This document shows, piece after piece, positions 1 to 39,913 of a stretch of DNA of 39,913 nt. The number at the start of each line of letters is the position of its first letter. Position 1 is the first letter of the stretch. The translations under genes and the position numbers were made by a program. Under the pieces are notes generated by a model, which had not been told where the DNA came from, made no database searches, and saw only the letters and a list, made by a program, of their open reading frames with translations. The stretch comes from Pseudomonadota bacterium (GTDB taxonomy: Bacteria; Bdellovibrionota; FAC87; UBA2466), in assembly GCA_043718025.1 (NCBI GenBank), contig JAYSWN010000044.1, forward strand, positions 1 through 39,913, read 5' to 3'.

Positions 1-2
1 TA

Positions 3-722
3 CCGGCCATCGAAGGACTTGAGAAAGAGGTGGGCCAAACGCGCAGCAAATATCTCGAAAAGCTCGACGCCTGTAGCCCAGTTTGCGCCATTCGCCGAGT
101 GAAGCAGAAGAGAATTATTTCGCCGGCCAAAACCGAAATCTGGTACGAATCCGAAGGTAGCTGTTTGATCAGCGAAGAAAAGTTTGGCAAAGCGGCCTAC
201 GATCGCATCGTAAAATACCTTTCGCGCATTGATAATTATCCGGCCTACAACCCCAATGGACTGCGTAATATTTTAGAGTTTATGCCGGTGGATCCGGAGA
301 ATGGAGATCTACGTCCCGATTGGAAAACCGTTGATAAACCATTTCCAGTTTTCATTTCCGTTCTCGGACCCAAAGTCTTGGGCGAGATCATCAGCACCAA
401 CTATTTTCTGAAAAATGAATTAAAGTCCGAAAAGGAGCCTTGGCACTTAGAATTTACTACGGTTCCCAAGGTTAAGGGTTTCCAAGCCCCAAAAGTCTTT
501 TTGCATTCCGCGGTACCCGGAAAGAAAACTGAAACCCGTCCTTTTTCATTAAATAGCGTTTATGGTCATTGGTGCGTTCGTAAGGGTAGCTTTACTTACT
601 TTACGGCCGCGGACTTCGGCGCCGCCGGCGCCATCTCTAGTTTCACCACCGTCTTGGCAAAATATGTTCTTTTAGAAACGTTGATCCATATCTACGAAGT
701 GGGAACCGAGGAAAAACCGTGA
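3..722 (+). CDS. Hypothetical protein, probably N-terminally truncated by the window edge; possibly START/SRPBCC-like fold
   Basis: The frame of ORF 30..722 is open back to position 3 (PAIEGLEKEVGQTR...). Its stop overlaps the purB start (GTGA). The C-terminus (GHWCV...TYFTAADFG..GAI..final helix) loosely resembles START domains. Confidence 0.6.
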   Translation, partial: PAIEGLEKEVGQTRSKYLEKLDACSPVCAIRRVKQKRIISPAKTEIWYESEGSCLISEEKFGKAAYDRIVKYLSRIDNYPAYNPNGLRNILEFMPVDPENGDLRPDWKTVDKPFPVFISVLGPKVLGEIISTNYFLKNELKSEKEPWHLEFTTVPKVKGFQAPKVFLHSAVPGKKTETRPFSLNSVYGHWCVRKGSFTYFTAADFGAAGAISSFTTVLAKYVLLETLIHIYEVGTEEKP

Positions 723-2017
723 TCGATCGCTATAGCCGGCCCAAGATGGCAAATCTGTGGTCGCTCGAAGCGCAGTTTCGCACGTGGATGGACGTCGAAG
801 TGCTGGCCTGCGAAGCTTGGGCAAAGCTTGGAAAAATTCCGAAGGCCGATTGGGAAAACATTCGCACCAAAGCTAACTTCAACACCGAAGAGGTTCTCGA
901 ACTTGAAAAAGAGACCCGCCACGACATGGCGGCGTTTATCTCGAACATGCAGAAGTACATTGGCGAGTCAGGAAGATTTGTTCATTTGGGTATGACCAGC
1001 AGTGACGTGGTAGACACCTCGTTCGCTTACCGCCTTACCAAATCTTGCGACCTTATTCTTGAAGAGTTGAAGCCGCTGCTCAAGCTCACCGCAGAAAAAG
1101 CAAAACTGTATCGAGACGTGCCGATGATTGGCCGTACGCACGGCATTCACGCCGAGCCCATCACTTTTGGCATGAAGTGGCTTTACTGGCACGACATGCT
1201 CAAGCGATCAGAGGCACGTTTAACGGTGGCTCGCGAAGAGATTGCGGTGGGAAAGATTTCGGGCGCGGTCGGACACTACGCCCATCTACCTCCCCAAATC
1301 GAACAGCACATCTGCGAAAAACTTGGCCTCAAGGTCGATACGCTAAGTACCCAAGTGATTTCACGGGATCGGTTCGCCACTTACTTCTGCGCTTTAGGGT
1401 TGCTGGGATCGGTCATCGAAACGATCGTTACGGAGCTCCGCCACTTACAACGTACCGAAGTGGGCGAAGTGCGCGAAGGGTTTCGCAAAGGACAAAAGGG
1501 CTCTTCGGCGATGCCGCATAAACGCAATCCGATTACCGCCGAAAACCTAACCGGTCTGGCGCGAATGCTACGAAGTTACGTAGTGCCCGCGCTCGAGAAC
1601 TGCGCTTTGTGGCACGAACGCGACATCAGCCACTCCTCAGTAGAACGGGTGATCGCCCCCGACGCCAATATCTTGGCCGACTACATGCTGGGCCGCCTAT
1701 TTGATTTGTTATCTGGTCTCGAAGTCTTTCCCGAAAAGATGAAAGAAAATTTGGAGTCGCTGCACGGAGTAGTGTACTCGCAACAACTTTTGCTAAAGCT
1801 TATCGATAAGGGCATGAGCCGCGATGATGCCTACAAAATTGTTCAGTCTTCGGCGCTGGCCGCCATCGATAAGAAAATAGCCCTCGCCCAAGTACTGGCC
1901 GCTGAACCCTTGGTTACCCAGAAGCTCTCCGGCGCCGAACTAACCGCCATTTTTGACCCACGCCAGTTTTACGGTCATCTTGATTACCTATATGAAAAGG
2001 TCCTAAATCCATCATGA
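719..2017 (+). CDS. purB: Adenylosuccinate lyase
   Basis: MIDRYSRP start, HLGMTSSD, GRTHGIHAEP, fumarate-lyase signature GSSAMPHKRNP, WHERDISHSSVER; first of a pur operon. Confidence 0.98.
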   Translation: MIDRYSRPKMANLWSLEAQFRTWMDVEVLACEAWAKLGKIPKADWENIRTKANFNTEEVLELEKETRHDMAAFISNMQKYIGESGRFVHLGMTSSDVVDTSFAYRLTKSCDLILEELKPLLKLTAEKAKLYRDVPMIGRTHGIHAEPITFGMKWLYWHDMLKRSEARLTVAREEIAVGKISGAVGHYAHLPPQIEQHICEKLGLKVDTLSTQVISRDRFATYFCALGLLGSVIETIVTELRHLQRTEVGEVREGFRKGQKGSSAMPHKRNPITAENLTGLARMLRSYVVPALENCALWHERDISHSSVERVIAPDANILADYMLGRLFDLLSGLEVFPEKMKENLESLHGVVYSQQLLLKLIDKGMSRDDAYKIVQSSALAAIDKKIALAQVLAAEPLVTQKLSGAELTAIFDPRQFYGHLDYLYEKVLNPS

Positions 2018-2751
2018 AAGTAGAAAAAACAAAAATTCTAAGAGAAGGCAAAGCGAAGATTCTTTACGAAACAACGCAGCCCCACGATTTTTTAATCCAG
2101 TACTTCAAAGATGACGCCACTGCGTTCAACGCTATGAAGAAAGGGACGATCAAGGACAAGGGGATTTTGAATAACGCCATCTCCACTTGGTTGTTTCAGT
2201 ACGTTAGTCGCCACGGCGTTCCGACTCACTATGCCGATAAATTGTCTGACCGCGAAATGCTCGTGCGCAAGGCAGAAATTGTTCCGGTTGAGATTGTGGT
2301 TCGTAACAAAGCGGCCGGAAGTATTGTAAAGCGGCTGGGCCTCGAAAAAGGGCGCCACTTTCATCCGCCACTGGTCGAATTCTTTTTGAAATCGGACCCG
2401 TTGGGAGATCCGCTTATTGGCGAAGGGCACATTTTCTATTTTAAATGGGCCACCGAGAGCGAACTCAAAACCATGCAGCGCTTGGCTCTGGAAGTGAATC
2501 AGCTCTTGTTCCGCGTCTTTTCTGAAATCGGCCTTGAGCTCATTGATTTTAAGTTAGAGTTTGGCCGCGATGTGCGCCATGGCAACATCATTTTGGCCGA
2601 CGAGATCACTCCCGACGGCTCGCGCCTGTGGGATATTAAAACTGGCGAACCGATGGATAAAGATCGTTTCCGCCAAGACTTAGGTGGCATCGAAGAGGCC
2701 TATCAAGAGGTCTATAAGCGTTTGGCCAAGTACTTTGAGGAGAACCCGTGA
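2014..2751 (+). CDS. purC: SAICAR synthetase
   Basis: EGKAK, FKDDATAFN, VEIVVRN.AAGS, IDFKLEFG, LADEITPDGSRLWD, DKDRFRQDLG. Confidence 0.98.
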   Translation: MKVEKTKILREGKAKILYETTQPHDFLIQYFKDDATAFNAMKKGTIKDKGILNNAISTWLFQYVSRHGVPTHYADKLSDREMLVRKAEIVPVEIVVRNKAAGSIVKRLGLEKGRHFHPPLVEFFLKSDPLGDPLIGEGHIFYFKWATESELKTMQRLALEVNQLLFRVFSEIGLELIDFKLEFGRDVRHGNIILADEITPDGSRLWDIKTGEPMDKDRFRQDLGGIEEAYQEVYKRLAKYFEENP

Positions 2752-2999
2752 AAGCCCGAGTCACCATTTTTTACAAAGATACCGTTTTCGATCCGCAGGG
2801 AAACACCGTGGCCGAAAGCCTGCGCCGGCTAGGTTTCAAAACCGTGATCAACGCCAGAGTTGGAAAAGTGGTGGATATCGAGCTGGAAGCCAAAAATGCT
2901 AACGATGCAAAAGCGTCGGTAGATAAGATGTGTGAAAAACTTCTGGCCAACCCGGTCATTGAATCATTTAAGACCGAAATCATTGGGGTCACGGCGTGA
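2748..2999 (+). CDS. purS: FGAM synthase subunit PurS
   Basis: 83 aa with DPQG, RVGK and MCEKLLANPVIE. Confidence 0.97.
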   Translation: MKARVTIFYKDTVFDPQGNTVAESLRRLGFKTVINARVGKVVDIELEAKNANDAKASVDKMCEKLLANPVIESFKTEIIGVTA

Positions 3000-3691
3000 A
3001 GGCCGCGGTCATCACCTTTCCCGGCAGCAACTGTGACGACGACGTCATCTATACCCTTCGCGACTTTGCTAAATTTCAGGTCACTAACTTATGGCATACC
3101 GACCAGCCGCCACTTGGTGAATACCAACTGGTAGTAGTACCGGGCGGTTTTTCTTACGGCGATTACCTGCGATCGGGCGCCGTGGCTTCACTCTCGCCGA
3201 TCATGGCGAAGGTAAAAGAGTACGCCGCCGCGGGCGGTCACCTGCTGGGAATTTGTAACGGCTTTCAGATTTTATGTGAAACCGGATTGCTGCCCGGAGC
3301 CCTGGCCAAGAACGAAAGTTCCCAGTTTCAGTGCAAAGATAATTTTTTAAAGGTGGAGAACAATCAGAGCCCTTGGACTTCGGCGATGAAAACCGGAGAG
3401 GTGATTGAGCTTCCTATTGCGCACGGCGATGGCCGTTACGTTTCTGGGCTATCGGCAAAAAGCCTGGCCGAAGTCGATGGAGTCTTACTAACCTATTGCG
3501 ACGCCGCGGGAAAAGCATCAGCCGGCTCTAATCCAAATGGCAGCGAACTGGCGATTGCCGGAATTAGCAACAAAGCGCGCAATATTTTTGGATTAATGCC
3601 ACATCCGGAGCGCGCCACCGATCTGCGTAGTCAGCATGGGAAAAAAATCTGGCAGTCGCTGCTAACTAGCCTGAACGGAAAAGCGTCATGA
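2996..3691 (+). CDS. purQ: FGAM synthase glutaminase subunit PurQ
   Basis: [46 protein letters not shown]. Confidence 0.98.
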
Positions 3692-5925
3692 AAATTCCTG
3701 ATACCAAACCGTCGACCCCGGAAATGGCCGACGCCCTAGGCGTTACCACCGCTGAGTACCAGCACGTTTGCAATAAGCTAGAGCGGCCCCCGACGTTTGC
3801 CGAACTTGGTATTTTTTCTGCAATGTTCAGCGAACACTGCAGCTATAAGTCATCTAAACCTTTGCTCCGCCGTTTTCCGACCACCGGTAAACGGGTTCTT
3901 CAGGGCCCCGGCGAGAACGCCGGAGTGTTAGATATTGGTCATGGCTGGGCGGTAGCGTTTAAAATGGAAAGCCACAATCACCCTTCTTACATTGAGCCCT
4001 ATCAGGGCGCCGCCACCGGCGTGGGCGGAATCATGCGCGACGTCTTCACGATGGGGGCGCGCCCCATCGCCAATATGAATTCACTTTGCTTTGGCACTCC
4101 CGATTTAGAAAAGACCCGTTCGGTGGTCCGCGGGGTGGTGAAAGGCATCGGCGATTACGGAAACTGCGTGGGCGTTCCCACCGTGGCCGGCCAAACTTTT
4201 TTTCATTCGTCCTACAACTTCAATCCGTTGGTCAATGCGTTCACCGTGGGGCTGATAAAAAGCGACGAAATTTTTCGTGGCTATGCTTCGGGAATTGGCA
4301 ACTTGGTGGTCTACGTGGGTTCCAAAACCGGACGCGATGGCGTGCACGGCGCTTCAATGGCCTCAAAAGAGTTTTCTACCGAGGCAGAGCCCGATCGCCC
4401 AACTGTCCAAGTAGGGGATCCGTTCACCGAAAAACTTTTGCTCGAAGCCACCCTTGAGGCAATGCGGCTCAAATTGATCGTGGGCATTCAAGACATGGGC
4501 GCCGCGGGTTTAACCTCATCCTCATTCGAAATGGCGGAGCGGGCCGAGACCGGTCTGGAGTTAAATCTCGATAAAGTGCCCACGCGCGAAACGGGAATGA
4601 CTGCTTTTGAGTTGTTACTGTCGGAATCGCAAGAGCGCATGTTGCTCGTCTGCGAGCCAAACAAACTGGCTCCGCTCACCAAAGTATTCGAGAAGTGGGA
4701 GCTACATTCGGAAGTGATCGGAACCGTAGTCGAGGGCCACCGCGTAAAGATTGAGAAAAACGGCGAAGTGGTGGTCGATCTGCCCGTGGAGTTAGTTACG
4801 GTGCCGCCGATGGCGCCTCGCCCGAAGGTGGCCCCTTCCGATTTAAAGCAACGATGGTTCTTAGATCGCAATCGTCTGTTTACCACCTCCCTAAACGACA
4901 AACTCGATTTGGTATTTAGCGATCTAAATTTTGCCGACGCCCGCCCCATCGTTCAGCAGTATGACTCAATGGTGGGTAATCGCACCGAGGGTGGCACCTT
5001 CGATGATGCCGCACTGATGCGGCTGCGCGATATTCCCAACACCAACCTTAAGTTGGCGCTCACCGTGGACTGCAACCCACGCGTGGCGTGGCTATCACCG
5101 CGGGAAGGCGGTCGACGAGCCGTTGCCGAGGCGGCGGTGAATATTGCCATCATGGGGGCCGAGCCCATCGGTATTACTGATTGCTTAAACTTCGGTAGCC
5201 CGCAAAACCCCGAAGTGATGTGGCAATTTGAAGAGGCGATCGAGGGCATTGCGGAGTGCTGCGAAGCCCTAAAAATTCCGGTGATTTCTGGAAACGTCAG
5301 CTTCTATAACGAGACCGACGGAAAGCCCATCTACCCAACGCCGATGATCGGCATGGCGGGTTTAGTGTCCGACACCTCCCGCGTTCCCAAAACTCATTTT
5401 ACCAGCGGCGACTGCCAAATTGTCTTAGTCGGACCAGTGATGGGTGGCTTAGGTGGCAGTGTAATGACCAGCCTCTATTTTAAGCGCGAGTGCGGGCAGC
5501 CAGAAGATACCGACCTGGCCACACTGGGGCGCATGCTTAAGTTCTGTGAGCGCCTAAGAAAAACCCGTCTTCCCTACGCGATTCACGATGTTTCCGATGG
5601 TGGCTTAGTAACGGCGCTGGTTGAAATGGCGTTACGTTCGCCGATTAAAGAGATTGGGTTGAATTTAAACATTCCTCAATCGATCGATAGCGACCAGTTT
5701 TTGTTCGGCGAGAGCGTTCCGCGGGTAGTCGTAGCGATCGAAAACGGTCACCGTGGCGAACTCGAAATGCTGGCCAGTCAGGCGGGCATGCCCTTCACTC
5801 TGCTTGGTGAAACTAACACCGCGGCAGCGCTCAAGATTTTGCAGGGCGGCTTAGAAGTCGCTAGTCGCCCGCTACCGGCCATCCGTAAAGAATGGGAAAA
5901 CCGGTGGAAGCCTTGTTTCGAATAA
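3688..5925 (+). CDS. purL: FGAM synthase subunit PurL (small type)
   Basis: [81 protein letters not shown]. Confidence 0.98.
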
Positions 5926-5954
5926 GTTTTCTAAAAAAGTCTGGGCGTTAAATT

Positions 5955-7316
5955 ATGTGTGCCATTTTTGGAATCATTGGAACTCCGGAAGCCTCTCACT
6001 TCACCTATCTGGGTTTGCACGCGCTTCAGCACCGGGGACAAGAGGGGGCAGGAATTGTCTCCACCGATGGCGTCACTCCCCACGTACACAAACGCATGGG
6101 CCTGGTGGGAGATATTTTTTCTTCCGAAGTATTGGCCACGATGCCCGGCAGCATGGCCATCGGCCATAATCGTTACTCGACCACCGGTGGAAGTTTTGTC
6201 GAAAACCTGCAACCCATTCAGCTCAAGTGTTCGTTAGGTTGGGTCTCACTCGCCCACAACGGCAATTTGGTGAACTCAAAAACCCTATCCCAAGCCCTGG
6301 AAAAAGAGGGGGCAATCTTTCAAGCAACTAGCGACACCGAATTGATTTTGCATTTGATGGCGCGATCGCAAAAACCCGATTTGGTTGAGGCGTTGGTCAT
6401 CTCCCTTAAGCAGGTCGAAGGCGCCTACTCTCTCTTATTGATGAATTCCGACAAACTGGTGGCCATCCGCGACCCGTTCGGATTCCGCCCCCTGGTGATG
6501 GGAGAGCTAAATGGCGCCACGGTATTTGCCAGCGAAACCACGGCGCTTGATTTGATGGGGGCCAAGTACCTACGTGAAGTATTGCCCGGCGAGATGATCG
6601 TCATCACCCTGAAAAAGCCCAACGAACGTAAGTCTTCGTTTCCTCTGGGCAAGGCCGCAAACTCACGTAAGTGCGTTTTTGAACTCATTTATTTTGCCCG
6701 CCCCGACAGTAAAGTGTTTGATCTTTCGGTGCACCTCACGCGCAAAGCGCTGGGGCATCAATTGGCCATTGAGCAGCCCGCCCATGCCGACATCGTGATT
6801 CCCGTACCTGACTCTGGCGTACCGGCGGCGATTGGCTTTGCGGAAAAGTCGGGAATTCCTTTCGACATGGGGATCATTCGCAGCCATTACATCGGCCGTA
6901 CCTTTATTGAACCCAAACAATCCATCCGCAATTTTGGCGTAAAATTGAAGTTAAACCCGGTATCGGAGTGCGTGGCCGGAAAAAGTGTGGTCGTGGTAGA
7001 CGACAGCCTGGTTCGCGGTACGACTTCAAAAAAGCTGATTCAGCACCTTCGCGAAGCCGGCGCCAAAGAGGTGCACGTTCGCATTTCGGCACCGCCGACC
7101 ACTCACTCTTGTTTTTACGGGATTGATACCCCCACCCGCAAAGAGCTTTTGGCCTCTCATCAGACGGTAGAAGACATTCGTAAATTCATCGGCGCCGATT
7201 CATTGGGATACATCAGCCTAACTGGTTTGATGAAAGTTGCCGCCTCGACCCGAAACGTGGATGGCAGTTTTTGCCACGCCTGTTTCTCCGGCGAATACCC
7301 CACGGCGATAAACTAA
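5955..7316 (+). CDS. purF: Amidophosphoribosyltransferase
   Basis: N-terminal MCAIFG (Ntn Cys), LQHRGQEGAG, GHNRYST, YFARPDS, PVPDSG, VDDSLVRGTT, C-terminal FCHACFSG.YP. Confidence 0.98.
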   Translation: MCAIFGIIGTPEASHFTYLGLHALQHRGQEGAGIVSTDGVTPHVHKRMGLVGDIFSSEVLATMPGSMAIGHNRYSTTGGSFVENLQPIQLKCSLGWVSLAHNGNLVNSKTLSQALEKEGAIFQATSDTELILHLMARSQKPDLVEALVISLKQVEGAYSLLLMNSDKLVAIRDPFGFRPLVMGELNGATVFASETTALDLMGAKYLREVLPGEMIVITLKKPNERKSSFPLGKAANSRKCVFELIYFARPDSKVFDLSVHLTRKALGHQLAIEQPAHADIVIPVPDSGVPAAIGFAEKSGIPFDMGIIRSHYIGRTFIEPKQSIRNFGVKLKLNPVSECVAGKSVVVVDDSLVRGTTSKKLIQHLREAGAKEVHVRISAPPTTHSCFYGIDTPTRKELLASHQTVEDIRKFIGADSLGYISLTGLMKVAASTRNVDGSFCHACFSGEYPTAIN

Positions 7317-7321
7317 AAGCT

Positions 7322-7346
7322 TTCTCCCCGCAATGACCGGGGAGAA
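7322..7346. terminator. Hairpin between convergent purF and rne/rng, likely a bidirectional intrinsic terminator
   Basis: TTCTCCCCG-caatgac-CGGGGAGAA, followed by TATTTT on + and with AAAAG upstream (T-run on -). Confidence 0.75.
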
Positions 7347-7350
7347 TATT

Positions 7351-10086
7351 TTACTGCTTCCCGAATACTTCGTACTGCTCAACGTGGAATTTATTATCGG
7401 GGCGAATGCTCACTGACTTCTTGAAACGCTCCTCGATCATCTCCACGTGCGGCCGCTCTTCTTTCATCATCCGAGTGGCGACTTCAGGATTGGCAAACAC
7501 TACGATGTTTGGATTAGGCTCGAGGGCCTCTTTCTCAATCTCGCGAAAGATTTCGAAACAAACGGTACGTTTGCTCTTGTGGTAGCCACGCCCTTCGCAG
7601 TAACCGCAGCCTTCGGTAAGGTAACGAACCAAGTCTTCGTGAGTTCTCTTTCGGGTCATCTCAACCAGGCCAAGCTCTGAAATCTTCAAGATGTTGGTCT
7701 TGGCCTTATCTTCCCCGAGCGCATCTTGAAGGGCGTTGTAAACCTTTTCGCGGTTTTCCATCGACTCCATATCGATCAAGTCGATAATGATAATACCGCC
7801 AACATTGCGAATACGAAGTTGGTACGCCACCTCTTTAACGGCTTCAAGGTTGGTGCGAAGAATCGTCTCTTCGAGACTCTTGCTCCCCACGTACCGACCG
7901 GTGTTTACGTCGATGGCGGTAAGGGCTTCGGACTGATCCACCAGCAAATAACCACCGGATTTCAGCCACACTTTTTTACCCAACGCGCGAGAGATTTCGG
8001 CTTCGATACCGTACTGCTCAAATAACTGCGAAGGCCCCTTAAACAGCTTCACGCGGCTTTTGTGCCGCGGCATGAACTGTTCAATAAAGGCGATTACATT
8101 TTCGTACTCTTCTTCGTTATCGATGATGAATGAATCAACATCGTCGGTGAAAAAATCACGCACCGTACGCATCGACAGAGATAAGTCTTCGTGGATAAGC
8201 GCCGGGGCGCGTTTTTTGCCCGACTCACGCTTAATTTTCATCCACATGCTCTGCAAATAATCGGCGTCGGCACTCAGCTCTTTCAAGCTTTTGCCCTCCG
8301 CGACGGTACGAATAATGAAGCCCACTTCCTTGGCGCGAATGCGCTTCATAAAAATATCGCGCAGCCGACGCCGTTCGCGATCGGACTGAATGCGGCGTGA
8401 AATGCCCAAATGTTTGGTGGTCGGCATCAACACCAGGTTGCGCCCCGGTAAGCTGATGTGAGTGGTCAAGCGAGCGCCTTTGGTTCCGATTGGGGCCTTA
8501 GCCACCTGAACCAAAATCTCTTGTCCTTCTTTCAATAAATCTTGAATGTTTACACTGCCCCGAGGGCGGCGATTACGAAAATTACGGCGCGGCGGACGAC
8601 GTCCGCCGGCACTGGCCCCGCCACGACGCGGGCCGCTGCGGCTGCTACCGCTGCGCTCACGACCTCGGCCAGCACTTCGTTCGCGGCCACCTCGGCCACG
8701 ACGAGGTTCGCCGCCGCCTTCGCTGCTGCGAGCGCTGCGCTCTTCAGTACGCGGGCGATCACTATCACGCTGCTCACGATCATCGCGCGACGGTTCAGAG
8801 GCGCGATCGGAATCGCGGGTTTCACTGTGATGGCGGTCACGGTCTGCATCTCTAGCAACTTCGCGTGGCTGATCGCGGTCTCTACCACGGTCGCGGTTTT
8901 CGTCACGGTCGCGTTCGTCGCGCGAGTCCCTCGGCTGATTTCTTGAGGAACCTCGTTCTTGATCTCTCGGTCGTTCTTGATCTCTCGGCCGTTCTTGATC
9001 TCTCGGCCGTTCCTGATCCCGTGGTTTATCCCGATCGTCCGTAGCTTGGCGTACTCGGGGTTCTCGACCGCCTTCTTCACGATCCCGATCTCCGCCGCCA
9101 CCACGTGGCGCTCTAATGCTTTGATTTTTTCCACCCCGCCCCCCGCGACCGCCACGATTTGTATCGTCGCCACCCCTATCGTCGGTCTTTTCAACACGCG
9201 GCGCTCGCCCATCACGCGGGGCTTCTTTGGGTTCACGGCTTCGCGCTTCGCGTGCAGGTGCTCGTTCCCCTTTCGCCAAAGTTTTCTCTTCAGATGCCGG
9301 ACTTTCCGTTTTTTCTGACCGAGAGGCGCGGGACTCTGGTGTCTTTGCCGCCTCCCGCCCTTCAATAATGATTTTGCCTTTCGCAGGCTCGATCGCGTCT
9401 TTGGCCGCTACCGTCGGAGCCGCGCCCTCTTCGTCTTCATCGCCCTCTTCGTAGTCGCCTTCTTCATCAATCTCGTCATCCTCGTCTTCATCACCGTCCC
9501 AATCATCTTCTTCTTCAATGTCGCGCTCGTAGCTGGACTCAAGTTCGGTCCAAACTTCTGAACCCTCCTCACCGGGAACGGGCTGAGCGCTTGCCACCCC
9601 TTTTTCTGCCCCTTCTTTTGCGGGTTCGGCCTTCTTAGTGACCGGCTCTTTTTCTTCTAAGGGACGCGCGGCCTCGCGTTGTTCTGATCGGCCACGTGGA
9701 CGGCGTGAAAAACGTTCGGTGTTTCGCTCGGCCTCTTCCTGCCGTTGAACATCATTACGATCGTCTTTTTCCTCGTCTTCGGCGGCGACGTCGTCGGCCA
9801 AATCTTCAGAGTCAGAATCTTCGTCGTCATCCATTAATTCGATGTCGCGACCAAAAGGCTCGTCAATGATGTCATCGACGTACAAAAATGCGGTTCGCTC
9901 CAGGCCTAGCTCCAAGAACGCGGCCTGCATTCCGGGAAGAACCCTTTTTACGATCCCCTTATAAACGTTTCCGACAACGTTCTTGTCTTCTTCCCGCTCG
10001 ATATGCAGGGCTTTAATTTCACCGTCTTGTAATATCGCGACGCGCGTCTCGTAAGAACTCGCGTTCACCAAAATCTGCTTGCTCAT
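7351..10086 (-). CDS. Ribonuclease E/G family endoribonuclease with a large low-complexity insertion in the S1 domain
   Basis: ETRVAIL, GNVYKG.V.RVLPGMQAAF, then after the insertion LKEGQEILVQVAKAPIGTKGARLT, KKVWLKSGG, EALTAIDVNTG, GGIIIIDLIDM and the Zn-link CGYC. It ends like RNase G, with no C-terminal scaffold. Confidence 0.93.
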   Translation of the reverse strand: MSKQILVNASSYETRVAILQDGEIKALHIEREEDKNVVGNVYKGIVKRVLPGMQAAFLELGLERTAFLYVDDIIDEPFGRDIELMDDDEDSDSEDLADDVAAEDEEKDDRNDVQRQEEAERNTERFSRRPRGRSEQREAARPLEEKEPVTKKAEPAKEGAEKGVASAQPVPGEEGSEVWTELESSYERDIEEEDDWDGDEDEDDEIDEEGDYEEGDEDEEGAAPTVAAKDAIEPAKGKIIIEGREAAKTPESRASRSEKTESPASEEKTLAKGERAPAREARSREPKEAPRDGRAPRVEKTDDRGGDDTNRGGRGGRGGKNQSIRAPRGGGGDRDREEGGREPRVRQATDDRDKPRDQERPRDQERPRDQERPRDQERGSSRNQPRDSRDERDRDENRDRGRDRDQPREVARDADRDRHHSETRDSDRASEPSRDDREQRDSDRPRTEERSARSSEGGGEPRRGRGGRERSAGRGRERSGSSRSGPRRGGASAGGRRPPRRNFRNRRPRGSVNIQDLLKEGQEILVQVAKAPIGTKGARLTTHISLPGRNLVLMPTTKHLGISRRIQSDRERRRLRDIFMKRIRAKEVGFIIRTVAEGKSLKELSADADYLQSMWMKIKRESGKKRAPALIHEDLSLSMRTVRDFFTDDVDSFIIDNEEEYENVIAFIEQFMPRHKSRVKLFKGPSQLFEQYGIEAEISRALGKKVWLKSGGYLLVDQSEALTAIDVNTGRYVGSKSLEETILRTNLEAVKEVAYQLRIRNVGGIIIIDLIDMESMENREKVYNALQDALGEDKAKTNILKISELGLVEMTRKRTHEDLVRYLTEGCGYCEGRGYHKSKRTVCFEIFREIEKEALEPNPNIVVFANPEVATRMMKEERPHVEMIEERFKKSVSIRPDNKFHVEQYEVFGKQ
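8954..9025 (-). repeat. Four tandem 18-bp in-frame repeats (coding PRDQER) inside the RNase E/G insertion
   Basis: + strand units cgttcttgatctctcggt / cgttcttgatctctcggc / cgttcttgatctctcggc / cgttcctgatcccgtggt. Confidence 0.9.
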
Positions 10087-10261
10087 GTAAGCATTTGCTC
10101 CATTTTCAAAATTTCAAAAAATCTTTAAGACTGCCGGTTGCGGCTCGTTTTTCATGGCTTCCGCCAGAAACAAAAAGTCTTATAACTTTATAGGTTTAAC
10201 ACGGGATTCCAACCCCGTCATTGGATACTTAGGCACAAATTTGGCTCGTAAGTGTCTGAAT

Positions 10262-11689
10262 TTAATAACTTCTTGCAAAAACAACCCGCCCGCCCGAAGG
10301 CCCTTTGCAAACGATGCATTCGCCCTTTTCTTTGATCTGGTCGAAGGGGACGCAACGGATGGTGGCCTTGGTGTCTTCTTTTACTTTGAACTCGCAGGCA
10401 TCTTTACCGCACCAGTGCATGAGGTAGAAGCCACCCTCACTATCCAATCTCGATTTAAAGTTCTCATAGCCATCTTCTACGAAGGTATTGGCCTTTAAAA
10501 AGGCCGCGGCCTTACGGTAGAGATCGGCTTGGAAACTTTCTAAATCGGCAAGCGCCTCGCTAACTACGGCACTCAAATCAACGAGTCGTTTTTTTCCGTC
10601 GCGGCGCGCCAGTTGAACTTTACCTTCGGCCAAATCGCGAGGCCCCACTTCAACCCGAAGCGGAATACCCTGCACTTCACACTCGTTAAATTTAAACCCT
10701 GCGCTCACGTTGTCGCGATCGTCTACTTTACAAACCAGATGCTTAGAAAGTTCAGAATGAATCTTGTTACAAACTTCGATCACCGGAGCCGGGTCTTTTC
10801 CCTTCTGAAGAAAAGGAATAATCATTACCGGAATCGGCGCCGCCTTGGGAGGAATCACCAGCCCTTGGTCATCCGAGTGAGTCATGATGAGCGCACCAAT
10901 GATGCGGGTGGAGATCCCCCAACTGGTTTGATGAACATACTGCTGCTTGCCTTCGCGATTCTGAAATTTGATATCGAACGCTTTGGCAAATTTATCGGCA
11001 AAGTAATGCGAGGTTGCCCCTTGCAACGCTTTTTTGTCTTGCATCATCGCTTCCACGCAATAGGTCTGCGCCGCGCCCGCAAATTTTTCGCTGGGCGTTT
11101 TTTCACCGGCGATGACCGGAATCGCAAAAATATCACGTAAAAAAGATTGATAGACGTCGAGCATCTTCAAAGTCTCTTTGAGGGCTTCGGTATCGGTTTC
11201 GTGGCAGGTGTGCCCTTCTTGCCACAAAAACTCTACCGTGCGCAAAAAAGGGCGGGTTCGCATCTCCCAGCGCACCACGTTAGCCCATTGATTGATGAGA
11301 ACCGGTAAATCGCGGTAACTCTGAATCCATTTCGAGTACATCGCGTTGATGATCGTTTCCGACGTTGGCCGAACCACTAGCGGCTCTTCGAGCAGCTTTC
11401 CGCCACCGTGGGTGACCACCGCGCACTGGGGGGCAAAACCTTCGACGTGATCTTTCTCCTTCTGCAAAAAACTTTGCGGGATGAACATTGGAAAATAGGC
11501 GTTGCGGTGCCCAGTCTCTTTAAATTTCTTATCGAGATTCTGTTGTACCACTTCCCAAAGTGCGTAGCCGTTAGGGCGAATCACCATGCAGCCGCGTACG
11601 GGGCTGTTATCGGCCAGCTGGGCCTGTTGAATGATATCGAGATACCATTGTGAAAAGTCTTTTTCTCGCGGAGTAATACGATCTGCCAT
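10262..11689 (-). CDS. proS: Proline--tRNA ligase, archaeal/eukaryote-like type
   Basis: DFSQWY, EKDHVEGFAP, RPTSET, NQWANVVRWEMRTRPFLRT.EFLWQEGHT, SWGISTR, C-terminal Zn domain ending FARSY; no INS editing domain. Confidence 0.97.
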   Translation of the reverse strand: MADRITPREKDFSQWYLDIIQQAQLADNSPVRGCMVIRPNGYALWEVVQQNLDKKFKETGHRNAYFPMFIPQSFLQKEKDHVEGFAPQCAVVTHGGGKLLEEPLVVRPTSETIINAMYSKWIQSYRDLPVLINQWANVVRWEMRTRPFLRTVEFLWQEGHTCHETDTEALKETLKMLDVYQSFLRDIFAIPVIAGEKTPSEKFAGAAQTYCVEAMMQDKKALQGATSHYFADKFAKAFDIKFQNREGKQQYVHQTSWGISTRIIGALIMTHSDDQGLVIPPKAAPIPVMIIPFLQKGKDPAPVIEVCNKIHSELSKHLVCKVDDRDNVSAGFKFNECEVQGIPLRVEVGPRDLAEGKVQLARRDGKKRLVDLSAVVSEALADLESFQADLYRKAAAFLKANTFVEDGYENFKSRLDSEGGFYLMHWCGKDACEFKVKEDTKATIRCVPFDQIKEKGECIVCKGPSGGRVVFARSY

Positions 11690-11703
11690 TTTTTTTCCTA
11701 AAA

Positions 11704-12780
11704 CTACATGCGCTCAATTTCAGCCATCAGAAACTCAAGCATTTTATCTTCGGGAACCTTGCCGATGGGCTTTCCCTTTTTATAAATCAAACCTTCGCCC
11801 TTGCCCCCAGCAATGCCAATGTCGGCTTCCATCGACTCACCGGGCCCGTTCACCACGCACCCCATCACCGCGATCTTGATATTTTTCTTAAGACCAAGGG
11901 CCCGCCGCTCCACCTCTTCGGCAAGCTTATAAACGTCGATATCAGCCCGGCCACAACTTGGGCACGAGATGATTTCGGGAGAATCATTTTTTAACCCGAT
12001 CGACTTGAGAATGAAAACCCCTGTTTTTACCTCTTCGACCGGATCGGTACTGAGGGAAACCCGGATGGTGTCACCAATACCCGCCATCAGCAGACTGCCG
12101 ATGCCCACCGCTGATTTTACGGCGCCATAATTACGCGTGCCGGCTTCGGTCACTCCGAGATGCAAAGGCGCCTCGGTTTGGCGTGAAAGCAGGTCGTAGG
12201 CCCGATAGTTATTGAGCACGTCTGAAGATTTGATCGAAACCTTGAAATTAAAAAAGTTTTGCCCCTCAACCAGGGCAATGCTGGCCAACGCGCTTTCCAC
12301 TAGGGCTTCCGGTACCGGATGCCCATACTTTTTCAGCAGCGGTTTTTCTAGTGAACCCGCGTTTACTCCGATACGTAAAGCAATTCCGGCATCGCGTGCG
12401 GCCTTAACAATTTCGATAGTCTTCCAATCGGGACCAATATTTCCTGGGTTGATGCGCACGCACGCGACACCCGCTTTGATCGACTCAAGTGCCATTTTGT
12501 AATCGAAGTGAACGTCGGCAATCACCGGTATGTCTACCCGTTTTAAGATGGCCGGCATGGCATTAGCGGCGCCAATATCGTTAACGGTGATGCGAATGAT
12601 TTCGCAGCCGGCCATTACTAAATCGGCAACTTGCTTTACTACGGCTTCCACATCCTCAGTTTTGGGCGTGGTCATTGATTGAACGCGGATCGGATGGTTA
12701 GCGCCCAGCTTTATATTACCCACCGTAATTTCGCGAGTTTTCCGACGATTGATTCCTGATGTGCCTAATATAGATTCCAT
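11704..12780 (-). CDS. ispG: (E)-4-hydroxy-3-methylbut-2-enyl-diphosphate synthase
   Basis: PIRVQSMT, IADVHFDY, RINPGNIG, RIGVNAGSL, PLHLGVTEAG, GIGDTIRVSL, SCPSCGR, VMGCVVNGPGE. Confidence 0.98.
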   Translation of the reverse strand: MESILGTSGINRRKTREITVGNIKLGANHPIRVQSMTTPKTEDVEAVVKQVADLVMAGCEIIRITVNDIGAANAMPAILKRVDIPVIADVHFDYKMALESIKAGVACVRINPGNIGPDWKTIEIVKAARDAGIALRIGVNAGSLEKPLLKKYGHPVPEALVESALASIALVEGQNFFNFKVSIKSSDVLNNYRAYDLLSRQTEAPLHLGVTEAGTRNYGAVKSAVGIGSLLMAGIGDTIRVSLSTDPVEEVKTGVFILKSIGLKNDSPEIISCPSCGRADIDVYKLAEEVERRALGLKKNIKIAVMGCVVNGPGESMEADIGIAGGKGEGLIYKKGKPIGKVPEDKMLEFLMAEIERM

Positions 12781-12781
12781 A

Positions 12782-14152
12782 CTAATTGCCCCCCAAGTTT
12801 TGTACGTCGATACCGTACCCTTTTATCTTCTTGTGCAGATGGCTGCGTTCTAAGCCTAGGCTAAGCGCCGTTTTCGAAATATTTCCGCCATTTTCAGACA
12901 AAATTTGCACGATAAAGCGCTTTTCAAAGGCGGCGCGCGCCGACTTAAGCGACTTATCTTCGCTCAGCGTCGAGGCTTCAGAGCTTTCATAACCCTGACC
13001 GCCGGCCTCGAGTTCGCCATCGGGAGATTCTAGCCAGTCGCTCTGACTTAGCAAGCAGGCCCGTTCGCACCAGTTTTTTAACTCGCGTACGTTGCCTGGC
13101 CAGCCGTACCTCAACATCCATTCTCGAACTTCGGGAGAAATCTTTTTTGTCTTACCGAGCGAATAACGACGCACAAAATAGTCGACCAATTCGGGAATGT
13201 CTTCACGGCGGTCGCGGAGCGGCGGAACGGAGAGCGGAATCACATTTAGCCGGTAAAACAGGTCTTCTCTAAACCGCCCCTGAGCAATCTCTTTTTTGAG
13301 ATCTTTGTTGGTCGCGGCAATCACCCGTACGTCGATTTCAACCGTGGTCTCGCCACCCACCCGCTGGATGCGGCATTCTTGCAACGCCCGCAGAATTTTT
13401 GCCTGCATTTTACTGCTCATGTCGCCGACTTCATCTAAAAACAGGGTGCCCCGATGGGCCAATTCAAATTTGCCGATTCGTTTTTCATTGGCCCCGGTGA
13501 AAGAGCCACGCTCATGGCCGAACAGCTCACTTTCTACCAGCTCTTCAGGAATGGCCGCGCAGTTTACCGCAATAAATGGGCCGTTGGCGCGGGGGCTTCC
13601 TCGATGAAGCGAGCGGGCCACCAATTCTTTGCCCGTTCCATTTTCACCGTTGGCAAGCACCCAACCGTTGGAAGGGGCCACCACCGAAATTAATTTCTTA
13701 AGCTGGAGAATAGGCTGGCTTTGGCCCAAAATCTCTTCGTCGCCACCCAGTTCTGTTTTCAAATACTGATTTTCTGCTTTCAGTCGCTTCAGCTCAAAGG
13801 CGTGTTCCATAAGGAGCAACAACTTGTCGAACTGCAGTGGCTTTTCTAGAAAATCGAACGCCCCCAGCTTAATGGTACGAACGGCGGTCTCCACCGTACC
13901 GTGTCCGCTCATCATGATTACGATCGCGTTTGGTTCTTTGGTTTTGATCTTATCCAGCACCCAAATGCCATCTTCACCCGGCATCCAAATATCCAAAAGC
14001 GTGATGTCGGGCCTAAACGAGTGAAAACGCAATAGCGCGGCTTCGGCGTCCTTTGCCGTTTCTACCTCGTACCCCTCATCCTCTAGCACCCCCTTTAGGG
14101 AAGCCAGGATGTTGGACTCATCATCGACTACTAAGACTCGTCGTAAAACCAT
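12782..14152 (-). CDS. Sigma-54-dependent response regulator, NtrX/NtrC family
   Basis: Receiver domain (VVDDE, LDIWMP, MSGHG, FLEKP), AAA+ domain (GENGTGKELVA, ESELFGHERGSFTGA, LFLDEV, FREDLFYRLNV, WPGNVREL), Fis-type HTH. Confidence 0.93.
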   Translation of the reverse strand: MVLRRVLVVDDESNILASLKGVLEDEGYEVETAKDAEAALLRFHSFRPDITLLDIWMPGEDGIWVLDKIKTKEPNAIVIMMSGHGTVETAVRTIKLGAFDFLEKPLQFDKLLLLMEHAFELKRLKAENQYLKTELGGDEEILGQSQPILQLKKLISVVAPSNGWVLANGENGTGKELVARSLHRGSPRANGPFIAVNCAAIPEELVESELFGHERGSFTGANEKRIGKFELAHRGTLFLDEVGDMSSKMQAKILRALQECRIQRVGGETTVEIDVRVIAATNKDLKKEIAQGRFREDLFYRLNVIPLSVPPLRDRREDIPELVDYFVRRYSLGKTKKISPEVREWMLRYGWPGNVRELKNWCERACLLSQSDWLESPDGELEAGGQGYESSEASTLSEDKSLKSARAAFEKRFIVQILSENGGNISKTALSLGLERSHLHKKIKGYGIDVQNLGGN

Positions 14153-14173
14153 ACTCTTCCAAAGATCCTTACC

Positions 14174-16444
14174 TTAAATAAACGTTTCTGGCTCAGGCGC
14201 CGCGGCCGTTGTTTTAGCCAAGGGTCGCAAACCCAATCCTACTTTTTCTGAAAAAACTCTGAGCCGTTCGGGTAACTCGATCACGAACTTGGTACCTTGA
14301 GGTTCATTAGCGTGAGCTCTTACAAAGCCGCCATGATCGGCAATAATTCTTTGCACGATGGCGAGGCCCAAGCCGGTACCACCGGCTTTCATCGAAAAAT
14401 AGGGCTCAAAAAGCTGGGCGTAAGCGCTTTCGGGAATGCCGCAACCTTGGTCTGCCACCTCTACTCGGATGAAGCCAGCCGTGCGATCAAAAAATGTTTT
14501 AACATGAAGCTCGCCTTTTCCAGACATTGCAGACACGGCATTATCGAAAAGATTAATCAGCGCCCGCTTCATTCCTGAGCGATCTAACTGTAGCCGACCA
14601 ATGGAATCGTCCAATTCGATTTGAAATAAGATACGTTCGTGGGCCGCTCGGTAAAGAACAATTGCCTCGGTCACAATCTCATTTAGCTCTTCGGGTTCGG
14701 TTTGGATTTCGGGCAGACGGGCGAAATTGGAAAATTCACTAACCAAATTTTTTAGCGAGTCCACTTCGGTCAAAATAATTCCGGTGGCTTGATTAAAGGT
14801 GCCATCGTCTTGAATCTTATCTAGGTAACGGCGGCGTAGCCGCTCCACCGAAAGTTGAATCGGGGTAAGCGGGTTTTTGATCTCGTGAGCGATGCGTTTG
14901 GCCACTTCGCGCCAAGCAAACATGCGCTCCATTTTTTGAATGTCGGTAACGTCATCGAGTACCGCGACCACGCCCAGCCTTTTCTTACGCTCATCGCGCA
15001 GCACGCTTAGGGTAACTAACAAGGCCAGCCGCTCATTGCGCGGGTGTTGAATGCGAATTTCGCGGCGCACCGGTTTTGCGGTGTCATAAAGCGAAGCCAT
15101 CAGTTCGCGAAACTCGGTCCGGTGTTCCTTGGGAATTACCGTAAGGTAAGATTTTCCTACCAATTCCCCGGTGGTGGTACGCAAGAGCCGGGCGGCGGCG
15201 GCATTCACCATAGAAATGCGCCCAGAATCATCGAGGGAGATCACACCGCTTTGTACGCTTTCGAGCAAAACTTCGATGTAACGGCGACGGTGACTTAGCT
15301 CTTCGTTCATCTGGCGGAGGTCTTGGGTGGTCGCCTCAATATCTCTTTTATGCCGAGATAAGTCGGCGGTCATGTCGTTAAACGAATGCATGAGCTTTGA
15401 GAGTTCGGCGCCGCCGGCGGGGGTAATGCGATACTCTAAATTGCCGGAGGCAACGGCTTCGGTGCCGCGCACCAGATCTTCGAGCGGTCCAGTGAGCCGC
15501 TTGGCCACGTAAAAGCCGGTCCATAGAGCGCAAAATAGGATAAGCAACGTGACCATCGAAAGGATCGCGAAATAGGTGGACTTGATTGGATAATTTAATG
15601 GGTTCGACGATTGAAAGTCTTTGTACGAAAGATGAATCGTGCTCAAGTTTGAGGCGAGTGAAAGCGGAATAAAATGGTCAACAAAGATAACCCCGCCACG
15701 CGCCGACAACCTGACTCCGCAACGCACCAACTCACCGTTGCCTACATGCTGAACCCGACATTGATCTTTTCCTGAAAAAACGGCATGCAAAGACTCAAGC
15801 GAAGCGGGTGGTACCCGATCTCGCTTTTCCATTTGAATGGCAAGTGTGCGCGGCGAAAACGGGTCAGAGTAGTACTCGACCCCATCCAAACCAAAATCAG
15901 CACGGTATTTCTCGAGCTTTTCTTGCAAATTTTTTGACGGCGGGGTGGCTCCGAGATCAGCCGCAATCTTGGTGGCAAAGTGAGTGGCGCTACTCTTTGA
16001 GCTTTCGTAATAGGTTTGTACCACTTCGATACTGCGCTCTAACGTGCTGCTAATCTTTATGCTGAACCACTTATCAAAGCTGCTCTTGATGTAGAGCGCC
16101 GAGATGGTGAAGAGCAAAATGGTGGGAACGATAGAGAACAATAGAAAAGAAAATACCAACCGGGTACGTAAGCGCGAACCAAATAACCCGGCCCGCTCAT
16201 CCAAAATTAATTTTACGCCGTTTCGAAAGACCAGAAACAGCAACACCATGATGAGCACGATGTTCAGATTCATTAGGCCAAAAAAGAAGATGCTGTTTAC
16301 AAAGGGTAGGGCCGTACTTACCCGCAATAAATAAACTTCGATCGCGGTAAGAATAGCCAGCAACGTGACCACCACCCCAACCATGATGCGATCGCGGCGG
16401 CGGCGAACTTGCTCGTTAATATCTAATGCGGGTGACAAAGGCAT
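14174..16444 (-). CDS. NtrY-like sensor histidine kinase (TM, HAMP, PAS, HisKA, HATPase)
   Basis: GSRLRTRLV, AWREVAKRIAHEIKNPLTPIQLS.ERL, NLFDNA, DQGCGI, FEPYFS.K.GGTGLGL. Start moved to ATG 16444 (MPLSPALD); the longer ORF-track start runs into a non-coding hairpin. Confidence 0.9.
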   Translation of the reverse strand: MPLSPALDINEQVRRRRDRIMVGVVVTLLAILTAIEVYLLRVSTALPFVNSIFFFGLMNLNIVLIMVLLFLVFRNGVKLILDERAGLFGSRLRTRLVFSFLLFSIVPTILLFTISALYIKSSFDKWFSIKISSTLERSIEVVQTYYESSKSSATHFATKIAADLGATPPSKNLQEKLEKYRADFGLDGVEYYSDPFSPRTLAIQMEKRDRVPPASLESLHAVFSGKDQCRVQHVGNGELVRCGVRLSARGGVIFVDHFIPLSLASNLSTIHLSYKDFQSSNPLNYPIKSTYFAILSMVTLLILFCALWTGFYVAKRLTGPLEDLVRGTEAVASGNLEYRITPAGGAELSKLMHSFNDMTADLSRHKRDIEATTQDLRQMNEELSHRRRYIEVLLESVQSGVISLDDSGRISMVNAAAARLLRTTTGELVGKSYLTVIPKEHRTEFRELMASLYDTAKPVRREIRIQHPRNERLALLVTLSVLRDERKKRLGVVAVLDDVTDIQKMERMFAWREVAKRIAHEIKNPLTPIQLSVERLRRRYLDKIQDDGTFNQATGIILTEVDSLKNLVSEFSNFARLPEIQTEPEELNEIVTEAIVLYRAAHERILFQIELDDSIGRLQLDRSGMKRALINLFDNAVSAMSGKGELHVKTFFDRTAGFIRVEVADQGCGIPESAYAQLFEPYFSMKAGGTGLGLAIVQRIIADHGGFVRAHANEPQGTKFVIELPERLRVFSEKVGLGLRPLAKTTAAAPEPETFI

Positions 16445-16489
16445 GAAGGGCGGATTCTTCCACACACGAGGTGAGTAGTAAATGACACA

Positions 16490-16675
16490 CATAAGACCGG
16501 ACGAGCCAAAACACAAGTTAAGCTCACGGACATTATCGAGGAGGCGAAGAGGCATATTGTCGCCATTACTTCGCCATAACGACGCACCTTGAATAACCAG
16601 TTCCCCGTTCCCCCTCTTCGCCTCCTCGAGGCCATCCGTGCACTAAACTATTGTTTTGGCTCGTCCGGGGTTATG
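16490..16675. repeat. 186-nt imperfect inverted repeat or long hairpin (candidate structured RNA or non-autonomous element)
   Basis: Perfect 17-bp arms 16497-16513/16652-16668 and 16536-16552/16613-16629, plus a 6-bp helix (16525-30/16635-40) and a 5-bp helix (16490-94/16671-75), all in one register; 60-nt apical region. Confidence 0.85.
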
Positions 16676-16723
16676 GCCTAGGCCTATGAAAACCCACTAA
16701 TTTCCGCTAAATACTCAGTCCCT

Positions 16724-17857
16724 ATGCATCTTCCCATCTACGCCGATTTTAACGGCACCACGCCAACCTGCCCCGCGGCCCAGGCGTGGATGTCTAAAGC
16801 TATAGAATGCTGGGGAAATCCGTCATCAATCCATAAACTGGGGCAAGCCTCGCGCGGCCTTTTAGACGAAGCCCGGGGCGAAGTTGCCCGAGCTTGCGAA
16901 CGCAAACCGGGCGACGTTGTTTTCACCTCGGGCGGCAGCGAAGCCAATACCCTGGCCCTTCTCGGGAGTGTTTTGGGTAACACCGGCTATCGCGTGCTGA
17001 GCACTCCGGTTGAGCATTCGAGCGTGAGAGACACCTGCGCCCTGATTTCCCGCCTAGGGGCGACGGTAGAAATGGTCAAAATTGACCCCTCCGGGCAGCT
17101 AAATTGGCCTGATTTTCTAGCCAAATTGGATAGTTTTAAGCCCCAATTGGTTTCGATAATGACGGCCAACAACGAAACCGGCGTGGTCTTTCCCCTGCCC
17201 GAAATAGTGGCGGAGTGCCGTTCGCGCAAAATCTTGGTTCACACCGACGCCGTTCAAGGATTTGGAAAACTACCGGCCGCGTTCTGGAATCAGGCCGACT
17301 TTGTTTCGATCTCAGCCCACAAAATCTTAGGACCCAAAGGTGCCGGTGCCCTGCTCATTCACGAAGGGCTTAAGCTTGAAAACACTCACTTCGGCGGTGG
17401 TCAGGAAACCAAACGCCGAGGTGGTACCGAAAATATCGTTGGCATCAGCGGTTTTGCCGGCGCCTGCACCGCTTTGAAGCCCGAAGCTGAATCGGTAGCC
17501 GGCCTACGCGATTTATTTGAAGCCAAACTTCACCACTCGCTTAGTGACCTCGTCGTGATGGGGGCCGCCACTAAAAGGCTGCCTAATACTTCACAGATTC
17601 AATTTTCAGGGGTTTCCTCCGAGGTGCTCTTGAGCGCTTTAGATTTAGATGGGCTATACGTATCAGCAGGTTCGGCCTGCTCGTCCGGTTCACTCAAACC
17701 AAGTCCGGTATTACTGGCGATGGGCTTAAGCGAATCTGCGGCGAGAGAATGCCTGCGTTTTAGCTGGGGCCCCTTAACCACCGAAGCCGAAGTGGTGACT
17801 GCCGCCAACCTTGTCGCTGGCCATGTCACCCGAATCCGTGAGAGGAAGTCTCGATGA
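16724..17857 (+). CDS. iscS: Cysteine desulfurase (IscS/NifS family)
   Basis: GNPSSIH, FTSGGSEAN, ANNETG, HTDAVQ, PLP Lys in SAHKI.GPKG, SAGSACSSG; directly upstream of mnmA. Confidence 0.92.
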   Translation: MHLPIYADFNGTTPTCPAAQAWMSKAIECWGNPSSIHKLGQASRGLLDEARGEVARACERKPGDVVFTSGGSEANTLALLGSVLGNTGYRVLSTPVEHSSVRDTCALISRLGATVEMVKIDPSGQLNWPDFLAKLDSFKPQLVSIMTANNETGVVFPLPEIVAECRSRKILVHTDAVQGFGKLPAAFWNQADFVSISAHKILGPKGAGALLIHEGLKLENTHFGGGQETKRRGGTENIVGISGFAGACTALKPEAESVAGLRDLFEAKLHHSLSDLVVMGAATKRLPNTSQIQFSGVSSEVLLSALDLDGLYVSAGSACSSGSLKPSPVLLAMGLSESAARECLRFSWGPLTTEAEVVTAANLVAGHVTRIRERKSR

Positions 17858-18939
17858 GTCGCATTGTAGTTGCCATGAGTGGCGGCGTTGATAGTTCCGT
17901 AGCCGCTGGCCTGTTGAAAGAGCAAGGCCACGAAGTGATTGGCATCAGCCTTCAGCTGCACGACTTTGCCAAAAAAGAGTCGAATAAGTTTGGCACCTGC
18001 TGCTCAATTGAAGACTTAAATGATGCGCGTACCGTAGCCCGCAAATTGGATATTCCGTTTTACCTGTCGAACATGGAGGCGGAATTTAAAAAAGGTGTCA
18101 TCGATAATTTTATCGAAGAGTACACCAAGGGGCGCACGCCTAACCCGTGCGTGCGCTGTAATGAGAAAGTAAAATTTCATACCCTCATGGACTGGGCCAT
18201 GGATTTAGGTGCCGATTACTTAGCCACCGGCCATTACGCGCAGATCACCAACGGCGGCGCCGAATACTCATTAAAAAAAGGCGCCGACTTCGAAAAAGAT
18301 CAGAGCTACTTTTTGTTCACGATCAAAGCCAAAGATTTGGCCCGCACCATTTTTCCGGTGGGCGGCATGAACAAACCAGAAGTGCGGGCGATGGCCGAGC
18401 GCTTAGGATTGGCTACGGCGGCTAAGCCAGATAGCCAGGATGTCTGTTTCGTTCAGTCAAAAAGCTACTCGGATTTTGTTGAAAGCGAAGCCCCTCGCGA
18501 ATTGATTAAACCCGGGCTTGTGGTCGACATGAATGGCAAAGAGCTGGGTCAACATGCGGGCATGCACCGCTTCACCGTGGGCCAGCGCAAAGGCTTGGGC
18601 GTAAACTCTCTAGAAGCTTTATTCGTGGTAAAGCTCGACCCAGAAACCAACAACGTGGTGGTGGGACCCGAAACGGCTCTGTTCCATCACGATTGTGTGG
18701 CCGAAGGGTTTAACTGGCTAACCGATCCGGACTCAATCAAAAGCAAAGAGGTCTTAGGCAAGATCCGGTACCGATCTAAAGAGACGCCGGTGCAACTTCA
18801 CCCCATGGCGAATGGGCAGTGGAAGGTGCATTTCGACATGGCTCAGCGGGCGATTACGCCTGGCCAAGCCTTGGTTTTATATGAAGGCGATAGGGTTATC
18901 GGCGGCGGGTGGATTCACTCGAGCGGTGCCCAGGCTTGA
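17854..18939 (+). CDS. mnmA: tRNA-specific 2-thiouridylase
   Basis: AMSGGVDSS, GRTPNPCVRCN..VKF, ATGHY, KDQSYFL, KPDSQDVCF, FTVGQRKGLG, RAITPGQ. Confidence 0.98.
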   Translation: MSRIVVAMSGGVDSSVAAGLLKEQGHEVIGISLQLHDFAKKESNKFGTCCSIEDLNDARTVARKLDIPFYLSNMEAEFKKGVIDNFIEEYTKGRTPNPCVRCNEKVKFHTLMDWAMDLGADYLATGHYAQITNGGAEYSLKKGADFEKDQSYFLFTIKAKDLARTIFPVGGMNKPEVRAMAERLGLATAAKPDSQDVCFVQSKSYSDFVESEAPRELIKPGLVVDMNGKELGQHAGMHRFTVGQRKGLGVNSLEALFVVKLDPETNNVVVGPETALFHHDCVAEGFNWLTDPDSIKSKEVLGKIRYRSKETPVQLHPMANGQWKVHFDMAQRAITPGQALVLYEGDRVIGGGWIHSSGAQA

Positions 18940-20219
18940 AAACCATCGCCTTTAAAACTTTTGGCTGCAAAGCCAACGCGGTTGATACGGACTCTTTGTA
19001 TCAGGACGCGGTGAAACGCGGATTTAAAGTGGTGACGGCCGATGAAGCGGCCGACGCTTACGTTATCAATAGCTGCACCGTCACCCATCACGCCGATCGT
19101 GATGCCCGTGCCGAAGTGATGCGTTACCGCCGAAAAAACCCGGAAGCACTGATTAGTGTCGTAGGCTGCTACGCCCAAGTGGCCAAGCAAGACTTGCTGC
19201 AAATGACGCAAGTAGATTTTGTGCTGGGTACCGCCGAAAAATCGCGCGTGCTCGATCTCTTTACTGAGAAGTGGCAGGGCAAAGAGGTGGCGCGCGATCA
19301 AGTGGAGAAGCCGCTGGGCTATCTGCCCATAAAATTTCCGGGCTCGCGAAACGCGCGGGCACCGATCAAGATTCAAGACGGTTGTAATTTTAACTGCAGT
19401 TTCTGCATTATTCCCCAGGCGCGTGGCCGAAGTCGCAGTTTGCCCCTGGGCGAGGTATTGGCGCAGATCGACGACGCCTACGCCACCGGATTTAATGAGG
19501 TGGTGCTTACCGGCATTCATATCGCCCACTACGGGTGGGATCGCGGCACCGACCTGATGGCATTGTTAAAGGCCATTTTCGCCAAACCCGAAGGGCCGCG
19601 CATTCGGGTGAGCACGCTCGACCCTTTTGAAATACCTGACGAACTGATTGAACTCTTGGCCTCTAGCCCTCGCCTCTGCCCTCACCTGCATATTGCCATT
19701 CAAAGCGGTAGCGACAAAGTGCTGGCGGGAATGCGGCGCATTTATAAGGCACGTGAGTTTGAAGAGGTTTGCGCCAAAATTCAGGCGCGCGCCCCGCACA
19801 CTTTTATCGGGGTGGACGTTATTGTGGGTTTTCCCGGAGAAGATGAAACCGAGTTTGAGAACACCGTAAAGCTTTTGCAGCGTAGCTTTTGGACGCGCTT
19901 GCATGTGTTTTCTTACTCCGAGCGCCAAGGCACCAAAGCGGTAGAACTTGCCGCCAAAGTCTCGCCGCAAGAGATTGCCCGGCGTTCCGAACGGCTACGC
20001 CGTTTAAGCGATGAGCGGCACAGCGCTTTTTTACAAGCGCAAGTGGGCCATGAATTTAAAGTGCTGCTTGAAAAACCATCGACAAAAATGCCGGGATTTT
20101 GGACCGGACACACCGAAAATTATGTACCAACTTTAATGAAGCTTTCTGACGGGGAGACGCGGAGGCTAGTGATAGGCCGTGGTTTGTCGGTGGAAGGCGA
20201 ACGCCTGATCTGCCAATAG
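18936..20219 (+). CDS. mtaB: tRNA t6A37 methylthiotransferase
   Basis: TFGCKAN, INSCTVT..AD, VGCYAQ, KIQDGCNFNCSFCIIP.ARG.SRS, EVVLTGIH, HVFSYSER.GT.A. Likely start is TTG 18936, overlapping the mnmA stop. Confidence 0.93.
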   Translation: MKTIAFKTFGCKANAVDTDSLYQDAVKRGFKVVTADEAADAYVINSCTVTHHADRDARAEVMRYRRKNPEALISVVGCYAQVAKQDLLQMTQVDFVLGTAEKSRVLDLFTEKWQGKEVARDQVEKPLGYLPIKFPGSRNARAPIKIQDGCNFNCSFCIIPQARGRSRSLPLGEVLAQIDDAYATGFNEVVLTGIHIAHYGWDRGTDLMALLKAIFAKPEGPRIRVSTLDPFEIPDELIELLASSPRLCPHLHIAIQSGSDKVLAGMRRIYKAREFEEVCAKIQARAPHTFIGVDVIVGFPGEDETEFENTVKLLQRSFWTRLHVFSYSERQGTKAVELAAKVSPQEIARRSERLRRLSDERHSAFLQAQVGHEFKVLLEKPSTKMPGFWTGHTENYVPTLMKLSDGETRRLVIGRGLSVEGERLICQ

Positions 20220-20230
20220 CCCAATTCGTC

Positions 20231-20262
20231 ATTGCGAGGCGGCGTCCAAACCGCCTCGCAAT
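20231..20262. terminator. Hairpin between convergent mtaB and yceI-like gene
   Basis: ATTGCGAGGCGG-cgtccaaa-CCGCCTCGCAAT, 12-bp perfect stem. Confidence 0.75.
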
Positions 20263-20276
20263 AACCAAAAAAATGC

Positions 20277-20894
20277 TTAGCCTTTTTTCTTAGGTGTAGT
20301 TGCCGTCGCTGTTTTTGGAGCGTCGGTCTTCATCTCGCATTCAATTTCAACCGTAACTTCGTCGCCAACAATGGCGCCACCGTTGTCTAGGGTTTTGTTG
20401 AACGAAACCCCAAAGTCCTTGCGGCTCACTTTGGTTATCGCCGTAAAACCACGTCGTACGCTGCCCCACGGATCATTAACGGGTGCAGTGATGCCGTCAG
20501 AATCCATGGTGACCTCTTTGGTTACGCCACGAAGGGTAAGATCACCGACGATCTTGTATTTTTCCCCCTCTTTGGTCACTTTCTTCGACTTGAAGGTAGT
20601 GGTGGGGAATTTTTTTACGCTAAAAAAATCATCGGCGCGCAAATGCTCATCCCGTTTTACATTATTGGTGCTGATGGTGCGCATGTCGGCTTTTGCCGAA
20701 AGCGTCATCTTAGTCAGATCATCTCCGTCTAGCGTGAAGGAACCCTCCACACCACCCACTTCACCGCTAACGTTGGTGACGAGTAAATGCTTTACCTTAA
20801 AACGAGCCGTGGAGTGGCTTCCATCAATTTCCCAAGTCTCTTTGGCGACCGAGAGCGACGCCGCGAACAGAACGATTAGTGCGATATACTTCAT
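20277..20894 (-). CDS. yceI: YceI family secreted lipid/polyisoprenoid-binding protein
   Basis: Signal peptide, WEIDGSHS, F.VKHL, RDEHLR..DFF, GDLTLRGVTKEV, DPWG, RKDFG, VGDEV. Confidence 0.93.
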   Translation of the reverse strand: MKYIALIVLFAASLSVAKETWEIDGSHSTARFKVKHLLVTNVSGEVGGVEGSFTLDGDDLTKMTLSAKADMRTISTNNVKRDEHLRADDFFSVKKFPTTTFKSKKVTKEGEKYKIVGDLTLRGVTKEVTMDSDGITAPVNDPWGSVRRGFTAITKVSRKDFGVSFNKTLDNGGAIVGDEVTVEIECEMKTDAPKTATATTPKKKG

Positions 20895-21075
20895 GGTTGT
20901 TTTCTCCTTAATAGAAAGGTCGAGATTCTAACCCTGGCGGGACGGCGAAGCGAGGAGAAACGTGGTAGCCCCTGACAAGATTTTATGTACGCAAAGAGCC
21001 ACCTTGAAAGACGCCGATTGCTAGACTCTAGCGGTCACATCAAGTAGACCCTTAAGACTTGATGAGGTGGGTCCG

Positions 21076-21873
21076 ATGCGGCGATGTTTTTTTAGGTTTC
21101 TCTCGGTACTTTGTTTTCTTTTTTCTGTTGCTTCGTTCAGCGCTGATTTTAGCCTTGAAGGGCTGATTGCCGAGGTAGCGAGTTTAGCTCCGAACGAGCG
21201 GCAGGCCTACATCGTCTCGGTTCTGGCTAGAGAGCCTTCTGCAGAGGCGCGCCGTAACATTCTTAGTTGGGCGTTGCGTGAGCCCGACGAATGGATGTTA
21301 CCGCTTTTAGTAGCTCAGATTTCCAAAGCGCTTATCCCGCCCCAGGTGGATCAGCCTGAGGAATACAAAATTCGGTTGGTAAGGGCCCTCGAGTATCTAG
21401 CTTTGAACCCACCGGTTGATCCAAAGTATACTTGCGACATGGTTAGTATTCTGGAGCAAGTTGCGTTGGAGCATAGGGGGTTAACGTCGACAGAGGCAAT
21501 GCTTACTGCAGGTATTGCCATTCGTTTCGATCCGGCCAACCGCTTAAAATCCAACCCTGGACTGAAATGGGCAACCTACGCCTTGTTGGGGGGACCGGCC
21601 GTACCCGGAACGCTTCCTTTCCACGAAGACGCAATGCTTGGAGTTGTGGAACTCATCGATCGAGTAAGAAACACTAAGGGCGGAAGCGAATGGATCGCCC
21701 TCGCCCAACGGGTGGTTAAAAGCCGTGGTACCGAAGACCCTGTCGGCCGAGCCGCCCAGAACATTTTGCAGCATCCCGACGTTTGTATCCGCCAAATCCG
21801 TAATTCAAACCGGCCCTCTATTTCCGCTTCTTTAAACAATCCGTGGTTAAAATATTTATTAGCTAAGCCTTAA
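21076..21873 (+). CDS. Hypothetical secreted protein, predicted alpha-helical
   Basis: GAGGT ribosome-binding site at 21064-21068 ahead of ATG 21076; signal-peptide-like N-terminus (MRRCFFRFLSVLCFLFSVASFSA); fills the gap between yceI and the acyl-CoA dehydrogenase. Confidence 0.7.
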   Translation: MRRCFFRFLSVLCFLFSVASFSADFSLEGLIAEVASLAPNERQAYIVSVLAREPSAEARRNILSWALREPDEWMLPLLVAQISKALIPPQVDQPEEYKIRLVRALEYLALNPPVDPKYTCDMVSILEQVALEHRGLTSTEAMLTAGIAIRFDPANRLKSNPGLKWATYALLGGPAVPGTLPFHEDAMLGVVELIDRVRNTKGGSEWIALAQRVVKSRGTEDPVGRAAQNILQHPDVCIRQIRNSNRPSISASLNNPWLKYLLAKP

Positions 21874-21897
21874 AGAGGTACCAAGTGCGATCAAAAG

Positions 21898-21941
21898 CGC
21901 ACCCGCTACCTTTTCAGCTGAAAAGTAGATGGGCACCTTTT
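21898..21941 (-). repeat. REP-like palindromic dispersed repeat, copy 1
   Basis: Reverse complement matches 39573-39616 at 43/44 nt; contains the 16-bp palindrome CTTTTCAGCTGAAAAG (21910-21925). Confidence 0.9.
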
Positions 21942-23673
21942 AAATAGTGTCCCAAGCGAATGACTCGGAGGCCAAGGCGTGATCGGCTAGCGAGGTGATG
22001 AGATCATCGTCGTTTGCGTCGATCTTATTAAAATTACCTCGAATGCGGCGTTGAGCTTGACCGGCGAAGACCTGGCAAATCTCTTTCTCCTTGGCGGCCT
22101 TTGCTTCTCCATTCTCCTGAATCGACGTCGTCACTCGACTAATGACGCAAGCCAGAACAAAGAGGTCGATCATAATGTCGCCCAGACGACGAGTGGCAAA
22201 CTGCTTTCCTACAATGGCCTTGCCATGTTTTCGCAACAGCCTATCCACCGCGCCAGAAAGATTTTTAGTGCACTCTTCAAAGATCTCAACCTGCTCTTTA
22301 AGCGAGGGGTGAGCTTTGGACATGGTGGCGGCACGAAAACCAGTAGCTTGGGTCATGCGGCGACGGGTGTACTCAGACAGAACGCCAAAACCTTTGATCG
22401 GATCGAGAAGCACGCTACCTAGTGAACTGGCTACCTCTTTCAGTTGCGCTCCGGCATCCTGAATTGCGGTTAGCGCAATGAAGAGACGCAGAATTTCGTT
22501 TGTTCCTTCAAAGATGCGGTTAATCCGCGAATCTCGCATCATTCGTTCAAACGGGAGTTCACGCATGTAACCCGTACCGGCTGCAATCTGCAGAGCCTCG
22601 TCAGAAACTTTCCACAAACATTCAGAGGCAAAAACTTTGCTAATCGCCGCCTCGACCGCGTAGTCGTCGTACTTATTGTCCACGATACCGGCCACCATCG
22701 ACACGACCGCCTCAGTCGCATAGCAATCGACCACCATGTGGCCAATCTTCTGTTTGATAAGCCCAAATTCTGCGATCGGTTTTCCGAACTGAATGCGTTG
22801 ATTGGCAAACTGAGTAGAGAGGGCGATCATTTTTTTCATACCGCCGATGCAACCGCCGCCCAATCCGGTACGCCCGTTATTGAGAATCCGCATGGCCACT
22901 TTGAAGCCCTGCCCCTCCTGGCCAAGCATATGCTCCTTGGTGAGACGAACATTGTCGAAGCTCACCGTGGTGGTCGAGCTGGCCCGAATCCCCATTTTGT
23001 CTTCGTGCGGTCCATTACTGACTCCGGCCATATCCCTAGTAACGATAAAGGCCGTCATTTTGCCGGAGCCGGTTTCAGTCTTTGCAAAAACCGTGAAAAA
23101 ATCGGCAATGCCCCCGTTGGTGATCCAGAGCTTTTCTCCGTTGAGAAGCCACTCATCGCCTTTTTTCTCGGCGCGCGTTTTGATTGAGGCAGCGTCCGAA
23201 CCCGAGCCAGCCTCGGTGAGACAGAATGCGGCAATCAGCTCTCCGGTGGCGAGCTTAGGAAGGTACTTCTGTTTCTGTTCGGCGGTGCCGAACAAGACCA
23301 GACCGCGCATGCCGATGGAGCTATGGGCGCCCGTGGTCAAGGCCACCGACGAGTCATAACGGCTAAGCTCTTGCAAAGCCCGCGAGTAGGCCGCACTTGA
23401 AAACCCCAAACCACCAAACTCTTCAGGAACCACCAGGCTAAAGAGCCCGAAGGCCTTCATCTCTTCAACAAACGCTTTGGGCAGCTCTCCGGCCGCATCC
23501 CATTTACGGAAATCCCCGTCTTTTCCCTTAAGCCACGATGAAAATGAGTCCACCAAAGTCTTAAGGGTCTCGCTCTCCTCTTTTTTCATTTTGGGAAAGG
23601 GGAAGATAATCTCTTCCAATATCTCTCCCATACAGAGCGAACGCATAAAGTTTTGGGTCTTGGGGTCAGTCAC
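21940..23673 (-). CDS. Acyl-CoA dehydrogenase, VLCAD/ACAD9-like with C-terminal extension
   Basis: AHSSIG, AFCLTEAGSGSDA, LNGEKLWITNGG, KMGIRAS.T, LNNGR, RIQFGKPI, RDSRINRIFEGTNEILR. Confidence 0.95.
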   Translation of the reverse strand: MTDPKTQNFMRSLCMGEILEEIIFPFPKMKKEESETLKTLVDSFSSWLKGKDGDFRKWDAAGELPKAFVEEMKAFGLFSLVVPEEFGGLGFSSAAYSRALQELSRYDSSVALTTGAHSSIGMRGLVLFGTAEQKQKYLPKLATGELIAAFCLTEAGSGSDAASIKTRAEKKGDEWLLNGEKLWITNGGIADFFTVFAKTETGSGKMTAFIVTRDMAGVSNGPHEDKMGIRASSTTTVSFDNVRLTKEHMLGQEGQGFKVAMRILNNGRTGLGGGCIGGMKKMIALSTQFANQRIQFGKPIAEFGLIKQKIGHMVVDCYATEAVVSMVAGIVDNKYDDYAVEAAISKVFASECLWKVSDEALQIAAGTGYMRELPFERMMRDSRINRIFEGTNEILRLFIALTAIQDAGAQLKEVASSLGSVLLDPIKGFGVLSEYTRRRMTQATGFRAATMSKAHPSLKEQVEIFEECTKNLSGAVDRLLRKHGKAIVGKQFATRRLGDIMIDLFVLACVISRVTTSIQENGEAKAAKEKEICQVFAGQAQRRIRGNFNKIDANDDDLITSLADHALASESFAWDTI

Positions 23674-23841
23674 GTGGTGATCCTTTCAAAGCTCATGGGC
23701 GCAATCGAACGGGGATTATTTCACACCGCCCCTGCGATTGGCAAAGGCCGGCCTAGACATAACTTAGGTGCGGGTGGCAACCTCGATCGGCGCCTCAAAA
23801 ACAAAATTCTCTAGGTTTCCGAATCTGAGTGGCGCCAAACA

Positions 23842-23955
23842 GGAGCTTTAGGCAGAAGAGTTGTCCCCGCAGCCTCCGCAGGCGCGAGGGCCCCTTTAAA
23901 GTGAAATCAGTAGCCGAGGCATTAGCAAGGGGACAACTCTTCTGCCTAAAGCTCC
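23842..23955. repeat. Perfect 27-bp inverted repeat with 60-nt spacer (MITE/REP-like or structured RNA)
   Basis: GGAGCTTTAGGCAGAAGAGTTGTCCCC (23842-23868) and its exact reverse complement (23929-23955). Confidence 0.9.
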
Positions 23956-23964
23956 GTCCGAACC

Positions 23965-24065
23965 TTTGGTGGGCTGTGTAGGGATCGAACCTACGACCAC
24001 TGAGCTTCTACGGCTCGCGACTTTTGCATTTGCCCCTACGCTTCGCTTCGGGGAGGCCAACTGAG
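23965..24065 (-). pseudogene. Degenerate tandem copy of tRNA-Arg (intact 3' part, altered anticodon arm, insertion in D-arm)
   Basis: 23965-23998 is identical to 24072-24105 (34 bp). It continues with a degenerate anticodon arm (gagcttctacggctcgcg vs gagcttcggaggctcgcg), ~30 extra nt, then ccaactgag. No 5' acceptor strand. Confidence 0.75.
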
Positions 24066-24073
24066 GAAGTTTT

Positions 24074-24150
24074 TGGTGGGCTGTGTAGGGATCGAACCTA
24101 CGACCTCGAGCTTCGGAGGCTCGCGCTCTATCCAACTGAGCTAACAGCCC
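24074..24150 (-). tRNA. tRNA-Arg(CCG)
   Basis: GGGCTGTTAGCTCAGTTGGATAGAGCGCGAGCCT-CCG-AAGCTCGAGGTCGTAGGTTCGATCCCTACACAGCCCACCA; 77 nt, complete cloverleaf, encoded CCA. Confidence 0.97.
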
Positions 24151-24236
24151 TAACGGAAGAGTGCCGGTGGTAACATAAGGGCAGGTAAAATCCAATCAGC
24201 GCCGCAAATTGTCTTAAAGCCTCTGAACGATCGCCA

Positions 24237-25337
24237 TTAGATCGGCTCATTGGCGACAAAACGCGAATAAAAGCTCTGAACTCTCTGACGGGCAACCGCG
24301 TACTGAATTGCCTGAAGAGCGCTGTCCTTTAAAAAAAAGCGGGCGCTGAGCATGAGCGACCACCCTTTTCCGCCAAAAGGGAACAAACGTTCTGGAGGCA
24401 TCATGGCGGTCAAGGCCGTTCGCCGGTGAAAAGCAACGCGTTCGGTAAGACTATCGATAACAAAACGGGGCACCGGCGTTCCCCACTTTTGCAGCACCGA
24501 AAACAGAAACCAAAAAGCGGCATTGGAACAACGGGCATTAATTTCTTTAAGCACCCGCGGCCACCCAAAGTGAGGTTCATTTGCAATTTTTTCAATTAGA
24601 AAATGAATATCGTTCAACCACAACGGTGACTCCAAAAGATGCTGCACCACCGCGTGGCCACCCAAATACAAAAGCTGATCTTCGTAGCTCAGCACCCGCG
24701 CTTCTCCCGGCCAGCCTTCGAAACCTTGGAGAGAACGCTTCCAAAAATCTTTCATCGTTCCCGCGCTATCGCCCTTAAGCAAAAAACTGTGCAGCTCGAT
24801 AACCGGCCGCCCCTCCCCACGCGACATTTCGACCCGAAAACGGCCTGGGTAGTTTACCCCGATAGACTTAAAGCCGCGTTGTTCAAGTCGGCCCATTGCC
24901 TTTGAAAAATCTCGCGGCTTGACCAATAAATCAACGTCCGCCATCGGTCGAAAGATGCGCTCAGGGTACAATCGACGGCCCACGTCCATGCCCTTCAACA
25001 CGATGACCCCCAGCGAAGCGTTGGCTAATGTCTGCAGGGCCTCTTCCATCTCCCAATCTAATAACGCCAGCGCCATGCGCTCGCGGGCTTGGCGCTCAGC
25101 AAAAATCTGACTAACGGTGGAGGGGAGTTGTTTGGCCCATAAGGCGCGTTGAATGACGAGGAGAAAAGGCAGGGCGCAGTGCAGTCTTTGCGCGTAGGCA
25201 TAAGCCGATTCCCAGGTCTCCGCCTCTTTCAAAAACGGCGGCGGAATTTCCAAGGCGCAATAGAATGAGCGCGGATTTAGCGCTTCAAGAACCCACTCCT
25301 GCACCACCCGCCTTAATGACAAAGCCTTCGTAACCAT
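24237..25337 (-). CDS. Nucleotidyltransferase family protein (NTP_transf_5-like)
   Basis: VIVLKG..V...YP....RPMADVDLLV, IELH, EDQLLYL..H, WLNDI. The start is uncertain; ATG 25337 was chosen to minimise overlap with the upstream gene. Confidence 0.88.
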   Translation of the reverse strand: MVTKALSLRRVVQEWVLEALNPRSFYCALEIPPPFLKEAETWESAYAYAQRLHCALPFLLVIQRALWAKQLPSTVSQIFAERQARERMALALLDWEMEEALQTLANASLGVIVLKGMDVGRRLYPERIFRPMADVDLLVKPRDFSKAMGRLEQRGFKSIGVNYPGRFRVEMSRGEGRPVIELHSFLLKGDSAGTMKDFWKRSLQGFEGWPGEARVLSYEDQLLYLGGHAVVQHLLESPLWLNDIHFLIEKIANEPHFGWPRVLKEINARCSNAAFWFLFSVLQKWGTPVPRFVIDSLTERVAFHRRTALTAMMPPERLFPFGGKGWSLMLSARFFLKDSALQAIQYAVARQRVQSFYSRFVANEPI

Positions 25338-25747
25338 GCAAGCCCCCTGGTCGCCCGACGGCAAAAGGCCGCTTGGTATTTTTCCGTATCCACGGTGCGC
25401 AGAGAGCAATAGGCAATCCACCGGTCTAATGCCCGACACTGCCACTTCATTTCGCGGCCGTTTTCTTCGCGACGAAACGCCACGACCCGCCCCCAGAGTT
25501 CGGCGGCGCTAAAACTTTCGGCGATTAAAGAAGCGTCGCCCTTAACCATCCACGAATTTTTTTTAAGCGAAGGGGTGCTGACCACCCGGTGCAACACCCA
25601 AGTGCCCTCGCTATTTCGGCAAAGCACCAACTCACCAAGGCGTGGCGCAGAGTGAGCGTCTTCTTGCTTTAGCCATTCCACTCCTACCCAGTTTCCTGAA
25701 TCGAGAAAAGGGCGCATGCTGCTTCCGTGTAATGAGATCCAATCCAC
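25313..25747 (-). CDS. S24/S26 (signal peptidase I-like) peptidase without N-terminal anchor
   Basis: GSSMRPFL (catalytic Ser box), GELVL, VLHRVV (His base), KGDA, ELWGRVV. Confidence 0.82.
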   Translation of the reverse strand: MDWISLHGSSMRPFLDSGNWVGVEWLKQEDAHSAPRLGELVLCRNSEGTWVLHRVVSTPSLKKNSWMVKGDASLIAESFSAAELWGRVVAFRREENGREMKWQCRALDRWIAYCSLRTVDTEKYQAAFCRRATRGLAWLRRLCH

Positions 25748-25755
25748 GATTTAGC

Positions 25756-25938
25756 TTATGATTTGAGTTTAGCGGCACCACAAAAATCCGGGGCTCCGGT
25801 GCTCGCCTTTCGCCCGCCCGTGGCGACGCCATTGCAAAGAGCCGCCACTGTGGTTAGGGATTCGGTTTTTACCGTAGGCTTGTGGTATTCGAGTTTAGTT
25901 GCCGCCGGCGCGTGCGGCTCTTTTTTATCTGATGACAT
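25756..25938 (-). CDS. Putative RiPP precursor peptide, 60 aa
   Basis: MSSDKKEPHAPAATKLEYHKPTVKTESLTTVAALCNGVATGGRKASTGAPDFCGAAKLKS. GGGGGAG Shine-Dalgarno ahead of ATG 25938; start overlaps the kinase 3' end; YxxP leader motif; sits inside a PqqD/rSAM locus. Confidence 0.85.
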   Translation of the reverse strand: MSSDKKEPHAPAATKLEYHKPTVKTESLTTVAALCNGVATGGRKASTGAPDFCGAAKLKS

Positions 25939-26866
25939 GCGTTTCTCCCCCAAGCTTGTGATTATAGGCCAAAGACGGATTGGCCGACAATAGCCGCCAG
26001 AATCCAAAGTCTTTCTCAAACCTAAGTTTTTTAATTCCGCACGGCGACAAAACCAGTTTAGTCGCCAAGTCAAAACGCTCTTCGCACAGGCGCGAAAAAT
26101 CAGGCGTCATGGCGCTGGCCAAAAGTGCCCGCACCGCCTCAGCCTTACCCATCGCTTCGACGGCGTGATGGGTGGCTTGTTGCAACGCGCAGAGACGATT
26201 TAACAAAATCTTTTTCCGCGGCGGGGCCAAGCGGGAGTAACCGCTGCCAAGCGGTGCCGAATGAAGCCAGGCGTTTTCGCCGTCAAAGCCGATAATTCCG
26301 GCGTCGTCGCCTAAGATAGCCGCGTCAGAAAGGTTCGCGGCCACCAAAGCTACGCTGGTCGACTTACCCGCGCCGCTTTGGCCAAAAAACAGGTACCCCT
26401 GATCGCGGTGCACAAAACTGGCGGAATGCATGAGAAAGCACTGCGCTTGCAACAACAAGTCGGGCAATACCCAGCGAAGCAAGTTGTGAGTGGCGTCGCC
26501 AACTTCTTGCAAATTGATGAAGGCAGCGACCCTTAGGGGATCACCCTGGCGCTGAATGCGACGGGCCGCAAAATCTCGCTGAACCACGCTATCGCCGCGA
26601 GATTCAAATTCGGGATCTTCATCGTGCCAAATATTAGAGTGGGGCACGCCGGTTAGCGGTTCTACAAAAATTTCGGCGGCCACCGGACCGGTATCCCGGT
26701 ATTCGTGAAAATAGCCTTCCCACTCTTTTCGCAACTCGTCCGAATGCGTCGAAAGCGTAAACCGAACTCCAGCAACGTTAATGGTGAGTGGTCTAGGCGC
26801 CAGGGCAAAAATGCCGGGTATTGGTATCTGCGAAAGGTGATGAAATAGATAAGCGCGGCGCTGCAT
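25925..26866 (-). CDS. HPr kinase-like P-loop protein (peptide kinase candidate)
   Basis: LMHSASF, Walker A FGQSGAGKSTS and ILGDDAGII: the His / P-loop / DD arrangement of HprK/PEPCK-type kinases. Confidence 0.85.
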   Translation of the reverse strand: MQRRAYLFHHLSQIPIPGIFALAPRPLTINVAGVRFTLSTHSDELRKEWEGYFHEYRDTGPVAAEIFVEPLTGVPHSNIWHDEDPEFESRGDSVVQRDFAARRIQRQGDPLRVAAFINLQEVGDATHNLLRWVLPDLLLQAQCFLMHSASFVHRDQGYLFFGQSGAGKSTSVALVAANLSDAAILGDDAGIIGFDGENAWLHSAPLGSGYSRLAPPRKKILLNRLCALQQATHHAVEAMGKAEAVRALLASAMTPDFSRLCEERFDLATKLVLSPCGIKKLRFEKDFGFWRLLSANPSLAYNHKLGGETHVIR

Positions 26867-26986
26867 TTTGGAACCCCGAGTATATAGCCATCAACCGCGC
26901 TAGAACACCGCTTTGCGTTGCGGCATTTAGCCCAAACGCCATTACCCGGTTGCCCATAAAAATTCTGTCTGTTTAAATTGACGTCT

Positions 26987-27253
26987 ATGATCCCAAAACG
27001 TCCCCTCAACCTGCCTTGGCGTGAAGTGGATGGCCACGTGGTGATTTTATCGCCCAAGACCTCGACCATTCATGAACTCAATTCTGTAGCGAGTTTCTTG
27101 TGGATCGCGGCCGATGGGTTAAAGAGCAATCACGAATTGGCGGACGCACTCACCGAACGGTTTGCGGTGGAGCCAGCAACCGCGATGAAAGACGCCGATT
27201 TTTTTTTTAGCGAATTAAAGACGCTGGGTTTAATTTCACTCCACGAGGCTTGA
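26987..27253 (+). CDS. PqqD family protein / RiPP recognition element (RRE)
   Basis: WREVDGHVVIL....IHELNSVASFLW...DG......LADALTERFAV.....KD...F..EL...GLI; TGATG overlap with the rSAM gene. Confidence 0.93.
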   Translation: MIPKRPLNLPWREVDGHVVILSPKTSTIHELNSVASFLWIAADGLKSNHELADALTERFAVEPATAMKDADFFFSELKTLGLISLHEA

Positions 27254-28281
27254 TGTCCATCGTCAACCACTGGCGCGATAAGTTTTCGCAAAACTTAATT
27301 CCCATGCAGGTGACATTTGAACTCACCTACCACTGCAATGAACGGTGCAGTCACTGTTACCTCTCCACTTTTGACGATAGAACCGACGGGCGCCCGACCC
27401 TCACCCTCACCGAATGGAAGGGTATCTTAGATCAACTGGCCCATGCGCGGGCACTCTATTTGGTGTTGATCGGTGGCGAAGCCATGATGCACCCGCAGTT
27501 TTGGCAAATTGCTGAATACGCATCGCAAAAAAACTTTGCGCAAAGCCTAATCACCAATGGACTGCTACTCGATGAAGCGGCGGCAGAAAAACTTGCCGCC
27601 AACAGTTTTTATCAAGTCACGGTCAGCTTTTATTCCTTAGACGCCAAGGTGCACGACAAAATGACCCGCCGAGCGGGCTCGCACGCCAAGACCCTGGCGG
27701 CCATCGGTTTATTGAAGAGAAAAGGGCTGCAGGTGGGAATCAACTGTCTGCTCACCCGTGAAAGTATTGGCGGCAGTTTTGCGCTTAAGGAGTGGGCCGA
27801 GGCCCAAGGCATTCCCATTTCATTTGATCCCATGGTGACGGCAAAAATTGATTCTTCACTGGGCTCCACCGGCGAGCGGGCAACCCCAGAGCAGCTGAAA
27901 TGGTATTACCGTGAATTAAAGAACCGGGGGGCCGGCCCGAAACCGCAAACCGAGGTCGATCCGAATGCGGTGATCTGCAACGCCGGTCGCGGAAAATGCG
28001 CGGTGAACCCGTACGGTGATCTGCTCACTTGTTTAGAAGTGCGCGAACCGATCGGTAATCTGCGAAAGCACACTTTCGATGAACTCTGGCGCTCGCCCCA
28101 AGCCGAAAAACTGCGCGGCTACCGCAACCGCGATCTCAAATTTGACTCATCGTGCGACACCGGCGCCTTTTGCGATCACTGCCCGGGAATGGCCGGAAGT
28201 GAGACCGGAGATCGCATGGCACCCGTCCCCTTTTTGATGGAATTGGCCCAGATAAAACGTGAAGTTTTCGAAGAAATTTAA
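27253..28281 (+). CDS. Radical SAM/SPASM-domain peptide maturase
   Basis: ELTYHCNERCSHCY (CxxxCxxC), LIGGEA, ITNG; C-terminal CNAGRGKCAVNPYGDLLTC, IGNL..FDELW and CDTGAFCDHCPG. Confidence 0.93.
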   Translation: MSIVNHWRDKFSQNLIPMQVTFELTYHCNERCSHCYLSTFDDRTDGRPTLTLTEWKGILDQLAHARALYLVLIGGEAMMHPQFWQIAEYASQKNFAQSLITNGLLLDEAAAEKLAANSFYQVTVSFYSLDAKVHDKMTRRAGSHAKTLAAIGLLKRKGLQVGINCLLTRESIGGSFALKEWAEAQGIPISFDPMVTAKIDSSLGSTGERATPEQLKWYYRELKNRGAGPKPQTEVDPNAVICNAGRGKCAVNPYGDLLTCLEVREPIGNLRKHTFDELWRSPQAEKLRGYRNRDLKFDSSCDTGAFCDHCPGMAGSETGDRMAPVPFLMELAQIKREVFEEI

Positions 28282-28504
28282 CCTCCCCCAATCGGGTGAG
28301 AAGCCTCATTTTTCACTCGCCTCAAATTCAAGTAACTGCCTGAAATAATGGCGCTCTACCAATTGTGTGGTTTTCTCCATTAGTTCGCTCGACGGGCGGA
28401 GCGTTATAATTATAAGAGGAGTAAACCCACACGATATTAAGATTTTAGGACCGGGTGAAATAGTCCGATAAGCCATTCGGGCGCTTTTCACCAACGAGGT
28501 ACGT

Positions 28505-31500
28505 TTGAAGAAGAACGGTTCAAAAATTTGGCGTTTCATTTACGCGCTGTGTCTGCTCGCTTTTTTTATAGGCACCAACCAGGCAAACGGGGCCTGCACG
28601 CTTGGAACCGATAGCTGCTGTTTGAGCACCGGTGGTCCAAGCGATAACGCGGCCACTCAATACATTTGGGAACCGAACACTCCCTATTCTGGACTTTGGA
28701 ATTGGTACAACCACTGGCGCGTGCAAGCCGATCCCAACAGCATCCCCGACGGAAAATCGGGAGGCACCGCCTGTGGTGGCACGACCACTCAGTGTTTGGG
28801 TACCGCCGGCGCGGTGGTCGCGGGATCTGCCGCGAACGAATACGCCTACATCCAATCCGACTGGCGAATTCCCGCCTACCCCGTAAACAACTACACGCTT
28901 TCGTGCCTTAAGATCGCTTCGGGCACCATGACCACCGCCAATGGGGTGACCATCACCATTAACTCGCCCGCGGTAGTTACCGTCGACGGCGCCGGCACCG
29001 GCGCGAGCCAGGGCCACATGTACGCGGTGAATACCCCAATTCGTTTCTACACCACCGGGGCACTGCCGACTGGCCTGACCGCGGGAACTCTTTACTTCGT
29101 TCAGTCAGTTCCCGCCGCGAACACCTTTACCGTTTCCGCCACGTCCGGGGGAGCGGCGATCAATACCAGCGGAAGCCAATCCGGCGCACACCGTGTGACC
29201 CAAGTGGCCACGACCACGATCACCATCCCCACCAACGCCACGGTAACGACTCCGATCACGGGAAAATCGACGACGAGCATTTCGATTCCAACCCCCGCCA
29301 CCGTAACTCAGGTGGATAGCTCGGTGACCAGCGCGTTTGCCGCATCGGCAGCGGCGGTGACAATTTCGGTAACCAGTGGCACTCGCTACGTGCAGTACAG
29401 TAACAGCGGCTTGTTGGTAAACGATGCCGTGATGTTCACGGCCGGCACTCTGCCCTCGCCACTTGCCTCAAATACGGCGTACTACGTAAAAGCGGTGAAT
29501 GGCGCCGGAACGGATCGCTTTACCCTAACCGACAGCCCGGGTGGACCCGTTATTACCATTGCCGCGGACGCCACGGGCCTTACGCTGCACCGAAGTGCAA
29601 TCACGTTCGCTGGTCACGGCCTTTCGGCGGGTGACCCGGTAGTCTTCGCCACCTCCCGCGCCCCGATGACCGCGGGCACCATTTATTACGTTTCAGCCGA
29701 CTTACCACCGACAACTAACCTTTTCGATATCTCCACCACCCCCGGGGGAACCCACCTGACGATCACCGGAACGGGCAATAGCGTTATGACCCGCCAAGCC
29801 GTCCGTTGGCCAAGTCACGGCTTAGTTGCCGATGCACCGGTGCAATTTACGGGGGGCACCCTTGCCGCCGGACTCACCGCCAGCACGGTCTATTATGTAG
29901 TAGGGGCAGCCGCCGGCATTGCCGGCCCGGCGACAAACTCCTTTTCGGTTAGCGCTACGATAGGCGGCGCACCGATCGTAACCACGGCCGATAGCAGCCC
30001 CACGGTTACCGGATTTCAGCCAAGTACTTTTTCGTACACCGCCCACGGCATGGCGGCCGGAGCGCCGGTCAACTTCACCACTACCGGCACGCTGCCTACC
30101 GGCCTCACCGCCGGAACCATTTACTACGTGGCCGCCACCCCTGCTCCGTTGACCGATAGTTTTTATATTGCGGCCGCCCCGGGCGGAGCAGTGATTCGGG
30201 CAACGGCGGCCGGCACCGGCACTCACACCGCGAACAAGCCGGGCGTTGTAAACTGGGCGACGCACGGTCTGCCGGCCGGCACGGCCGTTCTCTTTTCCGG
30301 TGGAACTCTCCCGTCTGAAATCACGGCGAATGCCCTTTACTACGTACTGGCCACTCCCACGATTCAGGCCGGAAGTTTTTCTATCGGCACGACGGCCGGC
30401 GGAACCGCGATCCCCTTCACCGGCAGCACCGCCGCCACGATCACCGGCAAACAGCCGGGTGTGGTCACGTTAAACGCGCACAATCTTTCCGCCGGCTACC
30501 CAGTGATTTTTAGCACTTCTGGGGCACTCCCCACCGGTTTAACCGCGGGAACCACTTACTACGTTGCCAGTTTTCCCGCGCCCACCGCAAACACCTTTGC
30601 CGTTTCGGCGACCGCCGGGGGGGCCCCCATCGCCACCACGGGCACGCAATCCCCAACGCACACCCTGTCCACCGTGATGACCATTGCGGCCGAGTTTTTT
30701 AGCAATCCAAATTCAGGTTCGCTCACCACCACCAATCAGTTTCTTCTCAATATGGCCGGTGCGGCGGAACAGACTTTAACCAACGTGGACCCCATCAATC
30801 ATTTAAATATCTCTAATAACACCACCGTTAATCTTACCGACAATTTTACCGTCAGCGATAACTTCACCATCGCCGATGGAACCGGTATCGTAAAAATCAA
30901 CAACAGTCTGCTGATTTCAAAATCAACCACCCCGGTTACGATTCCCGCCAGCGCAACGCTTGAAATTCAGAGCGACGCCATCTTCACCGCTTTGGGTGGT
31001 GTCGTCGTCAACGGCGTTCTGAAAGTGAAAGCGGGAGGAACCCTGCTCATAGGTAACGGCAAGACCCTACAGGTGAACGCCGGGGGCGTTCTCCAGCTCA
31101 TTGGTAACTCGGGCGCCGTCGCCAAAATTGACGCCGTCGATGGTGGTTCTACTTACATCTTGAATGTGGCCGGCTCAGTTAACGCCAACTACTTTTCGAT
31201 CAGCCGCACGACGGCGCCCGGCCTCAACATCACCACCGCGGGTTCAGACTCAATCCAAACTCTTTCAAACGGCGAGTTTCACTACTTAGCCTCCGGCGGA
31301 TACGCGGTCACGCTCAACACCGCCAAAGACGTTCCCACCTCACCAAACCCAAGTGGCCTGGGCTTCTTTGACGATTTTGCCTACGCCAATACTAAGAATT
31401 TTAATGCAACTAACTACACCGGCGTAGCGTTCACCGTAAGCCAATGGTCGGGCCTGGGAAACACGGCCTACGAACTCGACCCGTCCTCCAAAGTAGGTTG

Positions 31501-34500
31501 GGGAACTCAAGCCCCCGTGGCACTCCAAGTGACCAATGCCTCCGCTTCGGGCAGCCCACCCGCAACGATTGGCCGCAACTCGGCAGAAACGCTCTTTGCT
31601 ACATTTGGCTTTTCTCTAAATGGTTCCGGCACCGCAACGGATATCACCTCGGTGACTTTTACCCTGGGCGGAAACAATACGGCATCGGACGTTCAGTACG
31701 GGCGAGTGTATCGTGACACCAACGCTAACTGCCAATACGATCCGGGCGTGGACTTGCAAGTAGGATCCGATCTCTACTTCAACAACTACCCGGGCATCGC
31801 CACGGTAACCATTCCGGCAACCCAATTATCGGTCAACAGCACCACTTCCAAGTGCCTTCACGTCACCCTGGCGACAAGCCTCAATGCCCACATAAGCTCG
31901 ACGATACAGTTAAAAATTGCCGGTACCGCAGATGTGACCAACTCGCAAGCCTACGCTTTCTCAAGCGCCAGCGGCCCACCGGTACAAGGCGGTACCTCTA
32001 CCGTAGTCGTGGGCGGCTCCTCCATTAAAGTTTGGAACGGGGGAAACGGAACGGCTGCGGCAGCCCAAAACTGGAACGCAAATGTTACGGACTGGACGCC
32101 CAGCGGAGTGCCCGGGGCAAGCGGTACCGACGACTGCCAGATTGGTCCCGCTTATTCTTACTTGCAACTGAACGCCAACTACAGCTGCCTTAACGTAAAT
32201 CTTCCTAACAACGGAAAAATGTCTTTTAGCCCCACGACGAATACGTTCACCGTTTTGGGTGCCCTCACTATCGGTTCGTCTTACACCTTTGCTACTTCGG
32301 GAAACTTCACTTTCGCTTCGACCGTAGCCAATCAAAGCATCACCGCAAACACTGCTTTTCCCGGTAACGTTACCATCAACAATACGTTCAACTCAGGGGC
32401 CGGGATTGTTTCGGTAGACAGTGATTTTACCGTTGGCGGCGACCTGACGCTGACGTCGGGAGTGCTTCGGGTGACTGCGGGCAACACCCTCTACGTAAAC
32501 GGCAACATCAACGTAAATGGCGGAACCCTAAAGATCGAACCCGGGGCCTCCGTGGTTTTAGGCGATGGAAAAACGCTAACCGTAGGCGCCTCCGGAACTC
32601 TTGAGATGGTGGGAAGCTCGGCGCAAAACTCCAATTTCACCTGTGCCGGTACGACCACCGGTTGCGCGGTTACGGTAAACGGCACCATCAAAGCTCAATA
32701 CTATTCTTTCAGTAAATTGGCGGTCAGCGGCGTTACGATCAACTCGGGCGCCACCATTGACCCTACCTACTATCTACAAAATGGGGCGTTCACTTTTCCG
32801 GTGGGCACCAACCCCGTCCTGCTTACTCTCAATCGACAAGTGCCCAGCACCACCTGGAATTCGATGGTTTTCGATAAAAACGGATCCTCCGCTACGGGGG
32901 CAAAATCGATCGTCACTACGGCTACGGCTTCACCAAATCCGTCCCTCACCATCAATAACTACAGCGGCGATCTTACCGGCAATGCCTTCACGACCGATAT
33001 TCCCTACGACATCATTTGGGCGATACCCACTACGACATTAAAAATTACGACGGAAGACTTAGTTTCGACTTCGTGGTCAGCTACGGTCACCATTTCGGGT
33101 GCGGCAACGCCAGCCGTAGTCACTTGGGCGTCGCACGCGCTAGCGGCCGGAACGCAAGTTAGTTTTACTACCACGAACGCTTTGCCAACCGGGTTGTCGC
33201 CCTTAACGGCTTACTACGTGGCCGCCTCACCGGCGCCCACCGCCACTACTTTTTCAGTGGCGGCGACGGCAGGCGGAGCGGCGATCAACACCACCGCCGC
33301 CGGATTGGGCATTCAAACCGCCACACCTGCCCCTATTTCCGATGTAGCGTCTCCGGCGGTAATTGCTTGGAAATCTCATGCGCTAACCGCAGGAGCTCAG
33401 GTCACTTTTACGACTAACGGCACGTTGCCCACGGGTTTAGCTACCGCCACCATTTATTATGTTGCGAGCTCACCGGCACCCACCGCGAACACCTTTTCGG
33501 TGTCGACCACCTCCGGAGGCGCAGCCCTCAACACCACGGTTGCCGGCACGGGAACCCACGCCGCTAACTCTACGGCCAACAATGCGAATCAGGGCGATAC
33601 CTCGGTGCGCGCCGGGTGGTTTGGGTTTCAAGAGACTACGGCCGGAACTTTTGCGAACACCGATCTGACATCGATCAAGATCACCTTAGACGGTACTGGC
33701 GCTTCTTCCGACGTTTCGAGTGCTCGCTTGTATTACGATTCTACATGCGCCGGTTCGGGCGGCACCTTTGTGGGAACCGCCCAAACTTTTTCGGGCAGTC
33801 CGGCCACCATTACGTTTGGAAGTTTGACCGGCGTTACGGTGCAATCAGACGTAACCTCCCCGCCAAAACGATGCGTCTACGTTGAATACGACGTGGCCTC
33901 CGCCGCCACCTCCGGCGCCACCGTAATCGCAAAAATTCAGGCCAACGGCGATGTCGTCAATTCTCAAACCTACGCCTTTAATGGCTCGTTCTCGCCGCCT
34001 AAAAATGGCCGTACGATCGCGGTAGTGGGCAACACCACCACTTGGGTAGGCACCACTTCGACCGATTGGTTTACCGCCACCAACTGGAGTCCACCCCTGG
34101 TTCCCACTTCGGCCAAAAACTGCATCATCAATGATGTTACCAACGACCCCGTCATCAACGCCGCCGGAGCAGTCTGTAAATCTCTCACCATCGGTAACGG
34201 TATTCTTACGATCAATAGCGGCCGCAATTTAGATGTATTTGGATCATTGACCAACACCGGCACGATAAGCCAAGCCGCCTCGTCGTCCACCATCACCATT
34301 AAAGATGGCGGAACGATCACTAACCAAACACTACAGAGTTCGTCGGCGCTAAACTACTTGGTTTTCGATAAAACGGCGGGCGGTTACGTCTACATCGGAA
34401 ACCAAAACCTAACGATCAACAACTTCACGATTGGTAGCGGCAAGAATTTTATCTTCAACGTACGTGCCGGCGATACGCTCACCTTACCAAACGGGGCAAC

Positions 34501-37500
34501 CCTTTCCTCCGCCACTTTCCAAGTGGATGGGGATGGCACGGTGGCCGTGGGCAGCGGCCAAACTTTTCTCGTTAACGGAGCTACCGTCAAAGCCAACGGC
34601 ACCAACGATGGCTGTATCACCTCTTATCCCGGCACTACCTGCATGGCGGGTAAGGCTCTGTTCACGCGCAGCGGGGGATCGGGCACTTGGTCTTTCCAAA
34701 CCACCTCCGGGGTGGTCGATTTTACGGGTTGGACGGTTGAATGGATGGATTGCAACGGCATGCAAATTGGCGGCACCACGCAAGTCACTAACTTTAATGG
34801 CGGGCAAATTCGCAACATGCCGACGGGTTGTGGAACGTTCTACGGACTGCAGCTCAATAACTCAGGGGGACTTCCTTCGACCGCCGACTACGTTGGTTTC
34901 AATTGGGGGCCGAACAACACGCCATTGGCCCCGGGTACCGCTTACAATCTAATTCGCTCCACCGGCTGCAATGCCAATACGATGAGTTTCACCAATTGGT
35001 TCGGTGATTTTTCTGTTGCGCTAGATCAACCCGTCCCGTCGACCAAGATCACCACTTCCAACTGCACCATCAACATGACCGCTGCGGCCTCGCTGGTCGC
35101 GTTGACCGAAATCTTCAAGGCAACGCCTTTCAACGCGTTGGTTCGCCTCACTTGGACCACCGGTTTGGAATCGCTGCACCAGGGGTTCAACGTTTATCGC
35201 AGCACCTCGCCTGACTCAGGCTACGCGCAAATAAATGGCTCGCTGATCCGTAACCCCGTCCAGGGAGGATCGATTCACGGCAGTTATGACTTCCGCGATT
35301 CCGGGGTGACCAATAACGTAACTTACTACTATCGCCTCGAAGACATCGCTACCAATGGAGTGCGGACCATCCACGGTCCAGTAGCCGCCACTCCCAAGGC
35401 TGCACTCGGCGCGGCTCCCGCTCCCACGGGTAACGCGGTGGTGGCCGGCAATGCGTCCGGAAGTGGAACCCCGGCTTCCGATGAGTCAACGCCCGGGATT
35501 CTCAACCTGGCCCCCGGCGTAAGCCAGCTCGCCAAAACAAAAAATTCACTCCGCCTGCGCATCGAGATACCCGCGGTGGTTCGCGCCGCTTCGGAGGTTG
35601 GTGGTTATGAGCAATTGAGCATTGAAGGCTACGCCACATCGACTGAGGCAGGAAAGCCTGAACTTCCTGAGCGCGCCCTATTGATTGAAGTGCCGCGTTC
35701 AGAAGTGGCCACCTTTGCCGAAGTCTCGCGGACTTCGAACACCTTAAACACGCTTAATGTCGTACCGGCCAAGACTTATAGTGTTGATAGCAACGGTAAC
35801 CTAGTCTCCTCGCGCGCCCCAGACGGCACGTTCTACGCCACCAACGCGGCGCTGCCGGCTTCGCCAATTGAAATCAAAGACATCATCGAAAACCAAGGGC
35901 TTTTTTACTTACCGATTATCGTAAAACCGATTCGCTACAACCCGGTAAACCAGCAAGCCACCGCCCTGACGCAAATCACGTTTGACGTCCATTTTTCGGG
36001 AAGCCCGAATTGGAACATTGGTTCACCGGTGAGCGAAAGCGGGGCCTGGGGTTACGAAGGCTCGCTTAAGATTCATATTAAAAAATCGGGCCTCTATAAG
36101 CTGCGCTACTCCGATCTCGTTAACGCCGGAGTAGACGGCCCGTTTGTGGGAGCCAATACGAGCAAGCTTCGCCTTTTTTCGGGCAGCGGCGAAATGCCGA
36201 TGCAAATCACCAGCGCCGACACCACTTTTAACGACGGCGACGAAATCCGTTTCTTTGCCCCCTATTTCAGTTCGGTTGAGTCCGATCGCAACTCGCTAGT
36301 TCTCTACGTTGATACCGTGGACGGTTTGCGCATGGATTCAATGGTAGCCACGCCCAGCGGCAATGCCAGCACGCAGGCGAGCTACGCTCGACGTTTCGAG
36401 ATAAAAAGCTCTCAATACGCCTTATTTAGCGACCCAGTGGGTGCGGGGGCGGAGCACATCTATTGGAGTTACCACTATTTTTCGGCCGCCCAGAATAGCG
36501 GGTCGCCCGACTTTAACACCGACCTAAACCTTCCGGGGCTGGTGAATAGCGGCACCGTCCGAATCCGACTATCGCTAAAGGGGAGTCGCGGTGGACAGCT
36601 TCAAAATCCGATCCATCACCTAAAAGTTTACGTAAACGGATCTTTCAGCGACTCAGGTGATGCTGAATTCCAAACCAATGAACCTTACTCAGTGCAGTTC
36701 GATATTCCGGCCTCCCAGTTTATTGAAGGCCGCAATAGCATCCGAGTGCGCGTAATGGGTGATCGAACCGGAAACGATTTTGATCGCGTGAACTTCGAAA
36801 AGCTTTCGGTGGAGTATCCGCACCGCTGGTCAGTAGAATCGGGAGTGGCGGAGGTGCTCAACTATAAGGCCGGAAAAGACATCATGCTGGATGGTCTCAC
36901 TAGCGGTACCGTTTCTGTTTACGACATCACGACGGTGGATGACGTGGTTCGCCTCACCGGCTTTGGAATTTCACAAGACAACGGCAATTTCGCGGTATCG
37001 TTTGCCACGGCCTCGGGAGATCCGTCGCTCGGACGCCGACTACAAGTGGTGGCCGATAGCGCCGTACTCTTACCCTGGGCGCTGGAGCTTAACCCCGGTT
37101 CGAACCTTAAAGCCACCAACCAAGGCGCCGATGTGCTTTACATTGGCCCACGTCGATTGATGAGCCCGGTGGCACGTTTGGCGGCACAACGCCGCGACGA
37201 TGGTTTCCGTACGGCGCTGGTGACCACCGAAGATATCTACTCAGAGTTTGGAAATGGCATTCGCTCGCCGCAAGCGATCAAAGATTTTATTGCGTACGCC
37301 TACGCCAACTGGCAATCGCCGGCTCCAAAATACGTGGTGCTGATCGGCGATGCTTCGTACGATCCCAAAAACCAATTGGGTTACGGTTTGGCTTCGGGAG
37401 TTCCAGTCTACCTAAATAAAGGTGTCTACGCTGACTACGGCGACGACCACTTCTACGCCTCATTGGTTAGCGGTAGCGACGTCCCCCTTGTTTCTTTAGG

Positions 37501-38461
37501 TCGAATTCCGGGTAACAATGCGAGCGACATTGGCCTGTACGTCTCAAAAGTGCTGGCCTACGAAAATGGCAGCGCCCGCCCGACCGGAGCCGCCCAAGCC
37601 CGCTTAACCGTAATTAGCGATACCGATCTCAATGGCGGCGAGCAGTTTGATGCCAAGATTGATCGCTTGGCGGCGCTGATTCCCCAGCTGTGGAACCCAC
37701 TGATTACGATTAATCAATTAAAGCGGAGTCAACTCGGCGATGCAAATTTGAAAGCGGGAATTCTCGACGCCTTTAATTCTGGTTCGTTACTTATTCATTT
37801 CTTAGGTCATGGGGCGGAAGATCGATGGGCTGACTCAGCGGTATTCTGGAAAGCGGATGCCGAGGCATTGACCAACACTCAGCTACCCATCGTCGTCGCC
37901 ATGAACTGCTTGAATGGCTACTTCTACGACGCGGATCCGACGGTGAAGAGTTTAACCGATAGCTTATTGTTCAACGCTAACGGCGGCGCGGTGGCGATGT
38001 TTGCCTCGACTTCGCTCACCTCACCCGAACTACAGGTTCCGATGCAAGATGCGCTATACGAGTACTTGGCCAAAAACCCAGGCAGCCGACTGGGCGACGC
38101 CGTTCGAATTGCCAAAGTGCAGTCAGGCATCAATGCGGGTACCGCCGAAGTGATTCGATCGTGGACGTTGTTCGGCGATCCGATGTTGCGGGTAAATGTT
38201 CCCATCAAGACCACGGCCTCGCTCGCTGTCCCGGTGGTTTCGGATGCGAAGGTGGCGGAGAGCACCGGTAGTTTAGCCGGATCTTCTTGCGCCAGCATTC
38301 GCGACCACGGCAGAAAAATGGGCCGTCCCGGCTGGGGCGCCTTCGCCGAGATCATGATTATGCTATTTGCAATCGTGGGCGGACGATTGATGATGCGCCA
38401 AGCGGCGGTTGTAAAAGTTCGCAGGTCACCTTTGCTTAAAGGGCAACGTCGGTCGAAATAG
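28505..38461 (+). CDS. Giant (3318 aa) secreted/surface repeat protein with C-terminal C25 (gingipain/PorU-like) cysteine peptidase domain
   Basis: GAGGT SD plus TTG start; signal peptide; Thr/Gly/Ala-rich repeats; FN3-like domain (LTWTT..E...GFNVYRS...YDFRD....TYYYRLEDI); C25 propeptide-like GKPELP; C25 motifs EDIYSEFG.G..SP.AIK.F, YVVLIGDASYDPK, LGRIP, FLGHG (His codon 37808), AMNCLNGYF (Cys codon 37907), LFGDP; C-terminal TM segment. Confidence 0.9.
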   Translation: MKKNGSKIWRFIYALCLLAFFIGTNQANGACTLGTDSCCLSTGGPSDNAATQYIWEPNTPYSGLWNWYNHWRVQADPNSIPDGKSGGTACGGTTTQCLGTAGAVVAGSAANEYAYIQSDWRIPAYPVNNYTLSCLKIASGTMTTANGVTITINSPAVVTVDGAGTGASQGHMYAVNTPIRFYTTGALPTGLTAGTLYFVQSVPAANTFTVSATSGGAAINTSGSQSGAHRVTQVATTTITIPTNATVTTPITGKSTTSISIPTPATVTQVDSSVTSAFAASAAAVTISVTSGTRYVQYSNSGLLVNDAVMFTAGTLPSPLASNTAYYVKAVNGAGTDRFTLTDSPGGPVITIAADATGLTLHRSAITFAGHGLSAGDPVVFATSRAPMTAGTIYYVSADLPPTTNLFDISTTPGGTHLTITGTGNSVMTRQAVRWPSHGLVADAPVQFTGGTLAAGLTASTVYYVVGAAAGIAGPATNSFSVSATIGGAPIVTTADSSPTVTGFQPSTFSYTAHGMAAGAPVNFTTTGTLPTGLTAGTIYYVAATPAPLTDSFYIAAAPGGAVIRATAAGTGTHTANKPGVVNWATHGLPAGTAVLFSGGTLPSEITANALYYVLATPTIQAGSFSIGTTAGGTAIPFTGSTAATITGKQPGVVTLNAHNLSAGYPVIFSTSGALPTGLTAGTTYYVASFPAPTANTFAVSATAGGAPIATTGTQSPTHTLSTVMTIAAEFFSNPNSGSLTTTNQFLLNMAGAAEQTLTNVDPINHLNISNNTTVNLTDNFTVSDNFTIADGTGIVKINNSLLISKSTTPVTIPASATLEIQSDAIFTALGGVVVNGVLKVKAGGTLLIGNGKTLQVNAGGVLQLIGNSGAVAKIDAVDGGSTYILNVAGSVNANYFSISRTTAPGLNITTAGSDSIQTLSNGEFHYLASGGYAVTLNTAKDVPTSPNPSGLGFFDDFAYANTKNFNATNYTGVAFTVSQWSGLGNTAYELDPSSKVGWGTQAPVALQVTNASASGSPPATIGRNSAETLFATFGFSLNGSGTATDITSVTFTLGGNNTASDVQYGRVYRDTNANCQYDPGVDLQVGSDLYFNNYPGIATVTIPATQLSVNSTTSKCLHVTLATSLNAHISSTIQLKIAGTADVTNSQAYAFSSASGPPVQGGTSTVVVGGSSIKVWNGGNGTAAAAQNWNANVTDWTPSGVPGASGTDDCQIGPAYSYLQLNANYSCLNVNLPNNGKMSFSPTTNTFTVLGALTIGSSYTFATSGNFTFASTVANQSITANTAFPGNVTINNTFNSGAGIVSVDSDFTVGGDLTLTSGVLRVTAGNTLYVNGNINVNGGTLKIEPGASVVLGDGKTLTVGASGTLEMVGSSAQNSNFTCAGTTTGCAVTVNGTIKAQYYSFSKLAVSGVTINSGATIDPTYYLQNGAFTFPVGTNPVLLTLNRQVPSTTWNSMVFDKNGSSATGAKSIVTTATASPNPSLTINNYSGDLTGNAFTTDIPYDIIWAIPTTTLKITTEDLVSTSWSATVTISGAATPAVVTWASHALAAGTQVSFTTTNALPTGLSPLTAYYVAASPAPTATTFSVAATAGGAAINTTAAGLGIQTATPAPISDVASPAVIAWKSHALTAGAQVTFTTNGTLPTGLATATIYYVASSPAPTANTFSVSTTSGGAALNTTVAGTGTHAANSTANNANQGDTSVRAGWFGFQETTAGTFANTDLTSIKITLDGTGASSDVSSARLYYDSTCAGSGGTFVGTAQTFSGSPATITFGSLTGVTVQSDVTSPPKRCVYVEYDVASAATSGATVIAKIQANGDVVNSQTYAFNGSFSPPKNGRTIAVVGNTTTWVGTTSTDWFTATNWSPPLVPTSAKNCIINDVTNDPVINAAGAVCKSLTIGNGILTINSGRNLDVFGSLTNTGTISQAASSSTITIKDGGTITNQTLQSSSALNYLVFDKTAGGYVYIGNQNLTINNFTIGSGKNFIFNVRAGDTLTLPNGATLSSATFQVDGDGTVAVGSGQTFLVNGATVKANGTNDGCITSYPGTTCMAGKALFTRSGGSGTWSFQTTSGVVDFTGWTVEWMDCNGMQIGGTTQVTNFNGGQIRNMPTGCGTFYGLQLNNSGGLPSTADYVGFNWGPNNTPLAPGTAYNLIRSTGCNANTMSFTNWFGDFSVALDQPVPSTKITTSNCTINMTAAASLVALTEIFKATPFNALVRLTWTTGLESLHQGFNVYRSTSPDSGYAQINGSLIRNPVQGGSIHGSYDFRDSGVTNNVTYYYRLEDIATNGVRTIHGPVAATPKAALGAAPAPTGNAVVAGNASGSGTPASDESTPGILNLAPGVSQLAKTKNSLRLRIEIPAVVRAASEVGGYEQLSIEGYATSTEAGKPELPERALLIEVPRSEVATFAEVSRTSNTLNTLNVVPAKTYSVDSNGNLVSSRAPDGTFYATNAALPASPIEIKDIIENQGLFYLPIIVKPIRYNPVNQQATALTQITFDVHFSGSPNWNIGSPVSESGAWGYEGSLKIHIKKSGLYKLRYSDLVNAGVDGPFVGANTSKLRLFSGSGEMPMQITSADTTFNDGDEIRFFAPYFSSVESDRNSLVLYVDTVDGLRMDSMVATPSGNASTQASYARRFEIKSSQYALFSDPVGAGAEHIYWSYHYFSAAQNSGSPDFNTDLNLPGLVNSGTVRIRLSLKGSRGGQLQNPIHHLKVYVNGSFSDSGDAEFQTNEPYSVQFDIPASQFIEGRNSIRVRVMGDRTGNDFDRVNFEKLSVEYPHRWSVESGVAEVLNYKAGKDIMLDGLTSGTVSVYDITTVDDVVRLTGFGISQDNGNFAVSFATASGDPSLGRRLQVVADSAVLLPWALELNPGSNLKATNQGADVLYIGPRRLMSPVARLAAQRRDDGFRTALVTTEDIYSEFGNGIRSPQAIKDFIAYAYANWQSPAPKYVVLIGDASYDPKNQLGYGLASGVPVYLNKGVYADYGDDHFYASLVSGSDVPLVSLGRIPGNNASDIGLYVSKVLAYENGSARPTGAAQARLTVISDTDLNGGEQFDAKIDRLAALIPQLWNPLITINQLKRSQLGDANLKAGILDAFNSGSLLIHFLGHGAEDRWADSAVFWKADAEALTNTQLPIVVAMNCLNGYFYDADPTVKSLTDSLLFNANGGAVAMFASTSLTSPELQVPMQDALYEYLAKNPGSRLGDAVRIAKVQSGINAGTAEVIRSWTLFGDPMLRVNVPIKTTASLAVPVVSDAKVAESTGSLAGSSCASIRDHGRKMGRPGWGAFAEIMIMLFAIVGGRLMMRQAAVVKVRRSPLLKGQRRSK

Positions 38462-39149
38462 TATAGTCAGACTTACCTTCCACTACTTTATAACTGTCGA
38501 CGTCATTCATGCCCCATTTTACGGCCAAGGCGTCGTAAATTTTTATCCAGCGTGAGTCGTTACCCTTGTCCTGCGCTTGAGAGTAGGTTTCTCCCCCTCC
38601 CCACGCTTTTAGAAACGTCGGAAGGTCGTGCGCGCCATTGGCGTTGACGCGGCGGGCGCCACTGGCCACTTTAAATCCGGCCGCGAGCCAATCGCCGGTG
38701 TGCGTAGCGCCGTAGCAGGCGGTGGAATTTAAGGCGCGAAGCTTGGTGGCTGAACCCGCAATGGCGGTTACGGCGGCGCGCACGTCTTTCATCGAAATTG
38801 CGCCTTCGTAAAAAGTGAGCGCCCCTTCATTGCCATGAACGTTGATGTAGGTATCGATGGCCATAGTTTCGACGCTGGCCACTTCGGCTTTAAGCGCGGC
38901 GAAAAAATTTTTGCTCGTGGCCTGGGCTCCGTTGAGCACGACCACTTTTCGGTACATAGGCTTGATTCTATTTTTGGTCTCCGCCAATCCTGCTGCCTCA
39001 ATCAAGTCATAGACCTGCTTTTTATCGGACGCGGCGTGAGTCGCCAGCTCAATCACCACCACCGCCACTCGGCCCGTGCGATCGACGGCCGCGTGCGCGC
39101 CTCCGCATAGAATTGTTGCCGCTAATGATCCAAAAATAACTGCTTTCAT
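38436..39149 (-). CDS. Secreted hypothetical protein, possible clan CD (caspase/CHAT-like) fold
   Basis: Signal peptide ending AHA; IDTYINVHG and LRALNSTACYG motifs; stop overlaps the giant gene's 3' end by 26 bp. Confidence 0.7.
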   Translation of the reverse strand: MKAVIFGSLAATILCGGAHAAVDRTGRVAVVVIELATHAASDKKQVYDLIEAAGLAETKNRIKPMYRKVVVLNGAQATSKNFFAALKAEVASVETMAIDTYINVHGNEGALTFYEGAISMKDVRAAVTAIAGSATKLRALNSTACYGATHTGDWLAAGFKVASGARRVNANGAHDLPTFLKAWGGGETYSQAQDKGNDSRWIKIYDALAVKWGMNDVDSYKVVEGKSDYTISTDVAL

Positions 39150-39316
39150 GCCGCCCCCGTTTTAACCCGTGTTTTTGGGTTTACCCCGCGGCTTACGCGG
39201 TTCAAAGCGGTTTAGCCTCAATGCGGCAATATTCTTAACATTGGCTAATCGCGGCGAAATCTCACCTCGCTGTTTTGGGCTTGAACTAAGCCCGCCTGGG
39301 GGGCTAAACCTCTCCC

Positions 39317-39565
39317 ATGATTGAGCTTTATCATGCTGAACGTTGCCCCTACTGCGTTAAAGTACGGGTTTTTCTTGAACAACAAGGCATTGCCTATGTT
39401 TCAAAACCAGTACCGATGGGGTCCGCCTCATCCGGCTTGAAAGAGGAACTTCGAAAGCTGGGTGGCAAAACTCAGGTGCCTTATCTCGTAGACCCAGAAC
39501 GAAACGTAAAAATGTACGAGAGCGATGACATCATCGCCTACGTAACCGAGCACTACACCGCATAG
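39317..39565 (+). CDS. Glutaredoxin-like / GST N-terminal domain protein
   Basis: CPYC active site, GGKTQVPYLVD, MYESDDII.Y. Confidence 0.92.
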   Translation: MIELYHAERCPYCVKVRVFLEQQGIAYVSKPVPMGSASSGLKEELRKLGGKTQVPYLVDPERNVKMYESDDIIAYVTEHYTA

Positions 39566-39572
39566 CGCCCCC

Positions 39573-39658
39573 AAAAGGTGCCCATCTACTTTTCAGCTGA
39601 AAAGGAAGCGGGTGCGATTCGCACCCGGCACTTTTCCGGCTGAAAAGTAGATGGGCAC
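39573..39658. repeat. REP-like element, two inverted copies forming a ~82-nt hairpin
   Basis: aaaaggtgcccatctacttttcagctgaaaaggaagcgggtgcg-att-cgcacccggcacttttccggctgaaaagtagatgggcac; same family as 21898-21941. Confidence 0.9.
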
Positions 39659-39913
39659 ACTGCTGTCCGGTTTAATTTGAAGCCCTGAGAGGTGCTTTGG
39701 ATGGGGCTCTTAGCAGGCGCAAGAAATACTCGCCGTTAACACGTCCCGAACCCCGTCTTTGTGAGGGCGCACCGCGCCCGAAGCAACCCTTTCACGTTGG
39801 AAGCTCAAATATCGTCGATAGTTTTCAATGCTGGGAAGATTGCCACGGATTCTTCGAACCCTCGCAAGGACGGAAATGGCGTTAACGCGCACCGCAGCGA
39901 ACCGGACAGCAGT
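39659..39913. mobile_element. Putative MITE, about 255 bp, with >=14-bp terminal inverted repeats
   Basis: ACTGCTGTCCGGTT (39659-39672) and its exact reverse complement AACCGGACAGCAGT (39900-39913, the window end); no credible protein inside. Confidence 0.65.

Follow-up and report, generated by a model that had tools for sequence, protein, structure and literature searches.

A six-gene radical SAM peptide cassette inherited together with a giant C25 protein

The six-gene cassette and its conservation

What is made by a locus that carries the tailoring enzymes of lasso peptides beside a radical SAM (rSAM) enzyme, with no lasso cyclase? We analyzed a 39,913-nt stretch of DNA (the window) in which the initial annotation had described two divergent gene arms. 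All of its gene positions were confirmed, and the gap between the arms (26867..26986), given as 120 bp, measured exactly 120 bp; no match to a sigma-70-type promoter was found in it. The minus strand carries genes for an HprK-like kinase (25925..26866), the 60-aa precursor peptide P0001 (25756..25938), an S26-type peptidase (25313..25747) and an NTP_transf_5 nucleotidyltransferase of the PsmN-like family (24237..25445; PF14907, 105 bits), whose likelier start, ATG 25337, overlaps the S26 stop. On the plus strand, a stand-alone PqqD/RRE gene (26987..27253; PF05402, 54 bits) overlaps the start of an rSAM/SPASM gene (27250..28281; PF04055 and PF13186), which is followed by the gene of a giant C25 protein of 3318 aa (28505..38461; PF01364, 253 bits; PF08126).

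The initial annotation had grouped these genes as one pathway, and they do co-occur elsewhere. Of 46 related loci at least 12 kb long, 37 had all six cassette genes; 15 of these 46 had helped build the profiles, and among the other 31 loci, 25 had all six. This recurrence, in varied gene orders, is more than chance, and the six genes are a genuine conserved cassette. It is present in many environmental bacteria of several phyla, and a full-text literature search found no published description of the system. PqqD is fused to the rSAM enzyme in one locus (L022) and the nucleotidyltransferase to the S26 peptidase in another (L148).

The kinase and the S26 peptidase had no Pfam match above the cut-off. 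The kinase was recognized by an invariant His, a GxSGxGK[S/T]T motif and Asp-Asp/Glu, together with weak HprK-related hits; its invariant residues are H147, G162-S164-G165-G167-K168-T170 and D187. These correspond to the His-Lys-Asp-Asp set with which, according to a published account (PMC9266682), lasso-peptide kinases modify the C-terminal Ser of the linear precursor. The KG and DxD motifs of the nucleotidyltransferase were intact, and were present in 52/52 homologues. Among 57 homologues of the S26 peptidase, a predicted leader peptidase, the Ser-His-Asp catalytic boxes of the SipW/archaeal type were kept (GxSMxP in 54, HR and GD in all 57). Its relatives matched archaeal signal peptidase I/SipW models with E values of 2e-11 to 4e-12 and scored 44-46 bits against TIGR02228, below the cut-off of 51.85. 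No transmembrane or hydrophobic helix was found as an N-terminal membrane anchor (maximum hydropathy 0.95).

The CxxxCxxC motif of the rSAM enzyme is intact, and its SPASM domain keeps C243, C250, C261, C308 and C311; the second auxiliary cluster is degenerate in this clade at its CxxC and its last Cys. The nearest structures were SkfB, CteB, SuiB and PqqE, at about 15-21% identity, with SkfB as the best match by sequence profile (E 3e-28). The top NCBIfam scores came from the MftC, NirJ and AhbD models, all far below cut-off. The predicted cross-linking of the peptide by this enzyme is plausible.

The precursor, P0001, carries Tyr18-x-x-Pro21, Cys35, Lys44, Cys53 and Ser60. It heads an unnamed family of 552 clusters at 50% identity, cautiously read as an undescribed and wide RiPP family with its own grammar: a YxxP leader, a signal-peptidase-type (small-x-small) cut site three residues before the first Cys, a Lys within the Cys-Cys loop, and a terminal Ser or, in some members, Thr. 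The C-terminal Ser was found in all 55 distinct cassette precursors from 55 loci and in 12 of 13 additional ones, the remaining one ending in Thr. Among the best 150 profile hits, 142 ended in Ser (125) or Thr (17); in the 58 hits whose alignment stopped before the terminal column, 50 still ended in Ser and 3 in Thr, with a background of 5.9%. According to published work on lasso-type systems, the C-terminal Ser is the residue that HprK kinases phosphorylate and PsmN-type enzymes extend. The Lys inside the Cys loop was kept in 52/52 parsed locus precursors and 134/137 parsed hits and mostly follows Gly; the loop itself varies in length (8-17). Ala or Gly stood three residues ahead of the first Cys in 52/52 locus precursors and 132/137 hits, with another small residue two before that. 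Cys35 lies 17-19 residues past the leader Tyr, and the predicted cut after Ala32, in the small-x-small region Ala30-32, would leave a 28-residue core beginning x-x-Cys. No conserved Tyr, Trp or Phe was found in the precursor cores, and neither Cys has an acceptor residue at a constant spacing. There were also seven weaker precursor candidates, of which two (L118, L095) lack the Ser end.

The exporter and the relation to known systems

Neither a lasso cyclase nor an ABC exporter is encoded in the window. The initial annotation had called the locus self-contained and had argued from the missing exporter; neither point was supported. An ABC ATPase/ABC-2 permease pair was the commonest cassette neighbour (21/69 and 19/69 loci), and it lies inside many cassettes elsewhere and has an orthologue on contig C78 of this genome. 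The exporter tracks the cassette across the phylum, with 9 of the 16 strong permease genomes having themselves been in the permease alignment; G050, G082 and G130 gave no match to the permease. GT4 glycosyltransferases were present in 18/69 loci and WecA/MraY-like genes in 7/69. Among the recurring neighbours of the 69 loci there was no oxidoreductase, no immunity or regulator gene and no macrolactam synthase.

The closest likeness is to the paeninodin/pseudomycoidin lasso clusters (PadeK/PsmK, PsmN, B1), with which the cassette shares the YxxP leader, stand-alone RRE, His-Lys-Asp-Asp HprK-like kinase, NTP_transf_5-type enzyme and precursor C-terminal Ser. Unlike them, it has no cyclase, B2 peptidase or ring Asp/Glu; it alone has the rSAM/SPASM enzyme, the S26 peptidase, two invariant Cys with a Lys, the ABC-2 exporter and the giant C25 protein. 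A lasso peptide was rejected: the window has no macrolactam synthase (PF00733 matches in the genome lie on contigs C102, C81 and C82), and an Asp/Glu at core positions 7-9 is absent from P0001 and occurs in only 6-7 of the 55 precursors from loci and in 14 of the 146 hits. The B2 transglutaminase-like leader peptidase (PF13471) was not found in this genome, which is 92% complete. The pairing of lasso-type tailoring enzymes with an rSAM enzyme as a RiPP cassette without a cyclase, proposed earlier, is thus supported by the wide co-occurrence, the C-terminal Ser and the lack of a B2 match.

SynChlorMet (TIGR04248-04251), HPr-rel-A/B (TIGR04352, 04353, 04355) and GeoRSP (TIGR04302, 04303) likewise combine PqqD, an rSAM/SPASM enzyme and an HprK-related protein. 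The resemblance to SynChlorMet noted earlier is distant: hits to Scm models were weak, and every one lay far below cut-off (score/cut-off: ScmD 25.7/100, ScmE 72.5/400, ScmF 68.3/400). The window kinase gave no ScmC hit, and its relatives scored 30-32 with a cut-off of 125. SynChlorMet has two rSAM enzymes and the window one; a variant with three (L148) also scored <80 of 400. HPr-rel-A (11.9/200), HprK-rel-B (27.5/200) and GeoRSP (73.8/400) markers were equally low. Unlike these systems, the cassette has a defined precursor family, the S26 peptidase, the nucleotidyltransferase and a C25 partner; they are probably cousins in one superfamily.

With sactipeptides and ranthipeptides (SkfB, CteB, StsB, AlbA), the cassette shares an RRE-guided rSAM/SPASM enzyme and a Cys-bearing precursor, all found here in one cluster. 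The precursor differs from theirs in lacking an acceptor residue at a constant spacing from Cys, and the models of characterised maturases scored low (StsB 91/625, AlbA 77/850). Sactipeptide and ranthipeptide systems are not known to include a kinase, nucleotidyltransferase, S26 peptidase or C25 partner. A mycofactocin/PQQ-type pathway was rejected on the scores of MftC (112.5/265) and PqqE (72.8/381) and the absence of a conserved aromatic core residue.

The giant C25 protein

The initial annotation had treated the giant as a neighbour; we found it co-inherited with the cassette. Among 161 genomes of the phylum, 15 carried both, one the giant only, three the cassette only and 142 neither. The cassette was thus present in 15 of 16 genomes with a giant C25 and in 0 of 42 with only short C25s, where the threshold for a giant (1400 aa) was set after seeing the data and kin genomes are not independent. 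Seven families are represented. The giant-only genome (G002, 90% complete, 540 contigs) carries the exporter permease. The giant adjoins the cassette in 11 of the 15 co-carrying genomes yet is clearly elsewhere in three (the two are far apart in G082, G130 and G164), so they do not move as one block. We count the giant C25 protein as part of the system. Cassette and exporter without C25 were found in G145, G148 and G161 (99, 97 and 94% complete), whose precursors are atypical (Thr end with a Gly run; three Cys), and in the genome of L031, whose precursor is typical. Acidobacteria-like loci had no C25 within the flanks examined, and some carried in its place a gene for a secreted beta-propeller with a fold predicted to be similar to that of PQQ_2 propellers (TM about 0.53-0.57).

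The giant is read as a secreted surface protein and consists of a signal-like N-terminus, a repeat passenger of about 2190 aa, an FN3-like domain of about 110 aa (35081..35410), a C25 propeptide, a gingipain/PorU-like C25 peptidase domain (37136..38194) and a C-terminal tail (38282..38458), all on the plus strand. The C25 domain aligns to RgpB and PorU (4ief, E 1e-13; 6za2, E 6e-13), with His3102 and Cys3135 at the catalytic pair. Every complete giant C25 domain in the alignment keeps this pair; in L091, Ser replaces the Cys. The giant scored below cut-off against the PorU model NF033707 (219.1 bits, cut-off 420) and the PorU2 model (175.7, cut-off 450). PorU, the sortase of type IX secretion, is reported to attach its cargo by the C-terminus to a linking sugar (Wbp/Vim) of the seryl or glycyl kind; the C25 domain here shares its His/Cys pair and differs in being fused to a passenger and a tail. 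In trees, 24 cassette-type C25 domains, including L091 and L094 of a distant group, split from 11 short ones (SH-aLRT 97; 99/97 in another run).

In complete giants, about 1000 aa separate the FN3-like domain from the C-terminus. In L091, L093 and L085, immediately upstream of the kinase gene, this domain forms the end of a separate protein or stands alone. The passenger with FN3-like domain and the C25 domain are fused in L094; in L091 they are two genes, the C25 gene standing alone, and those of the kinase, PqqD, the rSAM enzyme and the precursor are placed between them. The tail has a Cys motif, a hydrophobic segment and an Arg/Lys cluster, as do MYXO-CTERM/JDVT-CTERM sorting signals; this layout was seen on every complete Bdellovibrionota giant inspected and was absent from the L091 and L094 C25 proteins. 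NCBIfam sorting-signal models gave no match to the window tail at E 0.05. The genome contains one Rce1-like gene.

A possible linker peptide and its rivals

We tentatively favour, at somewhat below even confidence, an exported linker peptide that is tied to a surface glycan via its phospho-Ser and onto which the PorU-like C25 domain ligates a protein. As expected of its family, PqqD would bind the YxxP leader and present the precursor to the rSAM enzyme, to whose gene its own is coupled and, in one locus, fused. This enzyme would modify the core at or near Cys35, perhaps by a Cys thioether as a first guess at a little under even chances; other Cys chemistry, epimerisation or C-terminal decarboxylation are alternatives. 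The kinase would very likely phosphorylate Ser60 of the linear precursor. By analogy with PsmN, reported to be required for the hexose on the C-terminal Ser phosphate, the nucleotidyltransferase may well activate the phosphate for attachment of a sugar or glycan as a phosphodiester. Cutting after Ala32 by the S26 peptidase is fairly likely, and export by the ABC-2 pair quite likely. At the surface, the C25 domain would cut a protein near the FN3-like domain and transfer it to the new N-terminal amine of the peptide or to Lys44; this step, the weakest, is modelled on PorU, which likewise places protein C-termini onto an amino-acid amine carried by a surface glycan, with a ribosomal peptide here instead of the seryl/glycyl sugar. 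The terminal Ser, intact kinase and nucleotidyltransferase motifs, C25 co-inheritance, exporter and glycan neighbours and the PorU alignment are consistent with such a linker. Against it, the giants carry their own Cys-TM-Arg tail and may need no second anchor; the C25-less cassette genomes and Acidobacteria-like loci, the Ser in L091, the PorU score, the permease gaps, the related genomes and late-set giant threshold in the counts, and the two weaker candidates without a Ser end also count against it.

The Lys44 loop could instead be the key: closed by its two Cys, it may present Lys44 as P1, making the peptide a tethered inhibitor, an activator or a substrate clipped by the C25 domain to release a product. 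Canonical protease-inhibitor loops have this same layout, and gingipains cleave after Lys/Arg; the Gly-Lys pattern, the loop of 8-17 and the co-inheritance with the giant fit as well. This reading is unlikely, as the Lys is kept in precursors of C25-less genomes (L142, L148, L149) and the kinase, nucleotidyltransferase and glycosyltransferase neighbours are left unexplained. In another reading, the peptide itself decorates capsule or other surface glycan, with the giant binding it non-covalently (e.g., by the FN3-like domain) or merely sharing a surface lifestyle. Cassettes without an adjacent C25 often lie amid glycosyltransferase, WecA-like, epimerase and chain-length genes, cassette-only genomes exist, and in L085 and L093 a free-standing FN3-like domain adjoins the kinase gene. 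However, neither the retained His/Cys pair of the complete giants nor the cassette in 15/16 giant-bearing genomes is then explained, and we consider glycan decoration decidedly unlikely.

The peptide might also be the precursor of a metal-binding or redox cofactor: the rSAM enzyme would turn the two Cys into a thiooxazole or similar group or would decarboxylate the C-terminus, and the kinase and nucleotidyltransferase would assemble a nucleotide-linked cofactor used by a secreted enzyme. This would fit the MftC, NirJ and AhbD hits, the two invariant Cys and the PQQ_2-like propeller of some Acidobacteria-like cassettes. It is improbable: the scores fall well short of cut-off (MftC 112 of 265), the cores have no conserved aromatic residue, no oxidoreductase recurs among the neighbours, and an exporter is present. 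Very doubtful, too, is a phospho- or glyco-sactipeptide that diffuses as an antimicrobial or signal, with the C25 gene as a mere island passenger. The dedicated exporter, the SkfB match and the tRNA with a duplicated 3' end beside the cassette are in its favour; however, the co-occurrence persists with giant and cassette far apart and in varied gene orders, distant groups conserve the same few core positions, and no immunity or regulator gene recurs.

Returning to the linker peptide, its fullest form, which we regard as somewhat unlikely, is a structural rivet: a RiPP hardened by the rSAM enzyme, exported and joined to surface glycan through its C-terminal phospho-Ser. A self-encoded PorU-like transpeptidase would acylate its N-terminus or Lys, by which giant adhesins would sort themselves onto the cell surface without a type IX system. 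If true, RiPP chemistry would be structural in cell-envelope assembly, including in Bdellovibrionota, where surface proteins matter for attachment; a RiPP-based protein-anchoring pathway would span several phyla, a new job for such peptides, and would suggest a purpose for the kinase and nucleotidyltransferase of paeninodin-type lasso clusters. With one rSAM enzyme and six genes, the system is small enough for E. coli and makes three questions testable: which group is actually transferred by PsmN-type nucleotidyltransferases, whether a soluble RiPP leader peptidase can be of the S26 type, and what role PorU-like C25 domains have outside type IX secretion.

The tRNA gene flanking the cassette is a tRNA-Arg(CCG) (24074..24150, minus strand), and a 34-bp copy of its 3' end lies at 23965-23998. 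This duplication is possibly an old integration scar, outside the pathway.

Recurrence and novelty of the six-gene cassette

The gene map of the initial annotation was correct: genes for the NTP_transf_5 nucleotidyltransferase (NTase), the S26-like peptidase, the 60-aa peptide and the kinase lie on the minus strand, a gap of 120 bp separates them from the plus-strand genes for PqqD and rSAM/SPASM, and the gene for a 3318-aa C25 protein comes next. The source genome (G000) has one copy of each of the six cassette genes, and the closest relatives with a named source were Bdellovibrionota/Oligoflexia. The rSAM-based sample comprised 18 genome loci, 78 metagenome loci (from the best 80 of 222 matches) and regions from surveyed genomes. 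The co-occurrence proposed earlier was borne out in 46 loci of at least 12 kb (13 duplicates removed by hand; metagenome share from the best 80 of 222 matches), of which 37 had the complete six-gene set. Individually, the kinase was present in 45, the precursor in 44, PqqD in 42, S26 in 41 and the NTase in 40. Fifteen of the 46 loci had been used to build the profiles; the set was complete in 25 of the remaining 31. Several Acidobacteria-like loci, so labelled from Atlas taxa, were near-identical to each other, and loci L085, L091, L093 and L094 carry no taxon label. Gene order varied widely between loci, and fusions were observed for PqqD-rSAM (L022) and S26-NTase (L148).

A plasmid search with the kinase and NTase gave no match. 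The sole plasmid rSAM match (31%) came from another kind of system, a YcaO/TfuA cluster, so a resemblance of about 30% between rSAM proteins is not specific. Locus L118 lacked the cassette despite rSAM likeness. Matches in a promoter/terminator scan were at chance level. Beside the cassette, the 3' end of tRNA-Arg(CCG) occurs as a 34-bp exact repeat (23965-23998 and 24072-24105).

The cassette works partly like paeninodin-type lasso clusters but misses three defining lasso features, and lasso membership was rejected for this reason. SynChlorMet membership was rejected because scores fell below the cut-offs, and the cassette proteins were likewise below the cut-offs for HprK-rel-A/B and GeoRSP. 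The literature searched contained no description of this gene set; subscription rSAM-RiPP atlases, outside that search, may list the family as an uncharacterised cluster. Nothing relevant appeared in the main text or searchable supplements of PMC7470986, PMC12710340 and PMC10288494, and the accessible portion of a myxosortase preprint did not mention C25. Within the literature searched, the cassette represents a new RiPP family.

Several variants were observed. Second cassettes with a divergent precursor were present in G006, G016 and G115 (L020, L021 and L150, respectively); L020 and L021 adjoin glycosyltransferase genes, and L150 includes an ABC pair and a methyltransferase. L148:5186-12910 and L149:8100-12696, from genomes without C25, represent a variant with three rSAM genes, whose precursor has three Cys and a terminal Ser; L148 additionally has an ABC pair, a methyltransferase, a WcaJ-like sugar transferase and the fused S26-NTase. 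L095:725-11071 carries kinase and rSAM homologues divergent from a 2798-aa kelch-repeat protein, with a candidate precursor ending in Gly. L024 has a complete cassette and a giant C25 (rSAM 65% identical); its genome (5.1 Mb) is labelled candidate division WWE3 and is likely misassigned or misbinned.

Precursor family and tailoring enzymes

All 55 distinct cassette precursors ended in Ser; 53 had two Cys and two had three. Seven weaker candidates were left out of the counts (Ser end in five; another end in L118 and L095). The phylum search added 13 precursors, 12 ending in Ser and one in Thr. A profile of 31 precursors matched 552 clusters among 1.84 billion representatives at E 0.001 or better, and the best 150 of these 552 ended in Ser (125), Thr (17) or another residue (8); the background for terminal Ser was 5.9% of G000 reading frames. 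For 58 of the best 150 the alignment ended short of the terminal column (Ser 50, Thr 3). Lys lay between both Cys in 52/52 parsed locus precursors and 134/137 parsed matches. Ala or Gly stood three residues before Cys1 in 52/52 and 132/137, respectively, with a small residue two positions further upstream. Cys1 mostly followed the leader Tyr by 17-19 residues, the Cys-Cys loop measured 8-17 residues in the loci, and the distance from Cys2 to the end was 5-8. A cyclophane-type product was rejected for the family because no conserved aromatic residue was found in the 52 locus precursors or the 137 matches.

NCBIfam models matched neither the window precursor nor the ten precursors tried. The names of ten precursor clusters gave nothing beyond "hypothetical protein", and the ESM Atlas returned only unnamed clusters for a precursor query, with a recognition score under the bar. 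Among the best 150 of the 552 matches, a Gly run directly preceded Cys1 in 10/17 Thr-ending versus 8/125 Ser-ending sequences; Thr-ending examples with the run are L142:10754-10933 and matches P0018, P0021, P0034, P0066, P0087 and P0139. Oligo-Gly at an N-terminus is the classic sortase nucleophile. G145, the genome of the L142 precursor, has no C25.

The kinase retained His147, the Walker A Lys and Asp187-Asp/Glu, and had 0 matches among solved structures. The same residue set is reported for lasso kinases, which target the linear precursor at its C-terminal Ser (PMC9266682, accessible text). The window NTase has a DxD motif. In pseudomycoidin, PsmN with its essential DxD was required for one or two hexoses on the Ser phosphate, by a mechanism that its authors left undecided (PMC6993621, accessible text).

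The S26 protein has the Ser-His-Asp boxes and lacks a membrane helix. The small-x-small site of the precursor, which agrees with signal-peptidase specificity, predicts a core starting x-x-Cys. Two further S26-like genes were present in G000 (C74:28701-31946 and C41:53279-53695); one follows another ABC/permease pair and one precedes glycosyltransferase-like genes.

In rSAM homologues, C243, C261 and C308 were each conserved in 87/87, C311 in 80/87 and C250 in 59/87; ligands of the second auxiliary cluster were partly missing in the clade of the window. The best matches were all distant (MftC, 112/265 bits; SkfB, E 3e-28; CteB, SuiB and PqqE folds). An AlphaFold model searched with Foldseek fell among RiPP SPASM enzymes (CteB, SuiB, PqqE) at 15-21% identity, and no single reaction was singled out. 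A second rSAM subtype with a complete SPASM Cys set and the same kind of precursor was seen in L143-L147 and L150. PqqD had two genes in L143 and L144, and none was detected in L033-L035.

Co-inheritance with an exporter and a giant C25 protein

Clustering of neighbours at 69 loci revealed ABC ATPases (21), ABC-2 permeases (19), GT4 glycosyltransferases (18) and WecA/MraY-like proteins (7), the last two giving a glycan-gene context. The initial annotation had argued for a non-antibiotic role partly from an absent exporter. This argument fails: an orthologous ABC pair lies elsewhere in G000 (C78:3145-4622; permease E 8e-57, runner-up 2e-11) and tracks the cassette across the phylum. The permease profile matched at E 1e-20 or better in 16 of 161 genomes: G002 and 15 of the 18 that carry the cassette. 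Sequences from nine of these 16 had gone into the profile alignment. Cassette genomes G050, G082 and G130 gave no match with the profile, and two cassette-free genomes gave weak matches near 1e-16. Given the co-occurrence of the ABC-2 pair with the cassette, the product is likely exported. Some Acidobacteria-like cassettes have an unnamed secreted beta-propeller of ~600 aa (L067:6333-8153, L062, L064, L076, L103:7865-9748); its gene directly precedes the precursor gene or follows the rSAM gene.

The rSAM, kinase, C25 and FN3-like domain were searched in the same 161 genomes. The rSAM and strong kinase matches occurred in an identical 18, in 17 of which the cassette neighbourhood was inspected (left out: G130, kinase 2 kb from the rSAM). 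PF01364 matched in 58 genomes, 16 of them with an open frame of at least 1400 aa, a threshold set after the data were seen; these were the very 16 with the FN3-like domain. Cassette and giant C25 occurred together in 15/161 genomes and adjoined in 11; the giant was clearly elsewhere in G082, G130 and G164, and its position was uncertain in G115, where contigs end. G002 (90% complete, 540 contigs) had the giant and the permease, with no cassette found. None of the 42 genomes with only short C25s had the cassette. Seven families were involved, though kin are not independent, and in families f1 and f10 the cassette tracked the giant, not the short C25s. G145, G148 and G161 had the cassette without C25. 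Five further genomes had the giant in two cases and no C25 match in three, including that of L031 with its complete cassette. Since C25-free cassettes exist, the C25 partner is not universal.

Two C25 trees without an outgroup, the first without and the second with the window sequence, separated the cassette-type domains from the short ones. The His/Cys pair was kept in every complete giant aligned; in L091, Ser replaces Cys. The constant part of ~1000 aa comprises the FN3-like domain, propeptide, C25 and tail, and the passenger ranges from ~200 to 2400 aa. In L091, four cassette genes lie between a passenger plus FN3-like gene and the C25 gene, the latter two genes being fused into one in L094 (E 9e-26). 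A short separate gene directly ahead of the kinase encodes the FN3-like domain in L085 and in L093; a search, weak as evidence, found no longer homologues of this stand-alone protein. A 237-aa ORF of the window at 38436-39149 (-) starts with a signal-like segment and matches no Pfam or NCBIfam model; L016, from the same genus, is the only locus in which it is retained next to the giant.

Candidate roles of the peptide

A linker with two ends, the peptide joining sugar at one and protein at the other, would use all of the parts, and we put its chances somewhat short of even. The gene set, the motifs, the regularities of the precursor, the joint inheritance with exporter and giant C25 and the glycan-gene context are observed, and we infer every chemical step of this pathway as follows. 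The C-terminal Ser of the precursor would be phosphorylated and then activated for joining to sugar, the S26 cut would leave a free N-terminal amine on the peptide, and the ABC-2 pair would export the product. The C25 domain would then ligate the protein onto the peptide in a PorU-like manner; PorU itself joins its cargo to a linking sugar of the seryl or glycyl type (PMC7468200, accessible text). That the cassette represents a new kind of protein-anchoring pathway is rather doubtful at present.

The peptide could instead act on the C25 domain, as a Lys-P1 inhibitor or as a substrate, which we consider unlikely yet worth weighing. Prediction of the C25 domain in complex with residues 29-60 of the precursor scored 0.02, "no answer", which speaks neither for nor against an interaction. 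A peptide that decorates a glycan and is bound non-covalently by the giant protein appears slightly less probable still. Both a cofactor or metallophore and a diffusible sactipeptide seem improbable readings.

Some genomes have more than one giant. The source genome has a second giant C25 (C15:21799-28902, L160), 50-62% identical and with its own Cys-TM-Arg tail; no cassette adjoins it in the available flank. G001, G006, G016 and G082 have two to three giants each. With several giants per genome, a single cassette may serve several of them.

Follow-up and report, generated by a model that had tools for sequence, protein, structure and literature searches.

A two-cysteine precursor peptide from Bdellovibrionota, encoded with a radical SAM enzyme and an HprK-like kinase, suggests a phosphopeptide-type RiPP pathway

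Introduction

In the pathway of the linear polyphosphorylated peptides (LPP; LppA/K/B/S/D/N; Popov et al. 2026, PMC13381572), the precursor LppA carries a YxxP leader whose Tyr and Pro are held by residues N33, V35, D70 and F74 of LppB, with the Tyr at -16 and a Phe at -3 relative to the cleavage site. LppK acts on core Ser3 and does not accept Thr, and LppS, a SipW-type peptidase (triad S29/H68/D93), removes the RRE-presented YxxP leader. Among the phosphorylated lasso peptides, the kinases PadeK, ThcoK, SyanK and PsmK phosphorylate a C-terminal Ser (PMC9266682, PMC6993621), whereas BsfK acts on core Ser3 and accepts Thr (PMC10368454). A His-Lys-Asp-Asp set is required in lasso kinases (PMC9266682, PMC10368454); the catalytic set of BsfK is given as H148/G163/K169/D186/D187, and the leader Tyr in lasso geometry is placed at -17 (PMC10368454). 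In pseudomycoidin, PsmN, modelled on ANT structures, is needed for a hexose on the phosphate (PMC6993621). The discussion of PMC13381572 states that the roles and final products of LPP and paeninodin are unknown.

Sacti- and ranthipeptide enzymes form a further group. NxxcB uses an Asn acceptor and tolerates Asp, and for NxxcB and the sactisynthases the described mechanism includes a free Fe site for the peptide thiol (PMC9389541). SynChlorMet (ScmC-F) and HprK-related A/B are sets of HprK-like, PqqD and rSAM/SPASM proteins defined by bioinformatics in NCBIfam models; among open-access papers, we found no literature on SynChlorMet. A search of open-access papers gave no description of a cassette joining a radical SAM enzyme, a kinase and an S26 peptidase, and the accessible parts of PMC13692751 and PMC10352776 concern other systems.

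Here we analyse a 39,913-nucleotide stretch of bacterial DNA from the phylum Bdellovibrionota, hereafter the window, for which an earlier note made from the letters alone had proposed a 60-residue precursor peptide with an RRE-binding leader and a two-Cys core modified by a SPASM enzyme. Our favoured reading is that the precursor would be bound by the RRE, crosslinked through one or more Cys thioethers, phosphorylated at Ser60, trimmed by the S26 peptidase to 26-27 residues and exported to the surface; taken jointly, we give these steps a probability of roughly 0.5.

Results

The precursor gene

25756..25938, minus strand: precursor peptide gene, 60 aa (translation, homologs, conservation, codon-position differences)
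25945..25951, minus strand: Shine-Dalgarno-like GGGGGAG (sequence)
25961..25990, minus strand: weak, chance-level sigma70-like promoter match, TTGTCG-18-TATAAT, ending at 25961

Translation of the precursor gene returned the peptide quoted in the earlier note, with Y18, P21, C35, N36, D51, F52 and C53 at the quoted positions. The note had chosen ATG 25938 as a start supported by a Shine-Dalgarno sequence, and GGGGGAG indeed stands 6 nt 5' of this codon. The ORF lies within a 105-aa frame that opens at TTG 26073. We rejected this longer start, whose 45-residue extension is dispensable because some homologs sit in open frames of no more than 51-56 aa. The kinase gene, with its stop codon, runs 14 nt into the precursor ORF, and the S26 peptidase gene begins 9 nt past the precursor stop.

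A database search with the single sequence gave 12 homologs (E 5e-18 to 5e-8), a profile search gave 117 matches, and a search of 50%-identity representatives gave 79, of which 5 are long unrelated proteins. The family set comprises 224 distinct sequences, with 5 long proteins left out, and a tighter set comprises 155 cores, with 1 unparsed peptide left out; L089, a different multi-rSAM peptide, and L090, a spurious match, are excluded from all family counts. Against 36 ungapped homologs, the differences at codon positions 1, 2 and 3 are 0.375, 0.27 and 0.664, and the invariant residues are each encoded by several synonymous codons, the last Ser by both TCN and AGY. By its conservation and synteny, with most variation at the third codon position and invariant residues in synonymous codons, 25756-25938 is almost certainly a genuine coding gene that belongs with the cassette. 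It is extremely improbable that the ORF arose by chance or forms only the end of a 105-aa protein: the precursor matches no family in Pfam or NCBIfam, as a chance frame might, but the homologous loci contain the similar peptides on which the earlier note had made its case depend, 224 distinct ones in strict linkage to the cassette and with third-position substitution bias, and the short homolog frames speak against a tail.

No paralogous precursor was found in its own genome by tblastn or profile, and no relative was found in viral contigs; a plasmid search gave one weak kinase match. A dedicated sigma70 promoter was rejected. The match upstream of the precursor is weak because the scan found 2 sigma70-like sites against 3.0 expected and because the TTGTCG-18-TATAAT site is not kept in 5 aligned relatives.

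Organisation and distribution of the cassette

25925..26866, minus strand: HprK-like peptide kinase, 313 aa, invariant H147, G162, K168, D187 and D188
25313..25747, minus strand: S26 (SipW/SEC11-type) peptidase, 144 aa, without N-terminal membrane anchor, invariant S10, H53 and D71
24237..25445, minus strand: NTP_transf_5 nucleotidyltransferase, likely start ATG 25334, invariant DxD
26978..27253, plus strand: PqqD-type RRE, 91 aa, N35, V37, D72 and F76 kept
27250..28281, plus strand: radical SAM/SPASM enzyme, 343 aa, CxxxCxxC and six C-terminal Cys (243, 250, 261, 302, 308, 311)
28505..38461, plus strand: giant C25 (gingipain/PorU-like) protein, 3318 aa, His/Cys motifs intact, hydrophobic and basic C-terminal tail, associated partner

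On the minus strand the genes for kinase, precursor, S26 peptidase and nucleotidyltransferase follow one another, and those for the RRE, the radical SAM enzyme and the C25 protein run divergently on the plus strand. Of the 401 genomes sampled from the phylum, 49 gave a match to the peptide profile at E<=0.01, and inspection left 48 with family members, about one in eight; G162 contains another peptide in a three-rSAM locus, and a second match in G293 is spurious. Of 12 titled records containing relatives, 10 are Bdellovibrionota/Oligoflexia MAGs. The kinase was matched at E<=3.2e-21 in all 48 peptide genomes and in only 2 others, both at a contig end. Among 54 peptide loci, some of them cut by contig ends, the kinase is present in 53, the radical SAM enzyme in 51, the nucleotidyltransferase in 48, the S26 peptidase in 47, the RRE in 45 (an undercount from single-query BLAST) and the giant C25 protein in 31. 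Gene order is freely shuffled among loci, as would be expected if function rather than descent as a single block keeps the genes together, and the cassette is patchy within its own family (3/33).

An ABC-2 permease was found at 25 of the 54 loci with a profile built from these loci, and the orthologue in the window's own genome lies off-locus on contig C78 (E 2.7e-61). Glycosyltransferase and sugar-nucleotide genes are other frequent neighbours, and divergent loci contain a methyltransferase; the family scan covered 140 of 167 flanking ORFs. A tRNA-Arg(CCG) gene (24074-24150, minus strand) lies directly 3' of the nucleotidyltransferase gene, and the cassette, whose genes have a GC close to that of the genome, may be a tRNA-inserted island. 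Two other ORFs of the window, 21067-21873 (plus strand, 268 aa) and 38436-39149 (minus strand, 237 aa), have no match in NCBIfam or Pfam.

Conserved residues of the precursor

25759..25839, minus strand: predicted core, residues 34-60, conserved C35, N36, G37, R43, K44, C53, L58 and terminal S60

The earlier note had called for a homolog search for invariant core residues. Besides the leader YxxP, this search brings out Cys35, Gly37, Lys44, Cys53 and a terminal Ser/Thr. Both Cys of the note are invariant, and 221 of the 224 peptides have exactly two core Cys. A Lys lies between the two Cys in 221/221, compared with 1.2% Lys elsewhere, and in 150/155 cores it stands 9 residues after Cys35. The position following Cys35 is Asn in 204/221, replaced in 17 and in 4 of these by Gly, and the next is Gly in 215/221. 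The block C-N-G-x3-G-G-R-K has a fixed length in 150/155 cores, the spacing between Cys35 and Cys53 ranges from 13 to 21 with one of 39, and Cys53 lies 7 (n=178) or 5 (n=39) residues from the end.

The last residue is Ser in 178 peptides, Thr in 43 and neither in 3, of which one looks like a read-through, one looks like a frameshift and one ends in Cys. This terminal Ser/Thr count of 221/224, against 18.6% Ser/Thr elsewhere in the core, is biased upward because Ser-ending peptides were the basis of the profiles used for collection. In the 155-core set the C-terminal residue is Ser/Thr in 155/155, and no internal Ser/Thr column is invariant.

Asp51 and Phe52, which the earlier note had listed among the core residues, turned out to be variable (30/221 and 115/221), and many cores contain no aromatic residue (82/221) or no Asp/Glu (129/221). 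Because these residues are so often absent, the aromatic and Asp options cannot be the family reaction: the aromatic crosslink that had been offered is unlikely, and conservation rules it out at Phe52, as it does a Cys-Asp51 ranthionine. What stands of the earlier reading is the RRE-dependent RiPP precursor with a YxxP leader and two Cys; it had overlooked Lys44 and the terminal Ser/Thr. A covariation of Asn36 with Arg43 was also discarded, for although 4 of 4 Asp36 variants in the 155 cores lack Arg43, 2 of 7 in the wider set keep Arg.

Leader recognition and removal

25840..25938, minus strand: predicted leader, residues 1-33, with a variable Lys-rich N-terminus and then the conserved YxxP block (by LPP geometry)
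25870..25887, minus strand: YxxPxV motif (Y18-P21-V23), predicted RRE-binding (motif role from PMC13381572 and PMC10368454)

With the offset read from the alignment, N35, V37, D72 and F76 of the window's RRE correspond to LppB N33, V35, D70 and F74, and the best solved matches of the RRE profile are lasso and LPP RREs. The motif is conserved and the RRE keeps its Tyr-binding Asp, which agrees with the leader role assigned in the earlier note; the RRE would very probably bind the YxxPxV leader. A complex prediction for the RRE and the peptide scored 0.56, with a best control of 0.00, contact agreement of at least 94% and partner pLDDT of at least 53. The mark for such predictions is reached by 116/157 solved and 2/215 mismatched pairs, among which only 18 of the solved pairs but both mismatches score 0.60 or under; the score gives weak support and may reflect memory of solved RRE-leader complexes.

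The LppA geometry, with Tyr at -16, predicts a cut after Ala33. Residue 31 is F/Y/V/L/I in 131/155 and residue 33 is Ala in 130/155, which fits -3 and -1, and the leader/core split after ...VAA in the earlier note agrees with this geometry (Tyr -16, hydrophobic -3; PMC13381572). Lasso geometry shifts the predicted cut by one residue, so that the core starts at Cys35. S10, H53 and D71 of the S26 peptidase are invariant in 16/16, and its best solved matches are SEC11A/C. By analogy with LppS, the peptidase would likely cut after Ala33 (or Leu34) to give a product of 26-27 residues. The calculated monoisotopic mass of the unmodified core is 2579.30 Da for residues 34-60 and 2466.21 Da for residues 35-60.

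Kinase and nucleotidyltransferase

H147, K168, D187 and D188 of the kinase are invariant in 17/17, and the kinase profile aligns over this motif to a lasso-type kinase of the same phylum with probability 97. Position 3 of the core is Asn36 under LPP geometry or Gly37 under lasso geometry. Because position 3 is Asn or Gly and only the last residue always carries a hydroxyl, we infer Ser60 to be the phosphosite, and the interchange of Ser and Thr at the last residue points to a needed hydroxyl. The kinase would thus probably (poly)phosphorylate the Ser60 hydroxyl. This site is read from conservation, whereas LppK and BsfK use Ser3 instead; also against the terminal step, LppK rejects Thr, yet 43/224 peptides end in Thr. 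As a check, we retrieved 18 distant kinase loci independently of the peptide profile. Six of them have a recognisable leader peptide that stands free (3 rSAM-type and 3 lasso-type), and all of these peptides end in Ser/Thr; the remainder are 3 leader-methyltransferase fusions and 9 loci with no leader recognised.

The earlier reading of the pathway as an RRE/SPASM RiPP holds as far as it goes, but it missed the kinase, the S26 peptidase and the nucleotidyltransferase, and because these are present we read the pathway as phosphopeptide-type.

The nucleotidyltransferase fold is nearest to MenT1, ANT(2'')-Ia and LnuA, and the protein is homologous to the nucleotidyltransferase of a lasso-type locus; its sequence found no relative among solved structures. 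LicD/FKRP-type transfer finds no support in the structure (FKRP rank 50, E 0.033). By analogy with PsmN, there is a little better than an even chance that the enzyme would add a nucleotide or sugar to the Ser60 phosphate; against this step, deletion of LppN was without effect in the LPP study (PMC13381572).

The radical SAM enzyme

In a quick tree the radical SAM family splits into two SPASM clades with 5-6 and 7-8 Cys, and near-identical peptides occur in both. A fold search placed the thioether enzymes 5why (CteB) and 6efn among the nearest, with SuiB ranked 2nd, between them, all at 16-22% identity. The nearest folds listed are the thioether synthase 5why, SuiB, whose chemistry in the comparison is a Lys-Trp C-C bond, and SkfB; the sequence and fold searches thus name no single reaction.

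The near-fixed side chains besides the Cys are Lys44, Asn36 and Arg43. With two invariant Cys and no conserved aromatic residue, the data are most simply read as a Cys thioether. On balance, the enzyme would join the sulfur of Cys35 and/or Cys53 to a carbon of another core residue, for which Lys44 and Asn36 are the best candidate acceptors. Against this step, the fold search does not discriminate, and the Cys spacing of 13-21 is such as a disulfide would allow; the replacements of Asn36, four of them by Gly, count against that residue as the acceptor.

Comparison with described pathways

The cassette shares with LPP the YxxP leader, a discrete RRE with a Tyr/Pro pocket, an HprK-like kinase, a SipW-type Ser/His/Asp leader peptidase, an NTP transferase and frequent polysaccharide-gene neighbours, as described in PMC13381572. 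It differs in the added rSAM/SPASM enzyme (51/54 loci), 'radical' and 'rSAM' occurring 0 times in the main text of that paper, and in its phylum and giant C25 partner. By the descriptions in PMC13381572, a conserved two-Cys core stands here against variable C-termini in LPP, a terminal Ser/Thr against core Ser3 as the LPP phosphoacceptor, which is absent here, and an ABC-2 pair against an MsbA-like exporter; of the LPP leader consensus YxxPxVLxHQxIxFETxxS only YxxP and the hydrophobic -3 are common. The LPP supplement contains one Bdellovibrionales peptidase, as a singleton row with no precursor, and Radical_SAM and Peptidase_C25 only as domain-matrix columns.

The phosphorylated lasso peptides (paeninodin with PadeK/ThcoK, pseudomycoidin, PMC6993621, and Bsf, PMC10368454) share the His-Lys-Asp-Asp kinase and the C-terminal Ser, and pseudomycoidin also a DxD nucleotidyltransferase resembling ANT(2'') (PMC6993621). 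The YxxPx(L/I/V) leader lies 17 residues before Cys35 in 158/221. In contrast to lasso loci, there is no macrolactam cyclase or transglutaminase-like B2 protease at this locus, Asp/Glu occurs at ring positions 7-9 in 1/55 cores only, and there is no Thr at -2; a lasso peptide was therefore rejected. PF13471 has no match in the window's own genome (92% complete), PF00733 matches on other contigs, and neither occurs among 141 scanned flanking proteins.

Sacti- and ranthipeptides (SkfB, CteB, NxxcB, PapB; PMC9389541) share an RRE with a SPASM radical SAM enzyme and an invariant core Cys, and NxxC shares the near-invariant Asn. Apart from the low identity (16-22%), they differ in that the peptides here contain no CX3D/E or NxxC motif, and that the pathways, as described in PMC9389541, run without a kinase, nucleotidyltransferase or S26 peptidase, all of which are present here. 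PapB-type ranthipeptides are set apart by the absence of a conserved Asp/Glu acceptor in our cores, and cyclophane or other aromatic-crosslink RiPPs by the absence of a conserved core aromatic. SynChlorMet has the same HprK-like, PqqD and rSAM/SPASM set but two radical SAM enzymes (ScmE and ScmF) against one here, and all scores fall well short of the curated NCBIfam cut-offs, at 25.7/100 bits for ScmD, 72.5/400 for ScmE, 68.3/400 for ScmF, 27.5/200 for HprK_rel_B and 11.9/200 for HprK_rel_A. Together, by analogy, the pathway would work like LPP with a radical SAM enzyme and a paeninodin-style terminal Ser, while falling outside LPP, lasso peptides and SynChlorMet.

The giant C25 neighbour

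The C25 neighbour matches gingipain R and PorU in its C-terminal domain, where the His and Cys motifs are intact; PorU has a sortase role, named in its NCBIfam description. The neighbour differs from PorU in its 3318-aa length, in scoring 219 bits against a cut-off of 420, and in its hydrophobic, anchor-like tail. In most homologs the C-terminus combines a Gly/Cys motif with a hydrophobic stretch and basic residues. Tails of this kind are labelled sorting tags; no NCBIfam sorting-tag model matched the C25 tails.

C25 domains, for the most part in frames of 500-1000 aa, were found in 127/401 genomes. Among the best 150 of 227 matches, frames of at least 1400 aa occur in 40 genomes, 37 of them with the peptide, and the peptide is carried by 11/361 genomes without a listed giant C25, kin not being independent; 37/48 peptide genomes have a giant C25 among the matches listed. 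The three giant-C25 genomes without the peptide, among these matches, are two fragmented ones of the same genus, of which G003 has the radical SAM gene at a contig start beside a C25 gene, and one with a lasso-type kinase locus. At 10/31 loci the giant gene shares the strand of the peptide and ends less than 100 nt upstream of it, and in G356 the giant gene separates the peptide from the kinase. This co-occurrence and neighbourhood suggest an envelope or cell-surface role for the peptide. Going by gene neighbours, it is an even prospect that the peptide is exported via the ABC-2 permease and acts at the envelope in concert with the giant C25 protein; against the export step, the permease is present at only 25/54 loci and is here on another contig. 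G000:C15 (L023:7800-14903, minus strand) carries another giant C25 paralogue, with about 50% identity and truncated at the contig end; the 7.8 kb downstream of it contain no cassette.

Discussion

The first alternative to be weighed concerns the phosphosite. An internal Ser/Thr (38, 46 or 47) could be the kinase target, the terminal Ser/Thr being kept for recognition by a transporter, a peptidase or the like. LppK and BsfK set the precedent at core Ser3 (PMC13381572, PMC10368454), the cassette has an LppS-like peptidase, and residue 38 is Thr/Ser in 113/155 cores and residue 46 in 121/155. We nevertheless regard this as quite unlikely, since the core has Asn or Gly at position 3 whichever leader geometry is applied, the window's own peptide carries Val38, and solely the last residue always has a hydroxyl in the 155 cores, with Ser and Thr interchanging. 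For the crosslink, one possibility is a disulfide between Cys35 and Cys53, formed once the peptide is exported, together with a non-sulfur modification made in the loop by the radical SAM enzyme, whether a C-C or C-heteroatom link at Asn36, Arg43 or Lys44 or an epimerisation, with kinase, peptidase and nucleotidyltransferase acting as in the favoured model. The constant pair of Cys (221/224) at variable spacing, the fixed C-N-G-x3-G-G-R-K length (150/155) and the second rank of SuiB, a Lys-carbon crosslinker, would all suit a disulfide; however, aromatics, the classic C-C partners, are missing from 82/221 cores, and the Cys counts of both SPASM clades allow a free Fe site, which is not diagnostic. 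We consider the disulfide unlikely.

It is also conceivable, if rather unlikely, that maturation yields a freely diffusing antibiotic or signal and that the closeness of the peptide to giant C25 and glycosyltransferase genes reflects shared envelope islands, not shared function. In line with this, 11/48 peptide genomes have no giant C25 among the matches listed, most C25 genes of the phylum (127/401 genomes) are short and unlinked, and the cassette ends beside the tRNA-Arg gene and is patchy in its own family. On the other side, 37/40 giant-C25 genomes have the peptide against 11/361 others, across about ten families (among the matches listed; kin not independent), and the tight same-strand placement of the giant gene in 10/31 loci and its position in G356 point the same way; the core would also seem much more conserved than expected of an arms-race antibiotic.

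It is tempting to speculate that the peptide is a ribosomally made linker fastening proteins to the sugar coat, although we hold this to be a long shot. Phospho-Ser60 might be joined to a surface polysaccharide via the nucleotidyltransferase, the ring made by the radical SAM enzyme might present the Lys44 amine, and the giant PorU-like C25 protein might transpeptidate cargo, or itself, onto that amine. If true, predatory bacteria would use a RiPP where others use a sortase anchor.

Under the favoured reading, a radical SAM-bearing branch of phosphopeptide RiPPs now has a substrate defined to its 60 residues and a set of five enzymes. The 224 natural variants narrow the chemistry to five residues, Cys35, Asn36, Lys44, Cys53 and Ser60, so that the radical SAM reaction, the kinase site and the nucleotidyltransferase step are directly testable in E. 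coli. In this predatory phylum, the tie to the giant C25 protein speaks for a function at the envelope.

Related loci

Several other loci were seen along the way. L020 and L021 (G016 and G006) contain a second, divergent whole cassette with its own precursor, beside glycosyltransferase and SLBB genes. In the subfamily of L088 (8841-9324) and P0104-P0120 two precursors lie in tandem, their leader is separated from Cys35 by a poly-Gly insert and their last residue is Thr; the locus contains a methyltransferase. L089, L120, L121 and L122 have one to three linked radical SAM enzymes and different three-Cys precursors ending in Ser, with a YxxP leader (e.g. ...AVLSVC...); their kinases are weakly like ScmC/HprK-rel-A.

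Lasso-type precursors of the same phylum, at L127:9343-9453 (plus strand), L133:7437-7622 (plus strand) and L131:9171-9344 (minus strand), end in Ser, Ser and Thr, respectively, and adjoin kinase, RRE, B2 protease and nucleotidyltransferase genes; L133 has a GNAT gene, and no cyclase was seen in that stretch. In three genomes, a YxxPxL leader and a short, lasso-like core are fused at the N-terminus of a PRMT-like methyltransferase (L123:4679-5773, minus strand; L125:4818-5918, minus strand; L130:9744-10886, plus strand; 365-381 aa). The lasso_cyano model matches residues 11-39 of the L123 and L125 fusions below its cut-off, and all three fusions adjoin an Asn-synthase-like cyclase, an RRE, an HprK-like kinase and a nucleotidyltransferase.
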